Positions 1 through 64,000 of a DNA stretch of 64,000 bases are shown one piece after another (within the stretch, counting starts at the first letter, position 1; each line of letters begins with the position of its first letter). The translations under genes were made by a program, and so were the position numbers. The stretch is from a virus (taxonomy: Duplodnaviria; Caudoviricetes). The stretch is taken from the IMG/VR virus record IMGVR_UViG_3300035208_001807, positions 85,408 through 149,407 of that record. One strand, given 5' to 3'. The notes under the pieces were generated by a model. It searched no databases and had not been told where the DNA came from. It saw nothing but the letters and a program-made list of their open reading frames with translations.

Positions 1-2
1 CC

Positions 3-701
3 AGGGTTCAGGCTGTAACCGCTGCTCTCTCAGCATTGTTTACTGCCGGTGCTTTAGCTAGCCAGGACCGCTCGAACTGGACTGCTTTGTTCTCAGCAGT
101 TATCGGCGAAGATATCCCACGTATTACCACAGCCCTTGTACGCGTCGGGCAGATAGTAGTTCCCACTAGTAACCCTAATGGTCATAACTATGCGACGAAC
201 ACTCCTTGTCTTATTGCGACAGTGAATTCAGATGGGCATGCTTATGCGATTAAGACTGATGGTTCGACCGGGAACCAGTTGCCAATGGGCCGAGGGTATA
301 ACACAGCGAACTGGGTAACTAGTGTTACAGATACAGCCATCGACATGTACTTTGCATCTTTGAGAGCTACTCTTCTAGCTAACCCGCTACTAGTATCTGG
401 GCTGGCTACGATACTCTCATCTATTCCCCCTAATGTTCTTGAGCAGATCAATGCCGTTAACTCTGGCAGGACCACCATTGATGCTCTGAATGTTATCGCG
501 GTGCCTGGATCAGTGGCAGCAGGTGGAACTACTTACCGTAGGGTTCAGTCTAGGCGCCGCCGGACTGCATATAACCCTCAGACTTACCCTCCGCTTCCTA
601 TGCCTCCTCCAATAGTGCTGCCTATAACTCCTCCTGAGCCTAGTGGAACACCCGCTCCGCCTCCGCCTGGGAGCAGTAGTCTTTCGAGACTGGTGGATTA
701 A
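3..701 (+). CDS. Hypothetical protein, probably 5'-truncated by the window; Pro-rich C-terminus
   Basis: Frame is open from position 3. Shares a VVP..N.H.YA..TP.L motif with the next ORF. Ends SSLSRLVD. Confidence 0.6.
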   Translation, partial: RVQAVTAALSALFTAGALASQDRSNWTALFSAVIGEDIPRITTALVRVGQIVVPTSNPNGHNYATNTPCLIATVNSDGHAYAIKTDGSTGNQLPMGRGYNTANWVTSVTDTAIDMYFASLRATLLANPLLVSGLATILSSIPPNVLEQINAVNSGRTTIDALNVIAVPGSVAAGGTTYRRVQSRRRRTAYNPQTYPPLPMPPPIVLPITPPEPSGTPAPPPPGSSSLSRLVD

Positions 702-702
702 A

Positions 703-1488
703 ATGCCTCCTACTAATAGCTTTTTAGGTAGTCTTCTCCCTCAGATTTATACTTACTCAAGGTATATCTCTGCCAAGTATGGCTTCCATGGGGCGGGCCC
801 CACTAATATGGATCCATTAGATCCTCTTATTAGTCGACTTGTATCTTTCGAGCAAGATATCGATACCGATGAGGTCGAGGATCTGATACGAGAGATTAGT
901 CGGGCTATGCCGCGAGACACTGGCAGTGGGTTGCTAGCTCGCTTTAGGAGTGCCTCTCGCTCATCTAATAGTCCTATTTATTCTTCAGCTGTAGTTGCTA
1001 TCTACAAGTTAGGATCAGTTGTTGTTCCTGTGAATGGTAATTCTAATGACCATCACTATGCGATGGGAACTCCAGTACTAGTTTGTAGTTGTGATGAAAG
1101 AGATGAAGAGGAGGGTGGCGAGTTTCAGGCTATGCGTCCTAATTTATCTATAGGGGATGACTTACCAGATTCTGATGATGCACGTGGTACTATAAGGCTA
1201 GCAACATCAAGTGAGATTGCTCAGTTCTATACGTCAATGGTGCGTCAGGCCCTACCGCTTTTAGGGGCAAAGCGGGTTCGCTTTATGTGTAGTCTATCTG
1301 ACATTATGGCTCAGTATACTATGCATGCCCACCAAATTGATATGGATGTATGGGAGACTGTGCAAGCAGAGGTAGCTCGTGAGATCCCTGTTATTATGAG
1401 CGGGCTGTTAGAGATAAAGACTACTGTTGCTAAGGTGGTTAAGTCTACTGTTAAGAAGCCGCGGTCAAGGCTAGGAGAAATCGTTTGA
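703..1488 (+). CDS. Hypothetical protein, paralogous to the upstream ORF
   Basis: ATG 703 follows the upstream TAA. Motif VVVPVNGNSNDHHYAMGTPVLV. Confidence 0.65.
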   Translation: MPPTNSFLGSLLPQIYTYSRYISAKYGFHGAGPTNMDPLDPLISRLVSFEQDIDTDEVEDLIREISRAMPRDTGSGLLARFRSASRSSNSPIYSSAVVAIYKLGSVVVPVNGNSNDHHYAMGTPVLVCSCDERDEEEGGEFQAMRPNLSIGDDLPDSDDARGTIRLATSSEIAQFYTSMVRQALPLLGAKRVRFMCSLSDIMAQYTMHAHQIDMDVWETVQAEVAREIPVIMSGLLEIKTTVAKVVKSTVKKPRSRLGEIV

Positions 1489-2141
1489 GCAGGCTATCTG
1501 ATGTTAAGGAGTCCTGGATTGGATGCCAGAAGTGTGGGCTTCATGTAAGCCGCACACGGGTGGTGTTCTCTGATGGTCCCGAGACTGCTGACATTATGAT
1601 AGTAGGCGAGGGGCCAGGTGCTACAGAGGATGCTAAGGGCATTCCCTTCTGTGGAGTATCAGGCGAGTTGTTCAATGAGATTCTTAGGTGTGCTGGTATC
1701 AGCCGCCAAGAATGCTATTGGACTAATGCTATTCGCTGTCATCCATATGGTAACCGGGCGCCTCTACAACCGGAGCTAGATGCCTGCCGTCCTCTTTTGC
1801 TTGCTGAGATTGAGATCATCAAACCTAAGGTAATTATTATGGCTGGGCAGACAGCTGCTCGCACCCTTATGGGCACTACATCTTCGATGGGTAGTATCGC
1901 TGGGAAGTTTACCAACATTAATGGCATTCCTGCCATTGCAATCTACCATCCAGCTGCTATACTACGTAATAAGGACCTGAATCCTGATAGATATATGGAG
2001 TATAAGAAGTCTGTGTGGGCTAGCATCAAGGCCGTAAAGAAGTATATTGATGAAGTAAGAGCCGGCAAGCAGCCGGAAGTTAAGGCAGAAGTAGTAGGCA
2101 AGCAGAAGCCAGCAGTAGACTCTCAGATGTCTCTGCTATAG
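1485..2141 (+). CDS. udg: Uracil-DNA glycosylase, family 4 (Fe-S)
   Basis: CxxCxL, VGEGPG, PFCGxSG, TNAIRC, YHPAA motifs. C-terminal QMSLL resembles a clamp-binding motif. Confidence 0.93.
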   Translation: MSRLSDVKESWIGCQKCGLHVSRTRVVFSDGPETADIMIVGEGPGATEDAKGIPFCGVSGELFNEILRCAGISRQECYWTNAIRCHPYGNRAPLQPELDACRPLLLAEIEIIKPKVIIMAGQTAARTLMGTTSSMGSIAGKFTNINGIPAIAIYHPAAILRNKDLNPDRYMEYKKSVWASIKAVKKYIDEVRAGKQPEVKAEVVGKQKPAVDSQMSLL

Positions 2142-2208
2142 GCAAGACGAGATGTCCGTGGTATTCCCATGGATGCTCTAGCTAGCTAGTAAATCTGGAG
2201 GTAGGATC

Positions 2209-2394
2209 ATGGACGGCTTACGCACAGTGATCGTCGATGGCGAGAACTACAACCTTCCCGACGGTATGTCGGAGACGGAAGTAGTCAGCGCTCTGTCGGT
2301 CAATCGTCCTGAGTACGCAAATGGATCCATTCGAGTGGATGAAACCACTCAGGCATGGCATCTTGAGCGTGGCTCAGGTCACAAGGGCGAATAA
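2209..2394 (+). CDS. Ubiquitin-like small protein (PRTRC protein C-like)
   Basis: 61 aa with strong SD GGAGGT. C-terminus GSGHKG-E resembles the GxKG ends of this family. Lies upstream of E2, JAB and E1 genes. Confidence 0.7.
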   Translation: MDGLRTVIVDGENYNLPDGMSETEVVSALSVNRPEYANGSIRVDETTQAWHLERGSGHKGE

Positions 2395-2420
2395 CTTTCG
2401 CCTATATGTTTGTGTCTTTC

Positions 2421-2460
2421 GGGGATCCTGTAAGTATACTACGGGGTCCCCTTTCTATTT
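2421..2460 (+). terminator. Probable intrinsic terminator after the Ubl gene
   Basis: GGGGATCCTGTA/TACGGGGTCCCC stem followed by TTTCTATTT. Confidence 0.7.
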
Positions 2461-2472
2461 TAGGAGATACCT

Positions 2473-4251
2473 GTGAATAGTCTTGAGCGTGTCACATCTA
2501 GTGTTGATCGCTTATCAGTAGAGGCTATGCGCATGTCGGTGGCTAAGGCTGCAAAGCTTAATGAGATACTTAGCTTTCAGACTAAGGTCAAGCTCTCTCC
2601 TCTTCCAACTGAGGAGAATAAGATCCGTGGGTTCTTCGCAGACAAGCTCTATTATTTGTATGCAGAACGTTATGCCAATGTACTAAGCTCAATCACGGGC
2701 CAAGCTAAGGAAAGAGTATATACTCTCTCCTCTGATCTTGGTGGCCTTTATAAAGCGCACTATGCAACTGCCCCCATCACAAGACAGTTAGCTAGCATTT
2801 ATGCCAGAGTTATTGTACTTATAGCTAGCATGTTATCTTCTCGCCTACAGGGTAGAGTAGATAGATTCTATGATAGGGACCATAGTCTCTTTAAGCAGCG
2901 TGGTCCTTTTGCCAAGCAGTACCGTGGCTGGCGCCGCCGCCAGATGTACAAGCTTAATCATAATCTAGAGTCTCATTGTGCTACCTACTTTGAGGCTTTT
3001 GTTCCGCGTGAAGGACATGCCTTTAGTTGCCGGATGGCTTATCGCCAAGTCAATAGTCCTGGATATTCTGGTTCCAAGGTCCCTTATGGTGAATGGTGTT
3101 CGAACTTCGCGGGTCTACTTCTTCGTAATATAGTAGCTGCAGATGTTCCGGGCGGCCACCGCTCTACTTCTGGTACTAGTAATATGCCAGGGTGTATTAA
3201 CAATGCTATCCTTTCAGACTTAGCTATGGTTCCTATCTTTCAGGGGTTGGGACTAGCTTCTGGCTATGGATCGCCAGAGTTCCTATCAGTACGTAGCTCT
3301 CATCGATCTGACTCCACTCTAAGTACCCTTACAGCAGCTCTCTATTCTCCTAGTCCCGCCTATGTGGACTACATTAATCGTAACTGTAAGGACATACAGC
3401 CTGAGGAAGCCGTAGCCGAATTTGCTAGGGTATTTTCCTTGCGCTCTGCTGAGGGTCAGCGTATCCAAGAGACCTACCATCGTAAGCATGCCCTTCAAAG
3501 GCATCCTGCTTTTGTTAGGAGCTTCGGTAAGAAGCAACCGGCTATCCTCCCAACTCTAGATCGAGGTATGCTGGGTGCTCTTTGGGTTTCCTCAAGCAAC
3601 TTATTTAATAAGGACTATGCAGCTACTGGTTTTTCACACCTAACTAACAACAATCTTAAGGCTGTTTATGACGGCGCTGATACTCTGAATGGAGCTGGTG
3701 CTGGGCACTGCCTCTTCTATGTTGCTGGTCCTAATATGAAGACCGAGATAAGGGATATGTCAGAGCTTAAGAGGCGTTCTGTCGATGACCATCTAGGGCA
3801 GATCTTAATGCCTGGCAACCTCTTTCGAGACCTACTCTTCGGAGATAGAGCCATCGCTGAGGTTGTCGATGTGTCCAGTGGCACCGTTGGTGTTGCTGAC
3901 ATTCCTGCCATTGAGGAATGGTTAATGCATAACTGCAGCATGGTTATAAGCTGGTCTCAGCCGGCTATCGATCACGCTGGTCTTCTTAAGGACCCAGCTA
4001 GTAGTAGCATTGAGAGACATAGGTTTACGTCACTTATGGGTAGTGTAGCTACATCAATGCTAATGTTCGACAACCACAAGTCAGATGGTTACTTCCTCAA
4101 TGCTCTTCTACAGATGGCTCCGTATCTTTCTAATGAGCATGTGGTTAAGGTAATCAATTCCCTTCTTGATCTGAAGATAGATGCTGTTAACTCTGGGATA
4201 ACATCCATGGTGGCTCCCGATGCCGCAACTGTTACAACAGCTAGATCCTAA
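2473..4251 (+). CDS. Hypothetical protein within the Ubl operon
   Basis: 592 aa ORF with SD AGGAG; no family recognised. Confidence 0.7.
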   Translation: MNSLERVTSSVDRLSVEAMRMSVAKAAKLNEILSFQTKVKLSPLPTEENKIRGFFADKLYYLYAERYANVLSSITGQAKERVYTLSSDLGGLYKAHYATAPITRQLASIYARVIVLIASMLSSRLQGRVDRFYDRDHSLFKQRGPFAKQYRGWRRRQMYKLNHNLESHCATYFEAFVPREGHAFSCRMAYRQVNSPGYSGSKVPYGEWCSNFAGLLLRNIVAADVPGGHRSTSGTSNMPGCINNAILSDLAMVPIFQGLGLASGYGSPEFLSVRSSHRSDSTLSTLTAALYSPSPAYVDYINRNCKDIQPEEAVAEFARVFSLRSAEGQRIQETYHRKHALQRHPAFVRSFGKKQPAILPTLDRGMLGALWVSSSNLFNKDYAATGFSHLTNNNLKAVYDGADTLNGAGAGHCLFYVAGPNMKTEIRDMSELKRRSVDDHLGQILMPGNLFRDLLFGDRAIAEVVDVSSGTVGVADIPAIEEWLMHNCSMVISWSQPAIDHAGLLKDPASSSIERHRFTSLMGSVATSMLMFDNHKSDGYFLNALLQMAPYLSNEHVVKVINSLLDLKIDAVNSGITSMVAPDAATVTTARS

Positions 4252-4579
4252 TATCTCTAGTAGGCTTCTAGAGAACCTGCTCACTAACATCTTTGGTGAT
4301 GTGAAGCTTACAGCCGAGGATTCTATACGAGCACTGACTCTTGAGCAGCTACTTGAGCCAGCACATAGAGCTCGGCTTTATTCCCTGTTGGCCACTAAGG
4401 CCAAGGAGTTAGTTGATCTTCTTGACGCGGACAGCAGGCTAGCACCCAATGCGCAGGGCACTGGCGAGCTTAAGTTCTTGGAAGATATTGCCGAGAAGGA
4501 CAAGTCGAGCGAGGGCGTGGCCCTCATCATAAATGCTTTGTCGCTTATGAGATCTTTAGATGCTGATGACTACATATAA
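4220..4579 (+). CDS. Hypothetical helical protein
   Basis: 119 aa ORF packed within the operon. Confidence 0.55.
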   Translation: MPQLLQQLDPNISSRLLENLLTNIFGDVKLTAEDSIRALTLEQLLEPAHRARLYSLLATKAKELVDLLDADSRLAPNAQGTGELKFLEDIAEKDKSSEGVALIINALSLMRSLDADDYI

Positions 4580-4601
4580 TGCTAGTGCATTGAGGGTAAA
4601 G

Positions 4602-5474
4602 ATGGCTGAAGATACTGCACCTGTCGTTCAGATCGAACTCACTACAACCTCAGCGACTATCACTACCAAGCATCAGGCCTCGGGGTCTTCTCGTGTAGAG
4701 ATTGTATCCCCTAAGCAGCTATTTGAGACTATCTCTGAAGCTTATAAGCCATTCAGAGTCGACTCAACTCCTATCCTGCCTGTTACAGGTAAGGATTATA
4801 CAGCTGTGCGCTTCTGGTCTTCCTCACAGATCACCCATAAGACGACGGTAATCTCAGAGGGGTCGGCAGGACCGCGGACCTTAACCACTAAGTTGCATCG
4901 TGGCAATATTGAAGGGACTATGCTGGCCTCACTAAAGGCCTTGGCCATCAAGTTTCCTAGCAAGGTTACTCTTGATCCAGGTCCTGCTACTGGCTATGTT
5001 GAACTTAAGTTCACTCTGAATCTACCTTATATGCTATTGGTTACTGAGCTTGTACATGCTGCTCAGCCTGGAGTCTCAACTCTAGGTAAGTGTACCATCT
5101 GCTTCTCTGACCTACCCTTCGCTTCCTTTGACCAGCGAGTTTATGTAGGCTCTCTTCCCAATCTCCATACTCCTCATGGTGGGCCGGGATCTAACATCTG
5201 TTGGGGCACAGTCTTTGGAGAGGACCACAATATGACGCTGGCCAATGTGGGAACATTAGCTCCTATGTTTTACAACTCTGCCTTTAACTCAGACCTATGT
5301 GGTCTTGAGTGGTATAGAGAGTTCCTACCTCTACTCCTTGAGCGGGACAAAGTGGATGAAGCGGCCTTTAGAGAGATTAAAGAGGCCCTTAGTACCGAGT
5401 CTGGGCGTCGTGGAAGTTATTTCTATGCAGCCGGATCGTTATCCAAGCTGCTGGAGGGCGTATCAAATGAGTGA
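4602..5474 (+). CDS. Prokaryotic E2-like protein (E2 family D / PRTRC protein B-like)
   Basis: LPNL...GSNICWG (putative catalytic Cys) and FYNSAFNSDL motifs; operon context. Confidence 0.75.
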   Translation: MAEDTAPVVQIELTTTSATITTKHQASGSSRVEIVSPKQLFETISEAYKPFRVDSTPILPVTGKDYTAVRFWSSSQITHKTTVISEGSAGPRTLTTKLHRGNIEGTMLASLKALAIKFPSKVTLDPGPATGYVELKFTLNLPYMLLVTELVHAAQPGVSTLGKCTICFSDLPFASFDQRVYVGSLPNLHTPHGGPGSNICWGTVFGEDHNMTLANVGTLAPMFYNSAFNSDLCGLEWYREFLPLLLERDKVDEAAFREIKEALSTESGRRGSYFYAAGSLSKLLEGVSNE

Positions 5475-6591
5475 CATTAACCAGATGGAGTTGGGCCTTA
5501 AGAAGCGTGAGCCTCAAGTAGTTACTCCTATTAGCCCAGCTGTCCTGGCTGTCCAGCGTGGGATGATTGACTATGTAGTTGACTTCGAAGGAGACCCCTA
5601 TACGGTTGAGGTGAAGAAGCCCAAGACCTTTGTTCTTCGTGGCGATGGACTATGGTGTATCTTTGATAGACCCTTTGCAAGGTTCGTCGCGAAGCTCTCT
5701 GATGTTTCCTATCCCGCTTTGCCAGCTAACTTTAAGGCAGGCTTCAGGCTTAAGATCCCTAAGTTCTCTGGCAAGGACTACGCTAAGATCGTTGAACTCT
5801 TTCGTAGTTATGTTGCCGAGGGCTATTCGGGAGCCTCAGAAGCTCTGACCCAAATCTTTTGGGACTCTAACAAGCAGGAGTACTTTGTTAACATACCTAT
5901 CCAGGTTGTTAATGGGGCCGCTGTTCACTATGACTTCTCGAAGCAGGATGTACGCACTAAGGAACTAGGCGTCTTCCATGTCTTTGATATTCATAGCCAT
6001 AATACTATGTCGGCTTTCTTCAGTGGCACAGATGACACGGATGAGCAAGGCTCATATTTCTTTGGTGTCGTAGGCCATCTTAACGACGACAGAAGTGAGC
6101 ACTCATTCCGCTTTGGTATCGATGGTGTCTTTACTGATATTGAACCGGAAGAAGTGATTGACTTAGCTTCCTATGAGGTGAGTGCTGAAGCCTATCCTAA
6201 AGAGTGGCGTGATAATATCTCCATGGATATGGATAAGTACTCACCCAAGGAAGATCGCTGGGGCATGCAGATGGCCCAGTGGGATCGTAAGGGATATGGC
6301 AAGCTCTGGGGCGAGGATGATTTCTCTGGAGTACATCGGTATGATCCCGAACGTATCGCTGAACGGGCCGGCCTAAGCGGACTGGGCGAGGACGACAAAG
6401 AAGATTTCATTGACGTTCTTGATACTTTGTACGTCATGAACCTCAGGCCAGCGATGCTTCGCCGACTGATGAAGGATCTGTTTAACCATGAAGCATATGG
6501 CGCAGAGGCTAAGATGGTTGCCTCTCAGATGCTAGCTGCTGCTCGGGACGCTAAAGCGTCCAAGAAGTTTAAGAAGGGACCCAAGTCATGA
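5467..6591 (+). CDS. JAB/MPN metalloprotease (PRTRC protein A-like)
   Basis: JAMM motif DIHSHNTMSAFFSGTDDTDE with an upstream Glu (SEAL). Confidence 0.88.
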   Translation: MSDINQMELGLKKREPQVVTPISPAVLAVQRGMIDYVVDFEGDPYTVEVKKPKTFVLRGDGLWCIFDRPFARFVAKLSDVSYPALPANFKAGFRLKIPKFSGKDYAKIVELFRSYVAEGYSGASEALTQIFWDSNKQEYFVNIPIQVVNGAAVHYDFSKQDVRTKELGVFHVFDIHSHNTMSAFFSGTDDTDEQGSYFFGVVGHLNDDRSEHSFRFGIDGVFTDIEPEEVIDLASYEVSAEAYPKEWRDNISMDMDKYSPKEDRWGMQMAQWDRKGYGKLWGEDDFSGVHRYDPERIAERAGLSGLGEDDKEDFIDVLDTLYVMNLRPAMLRRLMKDLFNHEAYGAEAKMVASQMLAAARDAKASKKFKKGPKS

Positions 6592-8216
6592 GGGCTTACA
6601 TAGGAAGTTCTCCTGTAGTCTCGGCGCCTACTGTCGCTCCTGTTGTAGCACCTGCTACTGTTGTGACTAAGGTTACTCCCGCTCTTACTATTGAGACTGT
6701 TCATTCTATTCCTACTGCTCCCTATTACTTATCCTTTGCAGTTGGAAGTACAAACGACGATGAGCTATGGGCTCCGGCTATTAACATTGTCTATGTTATT
6801 GGCTGCGGTGGCACGGGTGGGTTCGTTATCCGAGAACTTACCAGATACATTTCTACTCTCCCCTATGCTGATAGGACTATGATTGTCCTTATCGATGGAG
6901 ATACAGTAGAGAAGAAGAACCTAACAAGACAGAACTTTGTTGAGAGGGATCTTGGTAAGAATAAGGCTGCCGTCCTTGCTCAGAGGTATGGTCAGGCCTT
7001 TGGTGTTACTGCTGTTAGCATTCCTGAACACCTAACGAAGGACAACATTGGTACACTGCTATCTCTTCGTGGGTTCCAGATGCTTGTTGAAGCCCATAAG
7101 CCAGCTTTGATCACTAAGGAAGAAGTAGTTTCATATCATGGCTACTCGGAGACTCCGGGCAACGTAGTGATCATCTCATGTGTAGATAATCATAAGACCC
7201 GTTCCTTGATTAGTACACATCTGGGTTTAGCTAAGCAGGTTCCCTCTATCTGGAAGCAGAATCTAAAGTCTGTTCAGAGTGGCGCCTTCTATCGTTGTGA
7301 TCCTTCTCATACATTTGATGCTAACATTACTTCACCTAAGCGGGTTACCTCACTTGCGTGGATTGACTCAGGCAATGAGGCTCGCTCTGGGCAAGTCTTT
7401 GTTCACTATGACTCCTTCTTCCATGAGCCTAGCCCTCATTTCTTACAGGATAGTAATGACGACTATAAGAATCTTGGGACTGGTGATAGCAGTTCGCCAC
7501 TTGGGCTTATAGGCTCGTCTACTGCGGGTATGAACTATACTGCCCCGGCTAGCTTCTTTGCAGCGCTACTTGAGACTAACTACTTCCCTGGGCTAATAGC
7601 TCCTGGTCAGAGGAGAAACGAGGGTCCGGGTAGTATGAATCCTAAGGATCAACTTGAAGGTAGTATCCTAGCTTACACAAAAGTCTTGACTCATGACTCT
7701 GATTACCTTAGACCTGGTGGTGTACAAGGAGTTATCAGTAGTGCTATTACTGGAGTTGTAGAGGATGCCCGAAAAGAGAAGCTCTTAAGGGATACCATCA
7801 AGCTCTATGATCCGCTTAAGGATCCTGGTCATCGGATGGCAGAGATGATCCGCGGGCTTGTTATCAGTAATAGCTACAAGTTCCTACGTGGACACATGAC
7901 TCCACCAGTAACCTATATGTATCCCGATGTCTTTGCTGGCGAGAATGACAAGCTGAATACTGAGCTGAGTTGCGCCGAGCAGGCACTTGCAGATCCTCAG
8001 ACTCTGATGGTTAATGTCCAAGCAGCAGCCTATGTTATGGACTATGTCTCTAGGGTGCTAGCTTCTAATCCAAAGACCGCTTTCTTAGATAGCTTTGGGT
8101 GTGCGTGGAACGGGCCTAACTGTAAAGAGTTCCACATGACTAGAACAAATATAGAGAAGGTGTTAGAATCAGTTTCTAAGTGCCTAACCGTCCGGGAGGA
8201 TGAGAGCAATGGGTAA
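6588..8216 (+). CDS. ThiF/E1-like activating enzyme
   Basis: VIGCGGTGG, IDGDTVEKKNLTRQNF, NKAAVLA, CVDN, WIDSGN and SCAE motifs; large internal insertion. Confidence 0.9.
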   Translation: MRAYIGSSPVVSAPTVAPVVAPATVVTKVTPALTIETVHSIPTAPYYLSFAVGSTNDDELWAPAINIVYVIGCGGTGGFVIRELTRYISTLPYADRTMIVLIDGDTVEKKNLTRQNFVERDLGKNKAAVLAQRYGQAFGVTAVSIPEHLTKDNIGTLLSLRGFQMLVEAHKPALITKEEVVSYHGYSETPGNVVIISCVDNHKTRSLISTHLGLAKQVPSIWKQNLKSVQSGAFYRCDPSHTFDANITSPKRVTSLAWIDSGNEARSGQVFVHYDSFFHEPSPHFLQDSNDDYKNLGTGDSSSPLGLIGSSTAGMNYTAPASFFAALLETNYFPGLIAPGQRRNEGPGSMNPKDQLEGSILAYTKVLTHDSDYLRPGGVQGVISSAITGVVEDARKEKLLRDTIKLYDPLKDPGHRMAEMIRGLVISNSYKFLRGHMTPPVTYMYPDVFAGENDKLNTELSCAEQALADPQTLMVNVQAAAYVMDYVSRVLASNPKTAFLDSFGCAWNGPNCKEFHMTRTNIEKVLESVSKCLTVREDESNG

Positions 8217-9084
8217 GCTAACGATCTTGAAGGGGCTGCCGGCCAGTGGCAAGAGCACTATGGCTCAGGAGCTATGTCTCAAGAACAAAAAGACTGCGCG
8301 CTTGAACAAGGATCTCCTTCGTGAGATGCTTCACTTTGGTGGCTACCATGGTGATAATGAGCGCTGGGTCGTCCAGTTTGAGTACGACATGGCTCACCAG
8401 TTACTAGCACATGGCTACAATGTAGTAGTTGATGACACTAATCTCAACCCTGCACATGAGCGAAAGTACCGCGAGATTGCTGAGCCCGAGCACACTGTTG
8501 AAGTAGTCAGGATGAGCACCTCTGTTGATGAGTGCATCCTGCGCGATGGGGTGCGCAAGTCAATGGGCCAACGGTTCGTGGGTAAGGATAACATCCTTAA
8601 CATGGCGTTCCAGTTTGGCCTAGTCCAGCAGCATAACACTTGTGTTGTGTTTGACATGGATGGTACCCTCGCTGAGGTAACCCATAGGCGCCACTTCGTA
8701 CGTGATCTTCCTGCGGGCCAGAAGCCCGATTGGGATGCCTTCTTTAAGGCTTGCCCCGATGACACTCCTCGGCAGGCTGTTGTCGAGAAGCTTTTAGCAG
8801 CCAAGGCTGCAGGACATGATGTTATAGTCTGCTCTGCACGCCCTGAGCCCTATCGGGACATGACTGCTGCATGGCTAGGCAAGTATGGTATTCCGTATGA
8901 CCGATTGATCATGCGTAGGAACCGAGACTACAGGCCCGATGAGATTGTCAAGAAAGAGTTCCTTGACAAATATCTAGATAGGACTAAGATAGTCAAAGTT
9001 TATGATGACCGCCCAAAGATAGTTCGCATGTGGAGGGCGGAAGGTTTAGATTGTGAAGATGTTGGTGATGGTGTAGAATTCTAG
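8209..9084 (+). CDS. pseT: Polynucleotide 5'-kinase / 3'-phosphatase (T4 PseT-like)
   Basis: P-loop GLPASGKST followed by HAD motifs DMDGTL and YDDR. Confidence 0.92.
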   Translation: MGKLTILKGLPASGKSTMAQELCLKNKKTARLNKDLLREMLHFGGYHGDNERWVVQFEYDMAHQLLAHGYNVVVDDTNLNPAHERKYREIAEPEHTVEVVRMSTSVDECILRDGVRKSMGQRFVGKDNILNMAFQFGLVQQHNTCVVFDMDGTLAEVTHRRHFVRDLPAGQKPDWDAFFKACPDDTPRQAVVEKLLAAKAAGHDVIVCSARPEPYRDMTAAWLGKYGIPYDRLIMRRNRDYRPDEIVKKEFLDKYLDRTKIVKVYDDRPKIVRMWRAEGLDCEDVGDGVEF

Positions 9085-9106
9085 TACTAAGTCCAGGAGG
9101 ACTTCG

Positions 9107-9418
9107 ATGAAGGTCACAGTTGGCAGTTCCGAGTATACGGTTAAGTTTGCTTACGAGGGAACTCGTGGCAACAAGACCACGATTTGCTGGGTGTCTGGGC
9201 CCGATCGCAATTCAATGGGAATGGCGAAGGTTCACCCGAACGACATCGGCAAGTTCAACAAAGCCGTAGGGCGTAAGCTTGCCCTCTCCAAGGCTCTCGG
9301 GACTCATCCCGGACGCCTGATTCCTGAGGAGAGGCGCCCCTATAAGGCTGAAGTTCGTACTGCAATTTGGAAGTCTTACTTCCAATACTGCAAGAGCGAG
9401 GGAGTAACCCCCGCTTAA
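9107..9418 (+). CDS. Conserved-looking phage hypothetical protein
   Basis: SD AGGAGG; motif D..FNKAVGRKLAL. Confidence 0.65.
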   Translation: MKVTVGSSEYTVKFAYEGTRGNKTTICWVSGPDRNSMGMAKVHPNDIGKFNKAVGRKLALSKALGTHPGRLIPEERRPYKAEVRTAIWKSYFQYCKSEGVTPA

Positions 9419-9427
9419 GGAGGGGTT

Positions 9428-10174
9428 ATGGATCCCAAGAGTGTAGTTATACTTAGAACACTGGTAGGCTCACAGGCCCATGGTCTGGCGACACCCACTA
9501 GTGACATAGACTACAGGGCAGTATTCCTACTGCCTACCTCCGAGCATCTCAAGCTTGGCGGCACTGTGAGTGCTGTTGATTGGAAGGAGGGCGAGCAGGA
9601 TAACACGGCCTACGAGATAGGTCATTTCCTTCACCTCGCCCTTCAGTCCAATCCTTCTATACTTGAAGTCTTAGGTGGTCCTGTAGAAGAGTCTAACAAG
9701 TGGGGTGAAGAACTCCGTACTCTCCTACCTGATCTCTGGACATCCAGACGTGTTCTCGATTCCTTTACTGGCTACTCTCGTAACCAGCAGAAGAAGTTCT
9801 TCGAGGACAAGGATGGCAAGACGTGGAAGTATGCTGTAGCTTATGCCAGAGTTCTTCTACTTGGCATAGAGCTACTGCGACACGGCACGTTAACAGTCAG
9901 CCTAGAAAAGATGAGTAAGAACCCTGAGATGCTAAAGCTATCTCCTAAGGGTTGGTTAAACCCTGAATGGATAGGCGGCGGCGAACATCCTCTTGAACTC
10001 GATGAGGTTCTTAGGATGGTTAAGGCTGGCTTTGTCAGCAAGGGCATGGTCGTTGATTGGTGCGAGTCTCTGCGTCGTGAGATGCAGAAGGCTTACGATG
10101 CTAATCCCAATCATATAGCTAACCAGGATAAGGTCAACGAGTTCTTACTAAGGCTTAGGCGGGAGAACTGGTAA
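9428..10174 (+). CDS. Pol-beta superfamily nucleotidyltransferase (RlaP/YcgL-like)
   Basis: GSQAHGLATPTSDIDYR and NPSILE motifs. Confidence 0.85.
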   Translation: MDPKSVVILRTLVGSQAHGLATPTSDIDYRAVFLLPTSEHLKLGGTVSAVDWKEGEQDNTAYEIGHFLHLALQSNPSILEVLGGPVEESNKWGEELRTLLPDLWTSRRVLDSFTGYSRNQQKKFFEDKDGKTWKYAVAYARVLLLGIELLRHGTLTVSLEKMSKNPEMLKLSPKGWLNPEWIGGGEHPLELDEVLRMVKAGFVSKGMVVDWCESLRREMQKAYDANPNHIANQDKVNEFLLRLRRENW

Positions 10175-10857
10175 TGCCTAATGCTGGATTCGAACAAGAG
10201 CGGCGCCGTCGCAACCCGAAGGTGCCGCTATTTGTTTATCAGCGGGAGCGCAAGGGAAGCCGCATGTGCTTCCACTGTGCTAAGTGGAAGAAGCTCACTG
10301 AGTATGGGTGGGATGGGCACGGCAATAGGCGTGGCATCTGCCTACTCTGTATGAGAGCTTACAGACATAAGCATGAGATTCACAAGAGATCGTTGCCTGG
10401 GAAGATGCCCAAGACTCAGGTCTGTAACAAATGCAAGAAGCTTTTACCCGCCTGTTGTTTCCCACGTCGTGAAGAGTTCGATAAGAAGATAGATGGTCTT
10501 TGTATGTGGTGCGGTTCTCGCCCACGCTACCGTCGATATGCTCGCCTGCATACAGAGAGGTATGCCGAGGCTAGACAGTCTCGGATTATTAACCCAGAGA
10601 AGGCTAGGCTTACTGATGCTAGACATAAGCTCCGGCAAAAGGGGCAAGGCCTTATAATAGCGGAACGGAAGCAATTAAGCTTACGTAGAGCCAGACATGA
10701 AGCTAGGCTAGTTGGCTCAGCTAACCCAGTTAAGATGGGATTAAGTTCAACGGAATCTCAGAGCAGTGATTCCGCTGGAGCCCATATCAGTACAACGCAA
10801 CAGAGGGTGCGTGGTAGCTTTCCTAACCACGCTATATTTAGCAAGAGGAGAAGGTAA
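10174..10857 (+). CDS. Basic Cys-rich (multiple CxxC) hypothetical protein
   Basis: Four CxxC pairs, like the N-termini of phage HNH-type proteins. No catalytic motif seen. Confidence 0.5.
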   Translation: MPNAGFEQERRRRNPKVPLFVYQRERKGSRMCFHCAKWKKLTEYGWDGHGNRRGICLLCMRAYRHKHEIHKRSLPGKMPKTQVCNKCKKLLPACCFPRREEFDKKIDGLCMWCGSRPRYRRYARLHTERYAEARQSRIINPEKARLTDARHKLRQKGQGLIIAERKQLSLRRARHEARLVGSANPVKMGLSSTESQSSDSAGAHISTTQQRVRGSFPNHAIFSKRRR

Positions 10858-11132
10858 TGATCTCACGTACTTGTGATATTTGTAAGCAACCCAAAGAGGT
10901 TGCTGAGAATATTCTTATTGGAATGCTAGGCGGCGTTAAGCTAGACATCAAACTAGGCATCTATAAGCAAGGCGAGGGAGACATCTGTGTAGATTGTGCG
11001 CGCCAGATCCTCAAAGACGTTGTTGAGAAGGGTGTCTTTCGTGGGCGCCTGATTGAGATGCCTGCTGATTATGTACCACTTGTTGCACCTGCTGCTGAAG
11101 TGAAGCTGAACTATTCGCTAACCCATAAGTAA
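10857..11132 (+). CDS. Small zinc-finger protein
   Basis: CDIC...CVDC; SD GAGGAG. Confidence 0.6.
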   Translation: MISRTCDICKQPKEVAENILIGMLGGVKLDIKLGIYKQGEGDICVDCARQILKDVVEKGVFRGRLIEMPADYVPLVAPAAEVKLNYSLTHK

Positions 11133-11140
11133 GGTCTACC

Positions 11141-12280
11141 ATGCCGTTGCACATACAAAACTTCCTTCGTAACCCGAAGAACAACCTAGAGGACTTAACT
11201 CGGTTACTAGGAGTTGAGTATAAGGTTGTTGATGGCAAGGTTGTCATCAACTATAGCATGTTCGACTCACCCAAGGCCCATCCTATTGTTAAGGAATGCC
11301 GCGGGCTGATTCTCTATGAGGGCTCTTGGGACATTGCTTCAATGGCATTTGAGAGGTTCTTCAACCTAGGCGAAGGCCCCGACCAAGACCTAGGAGCAAG
11401 GGATTTATCTAAGGGCTTAGTCTATCCGAAGCTTGACGGCACAATGTGCTCTCTATGGTTCGACAGGACTACAAACAAGTGGACAGTTTCCACCCGTTCC
11501 ATGGTCTATGCTGATGGCGCGGTGGGCACTCTGTCTACCAAGACATTCAAGGATCTATTCTGGGAAGCTGCCGATGCTACGGCTCTTCCTGGTGCTACGC
11601 TTGACAAGGATAACGAGATTCTCAACTCTCGTTATACCTATGTCTTTGAGCTAACCTCTCCCGAGAACAGGATTGTAACTCCGTACACAGCACCTCAGAT
11701 TCACCTCTTAACTGCTCGTAATCTAGACACACTAGATGAAGTATCACATGAGGAGATGCGTCGTCTTGCGCTTGCGATGAATGTGTGGCCGATCCTTCCT
11801 GTTAAACTAACCGATTGGAAGGAACTATTATCCTTTCCTAAGTTGGCCCCCACCGATGAGGGCTATGTTATAGCGTTCCCCTCAAAGGAAGGCTCCCATC
11901 GTAGGCTTAAAGTTAAGAACCCTGCCTACCTAGCTATAGCCCACATGGTTACTGCTCCTACAGAGCGTAACTTTATGGATCTAGTGAGGACTGGTGCAGC
12001 CGATGAGTTCCTTGTGTACTATCCTGAGTACACAGATAACATCAAGCGCCTGTCTGCTGGCCTCCAGAGGGTAGCCGAGATAGTTCGTAGGGACTATGTG
12101 GACCTGGATTCTATTAAGGATCGCAAGTCCTTTGCTATAGAAGCAGTTAAGAGGCGTTACCCCTCTGTTCTATTTGCCATGAGGGATGGCAAGGTTACCA
12201 ATCTGGCACAGGATTTGTTGCTCATGCCTATAGATGCGTTGTTGTCAATGATCAAGAGGTCAGAGGGTACAAATGACTAA
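11141..12280 (+). CDS. rnlA: RNA ligase, T4 Rnl1-like
   Basis: ECRGLIL, FERFFN, KLDGT, FELTSPENRIV, EGYV and KVKNPAY motifs. Confidence 0.9.
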   Translation: MPLHIQNFLRNPKNNLEDLTRLLGVEYKVVDGKVVINYSMFDSPKAHPIVKECRGLILYEGSWDIASMAFERFFNLGEGPDQDLGARDLSKGLVYPKLDGTMCSLWFDRTTNKWTVSTRSMVYADGAVGTLSTKTFKDLFWEAADATALPGATLDKDNEILNSRYTYVFELTSPENRIVTPYTAPQIHLLTARNLDTLDEVSHEEMRRLALAMNVWPILPVKLTDWKELLSFPKLAPTDEGYVIAFPSKEGSHRRLKVKNPAYLAIAHMVTAPTERNFMDLVRTGAADEFLVYYPEYTDNIKRLSAGLQRVAEIVRRDYVDLDSIKDRKSFAIEAVKRRYPSVLFAMRDGKVTNLAQDLLLMPIDALLSMIKRSEGTND

Positions 12281-13154
12281 TGAAAATCCTTTCATGAGTC
12301 TTAGGAAGATGACTAGAGCAACTCCTAGTCAGTCTGCTACAGAGATGCCAATGGATAAGCTTCTCTCCCTTTCCGGGGACGAGCTTGAGGATGTACTGGA
12401 TGCCAGCATGGATCCAGTAGAAGCGGCTTTAGTAGATGATCTACTAATACCTATCTTCAGGACTTGTATGGATGCCATCAAGTCTAATGGCATTGGCAAC
12501 ACCTTTGATGAGGTTATTGCTAAGGCATTGGATGTTATCCCAGTTGAGATGCGCCAAGCCGAGAACTCTGAGATTCGTAAGACCTTTGTTACCTTCATGA
12601 AGGCTCTACTCGTAGAGCGTCAAACTATGGAGGACTCGCAAGAGGAGCCCCCTCCGGGTACCTGTCCAGCTACAGACATCTTCTTTGGAGTGTCTGCTTA
12701 CTATGCTCGGATGGTAGAGACCCTGGTTATCTTCAAGGGTTTTGGCCATATCAAACGCAAGGAACTATCAGAGACCGAGTATACCCTAGACGTTCAGGGG
12801 ATTGGACCGCCCAAGACCACCTCTAAGCATGTCGCTGCATTTCTTTGCTTCTTGTTTAGGCGCGCCATAGCCAGGGACGAACGTCTTCAAGAGATGATGA
12901 ACTCCCTATGTACAAATGAGCGCCTCGCTCATATCTTTAGTACGGATGTGAAGTCTAGAGTTGTCGAGTGTCTTATCGACTGTATTGTTATAATCTTTAC
13001 TGATATGTTCTACTCGTTGGGTATTATTAGCCGAGACATTGTTGACAAGTGGGAAACGGATAATGACCTCGACAATATGGACTATAAGAAGGTCATGGAT
13101 AGTGCCAGCCATACCCTAATAGACGAGGGGCACGATGGCAAAGGAGATCAGTAA
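12273..13154 (+). CDS. Hypothetical protein
   Basis: 293 aa acidic ORF overlapping its neighbours. Confidence 0.65.
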   Translation: MTNENPFMSLRKMTRATPSQSATEMPMDKLLSLSGDELEDVLDASMDPVEAALVDDLLIPIFRTCMDAIKSNGIGNTFDEVIAKALDVIPVEMRQAENSEIRKTFVTFMKALLVERQTMEDSQEEPPPGTCPATDIFFGVSAYYARMVETLVIFKGFGHIKRKELSETEYTLDVQGIGPPKTTSKHVAAFLCFLFRRAIARDERLQEMMNSLCTNERLAHIFSTDVKSRVVECLIDCIVIIFTDMFYSLGIISRDIVDKWETDNDLDNMDYKKVMDSASHTLIDEGHDGKGDQ

Positions 13155-13392
13155 TCCTAATGAGTTAGTCTGGGTTGATACGGGGGAGGGACCTGTCCGA
13201 GCCATGTACGGCACAGAGAATATGAGCCGGCCCATTTCGATGCACCAGCCTAAGCAGATGAAGCGGAGCGAGGTTGCTTTTGGATGGAAGGTACTTGACG
13301 AGCAGAAGCTAAAGTTGTATACTCGGTGCATTGCTGAGGTTGATGCCAGAAAAGCCAGTAAGGACAAGGCTAAACCACCCCTTGAAATATAA
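13135..13392 (+). CDS. Hypothetical protein
   Basis: 85 aa ORF with SD GAGGGG. Confidence 0.55.
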   Translation: MAKEISNPNELVWVDTGEGPVRAMYGTENMSRPISMHQPKQMKRSEVAFGWKVLDEQKLKLYTRCIAEVDARKASKDKAKPPLEI

Positions 13393-13543
13393 GGGGATGT
13401 TGATACAATAAGGATAGCGATTAACACCTTATTAAATGACCCCTCCGTACTCCCCCTTGTAAAACACCCAACGAGTACTCTCAGTAACGGGACTTCCCTG
13501 TCCCTAGGTGTGTTTAACAAGAAACGAACGAAGGAGCCTTTCA

Positions 13544-14314
13544 ATGAGTATAAGAGCCAGGGTCTTAATGGCCCTGACTGTAGTACTCACAGGGTGTGGC
13601 AATAATGTACCTGCCCAACGAGATATAAACTGTGAGCCGACATCACCTACTACAGTCACTGTTTCTGTAACACCAGTCTTCACTCCGACTCTGAAGGAGC
13701 AGATAGCTGCTGTGAGGACACGTAGTCCTGAGCTAGCTGACTTCATCAAGAAGTTATATACAGACTACCGTAATAAGAGTAGCCTGTATAGAGAGTGGAC
13801 TCCGTTACACCAGTACATCTACATCAGACATATAGACGGCCTTAAGATCTTTGGCTTTCCTAACCGACCCCTATCTAGGGAGCGGGTAAGGATGTATGTC
13901 TATGCGCTCAATGAATACCCTGCTCGGTTTGGGAATGACCGCGACTGGTTCATTGCCCAGATAGACCATGAGACTAGGTTTGTCAACAAGATTGGCGACA
14001 GGTCTAGGAACTCAAAGAAGATGCCTAAGTTCCTATGGTCCTATGGGCCAGGCCAGGTCCAATTTGGATCAGCTAAGTGGAACCTTATATCCAGGGGCAT
14101 CCGCGGTCTAAGGGAAGAGGATTTAGTTGACTTTCCCCTCTTGAATTTGAACATATCTGCGAGTATAATTGCAGCAAAGGTAAGAGAACTCGGGTCTTAC
14201 GAAAAGGGCCTCCAGTGCTATAACGGGGGCGATAACGGATGGAAGGATGGCCGGTCGAAACCATACCTCAGGAAAGTAACTGAGATATATAACAACCGTG
14301 CGGTCTGGTACTAA
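13544..14314 (+). CDS. Lytic transglycosylase (SLT) with lipoprotein signal
   Basis: Catalytic HET, YGPGQV and YNGG motifs. N-terminal lipobox LTGC. SD AAGGAG before ATG 13544. Confidence 0.75.
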   Translation: MSIRARVLMALTVVLTGCGNNVPAQRDINCEPTSPTTVTVSVTPVFTPTLKEQIAAVRTRSPELADFIKKLYTDYRNKSSLYREWTPLHQYIYIRHIDGLKIFGFPNRPLSRERVRMYVYALNEYPARFGNDRDWFIAQIDHETRFVNKIGDRSRNSKKMPKFLWSYGPGQVQFGSAKWNLISRGIRGLREEDLVDFPLLNLNISASIIAAKVRELGSYEKGLQCYNGGDNGWKDGRSKPYLRKVTEIYNNRAVWY

Positions 14315-14375
14315 ATCAGAGATATGGAATGAATCAGGGCTGCGCAAGTAGCCCAAGAGAAATGGGAGGAAACCC

Positions 14376-14789
14376 ATGAAGGTAGAAGTAACTAAGATAT
14401 TTAAGCGGGCGGATGCGGGTTCGAAGCTGAAAGGCTTCGCGACAGTAAGCATCCAGTTTGAAGAGGGGCACGTAGTTTCCATCGACGGAGTAAAGATCCT
14501 AGATGGTAGCCGCGGTCTCTTCTGTGGACTACCCAGCACTCAGTCGAAGAAGGATCCGAACCAGTGGTTCGAGATCATCGATCTCAGTCAGGCTCTCAGG
14601 GACGCAGTTCGCGATGCAGTTATCGTGGCCTACGAAGACCCCGAGTTCCGCAACAAGCCTGTTGTAAAGAAGGACAACAAGGGCTCTGGCAAGCCTCCTT
14701 ACCAGAAGCGGGAGACAGCAGCGGCTGCGAATAACTCTCGTCCCCAAGCGTCATCAGACGAAATGGGTGAAGAGGAACCTCCCTTCTAA
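14376..14789 (+). CDS. spoVG: SpoVG-family nucleic acid-binding protein with acidic tail
   Basis: LKGFATV..IDGVKILDGSRGLFCGLPS motif; tail ends EEEPPF. Confidence 0.85.
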   Translation: MKVEVTKIFKRADAGSKLKGFATVSIQFEEGHVVSIDGVKILDGSRGLFCGLPSTQSKKDPNQWFEIIDLSQALRDAVRDAVIVAYEDPEFRNKPVVKKDNKGSGKPPYQKRETAAAANNSRPQASSDEMGEEEPPF

Positions 14790-14802
14790 TCAAGACTAAC
14801 CG

Positions 14803-14835
14803 AAGGCCACTCATCGTACGGTGGGTGGCCTTTAA
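14803..14835 (+). terminator. Stem-loop after spoVG (terminator or processing signal)
   Basis: AAGGCCACTCATC / GGTGGGTGGCCTT inverted repeat. Confidence 0.55.
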
Positions 14836-14838
14836 TAT

Positions 14839-14913
14839 GTGGGCCGTAGTTTAGTGGTAAAACCGTGGGTTGTGGACCCACAGTCGCGAGTTCGATCCTC
14901 ACCGGTCCACCCA
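14839..14913 (+). tRNA. tRNA-His(GTG)
   Basis: Cloverleaf with G-1:C73 pair, anticodon arm GTGGG-TT-GTG-GA-CCCAC, TTCGA loop and encoded CCA. Confidence 0.93.
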
Positions 14914-14927
14914 AATAAGGTACTAAG

Positions 14928-15176
14928 ATGCCAAGATCTAAAGTTGACAAGAACCAAGTCAGTAAGACGGGTGTTAAGGCCAAGGTCGTCCATGATATTA
15001 CTGGAGACTTTGGCACCATCCTGTATGAATGTGGGTGTGCTTTCTGTGACAAGAACCTGCGTTGGGTTCTAGATAAAGAAATAGATGGTGTACAGGTTGC
15101 AAAATGTTGCGGCCGCGTGTACCATATGTATACAGAGACTGTCTCTGTTCATCTCCTGAAGCCTGGGGAGAAGTAA
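14928..15176 (+). CDS. Small Cys-rich hypothetical protein
   Basis: CGCAFC...CCG. Confidence 0.55.
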   Translation: MPRSKVDKNQVSKTGVKAKVVHDITGDFGTILYECGCAFCDKNLRWVLDKEIDGVQVAKCCGRVYHMYTETVSVHLLKPGEK

Positions 15177-15179
15177 CAC

Positions 15180-15284
15180 GGCCGGTTAAGTGCTTTTGCA
15201 CCGACATGCACTGTTGACGGACTGGCGGATGTGCAAGTTCCCGGTCAGTCTAATGAGTGGTCGCCCACAGAGGGCTATCCGGCC
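15180..15284 (+). ncRNA. Candidate structured RNA (multi-stem junction) upstream of tmk
   Basis: Closing stem GGCCGG/CCGGCC with inner stems GTGC/GCAC, GGACTGGC/GTCAGTCT and GCCC/GGGC. Confidence 0.45.
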
Positions 15285-15301
15285 TACAATTGAGGTGAGT
15301 A

Positions 15302-16009
15302 ATGCATATAGTAATAGAAGGTCCAGATTATTCAGGCAAGTCTACGGTCTCTGAGAGACTCTATGCTGCCTCGGTTCAGTGCCCTGGAATCAGCACGAGT
15401 TTTAAGATGCACCAGCCTGGTGATACCAGACTTGGTGAAGGGTTGCGGTCGCTCCTAAAGGATAAAGATGTTAGGATTGACGGCAAGTCTACTCAACTTC
15501 TTCTTACTGCAGCCGACCATCATGAGTTTGTGTACCAAAGACTGATGGGCATGTACCATTTCATGCGTCAGAAGGGTAAGCGAGTCTGTCTAATTCAAGA
15601 CAGGCACTCTGGTATCTCTGGCTATGCTTACCAGGTAGTAGCCAACGGCGCCGACCCTAAGCTATTCAGGCAACTATATACTATCAATGCCAACATTCGG
15701 AAGTTTCAAGTACCCGACAGAGTCTACCTGCTCATTCCTTCTCTAGATACAATCAGGGCAAGGATGGTAACCCGCGGTACACCCAAAGACCGATATGAGA
15801 ACCTTGATTACCTAGCCAAGGTGCTCAAGGGATATAATGCTGTTGCGGAGAAGGGTATTCTTCCCCGTAGAATCTATAAAGTAATTAATGCTAACCTCTC
15901 ACAGGATACAGTGTATAAGCTAATCCTATCTGATATGATGAAGCAGGGTCCTGAGTTAAGACACTTGGCAGACTATGCCATTGCGAACTTGACTTTAGTA
16001 GGCAAGTAA
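15302..16009 (+). CDS. tmk: Thymidylate kinase
   Basis: IEGPDYSGKST, QPG, DR..S..AYQ and DRYE motifs. Confidence 0.88.
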   Translation: MHIVIEGPDYSGKSTVSERLYAASVQCPGISTSFKMHQPGDTRLGEGLRSLLKDKDVRIDGKSTQLLLTAADHHEFVYQRLMGMYHFMRQKGKRVCLIQDRHSGISGYAYQVVANGADPKLFRQLYTINANIRKFQVPDRVYLLIPSLDTIRARMVTRGTPKDRYENLDYLAKVLKGYNAVAEKGILPRRIYKVINANLSQDTVYKLILSDMMKQGPELRHLADYAIANLTLVGK

Positions 16010-16048
16010 TATAAACTATAAGTATCTTAGATCTAGGAGTGAATTAGG

Positions 16049-16558
16049 ATGTCAACAATACTACGTAATAAAGAGTATGCACTATACAGTAAAGGTTCCG
16101 CAGCGCAATTCAAGCTACGCAAGCTAGTCGACAAGATCGATGAGAACAAATCAGAAGAGAACTACTGGTTGTTCGTTGAAGCAGCTAATGTTCTACCAGG
16201 ACAACGTAAGTTTGACTGGGAAAACAAGTGCAACATCAGGCTTGGTTTAGCAGACCTAGGTATCTTCCTCAATGGATTCAGAACAGGATTCAAAGGAGAT
16301 AAGAAGTGCGAGATCTTCCATGACCCAGGTAAGGGCAGTGCTACTGAGGGCTTTGAGACGAAGGCAATGGCAATTCAGCCAGGGGCTTCCTACGGATACC
16401 AACTTGTCTTCCGCTACAACAAAAAGGCCGACGCAAAAGGACCCGAGAAAAAGGTCAACGTTGCAGTCCCAGTCAGCGACGAGCAGATGGTCATTCTCAA
16501 GATCTTGCTTGAGCGATCTGTCGTAATGCTAGCTGGCTTCTACGATGGAGTTATGTAA
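16049..16558 (+). CDS. Whirly-like ssDNA-binding protein
   Basis: Y.SKGSAA, FDWENK, CEIFHDPGKG, VPVSDEQ and LAGF align by eye with plant Whirly motifs (YKGKAAL, YDW.RK, CEFFHDP.KG, IPVT.AE, LLGW). Confidence 0.7.
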   Translation: MSTILRNKEYALYSKGSAAQFKLRKLVDKIDENKSEENYWLFVEAANVLPGQRKFDWENKCNIRLGLADLGIFLNGFRTGFKGDKKCEIFHDPGKGSATEGFETKAMAIQPGASYGYQLVFRYNKKADAKGPEKKVNVAVPVSDEQMVILKILLERSVVMLAGFYDGVM

Positions 16559-16857
16559 TGGGTATGTTCGACCGCAACCCAATGGAGCCTAAGCTCCCTT
16601 CCGATTATGCTACCATCATGTATATCCCTGTCTATTCATTAGACTTAGGAGTTACATGGAAGGCTCTCGATCCTCAGCTTAGCTCGCGTCAGGCTAAGAT
16701 AAGACTGAAGTCTGTGCTTCCTAGTGGAGCGGGGATGAAAGAGCATCGCTTTGATAAGCTACGCTGTGGTGTTTTGCTCTTCAATCTTGCTAACATAAAG
16801 CACGACTACTACCTGGAATTTGTTCCTGACGACTTTGTGTCTGACGCTACTGCTTAA
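16558..16857 (+). CDS. Hypothetical protein
   Basis: TAATG coupling to the upstream gene. Confidence 0.55.
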   Translation: MGMFDRNPMEPKLPSDYATIMYIPVYSLDLGVTWKALDPQLSSRQAKIRLKSVLPSGAGMKEHRFDKLRCGVLLFNLANIKHDYYLEFVPDDFVSDATA

Positions 16858-16971
16858 CATTAAGCTTCCAGAGCGTCAACATAAATGAGAGATATAAATC
16901 TCCGGTTGTCATGATACTTCTATTACCTATAGAGGTATGATACCAATGTCCGCAAAAGCGGAAGGTGTACA

Positions 16972-17265
16972 ATGTCACTGTTCCCAACTAGACAGCTTTC
17001 AATTCAAACTCGATGCCTTATAGATGGCTATAAGGGCTGTCCACACTGTAGTTCAACTAACTTGGTGGCCCCACCCTCGTCAGCTTTAACTGCTGATTCG
17101 AGTGGTCGTCCATTTACTAACGACTATGAAGTGCAACCTGGATTCCCATCGTACTCCTCTTGGAGATGCCTGGCTTGCAATAGATCATTTGAGAATTGGA
17201 AATTCATTCCCAAAGAGGCGGGCTTCGATGGAGAAATCAAAGGATCAGAGAACGCGGGTTTTTAA
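16972..17265 (+). CDS. Zinc-ribbon protein
   Basis: CPHC...CLAC. Confidence 0.55.
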   Translation: MSLFPTRQLSIQTRCLIDGYKGCPHCSSTNLVAPPSSALTADSSGRPFTNDYEVQPGFPSYSSWRCLACNRSFENWKFIPKEAGFDGEIKGSENAGF

Positions 17266-17644
17266 GACCGAGCTGATCTATGTTACACTGAAGAGACCTA
17301 AGCGGGGGAAGTTCCTTAGATCTTACCTTGACTGGATGGTTACTCGGTTTGCTAACAAGGAACAGCAGGAAGACCCCAAGCAGTTACTTATAGAGGTTCT
17401 CTCCGACGTTAAGAGTGGTACCTACAGCGCCAAGACTGTTAAGCGGCTAGGAATGGGAAAGAAAGAGATCCCCTTTGAATTCCAGATACGGCAGTTCTCT
17501 CAAGCAGGTCTCCCCTCAGATCAACCCGAAGTCATTATCATTTCTGGCAACGGAAACCCAACAACATTCATCGAGTGGCTAACCTCTAAGGGTTATCAGG
17601 TAGAGCTGAAGACCATTAAGCACCAGGAATTTCGCTCTCTATAA
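17228..17644 (+). CDS. Hypothetical protein
   Basis: ORF upstream of nrdJ; start inferred. Confidence 0.55.
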   Translation: MEKSKDQRTRVFKTELIYVTLKRPKRGKFLRSYLDWMVTRFANKEQQEDPKQLLIEVLSDVKSGTYSAKTVKRLGMGKKEIPFEFQIRQFSQAGLPSDQPEVIIISGNGNPTTFIEWLTSKGYQVELKTIKHQEFRSL

Positions 17645-17666
17645 CATCCCCGGAGGTTTGTTCCCA

Positions 17667-20315
17667 ATGTCAGACAATATAGCTGTCTCCCAAGATAAGA
17701 AAGAAGTATTCGGTCAGTACCTGCATTCCAACCTCGATACCATCAATGCAAAGGTTCACGAGCTTACTCCTGATCAGTACCAACCAGTTCACGCCATTAT
17801 CACTGCAGCAGATGGTAAGACTATCTTCGAGAAGCCAGGAGTCATTGCTCCTAAGTCTTGGAGTTCGCTAGCTGTTACTGTAGCTGCAGACAAGTACTTC
17901 ATTAAGAAGGGCGAGAAGGCTGAATCTAGTGTACTAGATATGTGCACGAGGGTTGCTAACGTTATCTCCGTAGATGGGCTACAGTATGGGTACTTCGCGG
18001 ATGTAGATGAAGCCACAGACTTTGCTATTACACTTACCAACCTACTAGTTCAGCAGTACTTCAGCTTCAACTCTCCTGTCTGGTTTAACGTGGGTGTTAA
18101 GACTAACCCACAGATCAGTGCATGCTTTATTAACTCTATCGAAGACTCCATGGAATCTATCCTGGAGCTATGTAAAACAGAAGGGATGATCTACAAACAT
18201 GGGTCTGGTTCGGGCTGTAATTACTCTCCTCTGCGTGGTGCTAGAGAATCTCTTTCTCATGGTGGGAGCAGCAGTGGTGTTCTCAGTTTTATGCTTGTTC
18301 ACGATGCTGTTGCTGGTAGTATTAAGTCTGGTGGGACTACTAGACGTGCCGCGAAGATGGCTATACTCAATGTTGACCACCCTGACATCGAGGACTTTGT
18401 TGCTTGTAAGCAAAAGGAAGAACTCAAAGCCACTGCCTTAATCAAGGCTGGCTATAGCGATGACTTCAGAGACCCTAATGGAGCCTATGCTTCAATAGGT
18501 TTCCAGAATGCCAACAACTCTGTTCGTGTTACGGACGAGTTCATGCGTGCTACAGCAACCGATAAGGACGAAGAGAACTGGGCTTTGATAGGTAGGGTTG
18601 AAGGTACTCCTGTAAAGCTTATCAATGCTCGCAAGCTGATAGACAAAATAGCCCAAGCAGCATGGGCCTCTGGGGACCCTGGTCTCCAGTTTGATAATGC
18701 AGCTAACATGTGGAATACTCTAGCCGAGGATGGTCGTATTAACGGCTCTAATCCCTGCTCAGAGTACATGTCTCTAGACAATACCTCCTGCAATCTAGCC
18801 TCACTTAACCTGCTTAAGTTCTATACCGATGGCCAGTTTGATTCCAAGCTGTTTGCATCTACCTGTGCTATCATTTCAATTGCTCTAGACATTCTTATCT
18901 GTGGAGCTTCCTATCCTACAGAGAAGATTGGTAACAACGTACGTCGCTATAGGCAGATAGGACTTGGGTTTGCAAACCTGGGCGCCCTCCTGATGGCAAT
19001 GGGTCTTCCATATGACTCTAAAGCAGGTAGGGATACCGCTTCAGCTGTCAGCAACTCAATGACCTTGAATGCCTACAAGGCTTCAGCGCACATGGCTTCA
19101 AGACTCACTCCCTTCGAAGCCTTCCATAAGAATAAGAAGCACGTCCTGCGTGTTCTCAACCAACATAAGGGTGCAGCTGGTGCTCGCATCAGCAGCTTTG
19201 CTTCTAACCAATGGGCTCAGTTGCTTGATCTAGTTGAGCAATACGGTCTTCGTAACTCGTACGTAACTAACATTGCTCCGACGGGTACCATTGGTCTTCA
19301 AATGGATTGTTCCACTACTGGCATTGAGCCCGAGCTAGCTCTAGTTAAGACTAAGAAGCTAGTAGGCGGTGGCACACTAAGTATGGTTAATGGGACTACT
19401 AAGCAGGCCTTAGAGACCCTTGGTTTCAATGGTCCTGCAGTTGAGAGTGCACTAGCCTATATCTTAGATCATGGAACTATTGCTGGCTGGGGAGAAGAGT
19501 TCAAGGACCGCGGCGACTTTACTAAGGTCTTCGCAGCCTCATTAGATTCTAAGAACCCGATTCGATGGGAAGCTCACATCGAGATGATGGCAGCAGTTCA
19601 AGACTTCATCTCTGGAAGTATTTCCAAGACAGTTAATATGCCTCATGAAGCTACTATCGACGATGTTAAGAAGGCTTTCGAGATGGCTTGGAAGTCTGGC
19701 TTGAAGTGCGTAGCCATTTATAGAGATGGCTGTAAAGGTTCACAGCCGCTAGTGTCCAGCGTGTCTAAGGTTGATAAGGAGCCAGAAGCAATGGTGAATT
19801 CGCCGGCAGTACGTCCTGAGAGAGTCCGTCTCCCTATGGATCGGCAGTCTATCACCCACAAGTTCTCTATTGGAGGGCATGAGGGCTACCTTATCATAGG
19901 CCTCTATGATGATGGTAAGCCGGGTGAAGTATTCGTTGTTATCTCTAAGGAAGGTTCCTTCGTTTCTGGACTAGTTAACGCAGTAGCTACAATGATTTCT
20001 ATTGCTCTGCAGTATGGGGCGCCACTAGATACCATTGTTAACAAGCTCAAAGGTCATGCCTATGAGCCTCAGGGTCTCACGACTAACGCAGAGATCCGAT
20101 TTGCTAAGTCATTAACGGATTATATGGCTAGATTCCTAGAGATTAAGTTCTTGAAATCTAGCCCGCAATCTAGTAGTATAGATACTAGCACTGGTACCAC
20201 AGCGCTAAGAGCGGCGATGGATGCCCCTCCCTGTCCTGAGTGTGGATCGATGATGGTCAGCTCAGGTACTTGCTATAGGTGCCAGAACTGTGGAGCAACG
20301 ACAGGTTGTAGTTAA
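17667..20315 (+). CDS. nrdJ: Class II (B12-dependent) ribonucleotide reductase with C-terminal TSCPD/zinc ribbon
   Basis: FNSPVWFN, QISACFI, GGTTRRAAKM, NPCSE, IAPTGTI, SISKTVN, YRDGCK and terminal CPECG..CQNCG..GCS. Confidence 0.96.
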   Translation: MSDNIAVSQDKKEVFGQYLHSNLDTINAKVHELTPDQYQPVHAIITAADGKTIFEKPGVIAPKSWSSLAVTVAADKYFIKKGEKAESSVLDMCTRVANVISVDGLQYGYFADVDEATDFAITLTNLLVQQYFSFNSPVWFNVGVKTNPQISACFINSIEDSMESILELCKTEGMIYKHGSGSGCNYSPLRGARESLSHGGSSSGVLSFMLVHDAVAGSIKSGGTTRRAAKMAILNVDHPDIEDFVACKQKEELKATALIKAGYSDDFRDPNGAYASIGFQNANNSVRVTDEFMRATATDKDEENWALIGRVEGTPVKLINARKLIDKIAQAAWASGDPGLQFDNAANMWNTLAEDGRINGSNPCSEYMSLDNTSCNLASLNLLKFYTDGQFDSKLFASTCAIISIALDILICGASYPTEKIGNNVRRYRQIGLGFANLGALLMAMGLPYDSKAGRDTASAVSNSMTLNAYKASAHMASRLTPFEAFHKNKKHVLRVLNQHKGAAGARISSFASNQWAQLLDLVEQYGLRNSYVTNIAPTGTIGLQMDCSTTGIEPELALVKTKKLVGGGTLSMVNGTTKQALETLGFNGPAVESALAYILDHGTIAGWGEEFKDRGDFTKVFAASLDSKNPIRWEAHIEMMAAVQDFISGSISKTVNMPHEATIDDVKKAFEMAWKSGLKCVAIYRDGCKGSQPLVSSVSKVDKEPEAMVNSPAVRPERVRLPMDRQSITHKFSIGGHEGYLIIGLYDDGKPGEVFVVISKEGSFVSGLVNAVATMISIALQYGAPLDTIVNKLKGHAYEPQGLTTNAEIRFAKSLTDYMARFLEIKFLKSSPQSSSIDTSTGTTALRAAMDAPPCPECGSMMVSSGTCYRCQNCGATTGCS

Positions 20316-20349
20316 CCTGCGCTTAGTTGTTCCTAACTAGGAGTTTTAG

Positions 20350-21213
20350 ATGAGCAAAGCAAGACCCAGAACTACCCCTCGGCCGAAACACGACTGGGAG
20401 ACTACAGTAATCTTTCCGGATACACATATCCAGAAGAGGGGCAAGGACCGCCACGATCCAATAGCCATCTCGGTAGCACTACAGATTACTAAAGACTTGA
20501 ATGGTGGCAGAGGACCCGATCGCTGGATTCAACTCGGGGACTTTATGAACTTAGAGAGTGTCTCTCCTCATAATAAGGACCTTAAGAGGGGTGCCATTGT
20601 AGATGCCAAGGGTAATCTACTTGATGGTCGCTTGGAAGAAGACTATCAGGTAGCCGACACATTCCTTGAGGGAGTTATGGATGCTACTCCCAATGCTAAG
20701 GAACGTATCATCCTAGAAGGAAACCATGACTACTGGTTATGGTGGTATCGCAACTTCCAGATACCTGGTCCACTACGCGGCTCACCATGGCTACAGATTC
20801 CCAAGGCCTTGAACTTCAAAGAGAGGAACATCCGCTGGATCCCTTATGGATCACAGAGTTCCTACTATCGGCTAGGGAAGCTGGACATCATTCATGGTGA
20901 CTACATTAACCCCTACCACGCAGCAAAGACGATTTCTGCTAGAGGTAGGAATGTTATCTATGGTCATTGCCATGAGGTCCAAGTCCATTCGATTACTAAT
21001 ATGAATGGTATCTGTAGGGCCTGGGCCATAGGATGTCTCAGAACATTAGAGGCGCCGTTCATGAGGGGCCGTGCCAATAGCTGGTCCCATGCGATTGCAA
21101 TTGTCTTCACTAGGCCTAATGGTAACTTCAACGTATTCATCGTTGATATTATCAATGGCCAGGCGACATGGGAAGGTAAGACATACACCGGGAAACATAT
21201 TCCCGGACTTTAA
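20350..21213 (+). CDS. Calcineurin-like metallophosphoesterase
   Basis: DTH, GD, GNHD, HGD and GHCH motifs. Confidence 0.9.
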   Translation: MSKARPRTTPRPKHDWETTVIFPDTHIQKRGKDRHDPIAISVALQITKDLNGGRGPDRWIQLGDFMNLESVSPHNKDLKRGAIVDAKGNLLDGRLEEDYQVADTFLEGVMDATPNAKERIILEGNHDYWLWWYRNFQIPGPLRGSPWLQIPKALNFKERNIRWIPYGSQSSYYRLGKLDIIHGDYINPYHAAKTISARGRNVIYGHCHEVQVHSITNMNGICRAWAIGCLRTLEAPFMRGRANSWSHAIAIVFTRPNGNFNVFIVDIINGQATWEGKTYTGKHIPGL

Positions 21214-21853
21214 TCCTCAATCGATTCGGTTGAAGCGAAGCAGCTAGCCTTCCTCATAAACAATGAACTACTGAGGAAGGCTTTGTTGTTTGGAAGCCAA
21301 GTGGTGTTCCAAACAAGATCAACTGGTTCAGTTGAATTCTAGAAGTTCTCCTTCCATTGCTAGGTATAGCACTGGAAGGGCTACGTACAGTTGTCTGCAA
21401 GTGCAGGTAACTGTCGGTAGTTAGTAACTGCCACTTGTTTCAAGTGGGTCAGTGTAGTATCACAGACCATTCGTCACCGCTTCCGTTACGCTCCATCATA
21501 AAATGATGTCGCTACACTACAGCGTGACTGCTGGTCTGTGTACATGCAGCCGGCGAGAAGATCTGAAGCGCTAGCCGCGGAGACCAAGCACTGGATCCGT
21601 CGAAGAGCTCTACGATCGCGTCTCGCGACTGCAGTCATCTCCAGTTATATAACATATAACGAGGGGATGAAACGGTCGAGTGTTGAGCTTAGGGTACTAG
21701 GACTAACTGAAACCTATTTGATAACTCACTCGTAAAGTCTGGAGTCCCTCCAGTATGAGTTATAGGGTATGTGGCTAGTTATGTCTACGAACTTCTGAAG
21801 CACTCGGGAATGCTGGGAACAGCACTGCCGAGTACTTCAGTAGCAATTGAGGT
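21214..21853 (+). ncRNA. RT-associated large structured ncRNA candidate (retron/DRT-like)
   Basis: At least 10 hairpins, a predicted pseudoknot and long-range pairings fill the interval between the phosphoesterase stop and the RT start. Confidence 0.75.
21539..21653. other. Dense cluster of restriction-site sequences (natural polylinker) inside the RT-associated ncRNA
   Basis: 11 distinct 6-bp palindromes, plus BsaI, BsmBI, SapI/EarI, Eco57I, BpmI, PflMI and PshAI sites, in ~105 bp. Confidence 0.9.
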
Positions 21854-21859
21854 TCTACA

Positions 21860-22801
21860 TTGGGTTATCATACCTATCACATTCCTAAGTCGCATGGTGG
21901 CTTCCGCACTATCCATGCTCCCGATGAAGAGACAATGAAGAGAAGCAAAGAGCTTCTAGATGTTGTCAACAAGGAGCTTGGCAGGATCCATTGGTGGCCT
22001 GCCTGTGGTTCTCTCATCTACTCGTATGCACCTGGTAAGTCTTGTGAGCAAGTAGCTCATGAGATCACAAACTTTGTTCATGAGTTCGGTGCCTATACTT
22101 TGATCTCTCTGGATATCAAAGACTACTTCGGCTCAATCACCAAGGATCATTTCCTTAGGGCTGTTACAAAGCTTGGAGAACTAGGCTCTCACTTATCTCC
22201 TGATATTTGGGAAGCCGTGTGGGCAGAGGCCTATGTGGGCAAGGACAATAGAGGTATTGCTCAGGGCAATCCCCTCAGTCCCCTCATCTCTAATCTAGTA
22301 GGCTGGGCCTGCATTGATGTCTACTTCACTAATGTTCTCTTTCAAGAGACTGAAGCCACTTGTAGATACTGGCGCTTCTCAGATAACATATATATTGTAG
22401 TAAAGTCTGACGACTCCTTTCGTATGGAGAACCTACTCCATAGCTTGAATATGACTCTTAATCTCTGGGTTGCTCAGGGCTTTGAGTTCAAGACTCAGGT
22501 CACATCCAGTAAAGATTATAGCAAACGTGTTGTACTAGGTATCCGTTTAGGGCTTACGAAGCCTCAGATTAACAACCGTAACTGGATCCGGTCGGTTGTC
22601 TATAGGTATTCAACCCGGAAGGAACAGATGCCTACTGATAGGGACATACGTGAGAAATATGGAACCCTGGATCTAGCAAGACTTGAACAAACAGTAAGAG
22701 GTCTGGTAAACTATGCAGTGTCAGTGGACCCCAAATTCGCAGGCTATGTAACAGATAGGGGTCTAAAGGAACTGCTCCCAGAGAGGATGCGACATGCTTA
22801 A
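21860..22801 (+). CDS. Reverse transcriptase, retron/UG-like, with non-canonical FSDN motif
   Basis: IPKSHGGFRTIHAP, YSYAPGKS, LDIKDYFGSI, QGNPLSPLISN, YWRFSDNI and VVLGI (VTG-like) motifs. TTG start after SD GAGG. Confidence 0.9.
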   Translation: MGYHTYHIPKSHGGFRTIHAPDEETMKRSKELLDVVNKELGRIHWWPACGSLIYSYAPGKSCEQVAHEITNFVHEFGAYTLISLDIKDYFGSITKDHFLRAVTKLGELGSHLSPDIWEAVWAEAYVGKDNRGIAQGNPLSPLISNLVGWACIDVYFTNVLFQETEATCRYWRFSDNIYIVVKSDDSFRMENLLHSLNMTLNLWVAQGFEFKTQVTSSKDYSKRVVLGIRLGLTKPQINNRNWIRSVVYRYSTRKEQMPTDRDIREKYGTLDLARLEQTVRGLVNYAVSVDPKFAGYVTDRGLKELLPERMRHA

Positions 22802-23540
22802 CGATGTAGAGTTGTTTGATGTGAATAACAAGCTCAAGATATCTTTAGACTTCTTGAGAGATGCAGTAGTTTTGTCAGGTAAATTAGAGTCCCATAAAGA
22901 TGGGATCTATAAGATCCGCCTGGGCCGTAATGTTGTGACCCTTGTCGATGCTGACATCGAACAAGTAGACCCTCTTGAGATTGAAGGGGAGTATAAATTC
23001 ACCCTGATGGTGGATTCCAAGAAAGGTTTTGCCCACTGGATGTCAGTATTAAGTGAGCAAAACCCTACGAAGAAAGACCTAGCTAAGTACCTCAACGAAG
23101 AGAAAAGACGTTATGATATACAGGGGTTGTCTTCTGACATCTTTGACTATGTTAGGTCTAGTCTAGAAGACTTCGCCAAGAATTCTAAGGGCTGTAAGCC
23201 CTATGTTCCGATGTCATTTGTAATGTCAGTTGAGGTTCTCTCCAAAGTCTTCGGCAAGAAGCTCACAGCTCTTATGAACTCCTCGCCTGTAATCCAGGTC
23301 TTCATTCTTACTTGGCTTCACGGCTACCTGATGTCTTCCTCAGTCAGAAAGCAAGGAGTCAAACTCCAGACAAGGTTTGAAGAGGCTTCAGAGGAAGAGT
23401 TAAAGCGGAAGGAAACTAACGCTAAAGAAATGATGGCTAAGTTCTCTGATGAGTTGAAGAACATGGGAGATGATAGCCCATTCCCCAAGATGAACCCGGA
23501 GGAAGATGATGACGATGACAAACCCGCCCAGCAAGCCTAA
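22794..23540 (+). CDS. Hypothetical protein overlapping the RT stop (possible partner)
   Basis: 8-nt overlap with the RT; acidic C-terminus. Confidence 0.7.
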   Translation: MLNDVELFDVNNKLKISLDFLRDAVVLSGKLESHKDGIYKIRLGRNVVTLVDADIEQVDPLEIEGEYKFTLMVDSKKGFAHWMSVLSEQNPTKKDLAKYLNEEKRRYDIQGLSSDIFDYVRSSLEDFAKNSKGCKPYVPMSFVMSVEVLSKVFGKKLTALMNSSPVIQVFILTWLHGYLMSSSVRKQGVKLQTRFEEASEEELKRKETNAKEMMAKFSDELKNMGDDSPFPKMNPEEDDDDDKPAQQA

Positions 23541-23994
23541 CCCCAATCAGCGTATCGAGGGTATTGTTACTCCGGAGGCCGTTGAGAAGTATAAGGATCT
23601 CTTTGTACCCGAGAAGGTGGAGCAGCTTTATTATCTTCTAAAGGCTGTAGAGCCTGGTTTTAATACCGAGGTTGTTCGTGCAGTGGCCGACGCCAAGCAG
23701 ATCTTCAGGAAGCGTGGCCTGTCGGGCCAGCAGCTTGATGAAGTTGGCGATGCTCTTGCTACCTTCATGAACCGTGGTTTCTTTTTGCATAGGACAGCTG
23801 TTAGTTTGCATGATGTTAAGAAGCTTAATGAGCTTTATAATGCAGACTATGAAGCCTATGAGAGTGAAGTAATTGACGCGGCTCTCAAGGCCCGTAAGGC
23901 CAAGAAGATTACTGCTTCCAAGGTAGAGTCTATTGAGCCTAAGGCGGCTCCCCGAGATGCTGGTAAGCTGTTCGATGATGGTGACCTAGCTTAA
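23506..23994 (+). CDS. Hypothetical protein
   Basis: 162 aa ORF in the operon. Confidence 0.65.
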   Translation: MMTMTNPPSKPNPNQRIEGIVTPEAVEKYKDLFVPEKVEQLYYLLKAVEPGFNTEVVRAVADAKQIFRKRGLSGQQLDEVGDALATFMNRGFFLHRTAVSLHDVKKLNELYNADYEAYESEVIDAALKARKAKKITASKVESIEPKAAPRDAGKLFDDGDLA

Positions 23995-24008
23995 GAACTG
24001 GACTAGTA

Positions 24009-24626
24009 ATGGCCCGCAATAAAAACTCTGCCATATCTGACCTTGTCTCTGAACTAGCCCACGATGCACTAGAGAGTTCAGACTTTCAGTATCCTATCAT
24101 GGGCGATCCTCTTGATGGTATAACCGCCTCAGATACCAAGACCCGAATCATTTTCTTATTTGATGCTACTAACTCAAGTGCCATGCAGGGCATGGTCTAT
24201 GAGCTTGTTACTTTACCTAAGGGAAAGTCTGCTTCTATTCTTAACCACAAGGATGAAGAGGGCAAGTTTAACCTAGTGACTACCGTAGTCCCAGACATGT
24301 TCTCGGAGCCTACTGGACTGTGGTTCTGGACGCCTATACGCCTTATGAAAGAGGCGAGGTATACCAACATGCTTGACATTACTCGTGGTCCAGAATCGAT
24401 AGTAGTTATGATGTCTCCTCAGTGTAGCTGTGTCTGGGCTGGTCCCGCTAGTGGAGCACTACCAGCATTCATAAAGAACATATTGGAGCCGATGCTCCCA
24501 TTGGATATAGTTCTTAAGCGTTGTACTTCCGCTGGATCGATGTTCGGAGACAGGATCATCCAAGAGACCATCGAGAAGAGCGCTAAGTTTACTAAGTTCA
24601 AGGCGGTCTTCAGTGGCAAGTTCTAA
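24009..24626 (+). CDS. Hypothetical protein
   Basis: 205 aa ORF. Confidence 0.65.
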   Translation: MARNKNSAISDLVSELAHDALESSDFQYPIMGDPLDGITASDTKTRIIFLFDATNSSAMQGMVYELVTLPKGKSASILNHKDEEGKFNLVTTVVPDMFSEPTGLWFWTPIRLMKEARYTNMLDITRGPESIVVMMSPQCSCVWAGPASGALPAFIKNILEPMLPLDIVLKRCTSAGSMFGDRIIQETIEKSAKFTKFKAVFSGKF

Positions 24627-24891
24627 ACAGGGGTTGCAGTTACAAGACTACGAGGAGTCGCTAACGGCTCAGGTAGGCTATCTGTCTTTGCTCTATGCAA
24701 AGAATGGGGGCCAAGAGACAGAACGAGTAGTAGTAACGTTATTGAAGAACATACATAGGCTGACGCCGTATCTTGAAGATGTGCTGAAAGAAGTCAAGGA
24801 TTTGATTGCGTCATTACCTGCCGAGAAGCAGGTGAGGTTGAGAAAGCTGCTGGAACCGATAGAAGAAGCCGTTTCAAGTAGAGAGAAGTAA
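24613..24891 (+). CDS. Hypothetical helical protein
   Basis: 92 aa ORF. Confidence 0.5.
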   Translation: MASSKQGLQLQDYEESLTAQVGYLSLLYAKNGGQETERVVVTLLKNIHRLTPYLEDVLKEVKDLIASLPAEKQVRLRKLLEPIEEAVSSREK

Positions 24892-24914
24892 TACCAAGAA
24901 ATGGAGATTAGCAA

Positions 24915-26756
24915 ATGTCAGCGAAGAAAGAAGCAGTGAAGGACGCCAAGGTGTCTTTGAAGCCGGAACGGGCCAATATCTCATCACCCATTGTCGAGGC
25001 AGTGTTCGACAGCATCCGTTGCCGCTCACGTATTCTCTACGTGGTGACACAGGAAGAAGAACGCTTCCTCAAGGAGATGCACACCGTTCTGTTCGATACG
25101 GCCCACCGTTTTAACCGCGACGCGGTGAACGAAATGTGGCTGTGGACGGCTGGCAATGGCCTCCGTGAGGTCACGCACCACTATGCCTTCATGCCGTACC
25201 GGGTAGACATCGATGCTGAGATGCTTCGCTTCCCTAGGTACAGCCAGAAGGAACAGGAAACCATGCAGAATACTGTCATGGCGTCTCCGGCTATGGACCA
25301 CATTGCCAAGACTTTGTGTGTTCCGCCTCGCCCCACGACTACAGATGGCTATCCCCCTATCGTCAACAGGATCATTATCCTGGCAGACTATAATAGGATC
25401 GCCCAGCATGACCTGACTTCCGTACGGAAGATCAAGGATCTCATCGAGGATCCGGTTGTAAGCGAAAGCATCAACCTAACCTTCATTATCCTGGCTTCGC
25501 AGCTGGAGATTCCGGCAGAGATCAAGCCGTTTGTTGAAGTTATTGACTACCACCTTCCCGATCGCAAGACGATTCACAATATCGTTCGCGAGCAGGTTGA
25601 TCAGTTCCATCAGGATCGGATCGAGCAGGAGAAGGCTGGTGTCAAGCTTGACATCAAGACGGAATATACCGACGAAGAGACCAAGGCAATCACAGATTCG
25701 CTCTTGGGTCTGACTCATTATGAGATCTCGGTACAGATCCCGAAGTCGATTAGGAAGTGCCGCCAGTTAGACCCGGCGTTCCTGATCGAAGCCAAGGAGC
25801 AGATTGTCCGTAAGTCGGACATCATCAACTACATGCATCCTACAACGGGCATGAAGTCGATCGGTGGTATGGAAAACTTCAAGGCCTGGTGCGTAGATAG
25901 GAAGAACAGCTTTGGCGATGATGCCAAGGCGTTCGGCCTAGAGCCCCCGAAGGGTGTGCTACTCCTGGGTATTCCTGGAACAGGTAAGTCACTAGCAGCT
26001 AAGTCGCTAGGTAATGACTGGCGAGTTCCTCTGCTTCACCTGGACGTAGGCAAGATCATGTCCGGTATTGTCGGTAGCTCTGAAGCGCGCATGCGCCAGG
26101 CTCTACAGACGGCCGAGTCGGTTGCGCCTTGCATCCTCTGGGTGGATGAGATCGAGAAGGGCCTATCGGGTACTGGTAGCTCGAACTTCTCGGACGGTGG
26201 TACCATGGCTCGTGTGTTCGGTACCTTCCTGACCTGGATGCAGGAGAAGACGGCAGACGTGTTCGTTATCGCTACTGCGAATAACATCAGTCAGCTGCCT
26301 CCCGAGTTGCTCCGTAAGGGCCGCTTCGATGAGATCTTCTTCATCGACCTGCCGGGTGACGATGAGCGCAAGGAAATCTATACGATTCACTTGACGCGTC
26401 GTCGTGGAGACCCCAAGAACTTCGACTTGGATCTGTTGTCCAAGGAGAGCAAAGGGTTCTCGGGCGCCGAGATCGAGCATACTGTCAAGGATGCCATGTA
26501 TGCGGCCTTCAACACGCCGGAAAAGAAGCTGACAACTAACCTGGTTCTGAGGGAGATTAAGAAGACTATTCCTCTTTCTGAATCAATGAAAGATGAGATC
26601 GCTCACGTGAAGACGATCGCTTCGAGGATGAGGTTTGCCTCGGACAAGTCGCTCAACGCTGATCTCAACCCTAGGACCGAGATGCATGCTGCGCCGCGGA
26701 CTAGGTCAGACATAGCGCAGTTAGTGGATGAAGAGGAGCCCAAGACCCTTGAATAA
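24915..26756 (+). CDS. AAA+ ATPase (Ycf46-like)
   Basis: Walker A GIPGTGKS, Walker B LWVDEIEKG, SRH TANN..LPPELLRKGRFDE. Confidence 0.92.
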   Translation: MSAKKEAVKDAKVSLKPERANISSPIVEAVFDSIRCRSRILYVVTQEEERFLKEMHTVLFDTAHRFNRDAVNEMWLWTAGNGLREVTHHYAFMPYRVDIDAEMLRFPRYSQKEQETMQNTVMASPAMDHIAKTLCVPPRPTTTDGYPPIVNRIIILADYNRIAQHDLTSVRKIKDLIEDPVVSESINLTFIILASQLEIPAEIKPFVEVIDYHLPDRKTIHNIVREQVDQFHQDRIEQEKAGVKLDIKTEYTDEETKAITDSLLGLTHYEISVQIPKSIRKCRQLDPAFLIEAKEQIVRKSDIINYMHPTTGMKSIGGMENFKAWCVDRKNSFGDDAKAFGLEPPKGVLLLGIPGTGKSLAAKSLGNDWRVPLLHLDVGKIMSGIVGSSEARMRQALQTAESVAPCILWVDEIEKGLSGTGSSNFSDGGTMARVFGTFLTWMQEKTADVFVIATANNISQLPPELLRKGRFDEIFFIDLPGDDERKEIYTIHLTRRRGDPKNFDLDLLSKESKGFSGAEIEHTVKDAMYAAFNTPEKKLTTNLVLREIKKTIPLSESMKDEIAHVKTIASRMRFASDKSLNADLNPRTEMHAAPRTRSDIAQLVDEEEPKTLE

Positions 26757-26819
26757 AAGAGGGTCTTGGAGTACTCTGGTTTGACTAATAGGTAGTGAAA
26801 TAGAAAAGGAGATTTGCAA

Positions 26820-27206
26820 ATGTCACACATGGCGCGAGTGCAGGTAGCCCTAAAGGACTTAGCAGTCCTGAAGGAAATCTTGGCCGAGATGGGTATGAAA
26901 ACTGTTGACAAACAGGGAACCATCCAGGCGATGGATGGTAAGACCGAAGCTGTTGTAGCCCAGGTCGAAGGTACCAACATCGGCGTCCGTGCGACCACAG
27001 ATGCGAATGGGACCTCCTACTCTCTAGTAGGTGAGTTCTATCGTACGAAGTGGTACGGCAAAGAGAAGGCTCTGGCTGACAAGATCAATCAGACCTATGC
27101 CGTTAAGAAGACCAAGAAGGAATTCACGGCGATGGGGTACATCGTCCAGGGTACCGAGAAGGTCAGCGCGGACGGCACCATCGAACTAACGATGGCGAAG
27201 TACTAA
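26820..27206 (+). CDS. DUF1257 / Ycf35-like protein
   Basis: MSH start, Q.YA motif; typical partner of Ycf46-like ATPases. Confidence 0.75.
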   Translation: MSHMARVQVALKDLAVLKEILAEMGMKTVDKQGTIQAMDGKTEAVVAQVEGTNIGVRATTDANGTSYSLVGEFYRTKWYGKEKALADKINQTYAVKKTKKEFTAMGYIVQGTEKVSADGTIELTMAKY

Positions 27207-27224
27207 AACAAGGAGAGCTCCAAG

Positions 27225-27416
27225 ATGAAGACAGTAACTATCAAAGTGGACGCAAAGGGTAAGGTAGTCTACGAATCCAAGGGATACGTGGGCACCGAGT
27301 GTAAGGAAGTTCAGAAGGTTATGCTGGGCATCGGACAGGTCTCCGATGTCAAGGATACCGCTGACGCCTACAAGTCCAACGAGCGTCCTGCTTACAACGA
27401 ACTAGGCTACCATTAA
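27225..27416 (+). CDS. DUF2997-like small protein
   Basis: I.VDAKGKV..E.KGY.G.EC motif; cassette context. Confidence 0.72.
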   Translation: MKTVTIKVDAKGKVVYESKGYVGTECKEVQKVMLGIGQVSDVKDTADAYKSNERPAYNELGYH

Positions 27417-27433
27417 GCCTAAGTGAGGTTGTC

Positions 27434-27814
27434 ATGCATGTAGTTGTTATAGACGCCAAGAATCGTCAGGTCAGCGATCTTGAAGTCCACGGCGATACTC
27501 TGGAGATGCTCCAGGGTATCGTCGGTGGGTCCATTGAGATTGCTACCAACCTTAATAACAAAGACACTGTCTATGTTAATGAGGAAGGTCTGATGATAGG
27601 CTACGAAGACTACTTCGAGATCCAAGGTGGCCATCAGCCATTCGCTGGGTCAGGTGTTGTAGTTGGACGAGATAGTAAGGGACATACCGTCTCTGCTAAA
27701 TCTACTGCTGATGATGTCCGGCCTCTTGTCGACTTTGTCCATAGAGATACTTTGGTCGCTCGCTACTCTAGATCTAGGACACGGCCTATTTCGAACAAGC
27801 GATCCCACACCTAG
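27434..27814 (+). CDS. DUF3846-like protein
   Basis: LQGIVGGSIE...YVNEEG motif. Confidence 0.7.
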   Translation: MHVVVIDAKNRQVSDLEVHGDTLEMLQGIVGGSIEIATNLNNKDTVYVNEEGLMIGYEDYFEIQGGHQPFAGSGVVVGRDSKGHTVSAKSTADDVRPLVDFVHRDTLVARYSRSRTRPISNKRSHT

Positions 27815-27860
27815 GGCCCTAGTTAAACGTTTAATCAGGCCCGTATTTAGGAGATCTTCA

Positions 27861-28325
27861 ATGAGTCCTCAGGATGGTGGCCTCTTCCTAGAGAGAGTCA
27901 CAATTGACCCCCATGGAGAGTTTCACCCCTGGGAGTACCTACCTATTAAGATTGCAACTTTAGCAGATCCAGAAGACCTGGCTCGTATTATTACATGGTC
28001 CAATGGCACAGCTATTAGTGCTACTGACATGCCATCAGTCCAAGCTCGGGCTATCCTAATTAATATTTGCCGTAGTCCGCTTGATGGCGGCGGCCCTCTT
28101 CTAGTAGCCCTTAGCGACCCTGCTTTTACATTCAATGGTCATGATGCTATGTTTCAGCATCTTCCTACAAAGTGGAAGGAGCTTGGGTTTGATACTGATC
28201 TCCTCAAGCCCTATGCTGGGAAGCTATGGTTTGTAAGACCCCACTCGGTGGGTGGGCCCTCTATGGGGAGAGTTCACAAACGTGTCAACCTTAAGATATC
28301 TTCTCTTCGCAGACTGGTGGACTAA
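27861..28325 (+). CDS. Hypothetical protein
   Basis: SD AGGAG before ATG 27861; ends SSLRRLVD. Confidence 0.6.
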   Translation: MSPQDGGLFLERVTIDPHGEFHPWEYLPIKIATLADPEDLARIITWSNGTAISATDMPSVQARAILINICRSPLDGGGPLLVALSDPAFTFNGHDAMFQHLPTKWKELGFDTDLLKPYAGKLWFVRPHSVGGPSMGRVHKRVNLKISSLRRLVD

Positions 28326-28326
28326 G

Positions 28327-28497
28327 ATGGGATTTATATCTCCTCCACCTCCGATTCCCTTTGTTGTTCCTTCAGAGTGGTCTATAGACTTTGATTCTGG
28401 TGGGGATAACTTTAATGCTCTCCTCTTTAGAATGATTCGCAAGGCTGATAAAGGAAACCTGGAACGTTTACGAGTGGGCTTTCCATATAATGAGTAA
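28327..28497 (+). CDS. Small hypothetical protein
   Basis: Contains F.ALLFRMIRKAD..NLERLR.GFP; coupled to neighbours. Confidence 0.45.
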   Translation: MGFISPPPPIPFVVPSEWSIDFDSGGDNFNALLFRMIRKADKGNLERLRVGFPYNE

Positions 28498-28726
28498 ATG
28501 CAAATGTGGTCATGATGAGAAGCGCCACAAGCTAGTTACTGTATCCGGTTGGTGTGTTAAGGGATGTAAGTGTACTTGCTTTAGACCTGTAACGATATGT
28601 ACTTGCGGCCATTATGCGCTTGATCATTTCAGGTGTGACCGTTGCGGGGGCCATCATTGTAAGCCTAGTGTTGGATGCTGTTCATGTAACCTATACAAGC
28701 CTAGGAAGGTTAAGTCAGCCAAATGA
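28490..28726 (+). CDS. Cys/His-rich small protein
   Basis: Repeated CxCGH...H motifs. Confidence 0.55.
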   Translation: MSKCKCGHDEKRHKLVTVSGWCVKGCKCTCFRPVTICTCGHYALDHFRCDRCGGHHCKPSVGCCSCNLYKPRKVKSAK

Positions 28727-28935
28727 AAGATACCATCTGCCTTAAATGTACTAAGAAGAAGGGTTGCGAGACTGCGCAGGATGGTGTCATGCGCTGCCCT
28801 CACTTTGACAAGGGTCTCTTTACAGATGATACTCTAGCTAAGGCTGATCCCAATAGGCAGCTCCCGCCTATAAAGAGTAGGAGGCTGTCTAGTGTGGCAG
28901 AAGATCCTAAGAGCGATAAAGAAACTCCTTTCTAG
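28723..28935 (+). CDS. Small Cys-containing hypothetical protein
   Basis: ATGA overlap with the upstream gene; CxxC. Confidence 0.5.
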   Translation: MKDTICLKCTKKKGCETAQDGVMRCPHFDKGLFTDDTLAKADPNRQLPPIKSRRLSSVAEDPKSDKETPF

Positions 28936-29155
28936 TCCCTTGTGCTACTTAGGGATTCATGACACATACTACACATGGCTTCCTATTCATAGGAAGGGGA
29001 AGACTGTTTGGACTGGAGATCAGTGGTGCGAGTGGTGTCACAAGTGTACTATAAAGGGTCCATATCACGATGAGGACCCACGACGTAGACCTTGAATTAA
29101 AGATGTAGTTATAGTAGGATAGCTCCGTTGGTAAGAACGGTTCTCGGAGACGCCT

Positions 29156-32100
29156 TTGGATTCCTTTGTAAATATCCATGCTCATAGCGATGGTAGTATC
29201 TTAGACTCTCAGCTTACAGTTCCTAAGATGGTATCAACTGTTGTGAAGCTGGGGTCGCCGGCGCTTGCCCTAACAGACCATGGTTCCATGGTCAATATCG
29301 TAGACTTCCATACCGAATGTAAGAAGAACAAGATCAAGCCTATCTTGGGCTGTGAGTTCTATGTTGCCTACGAAGGTATCCAGAACAAGGAAGCTACTAA
29401 GCTAGCTAAGACCGATACTGCTCTTGCTAGGGAGTCAGATATCCTTGGCGTTAGCCATCTAATCCTACTAGCCAAGAACTTTGAAGGCTATCAGAACCTC
29501 TGCCGTCTTCTAGCTATTGCTCATACTGATGGCTTCTATTACCAGCCTCGTATTGACTACGACCTTCTAGCCCAGCATAGTAATGGTCTTATCTGTTCTA
29601 CTGCTTGTATGTTCGGCGACTTCTTCAAGCTAACTATGCATGACCATGTGGCTCAGCAAGCCAAGGCGCCTCTCCTAATTGAGAAGCTCAAGGGCATCTT
29701 TGGGAATGACCTTTATATTGAACTCCAGAACCATGGCTTTAAGAAGCAGGTTCAATTCCTTCCTAAGGCTATCAAGAGTGCATCTGATCAAGATGTCAAG
29801 CTTGTCATCTCTCAGGATGTGCACTATGCCGCGGCGAAGGATGCCAAGTTCCAAGATGCACTCTATTGTGTAGGCAAGCATAAGATCTATGGTGACTCGG
29901 AGCGGATGGCAGTCTCTGGAGAGATGTACTTCAAGACTCGCCGTCAGCTTGAGGCCATGTTCTCGGCCTCAAACGTGCCGGCTTCAGCGTTCGATAACAC
30001 ATTAGAGATTGCTGAGAAGGTCACCGAGTATGAAATAGCTCCTAAAGACTATCTACTTCCTAAGATGTATTCTACGAAGGAAGAGTCTGAGAGACACTTC
30101 CGGGACTTATGCAACGTAGGGTGGAAGGAGCTTATTGCTCCCAACATTAAGGACCCCGCTCTCCGTGAGGTCTATAAGCAACGCGCAGCTTATGAGATGC
30201 GCATCATTAGCCAGATGGGCTTCACAGATTACTTCCTAATTGTACAAGATTACCTTGACCATGCTCGTAAGACTGGTATACTAGTTGGACCTGGCAGAGG
30301 ATCAGCTGCTGGGTGCCTCGTTTCCTACCTCATTGGGATTACTAAAGAAGATCCTATCCTCTACGGCCTACTATTTGAGAGGTTTCTGGTTCCAGGCCGC
30401 CCTACGATGCCTGACATCGATGTCGATGTCTCAGACAGAGACGAAGTAATTCGCTATCTGGAGACAAAGTATGGGAAAGATAAAGTCGCTCCTATTATCA
30501 ACCGCACCGCAGCTACTAGCAAGGCTGCCCTCATCAAGGTTGGTACTATCCTTGGTAGCTTTCAGCTTGGGAGAGATCTTTCTGCACTTATCCCAACCTT
30601 CCGTGGAGAAACACCCACATTTGATGAAGCCTTTGCGAAGGTTCCTGAGCTACAGATTCGTGAGCGGGAAACCCCTGAGCTGTTCGAACTGGCACGGGGT
30701 CTGGAAGGTGTGTATGTTGGCCTTGGCGGCCACGCTAGTGGGGTTATTGTCTCAAGTGTTCCACTCACAGACATTATTCCCCTACACCGTACCAAGGACA
30801 TAGTCTATACAGCCTACGATGGTGACCAACTTAAGAAGCTAAAGCTAGTTAAGCTTGATATCCTGAACGTCGACGTTCTACGTACCATCTCTGACTGTGT
30901 CAAGATGATTAAAGAACGTCACGGCGTTGACATTGACCCCTATAAGATTCCTATGGACGACAAGCAGACCTATGATCTAATCTGCGAAGGCGACACCGTT
31001 GGGGTCTTTCAGTTTGAATCTAACATGATGCGCGAGATTCTTAAGAAGGTTAAGCCTCGTAACATCCTAGAGATCGCTGCTGTTAATGCTATCGGCCGCC
31101 CTGGTGCCCTAGATGCCGACGGTCTCGTTGGCACGTATGTCAATCGTAAGCGCAATCTAGAGCCAATTGTCTACCCGCACCCAGTGCTACAGCCCATCTT
31201 GGAAGAGACCTATGGTCTTATGATCTACCAAGAGCAGGTCATGCTTATTGCTAAGACTCTAGCCAGCTATACGGACGAGGAGACTGATAAGTTCCGTAAG
31301 GCCATGAGTGACAAGGATGTCTCTATTATTGAGAACCAGCGGGAGAAGTTCCTAGCTGGCGCCCTCAAGAACGAGTACCCGAAGGAGTTCGTTGAGACTG
31401 TCTTCGAGAACATCAAGAAGTTCGCCGGGTATGGATTTAACAAGTCTCATGCCGTAGCCTACGGGCATGTTGGCTATATCACGGCCTATCTAAAGGCCCA
31501 TTATCCTATGGAGTTCCTACTCTCCAGCTTAAACAAGGAGATTCGGAAGGGATCGCCGCTAGAGTTTATAACCAAGTTCGTTGTAGATTTAGAGAAACAT
31601 AACTACTCTGTTAAGGGTCCTAGTGTTGTAAGCTCTGGCTGGGAGTTCGAACCCCACAAGACAGAGACTGATACAGTTAGAAAGCCTGTGATATACTATG
31701 GATTAGGCGGCATTAAAGGCATCTCTCCTAAGCAAATGGAGGACTGGATTGCCCGCCGACCCTTCAAAAGCCTTGACGATTGCGTAGTTAAGGGTATACT
31801 ATCAGGAGTAAACAGTAGGTCGTTAGAGTTGCTAGCAGAACTTGGGTGCTTTTCCGAGCTGGCTCCTAACATTGTACATGTCGCTGCGTCGATGAGTTTA
31901 CGTATTGACAAGGCGAGGAAGCTTATCACCAGAGCTAGGTCTAAGAAGAAGAAGTCTGACCAGCAGACTATCGATCTTTTCCTAGGCGGTGAGACAGCTT
32001 TTAATGAGGAGAACTTGGAGTTCGATATGGGCGACCGCGATCTTCTATTCGCGACCCAGAGTGACCTGGCACGGAAAGCACTAAGAATCAAGGCCGAGAT

Positions 32101-32572
32101 TGAGCACATAGGTTTTGCTATCTCGGGGACACTTCTCGATGAGTATGAAGAGCAGGTAAGAAGGCGCGCGAACTGCACGACTTCATCATACGTATCCGAG
32201 ATAGGCGCAGGGAGTACAGCTAGGGTTGCTGGAGTTATAACGAAGATGCGCAAGTGCACGGACAGACATGGGAGACGCATGGCGTTTCTGAGTCTGTCGG
32301 ATGGAAGGACCGAGATCCGTGCAGTAGTCTTTGGTACAGTCTTTGAACGTATTAGACCAGAGACACGCTGGAAAGAGGGCGCAGCAATTGTAGTGGACGG
32401 CCGCAAGGACGAGCGAGATGGCGAGACTTTACTCGCCAAGGACCTCGTATTCCTCCGTAAAGAGGTCAGCGGCCCCGATGAAGAAGCTCAAGAAGTTCTC
32501 CCTACAACGACTAAAAGACCTAGAAGTAGTAAACAACATAGGTCTAGTACACCGAGTAGCCCAGCAGTATAA
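29156..32572 (+). CDS. dnaE: DNA polymerase III alpha subunit
   Basis: PHP domain HAHSDGSILD/LTDHG, GRGSAAG, PDIDVD, GVFQFES, YGFNKSHA and a C-terminal OB fold. Confidence 0.97.
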   Translation: MDSFVNIHAHSDGSILDSQLTVPKMVSTVVKLGSPALALTDHGSMVNIVDFHTECKKNKIKPILGCEFYVAYEGIQNKEATKLAKTDTALARESDILGVSHLILLAKNFEGYQNLCRLLAIAHTDGFYYQPRIDYDLLAQHSNGLICSTACMFGDFFKLTMHDHVAQQAKAPLLIEKLKGIFGNDLYIELQNHGFKKQVQFLPKAIKSASDQDVKLVISQDVHYAAAKDAKFQDALYCVGKHKIYGDSERMAVSGEMYFKTRRQLEAMFSASNVPASAFDNTLEIAEKVTEYEIAPKDYLLPKMYSTKEESERHFRDLCNVGWKELIAPNIKDPALREVYKQRAAYEMRIISQMGFTDYFLIVQDYLDHARKTGILVGPGRGSAAGCLVSYLIGITKEDPILYGLLFERFLVPGRPTMPDIDVDVSDRDEVIRYLETKYGKDKVAPIINRTAATSKAALIKVGTILGSFQLGRDLSALIPTFRGETPTFDEAFAKVPELQIRERETPELFELARGLEGVYVGLGGHASGVIVSSVPLTDIIPLHRTKDIVYTAYDGDQLKKLKLVKLDILNVDVLRTISDCVKMIKERHGVDIDPYKIPMDDKQTYDLICEGDTVGVFQFESNMMREILKKVKPRNILEIAAVNAIGRPGALDADGLVGTYVNRKRNLEPIVYPHPVLQPILEETYGLMIYQEQVMLIAKTLASYTDEETDKFRKAMSDKDVSIIENQREKFLAGALKNEYPKEFVETVFENIKKFAGYGFNKSHAVAYGHVGYITAYLKAHYPMEFLLSSLNKEIRKGSPLEFITKFVVDLEKHNYSVKGPSVVSSGWEFEPHKTETDTVRKPVIYYGLGGIKGISPKQMEDWIARRPFKSLDDCVVKGILSGVNSRSLELLAELGCFSELAPNIVHVAASMSLRIDKARKLITRARSKKKKSDQQTIDLFLGGETAFNEENLEFDMGDRDLLFATQSDLARKALRIKAEIEHIGFAISGTLLDEYEEQVRRRANCTTSSYVSEIGAGSTARVAGVITKMRKCTDRHGRRMAFLSLSDGRTEIRAVVFGTVFERIRPETRWKEGAAIVVDGRKDERDGETLLAKDLVFLRKEVSGPDEEAQEVLPTTTKRPRSSKQHRSSTPSSPAV

Positions 32573-33314
32573 AGGCTACTGTAACAAGCGTGCCTTTACA
32601 TACGACGACCTAGTGCAGGAAGGTATTGTTGGGCTAATTATTGCCCGCAATAAATTCAAGCCCTCGAAGGGCGCCCGCTTCTCTACATATGCTAACTACT
32701 GGATACGGGCAAAGATCCTACGGCTCTTAGATAGATACTCATCTACCATTCACGTAACGTTCTCAGCTAGTGCAACCTACAGTAAGCTTGTTAAGAAGTA
32801 TGGCACCATCGGTGACATCATTGAAGATCTTCTTGACAAGATTCAGTTAGATTACAACAAGGGACGGATTAGCGGCAGGGATTATCGTAAGTTCATTGAT
32901 ATCCTACATGCTAAGTCGCCTGACAACTACAACCACATCTCAATAGATGATGCTCTAGACTCAGCTAATACAGAACACTCTAGAGCCTTGGACTCTGACA
33001 GTAGATCGTTAGGGATGGATATCCTTAAGCATCTAGAGCAGGTGAATAATGCAGAGGATCTCCTTTGTCAGAGGGCCTTAATCCGTAGACTGATAGATGC
33101 CTTAGAGCCCGACGAACGTAAGTTAGTCATTATGTATTATGGGCTCGATGGGAAGGATTCCCATACCTACAACGAGTTGTCTAAAGTCTTTAAGTGTTCT
33201 AAGCAGCGAGTTCATCAGTGGCACAAGAGGATAACAGCTAAGCTCAGGGCGAATCTAAAGGATATATGTTTGAAGGATAGGGTTGACTTAAAGGAAATGG
33301 TAAGTAATAATTAA
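32478..33314 (+). CDS. Sigma70-family RNA polymerase sigma factor
   Basis: Region 2 DDLVQEGIVGL..A..KF....GARFSTYANYWIR; region 4 HTH SKQRVHQ. Confidence 0.9.
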   Translation: MKKLKKFSLQRLKDLEVVNNIGLVHRVAQQYKGYCNKRAFTYDDLVQEGIVGLIIARNKFKPSKGARFSTYANYWIRAKILRLLDRYSSTIHVTFSASATYSKLVKKYGTIGDIIEDLLDKIQLDYNKGRISGRDYRKFIDILHAKSPDNYNHISIDDALDSANTEHSRALDSDSRSLGMDILKHLEQVNNAEDLLCQRALIRRLIDALEPDERKLVIMYYGLDGKDSHTYNELSKVFKCSKQRVHQWHKRITAKLRANLKDICLKDRVDLKEMVSNN

Positions 33315-33323
33315 TAGGCAAGT

Positions 33324-33397
33324 CTGAATGTGGTGTAGAGGTAGCATCTGTGGTTTGGGACCATAGGGCGCAGGTTCAATTCCTGCCATTCAGACCA
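33324..33397 (+). tRNA. tRNA-Pro(TGG)
   Basis: Acceptor CTGAATG/CATTCAG, anticodon loop TT-TGG-GA, encoded CCA. Confidence 0.92.
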
Positions 33398-33410
33398 ATT
33401 GAGGTAATAC

Positions 33411-34784
33411 ATGCTGGAGTCTATTTGCTTTGCTAAGCAGCGTGTGCATCCAGATGGATACCCAGTTAACAAATTTCATAGTATGAGAAGGCTTAACTTC
33501 TTAAAGGTTACAGCAACAAAAGAAATAGGAGAACTAGAAATGCCAGAGCAGCCCTCCGCAATAGATACTAACTTCCCGATCAACTTACAAATGACTATAG
33601 GAGCGGATGCCTACTCGCGCTTCTCCCCATTCGTTGAAGTACACTTCTGTGCTGCTGTAACCAAGCTGGGTCTACGAAGAATGTTCTCCATGAACTGGAC
33701 CGCGGCTGGCCCTAACTTGGAGGCAGAGCTCTTTAAGAAGTCAGAGATGATATTTGATGTCTCTTGGAAGCCCAAGGACGAGACATTAGAAGGCGAAGAT
33801 ACTTATGATGAGCCAGCCTTTAGTGGCATGGGAACTGAAGGTTCAGTTACTACATTCTCTCAAGTTAGAGCGTTCATAAACGACAAGGGTGATATGTTGC
33901 CCTTCTGTATATCGTTCGATAACCTAGAGTCCGAAGCTCGTTTCCTGATGGCTTATACTAGAGACGAGGACAGGGAAGCCCTATCTAAGTTGGTGCAGGA
34001 CGCCCTCAAGCCCTCCAAATCTGAAAACAAAGACCAAGTCAAGGTTTGTTTTTGGATGGCAGGCTCGCATGGCGCCAGCTCATACAACCGAGATGTAGAT
34101 ACATACAAGACTCCCAATATCATAGATAACTATAATGCAGAGGCCAAGGAGCGCATGGAGTTCCTAGCTGGGTATAAGCCCAAGAAGGGCGGGGAGTTAC
34201 TTATTCTTTCTGGGTTACCTGGTACAGGTAAGACACACGCTTTACGTGCCATCATGGGCGAGTGGCGTAAGTGGGCGGACTTCCACTACGTAGTGGACCC
34301 AGCCGTACTCTTCAGCGGCCAGAACTCAGGCTATCTAACTGAGGTTCTTCTAGGCTCAAGATCAGGCCTCTCGGACTCTGAGCGTAAGAACCGCTGGCGC
34401 GTAGTTATCCTAGAAGATGTAGGAGAACTCCTAAAGCCAGATGCTATGGACCGGGGCAACGGCGGCCTAGCCCAACTGCTAAATATTACTGACGGGCTAA
34501 TCGGGCAGGGCAGGAAGCTAGTAGTTGTTGTTACTACCAACGAAGAGATCAAGGTCCTTCATCCTGCTGTAAGCAGGCCGGGACGCTGTGCATTCTTCCA
34601 TGAGTTCGGGAAGCTTTCTGTTTGTGAAGCAGAAGCTTGGCTAACTAAGATGAAAGTCGACCTACCAAAGGACGTAAAGACCTGTACAATTGCCGACCTT
34701 TATGCTATATATAATAGTGTTAGCAACTTCGTAAAGATAAAGGAGCCGGCACCAATCGGGTTCATGGCTCCCGAGAAGAAGTAA
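33411..34784 (+). CDS. AAA ATPase (DUF5925-associated type)
   Basis: GLPGTGKT, ILED, LLNITDGLIGQG and RPGRC motifs. Alternative start at 33540. Confidence 0.85.
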   Translation: MLESICFAKQRVHPDGYPVNKFHSMRRLNFLKVTATKEIGELEMPEQPSAIDTNFPINLQMTIGADAYSRFSPFVEVHFCAAVTKLGLRRMFSMNWTAAGPNLEAELFKKSEMIFDVSWKPKDETLEGEDTYDEPAFSGMGTEGSVTTFSQVRAFINDKGDMLPFCISFDNLESEARFLMAYTRDEDREALSKLVQDALKPSKSENKDQVKVCFWMAGSHGASSYNRDVDTYKTPNIIDNYNAEAKERMEFLAGYKPKKGGELLILSGLPGTGKTHALRAIMGEWRKWADFHYVVDPAVLFSGQNSGYLTEVLLGSRSGLSDSERKNRWRVVILEDVGELLKPDAMDRGNGGLAQLLNITDGLIGQGRKLVVVVTTNEEIKVLHPAVSRPGRCAFFHEFGKLSVCEAEAWLTKMKVDLPKDVKTCTIADLYAIYNSVSNFVKIKEPAPIGFMAPEKK

Positions 34785-34785
34785 T

Positions 34786-34859
34786 GCGGGATTGGTGTAA
34801 CAGTAGCATAGGAGTTTTCCAAACTCTTGGCACGGATGCGAATTCCGTATCCCGCTCCA
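34786..34859 (+). tRNA. tRNA-Gly(TCC)
   Basis: Acceptor GCGGGAT/ATCCCGC, U73, anticodon TCC, CCA. T-loop is TGCGAAT. Confidence 0.9.
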
Positions 34860-34861
34860 TG

Positions 34862-35135
34862 TAAGCCACTTGGTGACTAGAAAGACTTTCGACAGTAGTA
34901 AGTGTAGGGCAGAACTAGGTTCGTCGGCCCTACGTGGGAACCGGAACTGTATAAGCTACGAGGTAGAGGTCTCCTCGGATGATATCCAAAGGGGCTCACC
35001 GTAGCACGAGTCAGTTGGAAAAGAAACATTCTCCGGAAGCATCCAAGATGTTTCGGTACAAGTCCGATCTAGAGTGGAGCCGTGTCACAAGCGCTAGTCA
35101 GTGTAGGCGGAATCGGCCCCTCATCAAGTAGGTCA
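34862..35135 (+). ncRNA. Unidentified structured RNA between tRNA-Gly and tRNA-Ser
   Basis: No ORF. Stems TGACTAG/CTAGTCA, GTAGGGC/GCCCTAC, GCTACG/CGTAGC, AAACAT/ATGTTT and TCGG-TACAAGT-CCGA. Confidence 0.55.
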
Positions 35136-35176
35136 TTTAAGGAGTCAAGTTTTCTTGCTATAAAACTTGACAAGTA

Positions 35177-35264
35177 GGAGAGATGCCGGAGTGGTTAACG
35201 GGACGGTTTGCTAAACCGTTGGTCCGCAAGGGCCACGTAGGTTCGAGCCCTACTCTCTCCGCCA
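35177..35264 (+). tRNA. tRNA-Ser(GCT)
   Basis: Acceptor GGAGAGA/TCTCTCC, G73, long variable arm, anticodon GCT, CCA. Confidence 0.95.
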
Positions 35265-35280
35265 TTTTGAGGTAATAGAA

Positions 35281-35688
35281 ATGCCACCTAAGAAACGCAC
35301 ATTATACTATACGCTGGACTCAAAGCACCGTACAATCCCTGTGGACACTCCTCATACTAGTGCGGGCGCCCAGGCCCTTGAAGCAGTACTGTCTGATGTT
35401 AACACCCGTCGCGTTGATGAAACCTTTATAGGTACTACCAGAATCTCCACTGTCTTCCTTTGTCTTGACCACAGCTTTATGCGTACTGGCCCTCCCATTC
35501 TCTTTGAGACTATGATCTTCTCTGATAATGAAGAGATCAATGATTACCAGAAGCGCTATACTACTTGGGCTAAAGCTAAGACGGGGCACAAAGAAGCAGT
35601 TAACCTTGCAAAAGAAGTTCTGTTGAAATCCCGTTTGGCTACCCGTGTTGTAAAGAACAGGGGTAGTCTTAAGGATCTTGTAGATTAA
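35281..35688 (+). CDS. Phage hypothetical protein
   Basis: ISTVFLCLDH..PILFETMIF motif; ends SLKDLVD. Confidence 0.7.
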   Translation: MPPKKRTLYYTLDSKHRTIPVDTPHTSAGAQALEAVLSDVNTRRVDETFIGTTRISTVFLCLDHSFMRTGPPILFETMIFSDNEEINDYQKRYTTWAKAKTGHKEAVNLAKEVLLKSRLATRVVKNRGSLKDLVD

Positions 35689-35689
35689 T

Positions 35690-35771
35690 GCCCCGGTAGC
35701 CAGGCCGAGCTTCTACCTCGGTAACTGTAGCGGAGCTGTAAACGTAGGTTCAAATCCTACTCGGGGTACCA
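35690..35771 (+). tRNA. Atypical D-armless tRNA-like RNA, apparent anticodon TCT (Arg)
   Basis: Acceptor GCCCCGG/TCGGGGT plus ACCA; canonical T arm GTAGG-TTCAAAT-CCTAC; anticodon arm CCGAG-CTTCTAC-CTCGG; only 8 nt where the D arm should be; long extra arm. Confidence 0.6.
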
Positions 35772-35773
35772 TT

Positions 35774-35847
35774 GCTTCCATGGCAGAGCGGCCATGCAGC
35801 CGTCTCTAAAACGGCTTAAGTGGGTTCGACTCCCACTGGAGGCACCA
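35774..35847 (+). tRNA. Amber suppressor tRNA (anticodon CTA)
   Basis: Acceptor GCTTCCA/TGGAGGC, anticodon arm GCCGT-CT-CTA-AA-ACGGC, T arm GTGGG-TTCGACT-CCCAC, ACCA end. Confidence 0.9.
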
Positions 35848-35862
35848 TAAATTCTGAAGAGA

Positions 35863-35955
35863 AAGGAGTGCAAGATGAAGTAGGCTCGCCCACCATAATC
35901 GATTCCTTAGTTAGCTACCCCGTTAACCAACGTTAACCTGAACAACTAAGGAGTC
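35863..35955 (+). promoter_or_regulatory. Leader mini-ORF (ATG AAG TAG GCT CGC CCA CCA TAA) plus SD-sequestering hairpin
   Basis: SD AAGGAG at 35863-68, ATG 35875, in-frame TAG 35881, TAA 35896. A 12-bp stem (35901-12/35944-55) covers the SD of the next gene. Confidence 0.7.
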
Positions 35956-35960
35956 TTACA

Positions 35961-45337: not shown

Positions 45338-45955
45338 CTACTTCTTAATTCCCCATACCCAACCGCTTATGAGATGTGCTTTGCCATCGAAGGACTCATC
45401 GACAGCTTGTCTAACGCTTTCCCAGCGATCACAGTAGTCGTGCCCCATTATGAAGCCTCCGGGTTTTACTAGCGGAGACCACATCGCGATGTCTTTCTTT
45501 ACGTCGGCGTATTCATGGGAAGCATCAATGAATACAAGATCGAATAGCAAACCACGCTGTTTGACTAGTTCAGCTGCGGCGTTAGTGTTCATTCTTATAG
45601 CTTCTACTATATCTTGGCATCCTATTGCTGCTATGTTTTTATTGAACTCGACCATGGGCTCATCGTATGAGCCTTGCCTCCATTCTTTATGGCCGGGGAC
45701 CTCGTTCCAACTGTCGACACAATAGAGCCTGCACTCATTCTCTTTGCATATTGGCGCTATTGTGGTAGCGGAGCGTCCCATGTATACGCCAAGTTCTGCT
45801 ATAGCCCCGTTGCGTATAGTGCGAACTATTGCACGGTAGGCTCTGGCGTCCTCGGAACTAAAGTGCCCATAAACACTTGAGACCATATCCTTATTAAATT
45901 CAGCTTCTGCCAGTAATAGATCTTCCTTTGAGAACCAGCTAGCTAAGATACCCAT
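45338..45955 (-). CDS. Class I SAM methyltransferase (Methyltransf_24-like)
   Basis: ELGVYMGRS, CVDSW, FIDASHEY and GG...GHDY motifs. Confidence 0.88.
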   Translation of the reverse strand: MGILASWFSKEDLLLAEAEFNKDMVSSVYGHFSSEDARAYRAIVRTIRNGAIAELGVYMGRSATTIAPICKENECRLYCVDSWNEVPGHKEWRQGSYDEPMVEFNKNIAAIGCQDIVEAIRMNTNAAAELVKQRGLLFDLVFIDASHEYADVKKDIAMWSPLVKPGGFIMGHDYCDRWESVRQAVDESFDGKAHLISGWVWGIKK

Positions 45956-46902
45956 GGGGCCTCCTTGTGAGGTTCTCTTAGTTTCCTTATGCAAGTATTT
46001 ACCATGGTATCATAGTCAGGATGAGGCGGAAGGAGATCATCTATAAATACACATTTCTTACCAGAGAATAGTATGTTGACTTCTGATGGATCTGGCTTTG
46101 GGTTGCACTCTTGATATCTCTTTATTAGTAGCTCTCTGTCTGGATAAATGCAATTCATCTTTATTGGTAGACGCAGGGTTACTCCAGGTACTTTATATTT
46201 CTTGGGGTATCCATGCGATGATTTTGACTCGGTTTTTTCCTGGCGTTCTATATAGATCTCCTCTCCTTTCTTTTGGAGAGTGTATGTCACACCAGGGGCT
46301 ACATTGGTGGCTCTTATCCAGTCGGCGGGCTTGACATGGTAAAGGTGCCGAAGACCGAAGCCCGAGGGCCAGTCGAGAAGTTTTGTAACGGTTCCGCCTG
46401 ATAGGTCTTCGAGCACTTCCCTTACTGGTCGACCACGGTATGTCTCGGGGAGTACACTCTCTCTCGCGCACCCACCTTTAGAACCTATTTCTGGGAGAAT
46501 GACAAAGGACTCTATAGCTAGTCTAAGGACTTTGCGAACTTGGTCTTCCCATGACTCTGTTGAACCCCACATGTGATGTAGTATGTTGAGCGCGAACTGA
46601 TAATCAAATATATCGTTGTTGTTGTTGTACAAAGAATCTATGAGATCAGGCGTGATGTTCTTTTCACATATAAAGGCATTTGTAGTCTTAAGACTGTTAG
46701 CTAGTGCAAGTTCTTTGTATAGAAAGTCTTTGTCCTTCTCTACAAGCAATATAGTCGAGTCGGGGAAATCAGCAGCTAGACCGATGCCTACTAGCCCTTC
46801 TGCAGCGCCCCAGTCAATAGCTGAGAAGGTATCCTTCTTGATGAATGGCTTTATAGCCCCTCGAAGTTCTTCTATCATTGATGGTATTTGATAGTGAGAC
46901 AT
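45943..46902 (-). CDS. SAM-dependent methyltransferase-like protein
   Basis: IDWGAAEG and ALNILHH motifs. Confidence 0.7.
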   Translation of the reverse strand: MSHYQIPSMIEELRGAIKPFIKKDTFSAIDWGAAEGLVGIGLAADFPDSTILLVEKDKDFLYKELALANSLKTTNAFICEKNITPDLIDSLYNNNNDIFDYQFALNILHHMWGSTESWEDQVRKVLRLAIESFVILPEIGSKGGCARESVLPETYRGRPVREVLEDLSGGTVTKLLDWPSGFGLRHLYHVKPADWIRATNVAPGVTYTLQKKGEEIYIERQEKTESKSSHGYPKKYKVPGVTLRLPIKMNCIYPDRELLIKRYQECNPKPDPSEVNILFSGKKCVFIDDLLPPHPDYDTMVNTCIRKLREPHKEAPWVS

Positions 46903-47610
46903 TTACTTCTCCTCGTATTTGACTAGTCTTAGTTCATCATCAACCGATCCACTCCAGTGGCCATTGAAGTGGTTCTCTGCATGCCACTTAGCACTAGGGA
47001 CCCAGGAGCCGTTCTCGGCTCCAATGTTCTGGGTACGTGCTAGCTTGGGCTTGATCTCCATCCTATCTTTACGGATAATATGGTTGACTGTAGTATCCCA
47101 GGATTGCCTCTTGCCCTCGTGGTCCCATAGGGGAACCATCTCTTGCCATCTGTCCTGCCATGTCGCCCAGCCCCAGGGCGTAAACCATGGGCTACGTCCT
47201 ACATTATAGTACTCATCCGGCCTAGCATCTCCACGCTGATAGGAGCAGATATTCATTATCTGTTTATCATCCTTGTACTTCTCGCTGCCCCATTCGAAGA
47301 ACTTCAAGCAGTCTTTGGCAGGCACGATATCATCCTCTATGATAATAACATAGTCTGATAACTTGAATCCAAAGTCTAGAGCCTTGAAGATATTTCTGTT
47401 ACATCCAAGTCTTTGCGGATGCACACTTATCTCTTTGTTGACCCCTTGTACAGACATGATGGCATCGATGACATCAGGGAAACCAGGTTCAGCCTGGATA
47501 TATATCTTATAGTCTTCGATACCATAACAGTTCTTAAGGCCTTCAAGGGCTCGTTTGGTATACTCAGGGCGCCGGTAGGTTGCCATTACAATAACTTTAT
47601 TGTAGGCCAT
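46903..47610 (-). CDS. Glycosyltransferase, GT-A fold
   Basis: TYRRPEY, IEDD, PWGWATW and NIG motifs. Confidence 0.82.
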   Translation of the reverse strand: MAYNKVIVMATYRRPEYTKRALEGLKNCYGIEDYKIYIQAEPGFPDVIDAIMSVQGVNKEISVHPQRLGCNRNIFKALDFGFKLSDYVIIIEDDIVPAKDCLKFFEWGSEKYKDDKQIMNICSYQRGDARPDEYYNVGRSPWFTPWGWATWQDRWQEMVPLWDHEGKRQSWDTTVNHIIRKDRMEIKPKLARTQNIGAENGSWVPSAKWHAENHFNGHWSGSVDDELRLVKYEEK

Positions 47611-47766
47611 TAGGAGATTAACCTTACGACTGTGATTACAAATAGCACTCCAAGACTAAAGCCTATTCCTAGGACTGTCCACTCGCTACATCCGGCCAGG
47701 AAGTAGTATACCTTGTCTACGGCATTCTCTAACCACAACTTGATTTCCTTCTTCATTATAGCCCCC

Positions 47767-48747
47767 TTATTTAAGACTCAGATCTTTTCTATTCTTGATA
47801 ACAGACATTACTCTATCTAGAGATATAGAATCTATACATCTGGTTTTGAGCACGCAGGTTGATACACATGCCACTGGCCAGCAACTAGGAAGCTTGGGCC
47901 TATCGGGTTCAATGTAGGTAATATTCTTTGCTACTGGCCCCATGAGGGGGCCGCAGCTAGAGTCGCCAGGGGTGGCAGATGTGGCGCCCATTATGGCTAT
48001 AGAAGGAGTATTACAGGACTCCGCTACATAGAGAAGCCCAGAGTCTAGGCCAATAAATAGAGAGGCACGTGATAGAACTGTTCGGCATACTCCTGGAGCC
48101 ATTCCTAATACCTTAACATCAGCACTGTTTACTTGCTTGTCTTTTGGCCCGCCTACTTGTACTATCCCGACCCCATAGGTACGCCTTAGTCTTATAGCCA
48201 ACTCATTGAAGCTCTCTATGGGCCAGTCCTTGGAGTTCCAACCGGCAGTGGTATGCATGGCTACATACTTTTTGCCATCTAGCTTTGCTAATATCTCTTT
48301 GGCCTGGTGCTCTTCCTCAGCCGTATGGTACATATGTATATGCTTGTCTAATAGGGGAATAGATAGACCAATATCTGCGCGGCGTGCGTAGTAGTCGATG
48401 AAGTGATCGTTCTGAGTTTCTTTCCTGTGGTGCCAAGCAGTATCCATATTATTGGCCATGGCCATAGGACATAAGTGATCAGTAGGATTATCTTCTAGAA
48501 ATCTATACACGTCCATGTAGCATCCATCCAATGTATGTGAAGAATGTCTACCATCTTCGGGAGCCTTATAGGCAATTATCTGGTTGATTTCCTTATTGCC
48601 TTTGAGAAGTGGAGCGTACTTCTCTCCGGTGTGGAATCGAATAATGGCGTCTGGATACTTCAACCGGATAGCATGAACAATAGGAGTGACGCAGAGTACG
48701 TCCCCTATTGTCCTAAACATAACTAGATCAATAGTCTTTAGAGCCAT
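47767..48747 (-). CDS. GT9 (heptosyltransferase-like) glycosyltransferase
   Basis: IGDVL..TP, KDWP and FIGLDSG motifs. Confidence 0.88.
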   Translation of the reverse strand: MALKTIDLVMFRTIGDVLCVTPIVHAIRLKYPDAIIRFHTGEKYAPLLKGNKEINQIIAYKAPEDGRHSSHTLDGCYMDVYRFLEDNPTDHLCPMAMANNMDTAWHHRKETQNDHFIDYYARRADIGLSIPLLDKHIHMYHTAEEEHQAKEILAKLDGKKYVAMHTTAGWNSKDWPIESFNELAIRLRRTYGVGIVQVGGPKDKQVNSADVKVLGMAPGVCRTVLSRASLFIGLDSGLLYVAESCNTPSIAIMGATSATPGDSSCGPLMGPVAKNITYIEPDRPKLPSCWPVACVSTCVLKTRCIDSISLDRVMSVIKNRKDLSLK

Positions 48748-49037
48748 TGAGGATCAACTCCCACACTATTAGTTGACTCATAGTAGTCAATCTCGTACGT
48801 TAACATCCTTTTCTTTCCTTCACCAGGAGCAGGATCAGGATTGACAGGCTTGTATACTAGCACGTTCTTGATAAGCATCTTCTGCTTTTGCTTGTTCTTT
48901 CCATATGGACTTAGAACAGGCTCAACTGTAGCCGCAGTATCCTTATCTGGAAGTCCTACTGCTACATTTAGGATGACAGGTTTCTTGCCTACCAGCCAGC
49001 AGATCAGCTTATTGCGGATCTTATCTATTAGTTTCAT
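48738..49037 (-). CDS. Hypothetical protein
   Basis: 99 aa, coupled to neighbours. Confidence 0.5.
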   Translation of the reverse strand: MKLIDKIRNKLICWLVGKKPVILNVAVGLPDKDTAATVEPVLSPYGKNKQKQKMLIKNVLVYKPVNPDPAPGEGKKRMLTYEIDYYESTNSVGVDPQWL

Positions 49038-50215
49038 TGTCCCTCTCCTAGGAATTTCTTCTCTATCCTCAGCATGTTATCTATAATGCACCTGGCAGAA
49101 CGTTCCCAGGTAAACTTAGAGGCATCTAGTAGAGCCTGCCTTCCAAGTCTTTTAAGCAGATCCCCGTCTTCAACAGCTCGTAGCATCAGTTCTCCGAGAT
49201 GTTGTTCGTCGGGCTCCCACCAGCTATGACCACTCTGGAGGGGTTCTCTGAGTAACCAGCGTACATCATCAATCTTCTTCTTAGTAGATCTTATTAGGAG
49301 AGAGTTCTTTTCATTACAGAAGTCCATATGAGCAGTTGCGTTGGTGACAATGACAGGCACTCCACTAGCCATAGATTGTAGGACTGGAAGATTCCAACCC
49401 TCACCCTTGGTAGGGATGACATAGCAGTCGGCGGCCCTATAGAGGCGAGCCATCTCTTCTTTGCTATAGTCATTAGCCATCAGCCACACTCTAGCATTTG
49501 AATTACATTGTTCCTTGATATACTTAATCCTTTTTTCGTGTCGCTCCACAAGTTCTTTCTGACCCTGCGCATGGTAGTATTTTGGTACGTATGTCTTAAG
49601 CAGTAGGACAACATCACTTCTGTTGTTGAAGTTCTTACAGAACGAACGTAGTAGGATGTCATATCCTTTGGATTCTTTTAAGTCCATTACACTTAGGAAT
49701 ACAAACTGTGGTCGTTTCTTTAGATGCATTGGTTCTACATCAGGGTTATAAGTCTTTAGATTTACACCCAGGGGGACAGTATATAACTTCTCTCTTGGGA
49801 TACCTCCGTTGCTAAAGGTGTCCACGTTGAATGTAGAAGGAACCCATACTTCATCTACGGGGCCCTGTTTTACGATCTCGGTCCATAGCCACGGGATACT
49901 ATCTGTCTCAAACATCGTAAAGATTATATTAGCTAATGCCGTCTCGCAGACATGTGTGTAATGTGGTGGCTGCCTCATTAAGACATTAATACAGTCCATG
50001 CTGTCAAGACTTGTTCTAGATGCTTCAGATAAGATCGCGCCCATCTCTTGATCGACCGAGCTAGGATTGAATGGTGGATCAGTAGGAATGTTGATAGGAT
50101 CAATCTGCACTGGGACTCCAGCTTTATATAAGGCGCTTACGACTTCTCTTGAGGCCTGACTTAGCCCAGAGCTATCTGTAAAGCATCCCTTGATTCGTAT
50201 CCCCACGTTAGTCAT
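49034..50215 (-). CDS. GT4 glycosyltransferase
   Basis: WVPS.FN, KG.DILL and EGWNLP..SMASGVPVI motifs. Confidence 0.9.
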   Translation of the reverse strand: MTNVGIRIKGCFTDSSGLSQASREVVSALYKAGVPVQIDPINIPTDPPFNPSSVDQEMGAILSEASRTSLDSMDCINVLMRQPPHYTHVCETALANIIFTMFETDSIPWLWTEIVKQGPVDEVWVPSTFNVDTFSNGGIPREKLYTVPLGVNLKTYNPDVEPMHLKKRPQFVFLSVMDLKESKGYDILLRSFCKNFNNRSDVVLLLKTYVPKYYHAQGQKELVERHEKRIKYIKEQCNSNARVWLMANDYSKEEMARLYRAADCYVIPTKGEGWNLPVLQSMASGVPVIVTNATAHMDFCNEKNSLLIRSTKKKIDDVRWLLREPLQSGHSWWEPDEQHLGELMLRAVEDGDLLKRLGRQALLDASKFTWERSARCIIDNMLRIEKKFLGEGQ

Positions 50216-50217
50216 CC

Positions 50218-51474
50218 TTATATCTCCCTGTATTCGACAGCATCTTTCGCCTTCTGACTCTCTATATACATGTGGTCTATTAGCTTCTCCCATTGGGGAA
50301 TCATATTAGTCCAGTCAAACTTGACAGCTGCTCTCCTGGCATTGGCGCCATGCTTTCGCACCCACGCAGGATCCTCGGCGCACTTATTCATGAGCTGAAC
50401 TAAGTGCCTACAGCTTATCATAGCCCTTCTAATATGGCTACCATTCTCGACAAAGAAGTTGGCTATGCCTATTAGCTCACCGGCATTGTTATTCTTAACT
50501 AGCTCGGGAGCTGTTGAATACCCAGTGATTAAGTTAGGCAGGCCACAGGCCATGGACTCTACTGTAGGGATCCCAAAGCCTTCACCGGTAGCAGTATTGA
50601 CATGCACATCCATGGTGGCATAGATCTTCCGGAGGTTCTCTCTGGAGATGCTGTTCTTTGGAGTAACCCCCGTATTGGTAATATGAACAAGGTCGGGGTT
50701 CACCCTGAACTCAGCTAAGAGCTGCTTAATGTTCCAGCCGCTATCTACGTTGGACATATGCAATAGGAGCCTTGACTTAGGGTGTGTCTTGTAGTGCTCC
50801 ATGTAGGATTCAATAAATGCGGGTATATTCTTTCTTGGCTGGTTACGGGCGACCATACCAAAGACGAATACATCTGGGTCTCCAAAGAGTTGCTTCTTGA
50901 ATTCTTTACGGTCGCTGACAGGAATGTCAGCAGACCAGAAGGGGAAGTCAATACCATGGTAGATCATGGGTGGGTCTACCTTGATATATTCTGCAGTTGC
51001 CTTCTGGCCAAAGATACTATAGGCAATGGGAGTATCAAAGTTCCTAATTGCGTCTATGAATACTGGCGGGATGGGGATGCCATCAATTGGATAGTAGCCG
51101 GCAAGGTGGAAGTTCTTCCTGGCTGGATGTTTACATATCCACTGGAAGAAGTATATATCTGCGAAGCAGACTACAATGTCGGGCTTGAAGTATTCTTCAA
51201 GCTCTGTGAAGTTCTTCTTTCCGTGGCGGTCTTCATGGCTATCCGCCTTCTCATCACAGCCCGTACCGACAAGGCGGTAGGGGACTAGTGCTGACCCCAC
51301 TGACTGGTAGGGATACTTGGGGTTGTCCTTAATTAGTGGCTCCTGCCATCCTTGACAAAGGATGTCATACTTATCTAGAGCATAGAGTCTTTCTAGAATC
51401 TCTCGGGTAATAATCCCGTATCCAGTTCGTACGTTAGGGGATTGCGACATCCATAGTATCTTAGGCTTTGCCAT
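50218..51474 (-). CDS. GT4 glycosyltransferase
   Basis: TGYG, RNQPRKN and EGFGIP.VESMACG motifs. Confidence 0.9.
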   Translation of the reverse strand: MAKPKILWMSQSPNVRTGYGIITREILERLYALDKYDILCQGWQEPLIKDNPKYPYQSVGSALVPYRLVGTGCDEKADSHEDRHGKKNFTELEEYFKPDIVVCFADIYFFQWICKHPARKNFHLAGYYPIDGIPIPPVFIDAIRNFDTPIAYSIFGQKATAEYIKVDPPMIYHGIDFPFWSADIPVSDRKEFKKQLFGDPDVFVFGMVARNQPRKNIPAFIESYMEHYKTHPKSRLLLHMSNVDSGWNIKQLLAEFRVNPDLVHITNTGVTPKNSISRENLRKIYATMDVHVNTATGEGFGIPTVESMACGLPNLITGYSTAPELVKNNNAGELIGIANFFVENGSHIRRAMISCRHLVQLMNKCAEDPAWVRKHGANARRAAVKFDWTNMIPQWEKLIDHMYIESQKAKDAVEYREI

Positions 51475-51611
51475 TTTCTTTTGGACTCTCTTCTGGTTTC
51501 TTATCCGGAACCTTTGATACGATCTTATCGGCTAGGCCTTTTTTATTGGCCTGCCATACGTTGCCCTGATCATCAACAATAAACTTGACCTTACCATCTT
51601 TGGTTCGTCCT

Positions 51612-52376
51612 CTAACTGCCATGTTGAACTCCCCTGGGATTAAGATTGCAGCGGCTCATATATCTACAGTGAGTACATAGCCAGCTATAACGCTTATACC
51701 TTTGCTTGTTCTTAATGGCTGCCGCTACCGTCTCAGCTGTGGCTAGAGCTTCTTCAACCTGCAGTGGACTGCGATCTACTTTAAGGAGCTTATCTTTTGG
51801 TTGTCCATCGAGTACGTAGTAATAAAGGTCTCCGGTATCACCAATAATATGTTTCCATAGAGTGAGCTCAATCTCATTACCGCCCTGCAGGCCTTGTACA
51901 GCTGAGCTGTAATGGGTTAGCTTAATGAAGGAGGGGCGCCCATTTAGCTTGGCATGAATATCGAACTTGCCGCTAATACTCTCTCCTAGCGATAGAGGGA
52001 TACTATACTGACTCTGAGTAGCTACAAGCTTAAAGTCTATGCTAGAGAAGTAGTGGACCATCTCTTCTAGGTTTCTCTTTGCTGTTGATACAGCTGATTC
52101 CTTTTCTCTAGTAGAAGGAGCTACAACTATACCGCTACTAGTCATAGCCATTGGTTCCATCCAGACTTCCTGCCAACGGTTAGAGATCCATCCCTCTCCT
52201 GGAGATACGCCATCTCTGGCCCATACGGCAAAGTACTGCTCGGCCACAGCAAGACTACATGTTCTTGTCATGCGGCTTAGAGTAGTACTAAGCTCAGGAG
52301 TATTATCTATCCAGCGGAGAGAGTAGTACTCTGGGCAACGGATGAAGTCTTTGATCTCTGATACTATGAGACTCAT
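51612..52376 (-). CDS. Cas4/AddB-like PD-(D/E)XK protein, catalytic motif degenerate
   Basis: N-terminal CP, GKFD and C-terminal CxxCxY..C. Confidence 0.6.
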   Translation of the reverse strand: MSLIVSEIKDFIRCPEYYSLRWIDNTPELSTTLSRMTRTCSLAVAEQYFAVWARDGVSPGEGWISNRWQEVWMEPMAMTSSGIVVAPSTREKESAVSTAKRNLEEMVHYFSSIDFKLVATQSQYSIPLSLGESISGKFDIHAKLNGRPSFIKLTHYSSAVQGLQGGNEIELTLWKHIIGDTGDLYYYVLDGQPKDKLLKVDRSPLQVEEALATAETVAAAIKNKQRYKRYSWLCTHCRYMSRCNLNPRGVQHGS

Positions 52377-52756
52377 TTGATTATACCTAGTCTCTTAATG
52401 TATTCTAAGTCGTCTGGAAGGGGTGCGATAATACGTGCAGCTAGCATAGATATACGAAGGCTTAGTTTCTTGATACAGTCCCCAATGTGGCGAGATGCGG
52501 TAAGGCCATACTTCTGGCCAGCTTCAACCAGCATCTGCCATAAGGTATCGTCATCAACTTGCTTAAGACCTACAATAAAATGCCCGAGCGCCTCAGTCTT
52601 GAAAGCCTCTTCGATATAGGTTTTCCCAGACTCAAGCCCAATGAAGACAACGAACTCATCACCGCGGGCACGCATTTTACCCACAGCCATGAAGCGAGCG
52701 TCAGTCTCAAATAGAGAAGGTTCTCGGGTGAGCAGTTCGACTTTTAGTAATGACAT
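52373..52756 (-). CDS. Hypothetical protein
   Basis: 127 aa ORF. Confidence 0.6.
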   Translation of the reverse strand: MSLLKVELLTREPSLFETDARFMAVGKMRARGDEFVVFIGLESGKTYIEEAFKTEALGHFIVGLKQVDDDTLWQMLVEAGQKYGLTASRHIGDCIKKLSLRISMLAARIIAPLPDDLEYIKRLGIIK

Positions 52757-52869
52757 TACCAGTCCTTATTACGTATTTCTACGCGAGGATTGATAGAAGG
52801 CCAACTGTGGCTAGTTAAGACGCTTTATTTGAACTGGCTGCCAGCCAGTACCACGGACCCTGAAATGGG

Positions 52870-53097
52870 TTAGGCGTCGGCTTTTACAACTGGAGTCACA
52901 CTAATTGCCTGTGGACCACCTTTGCCATCACCGATCTCATAGGAGACTTCTTGTCCCTCTGTGAGAGTTCGGTAACCCTGCATTGTAATGTTGCTGTGAT
53001 GGATGAAAATATCCTTGCCACCACCATCCGGAATAAGAAATCCAAATCCCTTAGATGCGTTGAACCACTTTACCTTACCTTTAAGAACATTACTCAT
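52870..53097 (-). CDS. csp: Cold-shock protein
   Basis: GKVKWFNASKGFGF and DIFIHHS (RNP1/RNP2). Confidence 0.95.
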   Translation of the reverse strand: MSNVLKGKVKWFNASKGFGFLIPDGGGKDIFIHHSNITMQGYRTLTEGQEVSYEIGDGKGGPQAISVTPVVKADA

Positions 53098-53125
53098 TGC
53101 GATGTACCTGACCTTTGTTTGATAT

Positions 53126-55561
53126 TTAACTACGCCCTCCCAGGCCAGAGAACTTCTTTTGTTCTCGTGCGTGCTTACGTTCGAGGGCTTCCATTTTAGG
53201 GCACTGTTTGAACTTACCCCACTCGGGGTAGAAGTAATAAAACAGTGTGTCTTGGAAGGCGGTTTGCTTATTCTTCCCCACCTTCACTTCGACTATAGGA
53301 GCCGGGCGTTCCGTTGGATCGCCAGTTCCGTCCCTATACATCATAACAAGGCCATCTCCTGTTTTCCCTCCCTTATCCTTCCATTCGTTATAGACATGGA
53401 GGATAGCGGAAAGGTCATATTCCATCTGTACGGACTCCGAAAGGTCTGAGTTTTCAGGCCTCTGGCCAGCAGGGAGCTTTGTATACTCCATGGTGGCTAT
53501 GACAGAAACCCTGTATTTCTCAGCTAGGAGCTTGATCTGGCCAGACATCTTCTTGTACCTGATCCTCTCCTCGTTCTCTAGGAAGTCCTGAGACTTATGG
53601 AAGTTGTCGAAGATGACCAACATCCTACGGTCAGGATATCTTTCTTTATAGTATTTGATCATTGTTTCAGTGTAGGCAAGGGTTGTCCCGTGGGTAGAAT
53701 CCTTCACCACAAGCCTTCCCTCATCCAGGAATCGATTGATGTTAACCGCTCCGGTTTTGATCTTCTCGATCGTAGCCTCACCTGCTGCTCGTGCTTGCCG
53801 GCGGTTAGTTACTTTGTTGATGTCTACTTCCTGATCGATCGCCACTAGGCGAGAGAAGATAACATCTCGCGGATCGTCAGTGGAGTGCATGAGGACAATG
53901 GCATCCTCATTGTTCTTAGCTACGAGGTAGCCGATAGTTGTAACCAGAGAGGACTTGCCGTGGTTAGGTTTGCCGCCCACACCTACGACCCTACTCTCCT
54001 GTAGCCCATTGAGAGCCTGGTCTAATTCAAGGAAGCCTGTAGAGAGACCGACAATTGAACTCTCACGATCTGCCCATTCCTTGTAGGCATCTTTGAAAGC
54101 GGTCTTGGTTTCGTCTATGCCAACGTTGTCGATCTTGGCAGCTTCTTGGAATTGTTCGATCATGGAAGTATACTGAGTCATGATCTCTCTGGCACTAGTA
54201 GGACTACGCTGTAATTCTTTTACAGCAGAGCGGACCATGGATTTAATACGTTCGGAGTTTCTAAACTCTTCCATACGAGCTAGCTGGTCAATCCTACTTA
54301 GGATTGCGCCCAGACGAACTCCTGTTTGGTCTGCCAGATCTTTAGCCATGCGCTCTCTCATAAGAACGTTGGGCTCGGTCATAATAAGAGGAACCATAGT
54401 GTCGGCAAGTTCTTCAGGGTTCTTATCGCCTTGCTTGATAAGGTCTATTAGGCGCCACTTGAAGCAAGAGATTACAGTGACACCCTTCCAAGAGGCAATG
54501 CTTTCCTCGGGAGGAATACTCTTAAGGTAGTCATCAGGGTCCATGCCATCCGGAAGGATCATAATATCTACTGGCATAGGAGCATTCGCGATCACAGAAT
54601 CTAGCATCCTGCGCACAGATTCGTTCCCGCCATTATCGTTGTCTAGGCAGAGACTCATCTTAGTTATCTTGAGATTGTTAATGAGGTTGATATGCTCTAC
54701 TGTTAGCGCTGTGCCGCCAATAGCAGCGCAGTTATGAATGCCACGTTCTTGCATTGTGACCCAGTCGGCATAGCCCTCTACGATAATAAGACCACGGTCC
54801 TTACTTACGTGACGGCTACTATGGAGGCCATATAGGACTTCACGCTTGCGATAGATCGGACAGGAGTCTGCCGTGTTAATATACTTTACCCCAGCTGCAG
54901 GATTATCCTTATCAAACAGAAGGTTACGCGCGGCGAAACCTACAGGCATCCCATGGTGATCGTGGATAGTAAAGATCATGTTGTTTGGATTGAAGAGATT
55001 CTTCCTGGCTAGGTCTATCTTCTCTAGATATGGAAGACTATATCCTTTGGCTTGCATGGCATCCATATACTCTTGATAGCTATCGATAATTCCAATGCCA
55101 TATTTAACACCTACTCCGTCGTCCCATCCTCTCTCTTGAAACTGAGGACAGACCTTATCCATAGTAGAGTATCTAATGAATAGGGCGGCATCTTCATAGG
55201 CGCGCTGTACTTCCATTAGCTCTTGCTGCTCAGGAGTCAGTTCGATATCTGGAGGCTCGATCTCGAACCGCTTGCAGAGAGACTTAAGAGTTGTATTAAG
55301 GAAGCCGGGCCCAGAGGCAGGAAGGCCTTCTAGATAAGAGGCCGCATGGATGATGGTCCCACTGTGTCCACAGCCGTGGCAATGCCAGATAGTATCATGT
55401 GTGTTAGGTACTATATTGGCCGAGGGGGTGGAGTCTTCATGTTGAGGATTGATGCACTGGAACTTGCCGTCGCCCGCGAACTTTACGTTGTGGGCCTTTA
55501 AGTAAGGGATCAGGCGCTCTTTTAGATCGTCCATGACAGCTTCGAAGTTGCTGTTTATCAT
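53126..55561 (-). CDS. DnaG-type primase fused to a DnaB-type helicase
   Basis: Zn finger C..H.D..PS..CHGC; TOPRIM VEGYAD, LDND, DPDD; helicase GKPNHGKS and FDNFH. Confidence 0.92.
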   Translation of the reverse strand: MINSNFEAVMDDLKERLIPYLKAHNVKFAGDGKFQCINPQHEDSTPSANIVPNTHDTIWHCHGCGHSGTIIHAASYLEGLPASGPGFLNTTLKSLCKRFEIEPPDIELTPEQQELMEVQRAYEDAALFIRYSTMDKVCPQFQERGWDDGVGVKYGIGIIDSYQEYMDAMQAKGYSLPYLEKIDLARKNLFNPNNMIFTIHDHHGMPVGFAARNLLFDKDNPAAGVKYINTADSCPIYRKREVLYGLHSSRHVSKDRGLIIVEGYADWVTMQERGIHNCAAIGGTALTVEHINLINNLKITKMSLCLDNDNGGNESVRRMLDSVIANAPMPVDIMILPDGMDPDDYLKSIPPEESIASWKGVTVISCFKWRLIDLIKQGDKNPEELADTMVPLIMTEPNVLMRERMAKDLADQTGVRLGAILSRIDQLARMEEFRNSERIKSMVRSAVKELQRSPTSAREIMTQYTSMIEQFQEAAKIDNVGIDETKTAFKDAYKEWADRESSIVGLSTGFLELDQALNGLQESRVVGVGGKPNHGKSSLVTTIGYLVAKNNEDAIVLMHSTDDPRDVIFSRLVAIDQEVDINKVTNRRQARAAGEATIEKIKTGAVNINRFLDEGRLVVKDSTHGTTLAYTETMIKYYKERYPDRRMLVIFDNFHKSQDFLENEERIRYKKMSGQIKLLAEKYRVSVIATMEYTKLPAGQRPENSDLSESVQMEYDLSAILHVYNEWKDKGGKTGDGLVMMYRDGTGDPTERPAPIVEVKVGKNKQTAFQDTLFYYFYPEWGKFKQCPKMEALERKHAREQKKFSGLGGRS

Positions 55562-55596
55562 TTATTACTCCATGGGTTATTACGGACCTACCCGTG

Positions 55597-55661
55597 TAAT
55601 CTATACCTCCACAGGTATAATGTCAAGTCCTACTTGACTTTTATACCCGAAAGGGTATTAT
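55597..55661. promoter_or_regulatory. Symmetric divergent promoter pair with palindromic operator-like sites
   Basis: Back-to-back TTGACA (-) and TTGACT (+). Each spacer carries TATACC-N6-GGTAT. Confidence 0.65.
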
Positions 55662-55687
55662 ATAACCATCTCGATATAGGAGAACCG

Positions 55688-64000: not shown

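Follow-up and report, generated by a model that had tools for sequence, protein, structure and literature searches.

A phage reverse transcriptase and noncoding RNA that resemble a retron, lie outside the retron definition and most likely make decoy DNA against restriction-modification

What could a phage gain from a reverse transcriptase (RT) placed directly behind a structured stretch that is crowded with restriction sites? The locus lies in a window of 64 kb, by which we mean the whole stretch of DNA that was analysed; it was taken from the linear record, 149 kb long and 68% complete, of a large uncultured phage. The genes concerned are the following:

20350-21213, + strand: metallophosphoesterase gene, upstream of the RNA gap, given for context only
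21860-22801, + strand: RT gene, 313 amino acids, TTG start, with GAGG at 21849-52
22794-23540, + strand: gene for a 248-aa protein of no assigned function, overlapping the end of the RT gene
23506-23994, + strand: gene for a 162-aa protein of no assigned function, downstream, found in 12 of 12 loci and overlapping its neighbours

The earlier note had described a compact RT straight after about 640 nt of structured, gene-free sequence, and this description holds. The RT reading frame matches RVT_1 in a profile search, the 646-nt gap that separates it from the metallophosphoesterase gene (21214-21859) contains only short chance ORFs, and the gap folds much better than its shuffles (z = -9.3). 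Its RNA has no real match in Rfam, and no sigma70 promoter was found for the ncRNA region. Elsewhere the window encodes, within the replication cluster, a Whirly-domain protein (PF08536, 16049-16558) that is likely a single-stranded DNA-binding protein, and five tRNAs, one of which (35774-35847) has a CUA anticodon and would read amber codons.

The RT has about 19 relatives at 30-42% identity. We compared the window with contigs of ten other distinct loci, giving 11 ncRNAs, and covered 12 loci in the case of the downstream genes. All ten other loci lie in syntenic phage-type gene blocks, in the order class II ribonucleotide reductase, phosphoesterase or exonuclease, gene-free gap, RT, a protein of ~250 aa, a protein of ~150 aa and an AAA ATPase. 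The gap measures 220-790 nt and holds a run of hairpins in every locus. The gene upstream of it varies: in most relatives the place of the metallophosphoesterase is taken by an RNase_H_2 gene or by an exonuclease-like gene of 430 aa. No family member turned up among the cultured phages and species genomes that were searched; scans of viral_contigs returned distant RTs only, and no RT-less relatives through the downstream genes. Two local differences were observed: the class II ribonucleotide reductase of L001 (1-2051) contains an intein with a LAGLIDADG domain that is missing from the window copy, and one subclade (L016:726-1421 and the contig of P0007) has an extra gene between ncRNA and RT, which codes for 231 aa and belongs to no known family.

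The middle of the gap is indeed packed with restriction sites, as had been claimed. The segment 21537-21651 contains 12 palindromic hexamers, the highest number of any 115-nt stretch in the 64 kb (the next holds 8); its dinucleotide shuffles average 2.7, and 0 of 20,000 reach 12. It leads the window again when commercial sites of at least six bases are counted (19 against 13 for the next stretch), and it also supplies the densest 120 nt of the entire 149-kb record, with 17 distinct sites against 11 in the next stretch. The palindromic sites include those of BamHI, PstI, SacI, SacII, NheI, BglII, PvuI, NruI, NaeI, AfeI and BsrGI, and the asymmetric ones those of BsaI, BsmBI, SapI/EarI, Eco57I and BpmI. 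An origin of the cluster in a cloning vector or the laboratory was rejected, the best plasmid match being 27 nt at E 0.7. Only part of the stem drawn around the cluster in the earlier note (21545-58 with 21621-33) stands: it lies at these positions and encloses the sites, but it is broken by a mismatch and a bulge, and in the fold predicted for the cDNA 0 of 17 distinct sites are perfectly paired.

Is the enzyme beside this cluster a retron RT? PADLOC, NCBIfam, PDB sequence and Foldseek comparisons all place retron RTs first, well under the family cut-offs: the score is 81 against a cut-off of 235 for St85, and Drt2 gives 37.8 bits against a cut-off of 390. The structure model is confident (pLDDT 94) and has a fold like that of retron RTs. 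The RT is retron-derived by sequence and fold. In a quick tree, the 17 near-full-length relatives group together on a long stem, with support 100 for the clade. NAXXH and VTG define retron RTs (PMC6868368), and both are absent here. Region X reads QVAHE in the window RT and, for example, TLAED or SLVED in relatives, and region Y reads [VIA]LG[IM]R[LVIF]G across the family, the LG being present also in neighbouring retron-like RTs. The catalytic motifs comprise D85 in motif A, QGNPLSP, and F173-S-D175-N176 in motif C. The earlier note had missed that motif C is F-S-D-N here and not YADD; Y/F-[SCV]-D-N was found in 17 of 17 family members, and the retron tetrad YADD with its two aspartates in none of them.

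Such a motif raises the question of whether the RT is inactive, or halts at an RNA:cDNA hybrid or single-stranded DNA, so that the sites would be displayed as hybrid or the ribonucleoprotein would have another job altogether. The Asp-Asn pair in every family member and the loss of NAXXH and VTG speak for this, and D186N serves as a mutant that disrupts the polymerase site of HIV RT (PMC1976467). Yet D85, QG, R172 and D175 are invariant over a deep divergence of 30-40% identity, the RT is modelled with confidence in a fold like that of retron RTs, and Y-S-D-N occurs also in a second RT clade. This second retron-like clade (L010-L013, L019 and L021; proteins P0027 and P0042) stands apart from the family in the tree; its members sit inside operons, and within 3 kb of them neither a G-UUU-C hairpin nor a segment dense in sites was seen. 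We return below to the form in which the DNA would be displayed, and consider the reading as an inactive or stalled enzyme improbable.

The gap RNA of the window can be divided into elements whose order, hp2 with its UUU loop, hp3, variable core, A, linker, A', stem-loop and A'', is shared by the family:

21214-21420, + strand: 5' run of hairpins, probably the ncRNA leader, from the fold; longer than in relatives
21431-21447, + strand: hp2, a G-UUU-C triloop on a stem of 7 bp, resembling the loop by which the RT recognises the msr of Retron-Eco1
21461-21540, + strand: hp3, a hairpin with a perfect 9-bp base free of G-U pairs, directly 5' of the core; candidate snap-back primer at the cDNA 3' end
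21541-21676, + strand: variable core, the proposed template; it holds 12 palindromic hexamers, all distinct, plus 5 Type IIS/IIG sites that are not palindromes, with the highest density at 21537-21651
21677-21685, + strand: segment A, a2-like, 3' boundary of the core, pairing with A'
21686-21797, + strand: linker domain, enclosed by the A:A' helix and 14-170 nt long in relatives
21798-21837, + strand: A' (a1-like, 21801-21806), stem-loop (21811-21824) and A'' (21828-21837); A' pairs with A or A''

A stem with a UUU loop is the RT-recognition motif of Retron-Eco1 (PMC11754653, PMC6868368). Hairpin hp2 is the only G-UUU-C hairpin with a stem of at least 7 bp on either strand of the 149 kb. Of the 11 family ncRNAs, 10 have a G-UUU-C hairpin, confined to the strand of the RT and with GTTTC invariant; it was seen in 0 of 16 RT loci that are unrelated. 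In seven loci, the window among them, the order is hp2, a few bases, hp3 with a perfect base of 9-16 bp, a core of 39-307 nt and then segment A. On the 3' side of the core, 63 of 63 pairs of the A:A' helix are kept in nine loci (L008, with no clean A', and L027, where A' is doubtful, are omitted from this count), with double-sided changes at 5 of 7 positions and pairing that begins exactly at the core edge, and the A':A'' hairpin covaries as well, 15 of its 18 pairs showing double changes; the loci share ancestry, and while alignment placed hp3, A and A' in six of them, the remainder were placed by eye, a procedure that favours the pairing statistics. Because A' can pair both with A and with A'', the RNA probably switches between the two. 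Two variants of the frame were observed. L029 (2782-3003) has a minimal RNA of 220 nt with hp3, a 68-nt core of 9 distinct sites and a 14-nt linker, and no UUU hairpin. One subclade (L001:3790-4000, L023:2773-3000, L024:2775-3000 and the equivalent parts of L003 and L004) carries a second UUU-type hairpin and ~200 nt of structure after A'', possibly a second or relic unit; this extra structure shows no site enrichment, and L003 and L004 differ there too.

The order of a retron RNA is a1 with the branching G, stem-loops, msd, a2 (PMC7736814). Repeats of the a1/a2 kind at the msr-msd ends were not found in the family: both halves of the A:A' helix lie 3' of the template, and A' is followed by G, A or T depending on the locus, so that a branching G is not conserved there. 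By analogy, the family RNA looks like retron geometry that has been circularly permuted, with the cut between two msr stem-loops, to give recognition loop, template, a2, linker, a1 and stem-loop.

Are the restriction sites a property of the core itself? We delimited the cores by the frame of hp3 and A and not by site density, counted distinct sites, and compared them with dinucleotide shuffles. Together the 11 cores contain 77 distinct palindromic hexamers against 25.3 expected (z 11.3) and 54 non-palindromic commercial 6-bp sites of Type IIS/IIG enzymes against 24.4 (z 6.7). The remainder of the same RNAs, equally folded, holds 54 palindromic sites with 65 expected and 46 non-palindromic sites with 36 expected. 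The core excess persists when the window is left out, when close groups are reduced to one locus each (47 against 15.7 and 34 against 15.6), in the pooled short cores (16 against 8.2 and 15 against 6.7), and against hexamer sets matched in GC and CpG (54 against 17). It is strong in long cores, while L004, L022, L026 and L008, which are short, are not significant singly; five-base asymmetric sites and most degenerate sites of 4-5 bases show no clear enrichment in the cores. The comparison of homologs, which the earlier note had named as a possible refutation, was therefore passed: the related RT loci have site-rich cores, Type IIS and IIG sites included, and the conserved RNA frame puts these cores in the same position.

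Could the palindromes have arisen by chance, or simply because the RNA stems are rich in GC? The cores are GC-richer (GC 0.51-0.69) and partly folded, and the arms of their stems duplicate palindromes. This explanation is nevertheless at odds with the counts, which are of distinct sites against dinucleotide shuffles, with a scaffold that is equally folded and has no palindrome excess, and with the enrichment of asymmetric restriction sites. It is largely refuted by the contrast between core and scaffold, and we regard it as the least probable of all readings considered here.

What appears to persist in the cores is words. The cores are unalignable while their 3' scaffolds align strongly; the same sites recur reordered and flipped, GGATCC, CTGGAG, CTGAAG and GAAGAC each in 6 of 11 cores, and most Type IIS sites are found in both orientations. 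Because sites recur in unalignable cores, the asymmetric ones on both strands, it is the words that are kept and not an ancestral sequence. Between two strains with an identical RT, the 73-nt core has accumulated 6 events against 13 in 5,227 nt elsewhere (p 1.6e-7), and one of the core changes swaps CTGAAG for GGATCC. At the level of sequence, then, selection of core content for restriction-modification (RM) sites is demonstrated. The words GTCATC and CATCTC/GGAGAT were observed in 5-6 of 11 cores (among the window, L004, L022, L023, L024, L027 and L029) and have no 6-base match in the enzyme list; they are candidate motifs of unknown RM systems.

A template within the RNA and a 3' scaffold resemble DRT2 (10.1101/2024.05.08.593200), which would suggest rolling-circle cDNA that encodes a peptide. 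The cores, however, lack a coding signal: stop-free frames number 24 against 22.7 expected, three long cores have no open frame at all, and core lengths are not multiples of three. The RT is also closer to retrons than to Drt2. No shared boundary motif was seen at the core edges. A DRT2-like product is accordingly very improbable. The earlier note had invoked copying of the retron, DRT2 or DRT9 type; the anatomy favours a retron-derived, hairpin-primed double-stranded copy and not a concatemer like that of DRT2.

The phage itself appears to be exposed to RM. Its record is depleted in CTCGAG (2 against 19 expected), CCCGGG (0 against 14), GACGTC (0 against 10) and TTTAAA (3 against 13), while one-base variants of the first three words are common, and palindromes of four G/C bases occur at 0.6 of expectation in the flanks of relatives. 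The purged words likely reflect host pressure of the XhoI, SmaI, AatII and DraI type, and the avoidance as a whole indicates that the clade meets RM. Type IIS sites are not avoided in the genome. That CTCGAG, CCCGGG and GACGTC are missing from the phage's own core lies within chance (p 0.22 in the overall test, and about 0.27 when counted by hand); the EcoRI site is missing there too, while the cores of L016 and L023 do contain CTCGAG. A genomic avoidance complementary to core content, promising at first, was lost after GC matching. Neither a DNA methyltransferase nor RNase H1 was found in the record, 68% complete as it is.

If sites are selected, they might also act where they lie. The cluster could serve in the phage chromosome as a cut-me or recombination hotspot or as a binding array, the RT being incidental; in the genome the sites are true duplex DNA, and the core mutates fast. 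But every site has 21-191 other copies in the record, so the cluster is no unique target, and the core is framed by covarying RNA helices and by a retron recognition loop that is confined to the coding strand of the RT. Such a chromosomal role is thus very unlikely, and the argument turns to DNA made from the RNA.

Duplex DNA is what restriction enzymes recognise. When the cDNA is folded as a single strand, no more than 6 of the 137 distinct sites in the family are predicted to be perfectly paired, and none of these 6 belongs to the 17 of the window, so that a plain retron msDNA would not display the sites and a second strand is needed. Hairpin hp3 folds flush at the predicted cDNA 3' end in 11 of 11 ncRNAs. 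It is nearly devoid of G-U pairs (122:1 against 937:90 elsewhere), and helices free of them make up 8 of 9 hp3 in the family against 12 of 57 other helices (p = 1.6e-4), as would be expected if the hairpin has to form in DNA. RNA:DNA hybrids are recognised by some restriction enzymes, and display of the sites as hybrid would draw on this capacity; the G-U-free hp3, pointing to a role as DNA, and the use of asymmetric sites in both orientations count against it.

We hypothesize that the RT and its ncRNA are a phage-domesticated unit making hairpin-capped double-stranded DNA decoys against host RM, a reading to which the sequence evidence gives slightly better than an even chance. The RT would hold on to hp2 in the way that retron RTs bind their UUU loop. 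By exchanging its partner A'' for A, A' would create a primer-template helix at the 3' edge of the core, and the RT would then copy core and hp3 and halt at hp2. Host RNase H would strip the RNA, upon which the 3' end of the cDNA could fold into a perfect copy of hp3 and prime the second strand, the predicted product being a hairpin-capped duplex of 70-340 bp. Many copies bearing unmethylated sites of common host RM systems would soak up restriction endonucleases during phage DNA replication, and the turnover of sites between strains would follow the RM repertoires of hosts. Since the sites already stand at 21-191 genomic copies, the core would be useful only if amplified. The chief weakness of the decoy model in concept is its timing: the place of the RT gene among replication genes means that the bait would come too late for cutting at first entry; protection would have to concern replicating DNA or later infections of the same cell, or else packaging would be required. 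The fuller proposition, somewhat short of an even chance, is anti-defence by an RT whose active site has been rebuilt, together with a retron RNA in circularly permuted order, yielding self-primed, hairpin-capped double-stranded polylinkers against a programmable panel of Type II, IIS and IIG enzymes, in which GTCATC and CATCTC/GGAGAT would name unknown host RM.

The same DNA could instead be a sensor that, once modified or cut, releases a partner, namely the 162-aa or the 248-aa protein, or it could drain methyltransferases and so leave host DNA restrictable or phage DNA unmodified. Retron msDNA is known to sense DNA-modifying enzymes (10.64898/2026.10.13.758329), and the 162-aa gene follows the RT in all 12 loci with overlaps to its neighbours; a homolog of the 248-aa gene stands directly after the RT in 10 of 12, missing in L027 and L029. 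An unalignable core of 39-307 nt, on the other hand, would hardly offer an effector a fixed place to dock, and the proteins encoded beside the RT carry no effector, toxin or nuclease signature and belong to a conserved phage gene order; the 162-aa gene could be either a partner of the RT unit or merely a syntenic core gene. As RM sites are common to nuclease and methylase, sequence cannot separate the decoy from the methylase reading. We consider the sensor and methylase readings together unlikely, if less so than the other alternatives. Most likely, then, the unit works like a retron while failing retron membership, and its RT-made DNA would be a decoy against RM.

The earlier note knew of no described system with such an architecture, and our literature search agrees within its coverage, which left subscription journals mostly aside: it found retron-like viral RTs, reported without RNA or function, and engineered decoys, and no natural system of this kind. 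What is new, as judged from sequence, is a site-selected template combined with failed retron membership, in machinery that descends from retrons and with a function that we infer. The known means of anti-restriction are protein mimics, inhibitors, base modification and site avoidance. Decoy DNA would, if real, be a different strategy, a multi-target bait at the level of sequence that is quickly reprogrammed and that turns a defence enzyme against defence. The core would then be a readable record of the RM systems that a phage meets, and an aid to host prediction. The family bears, moreover, on whether Asp-Asn in motif C is compatible with RT activity, and on whether a circularly permuted retron RNA can self-prime a second strand, a route to double-stranded decoys or donors made in the cell.

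Among known systems, bacterial retrons (Retron-Eco1/Ec86 of type II-A, Ec78/Ec83 of type I-A, the St85 family; PMC6868368, PMC7736814) are nearest in RT sequence and fold, in the upstream cis ncRNA and in the UUU-loop stem; there too a short inverted-repeat helix abuts the template, which lies just 3' of the recognition loop. Unlike retrons, the family is phage-borne, has Y/F-S-D-N, lacks NAXXH, VTG and a conserved branching G, has a permuted priming helix and no recognisable effector, and carries a hypervariable template full of RM sites. DRT2 (10.1101/2024.05.08.593200) shares an internal template in a large ncRNA, a 3' scaffold and, as proposed for the family, a double-stranded end product; the family differs in its weakly similar RT, the lack of an open frame and of frame-keeping length, an unconserved template sequence and the proposed role in anti-defence. 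Dam methylation triggers Retron-Sen2 (10.64898/2026.10.13.758329), where RT-made DNA, as proposed here, bears the site of a DNA-modifying enzyme; but Retron-Sen2 has one site, the RcaT toxin and a task in bacterial defence, and the phage family 4-26 different sites and no toxin. A survey of retron-like RT clades found RTC3 and RTC5 in viruses and raised interference with host defence as a possibility (PMC13681634); it names no ncRNA or restriction sites (0 occurrences), a contrast that concerns the content of the survey and not cluster membership. Engineered retron decoys bind sequence-specific proteins in cells, so titration by such DNA can work (10.1101/2023.09.27.556556). Those decoys are synthetic hairpin msDNA with a single target, whereas the family is natural, addresses many targets and needs a second strand. 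The protein DNA mimics Ocr and ArdA occupy restriction enzymes and act against Type I systems (and BREX). The proposed outcome here is alike, a decoy, but it would be real, sequence-programmed DNA directed at Type II, IIS and IIG sites, and to these precedents the family would add an Asp-Asn RT, a permuted frame and a putative built-in primer for the second strand.
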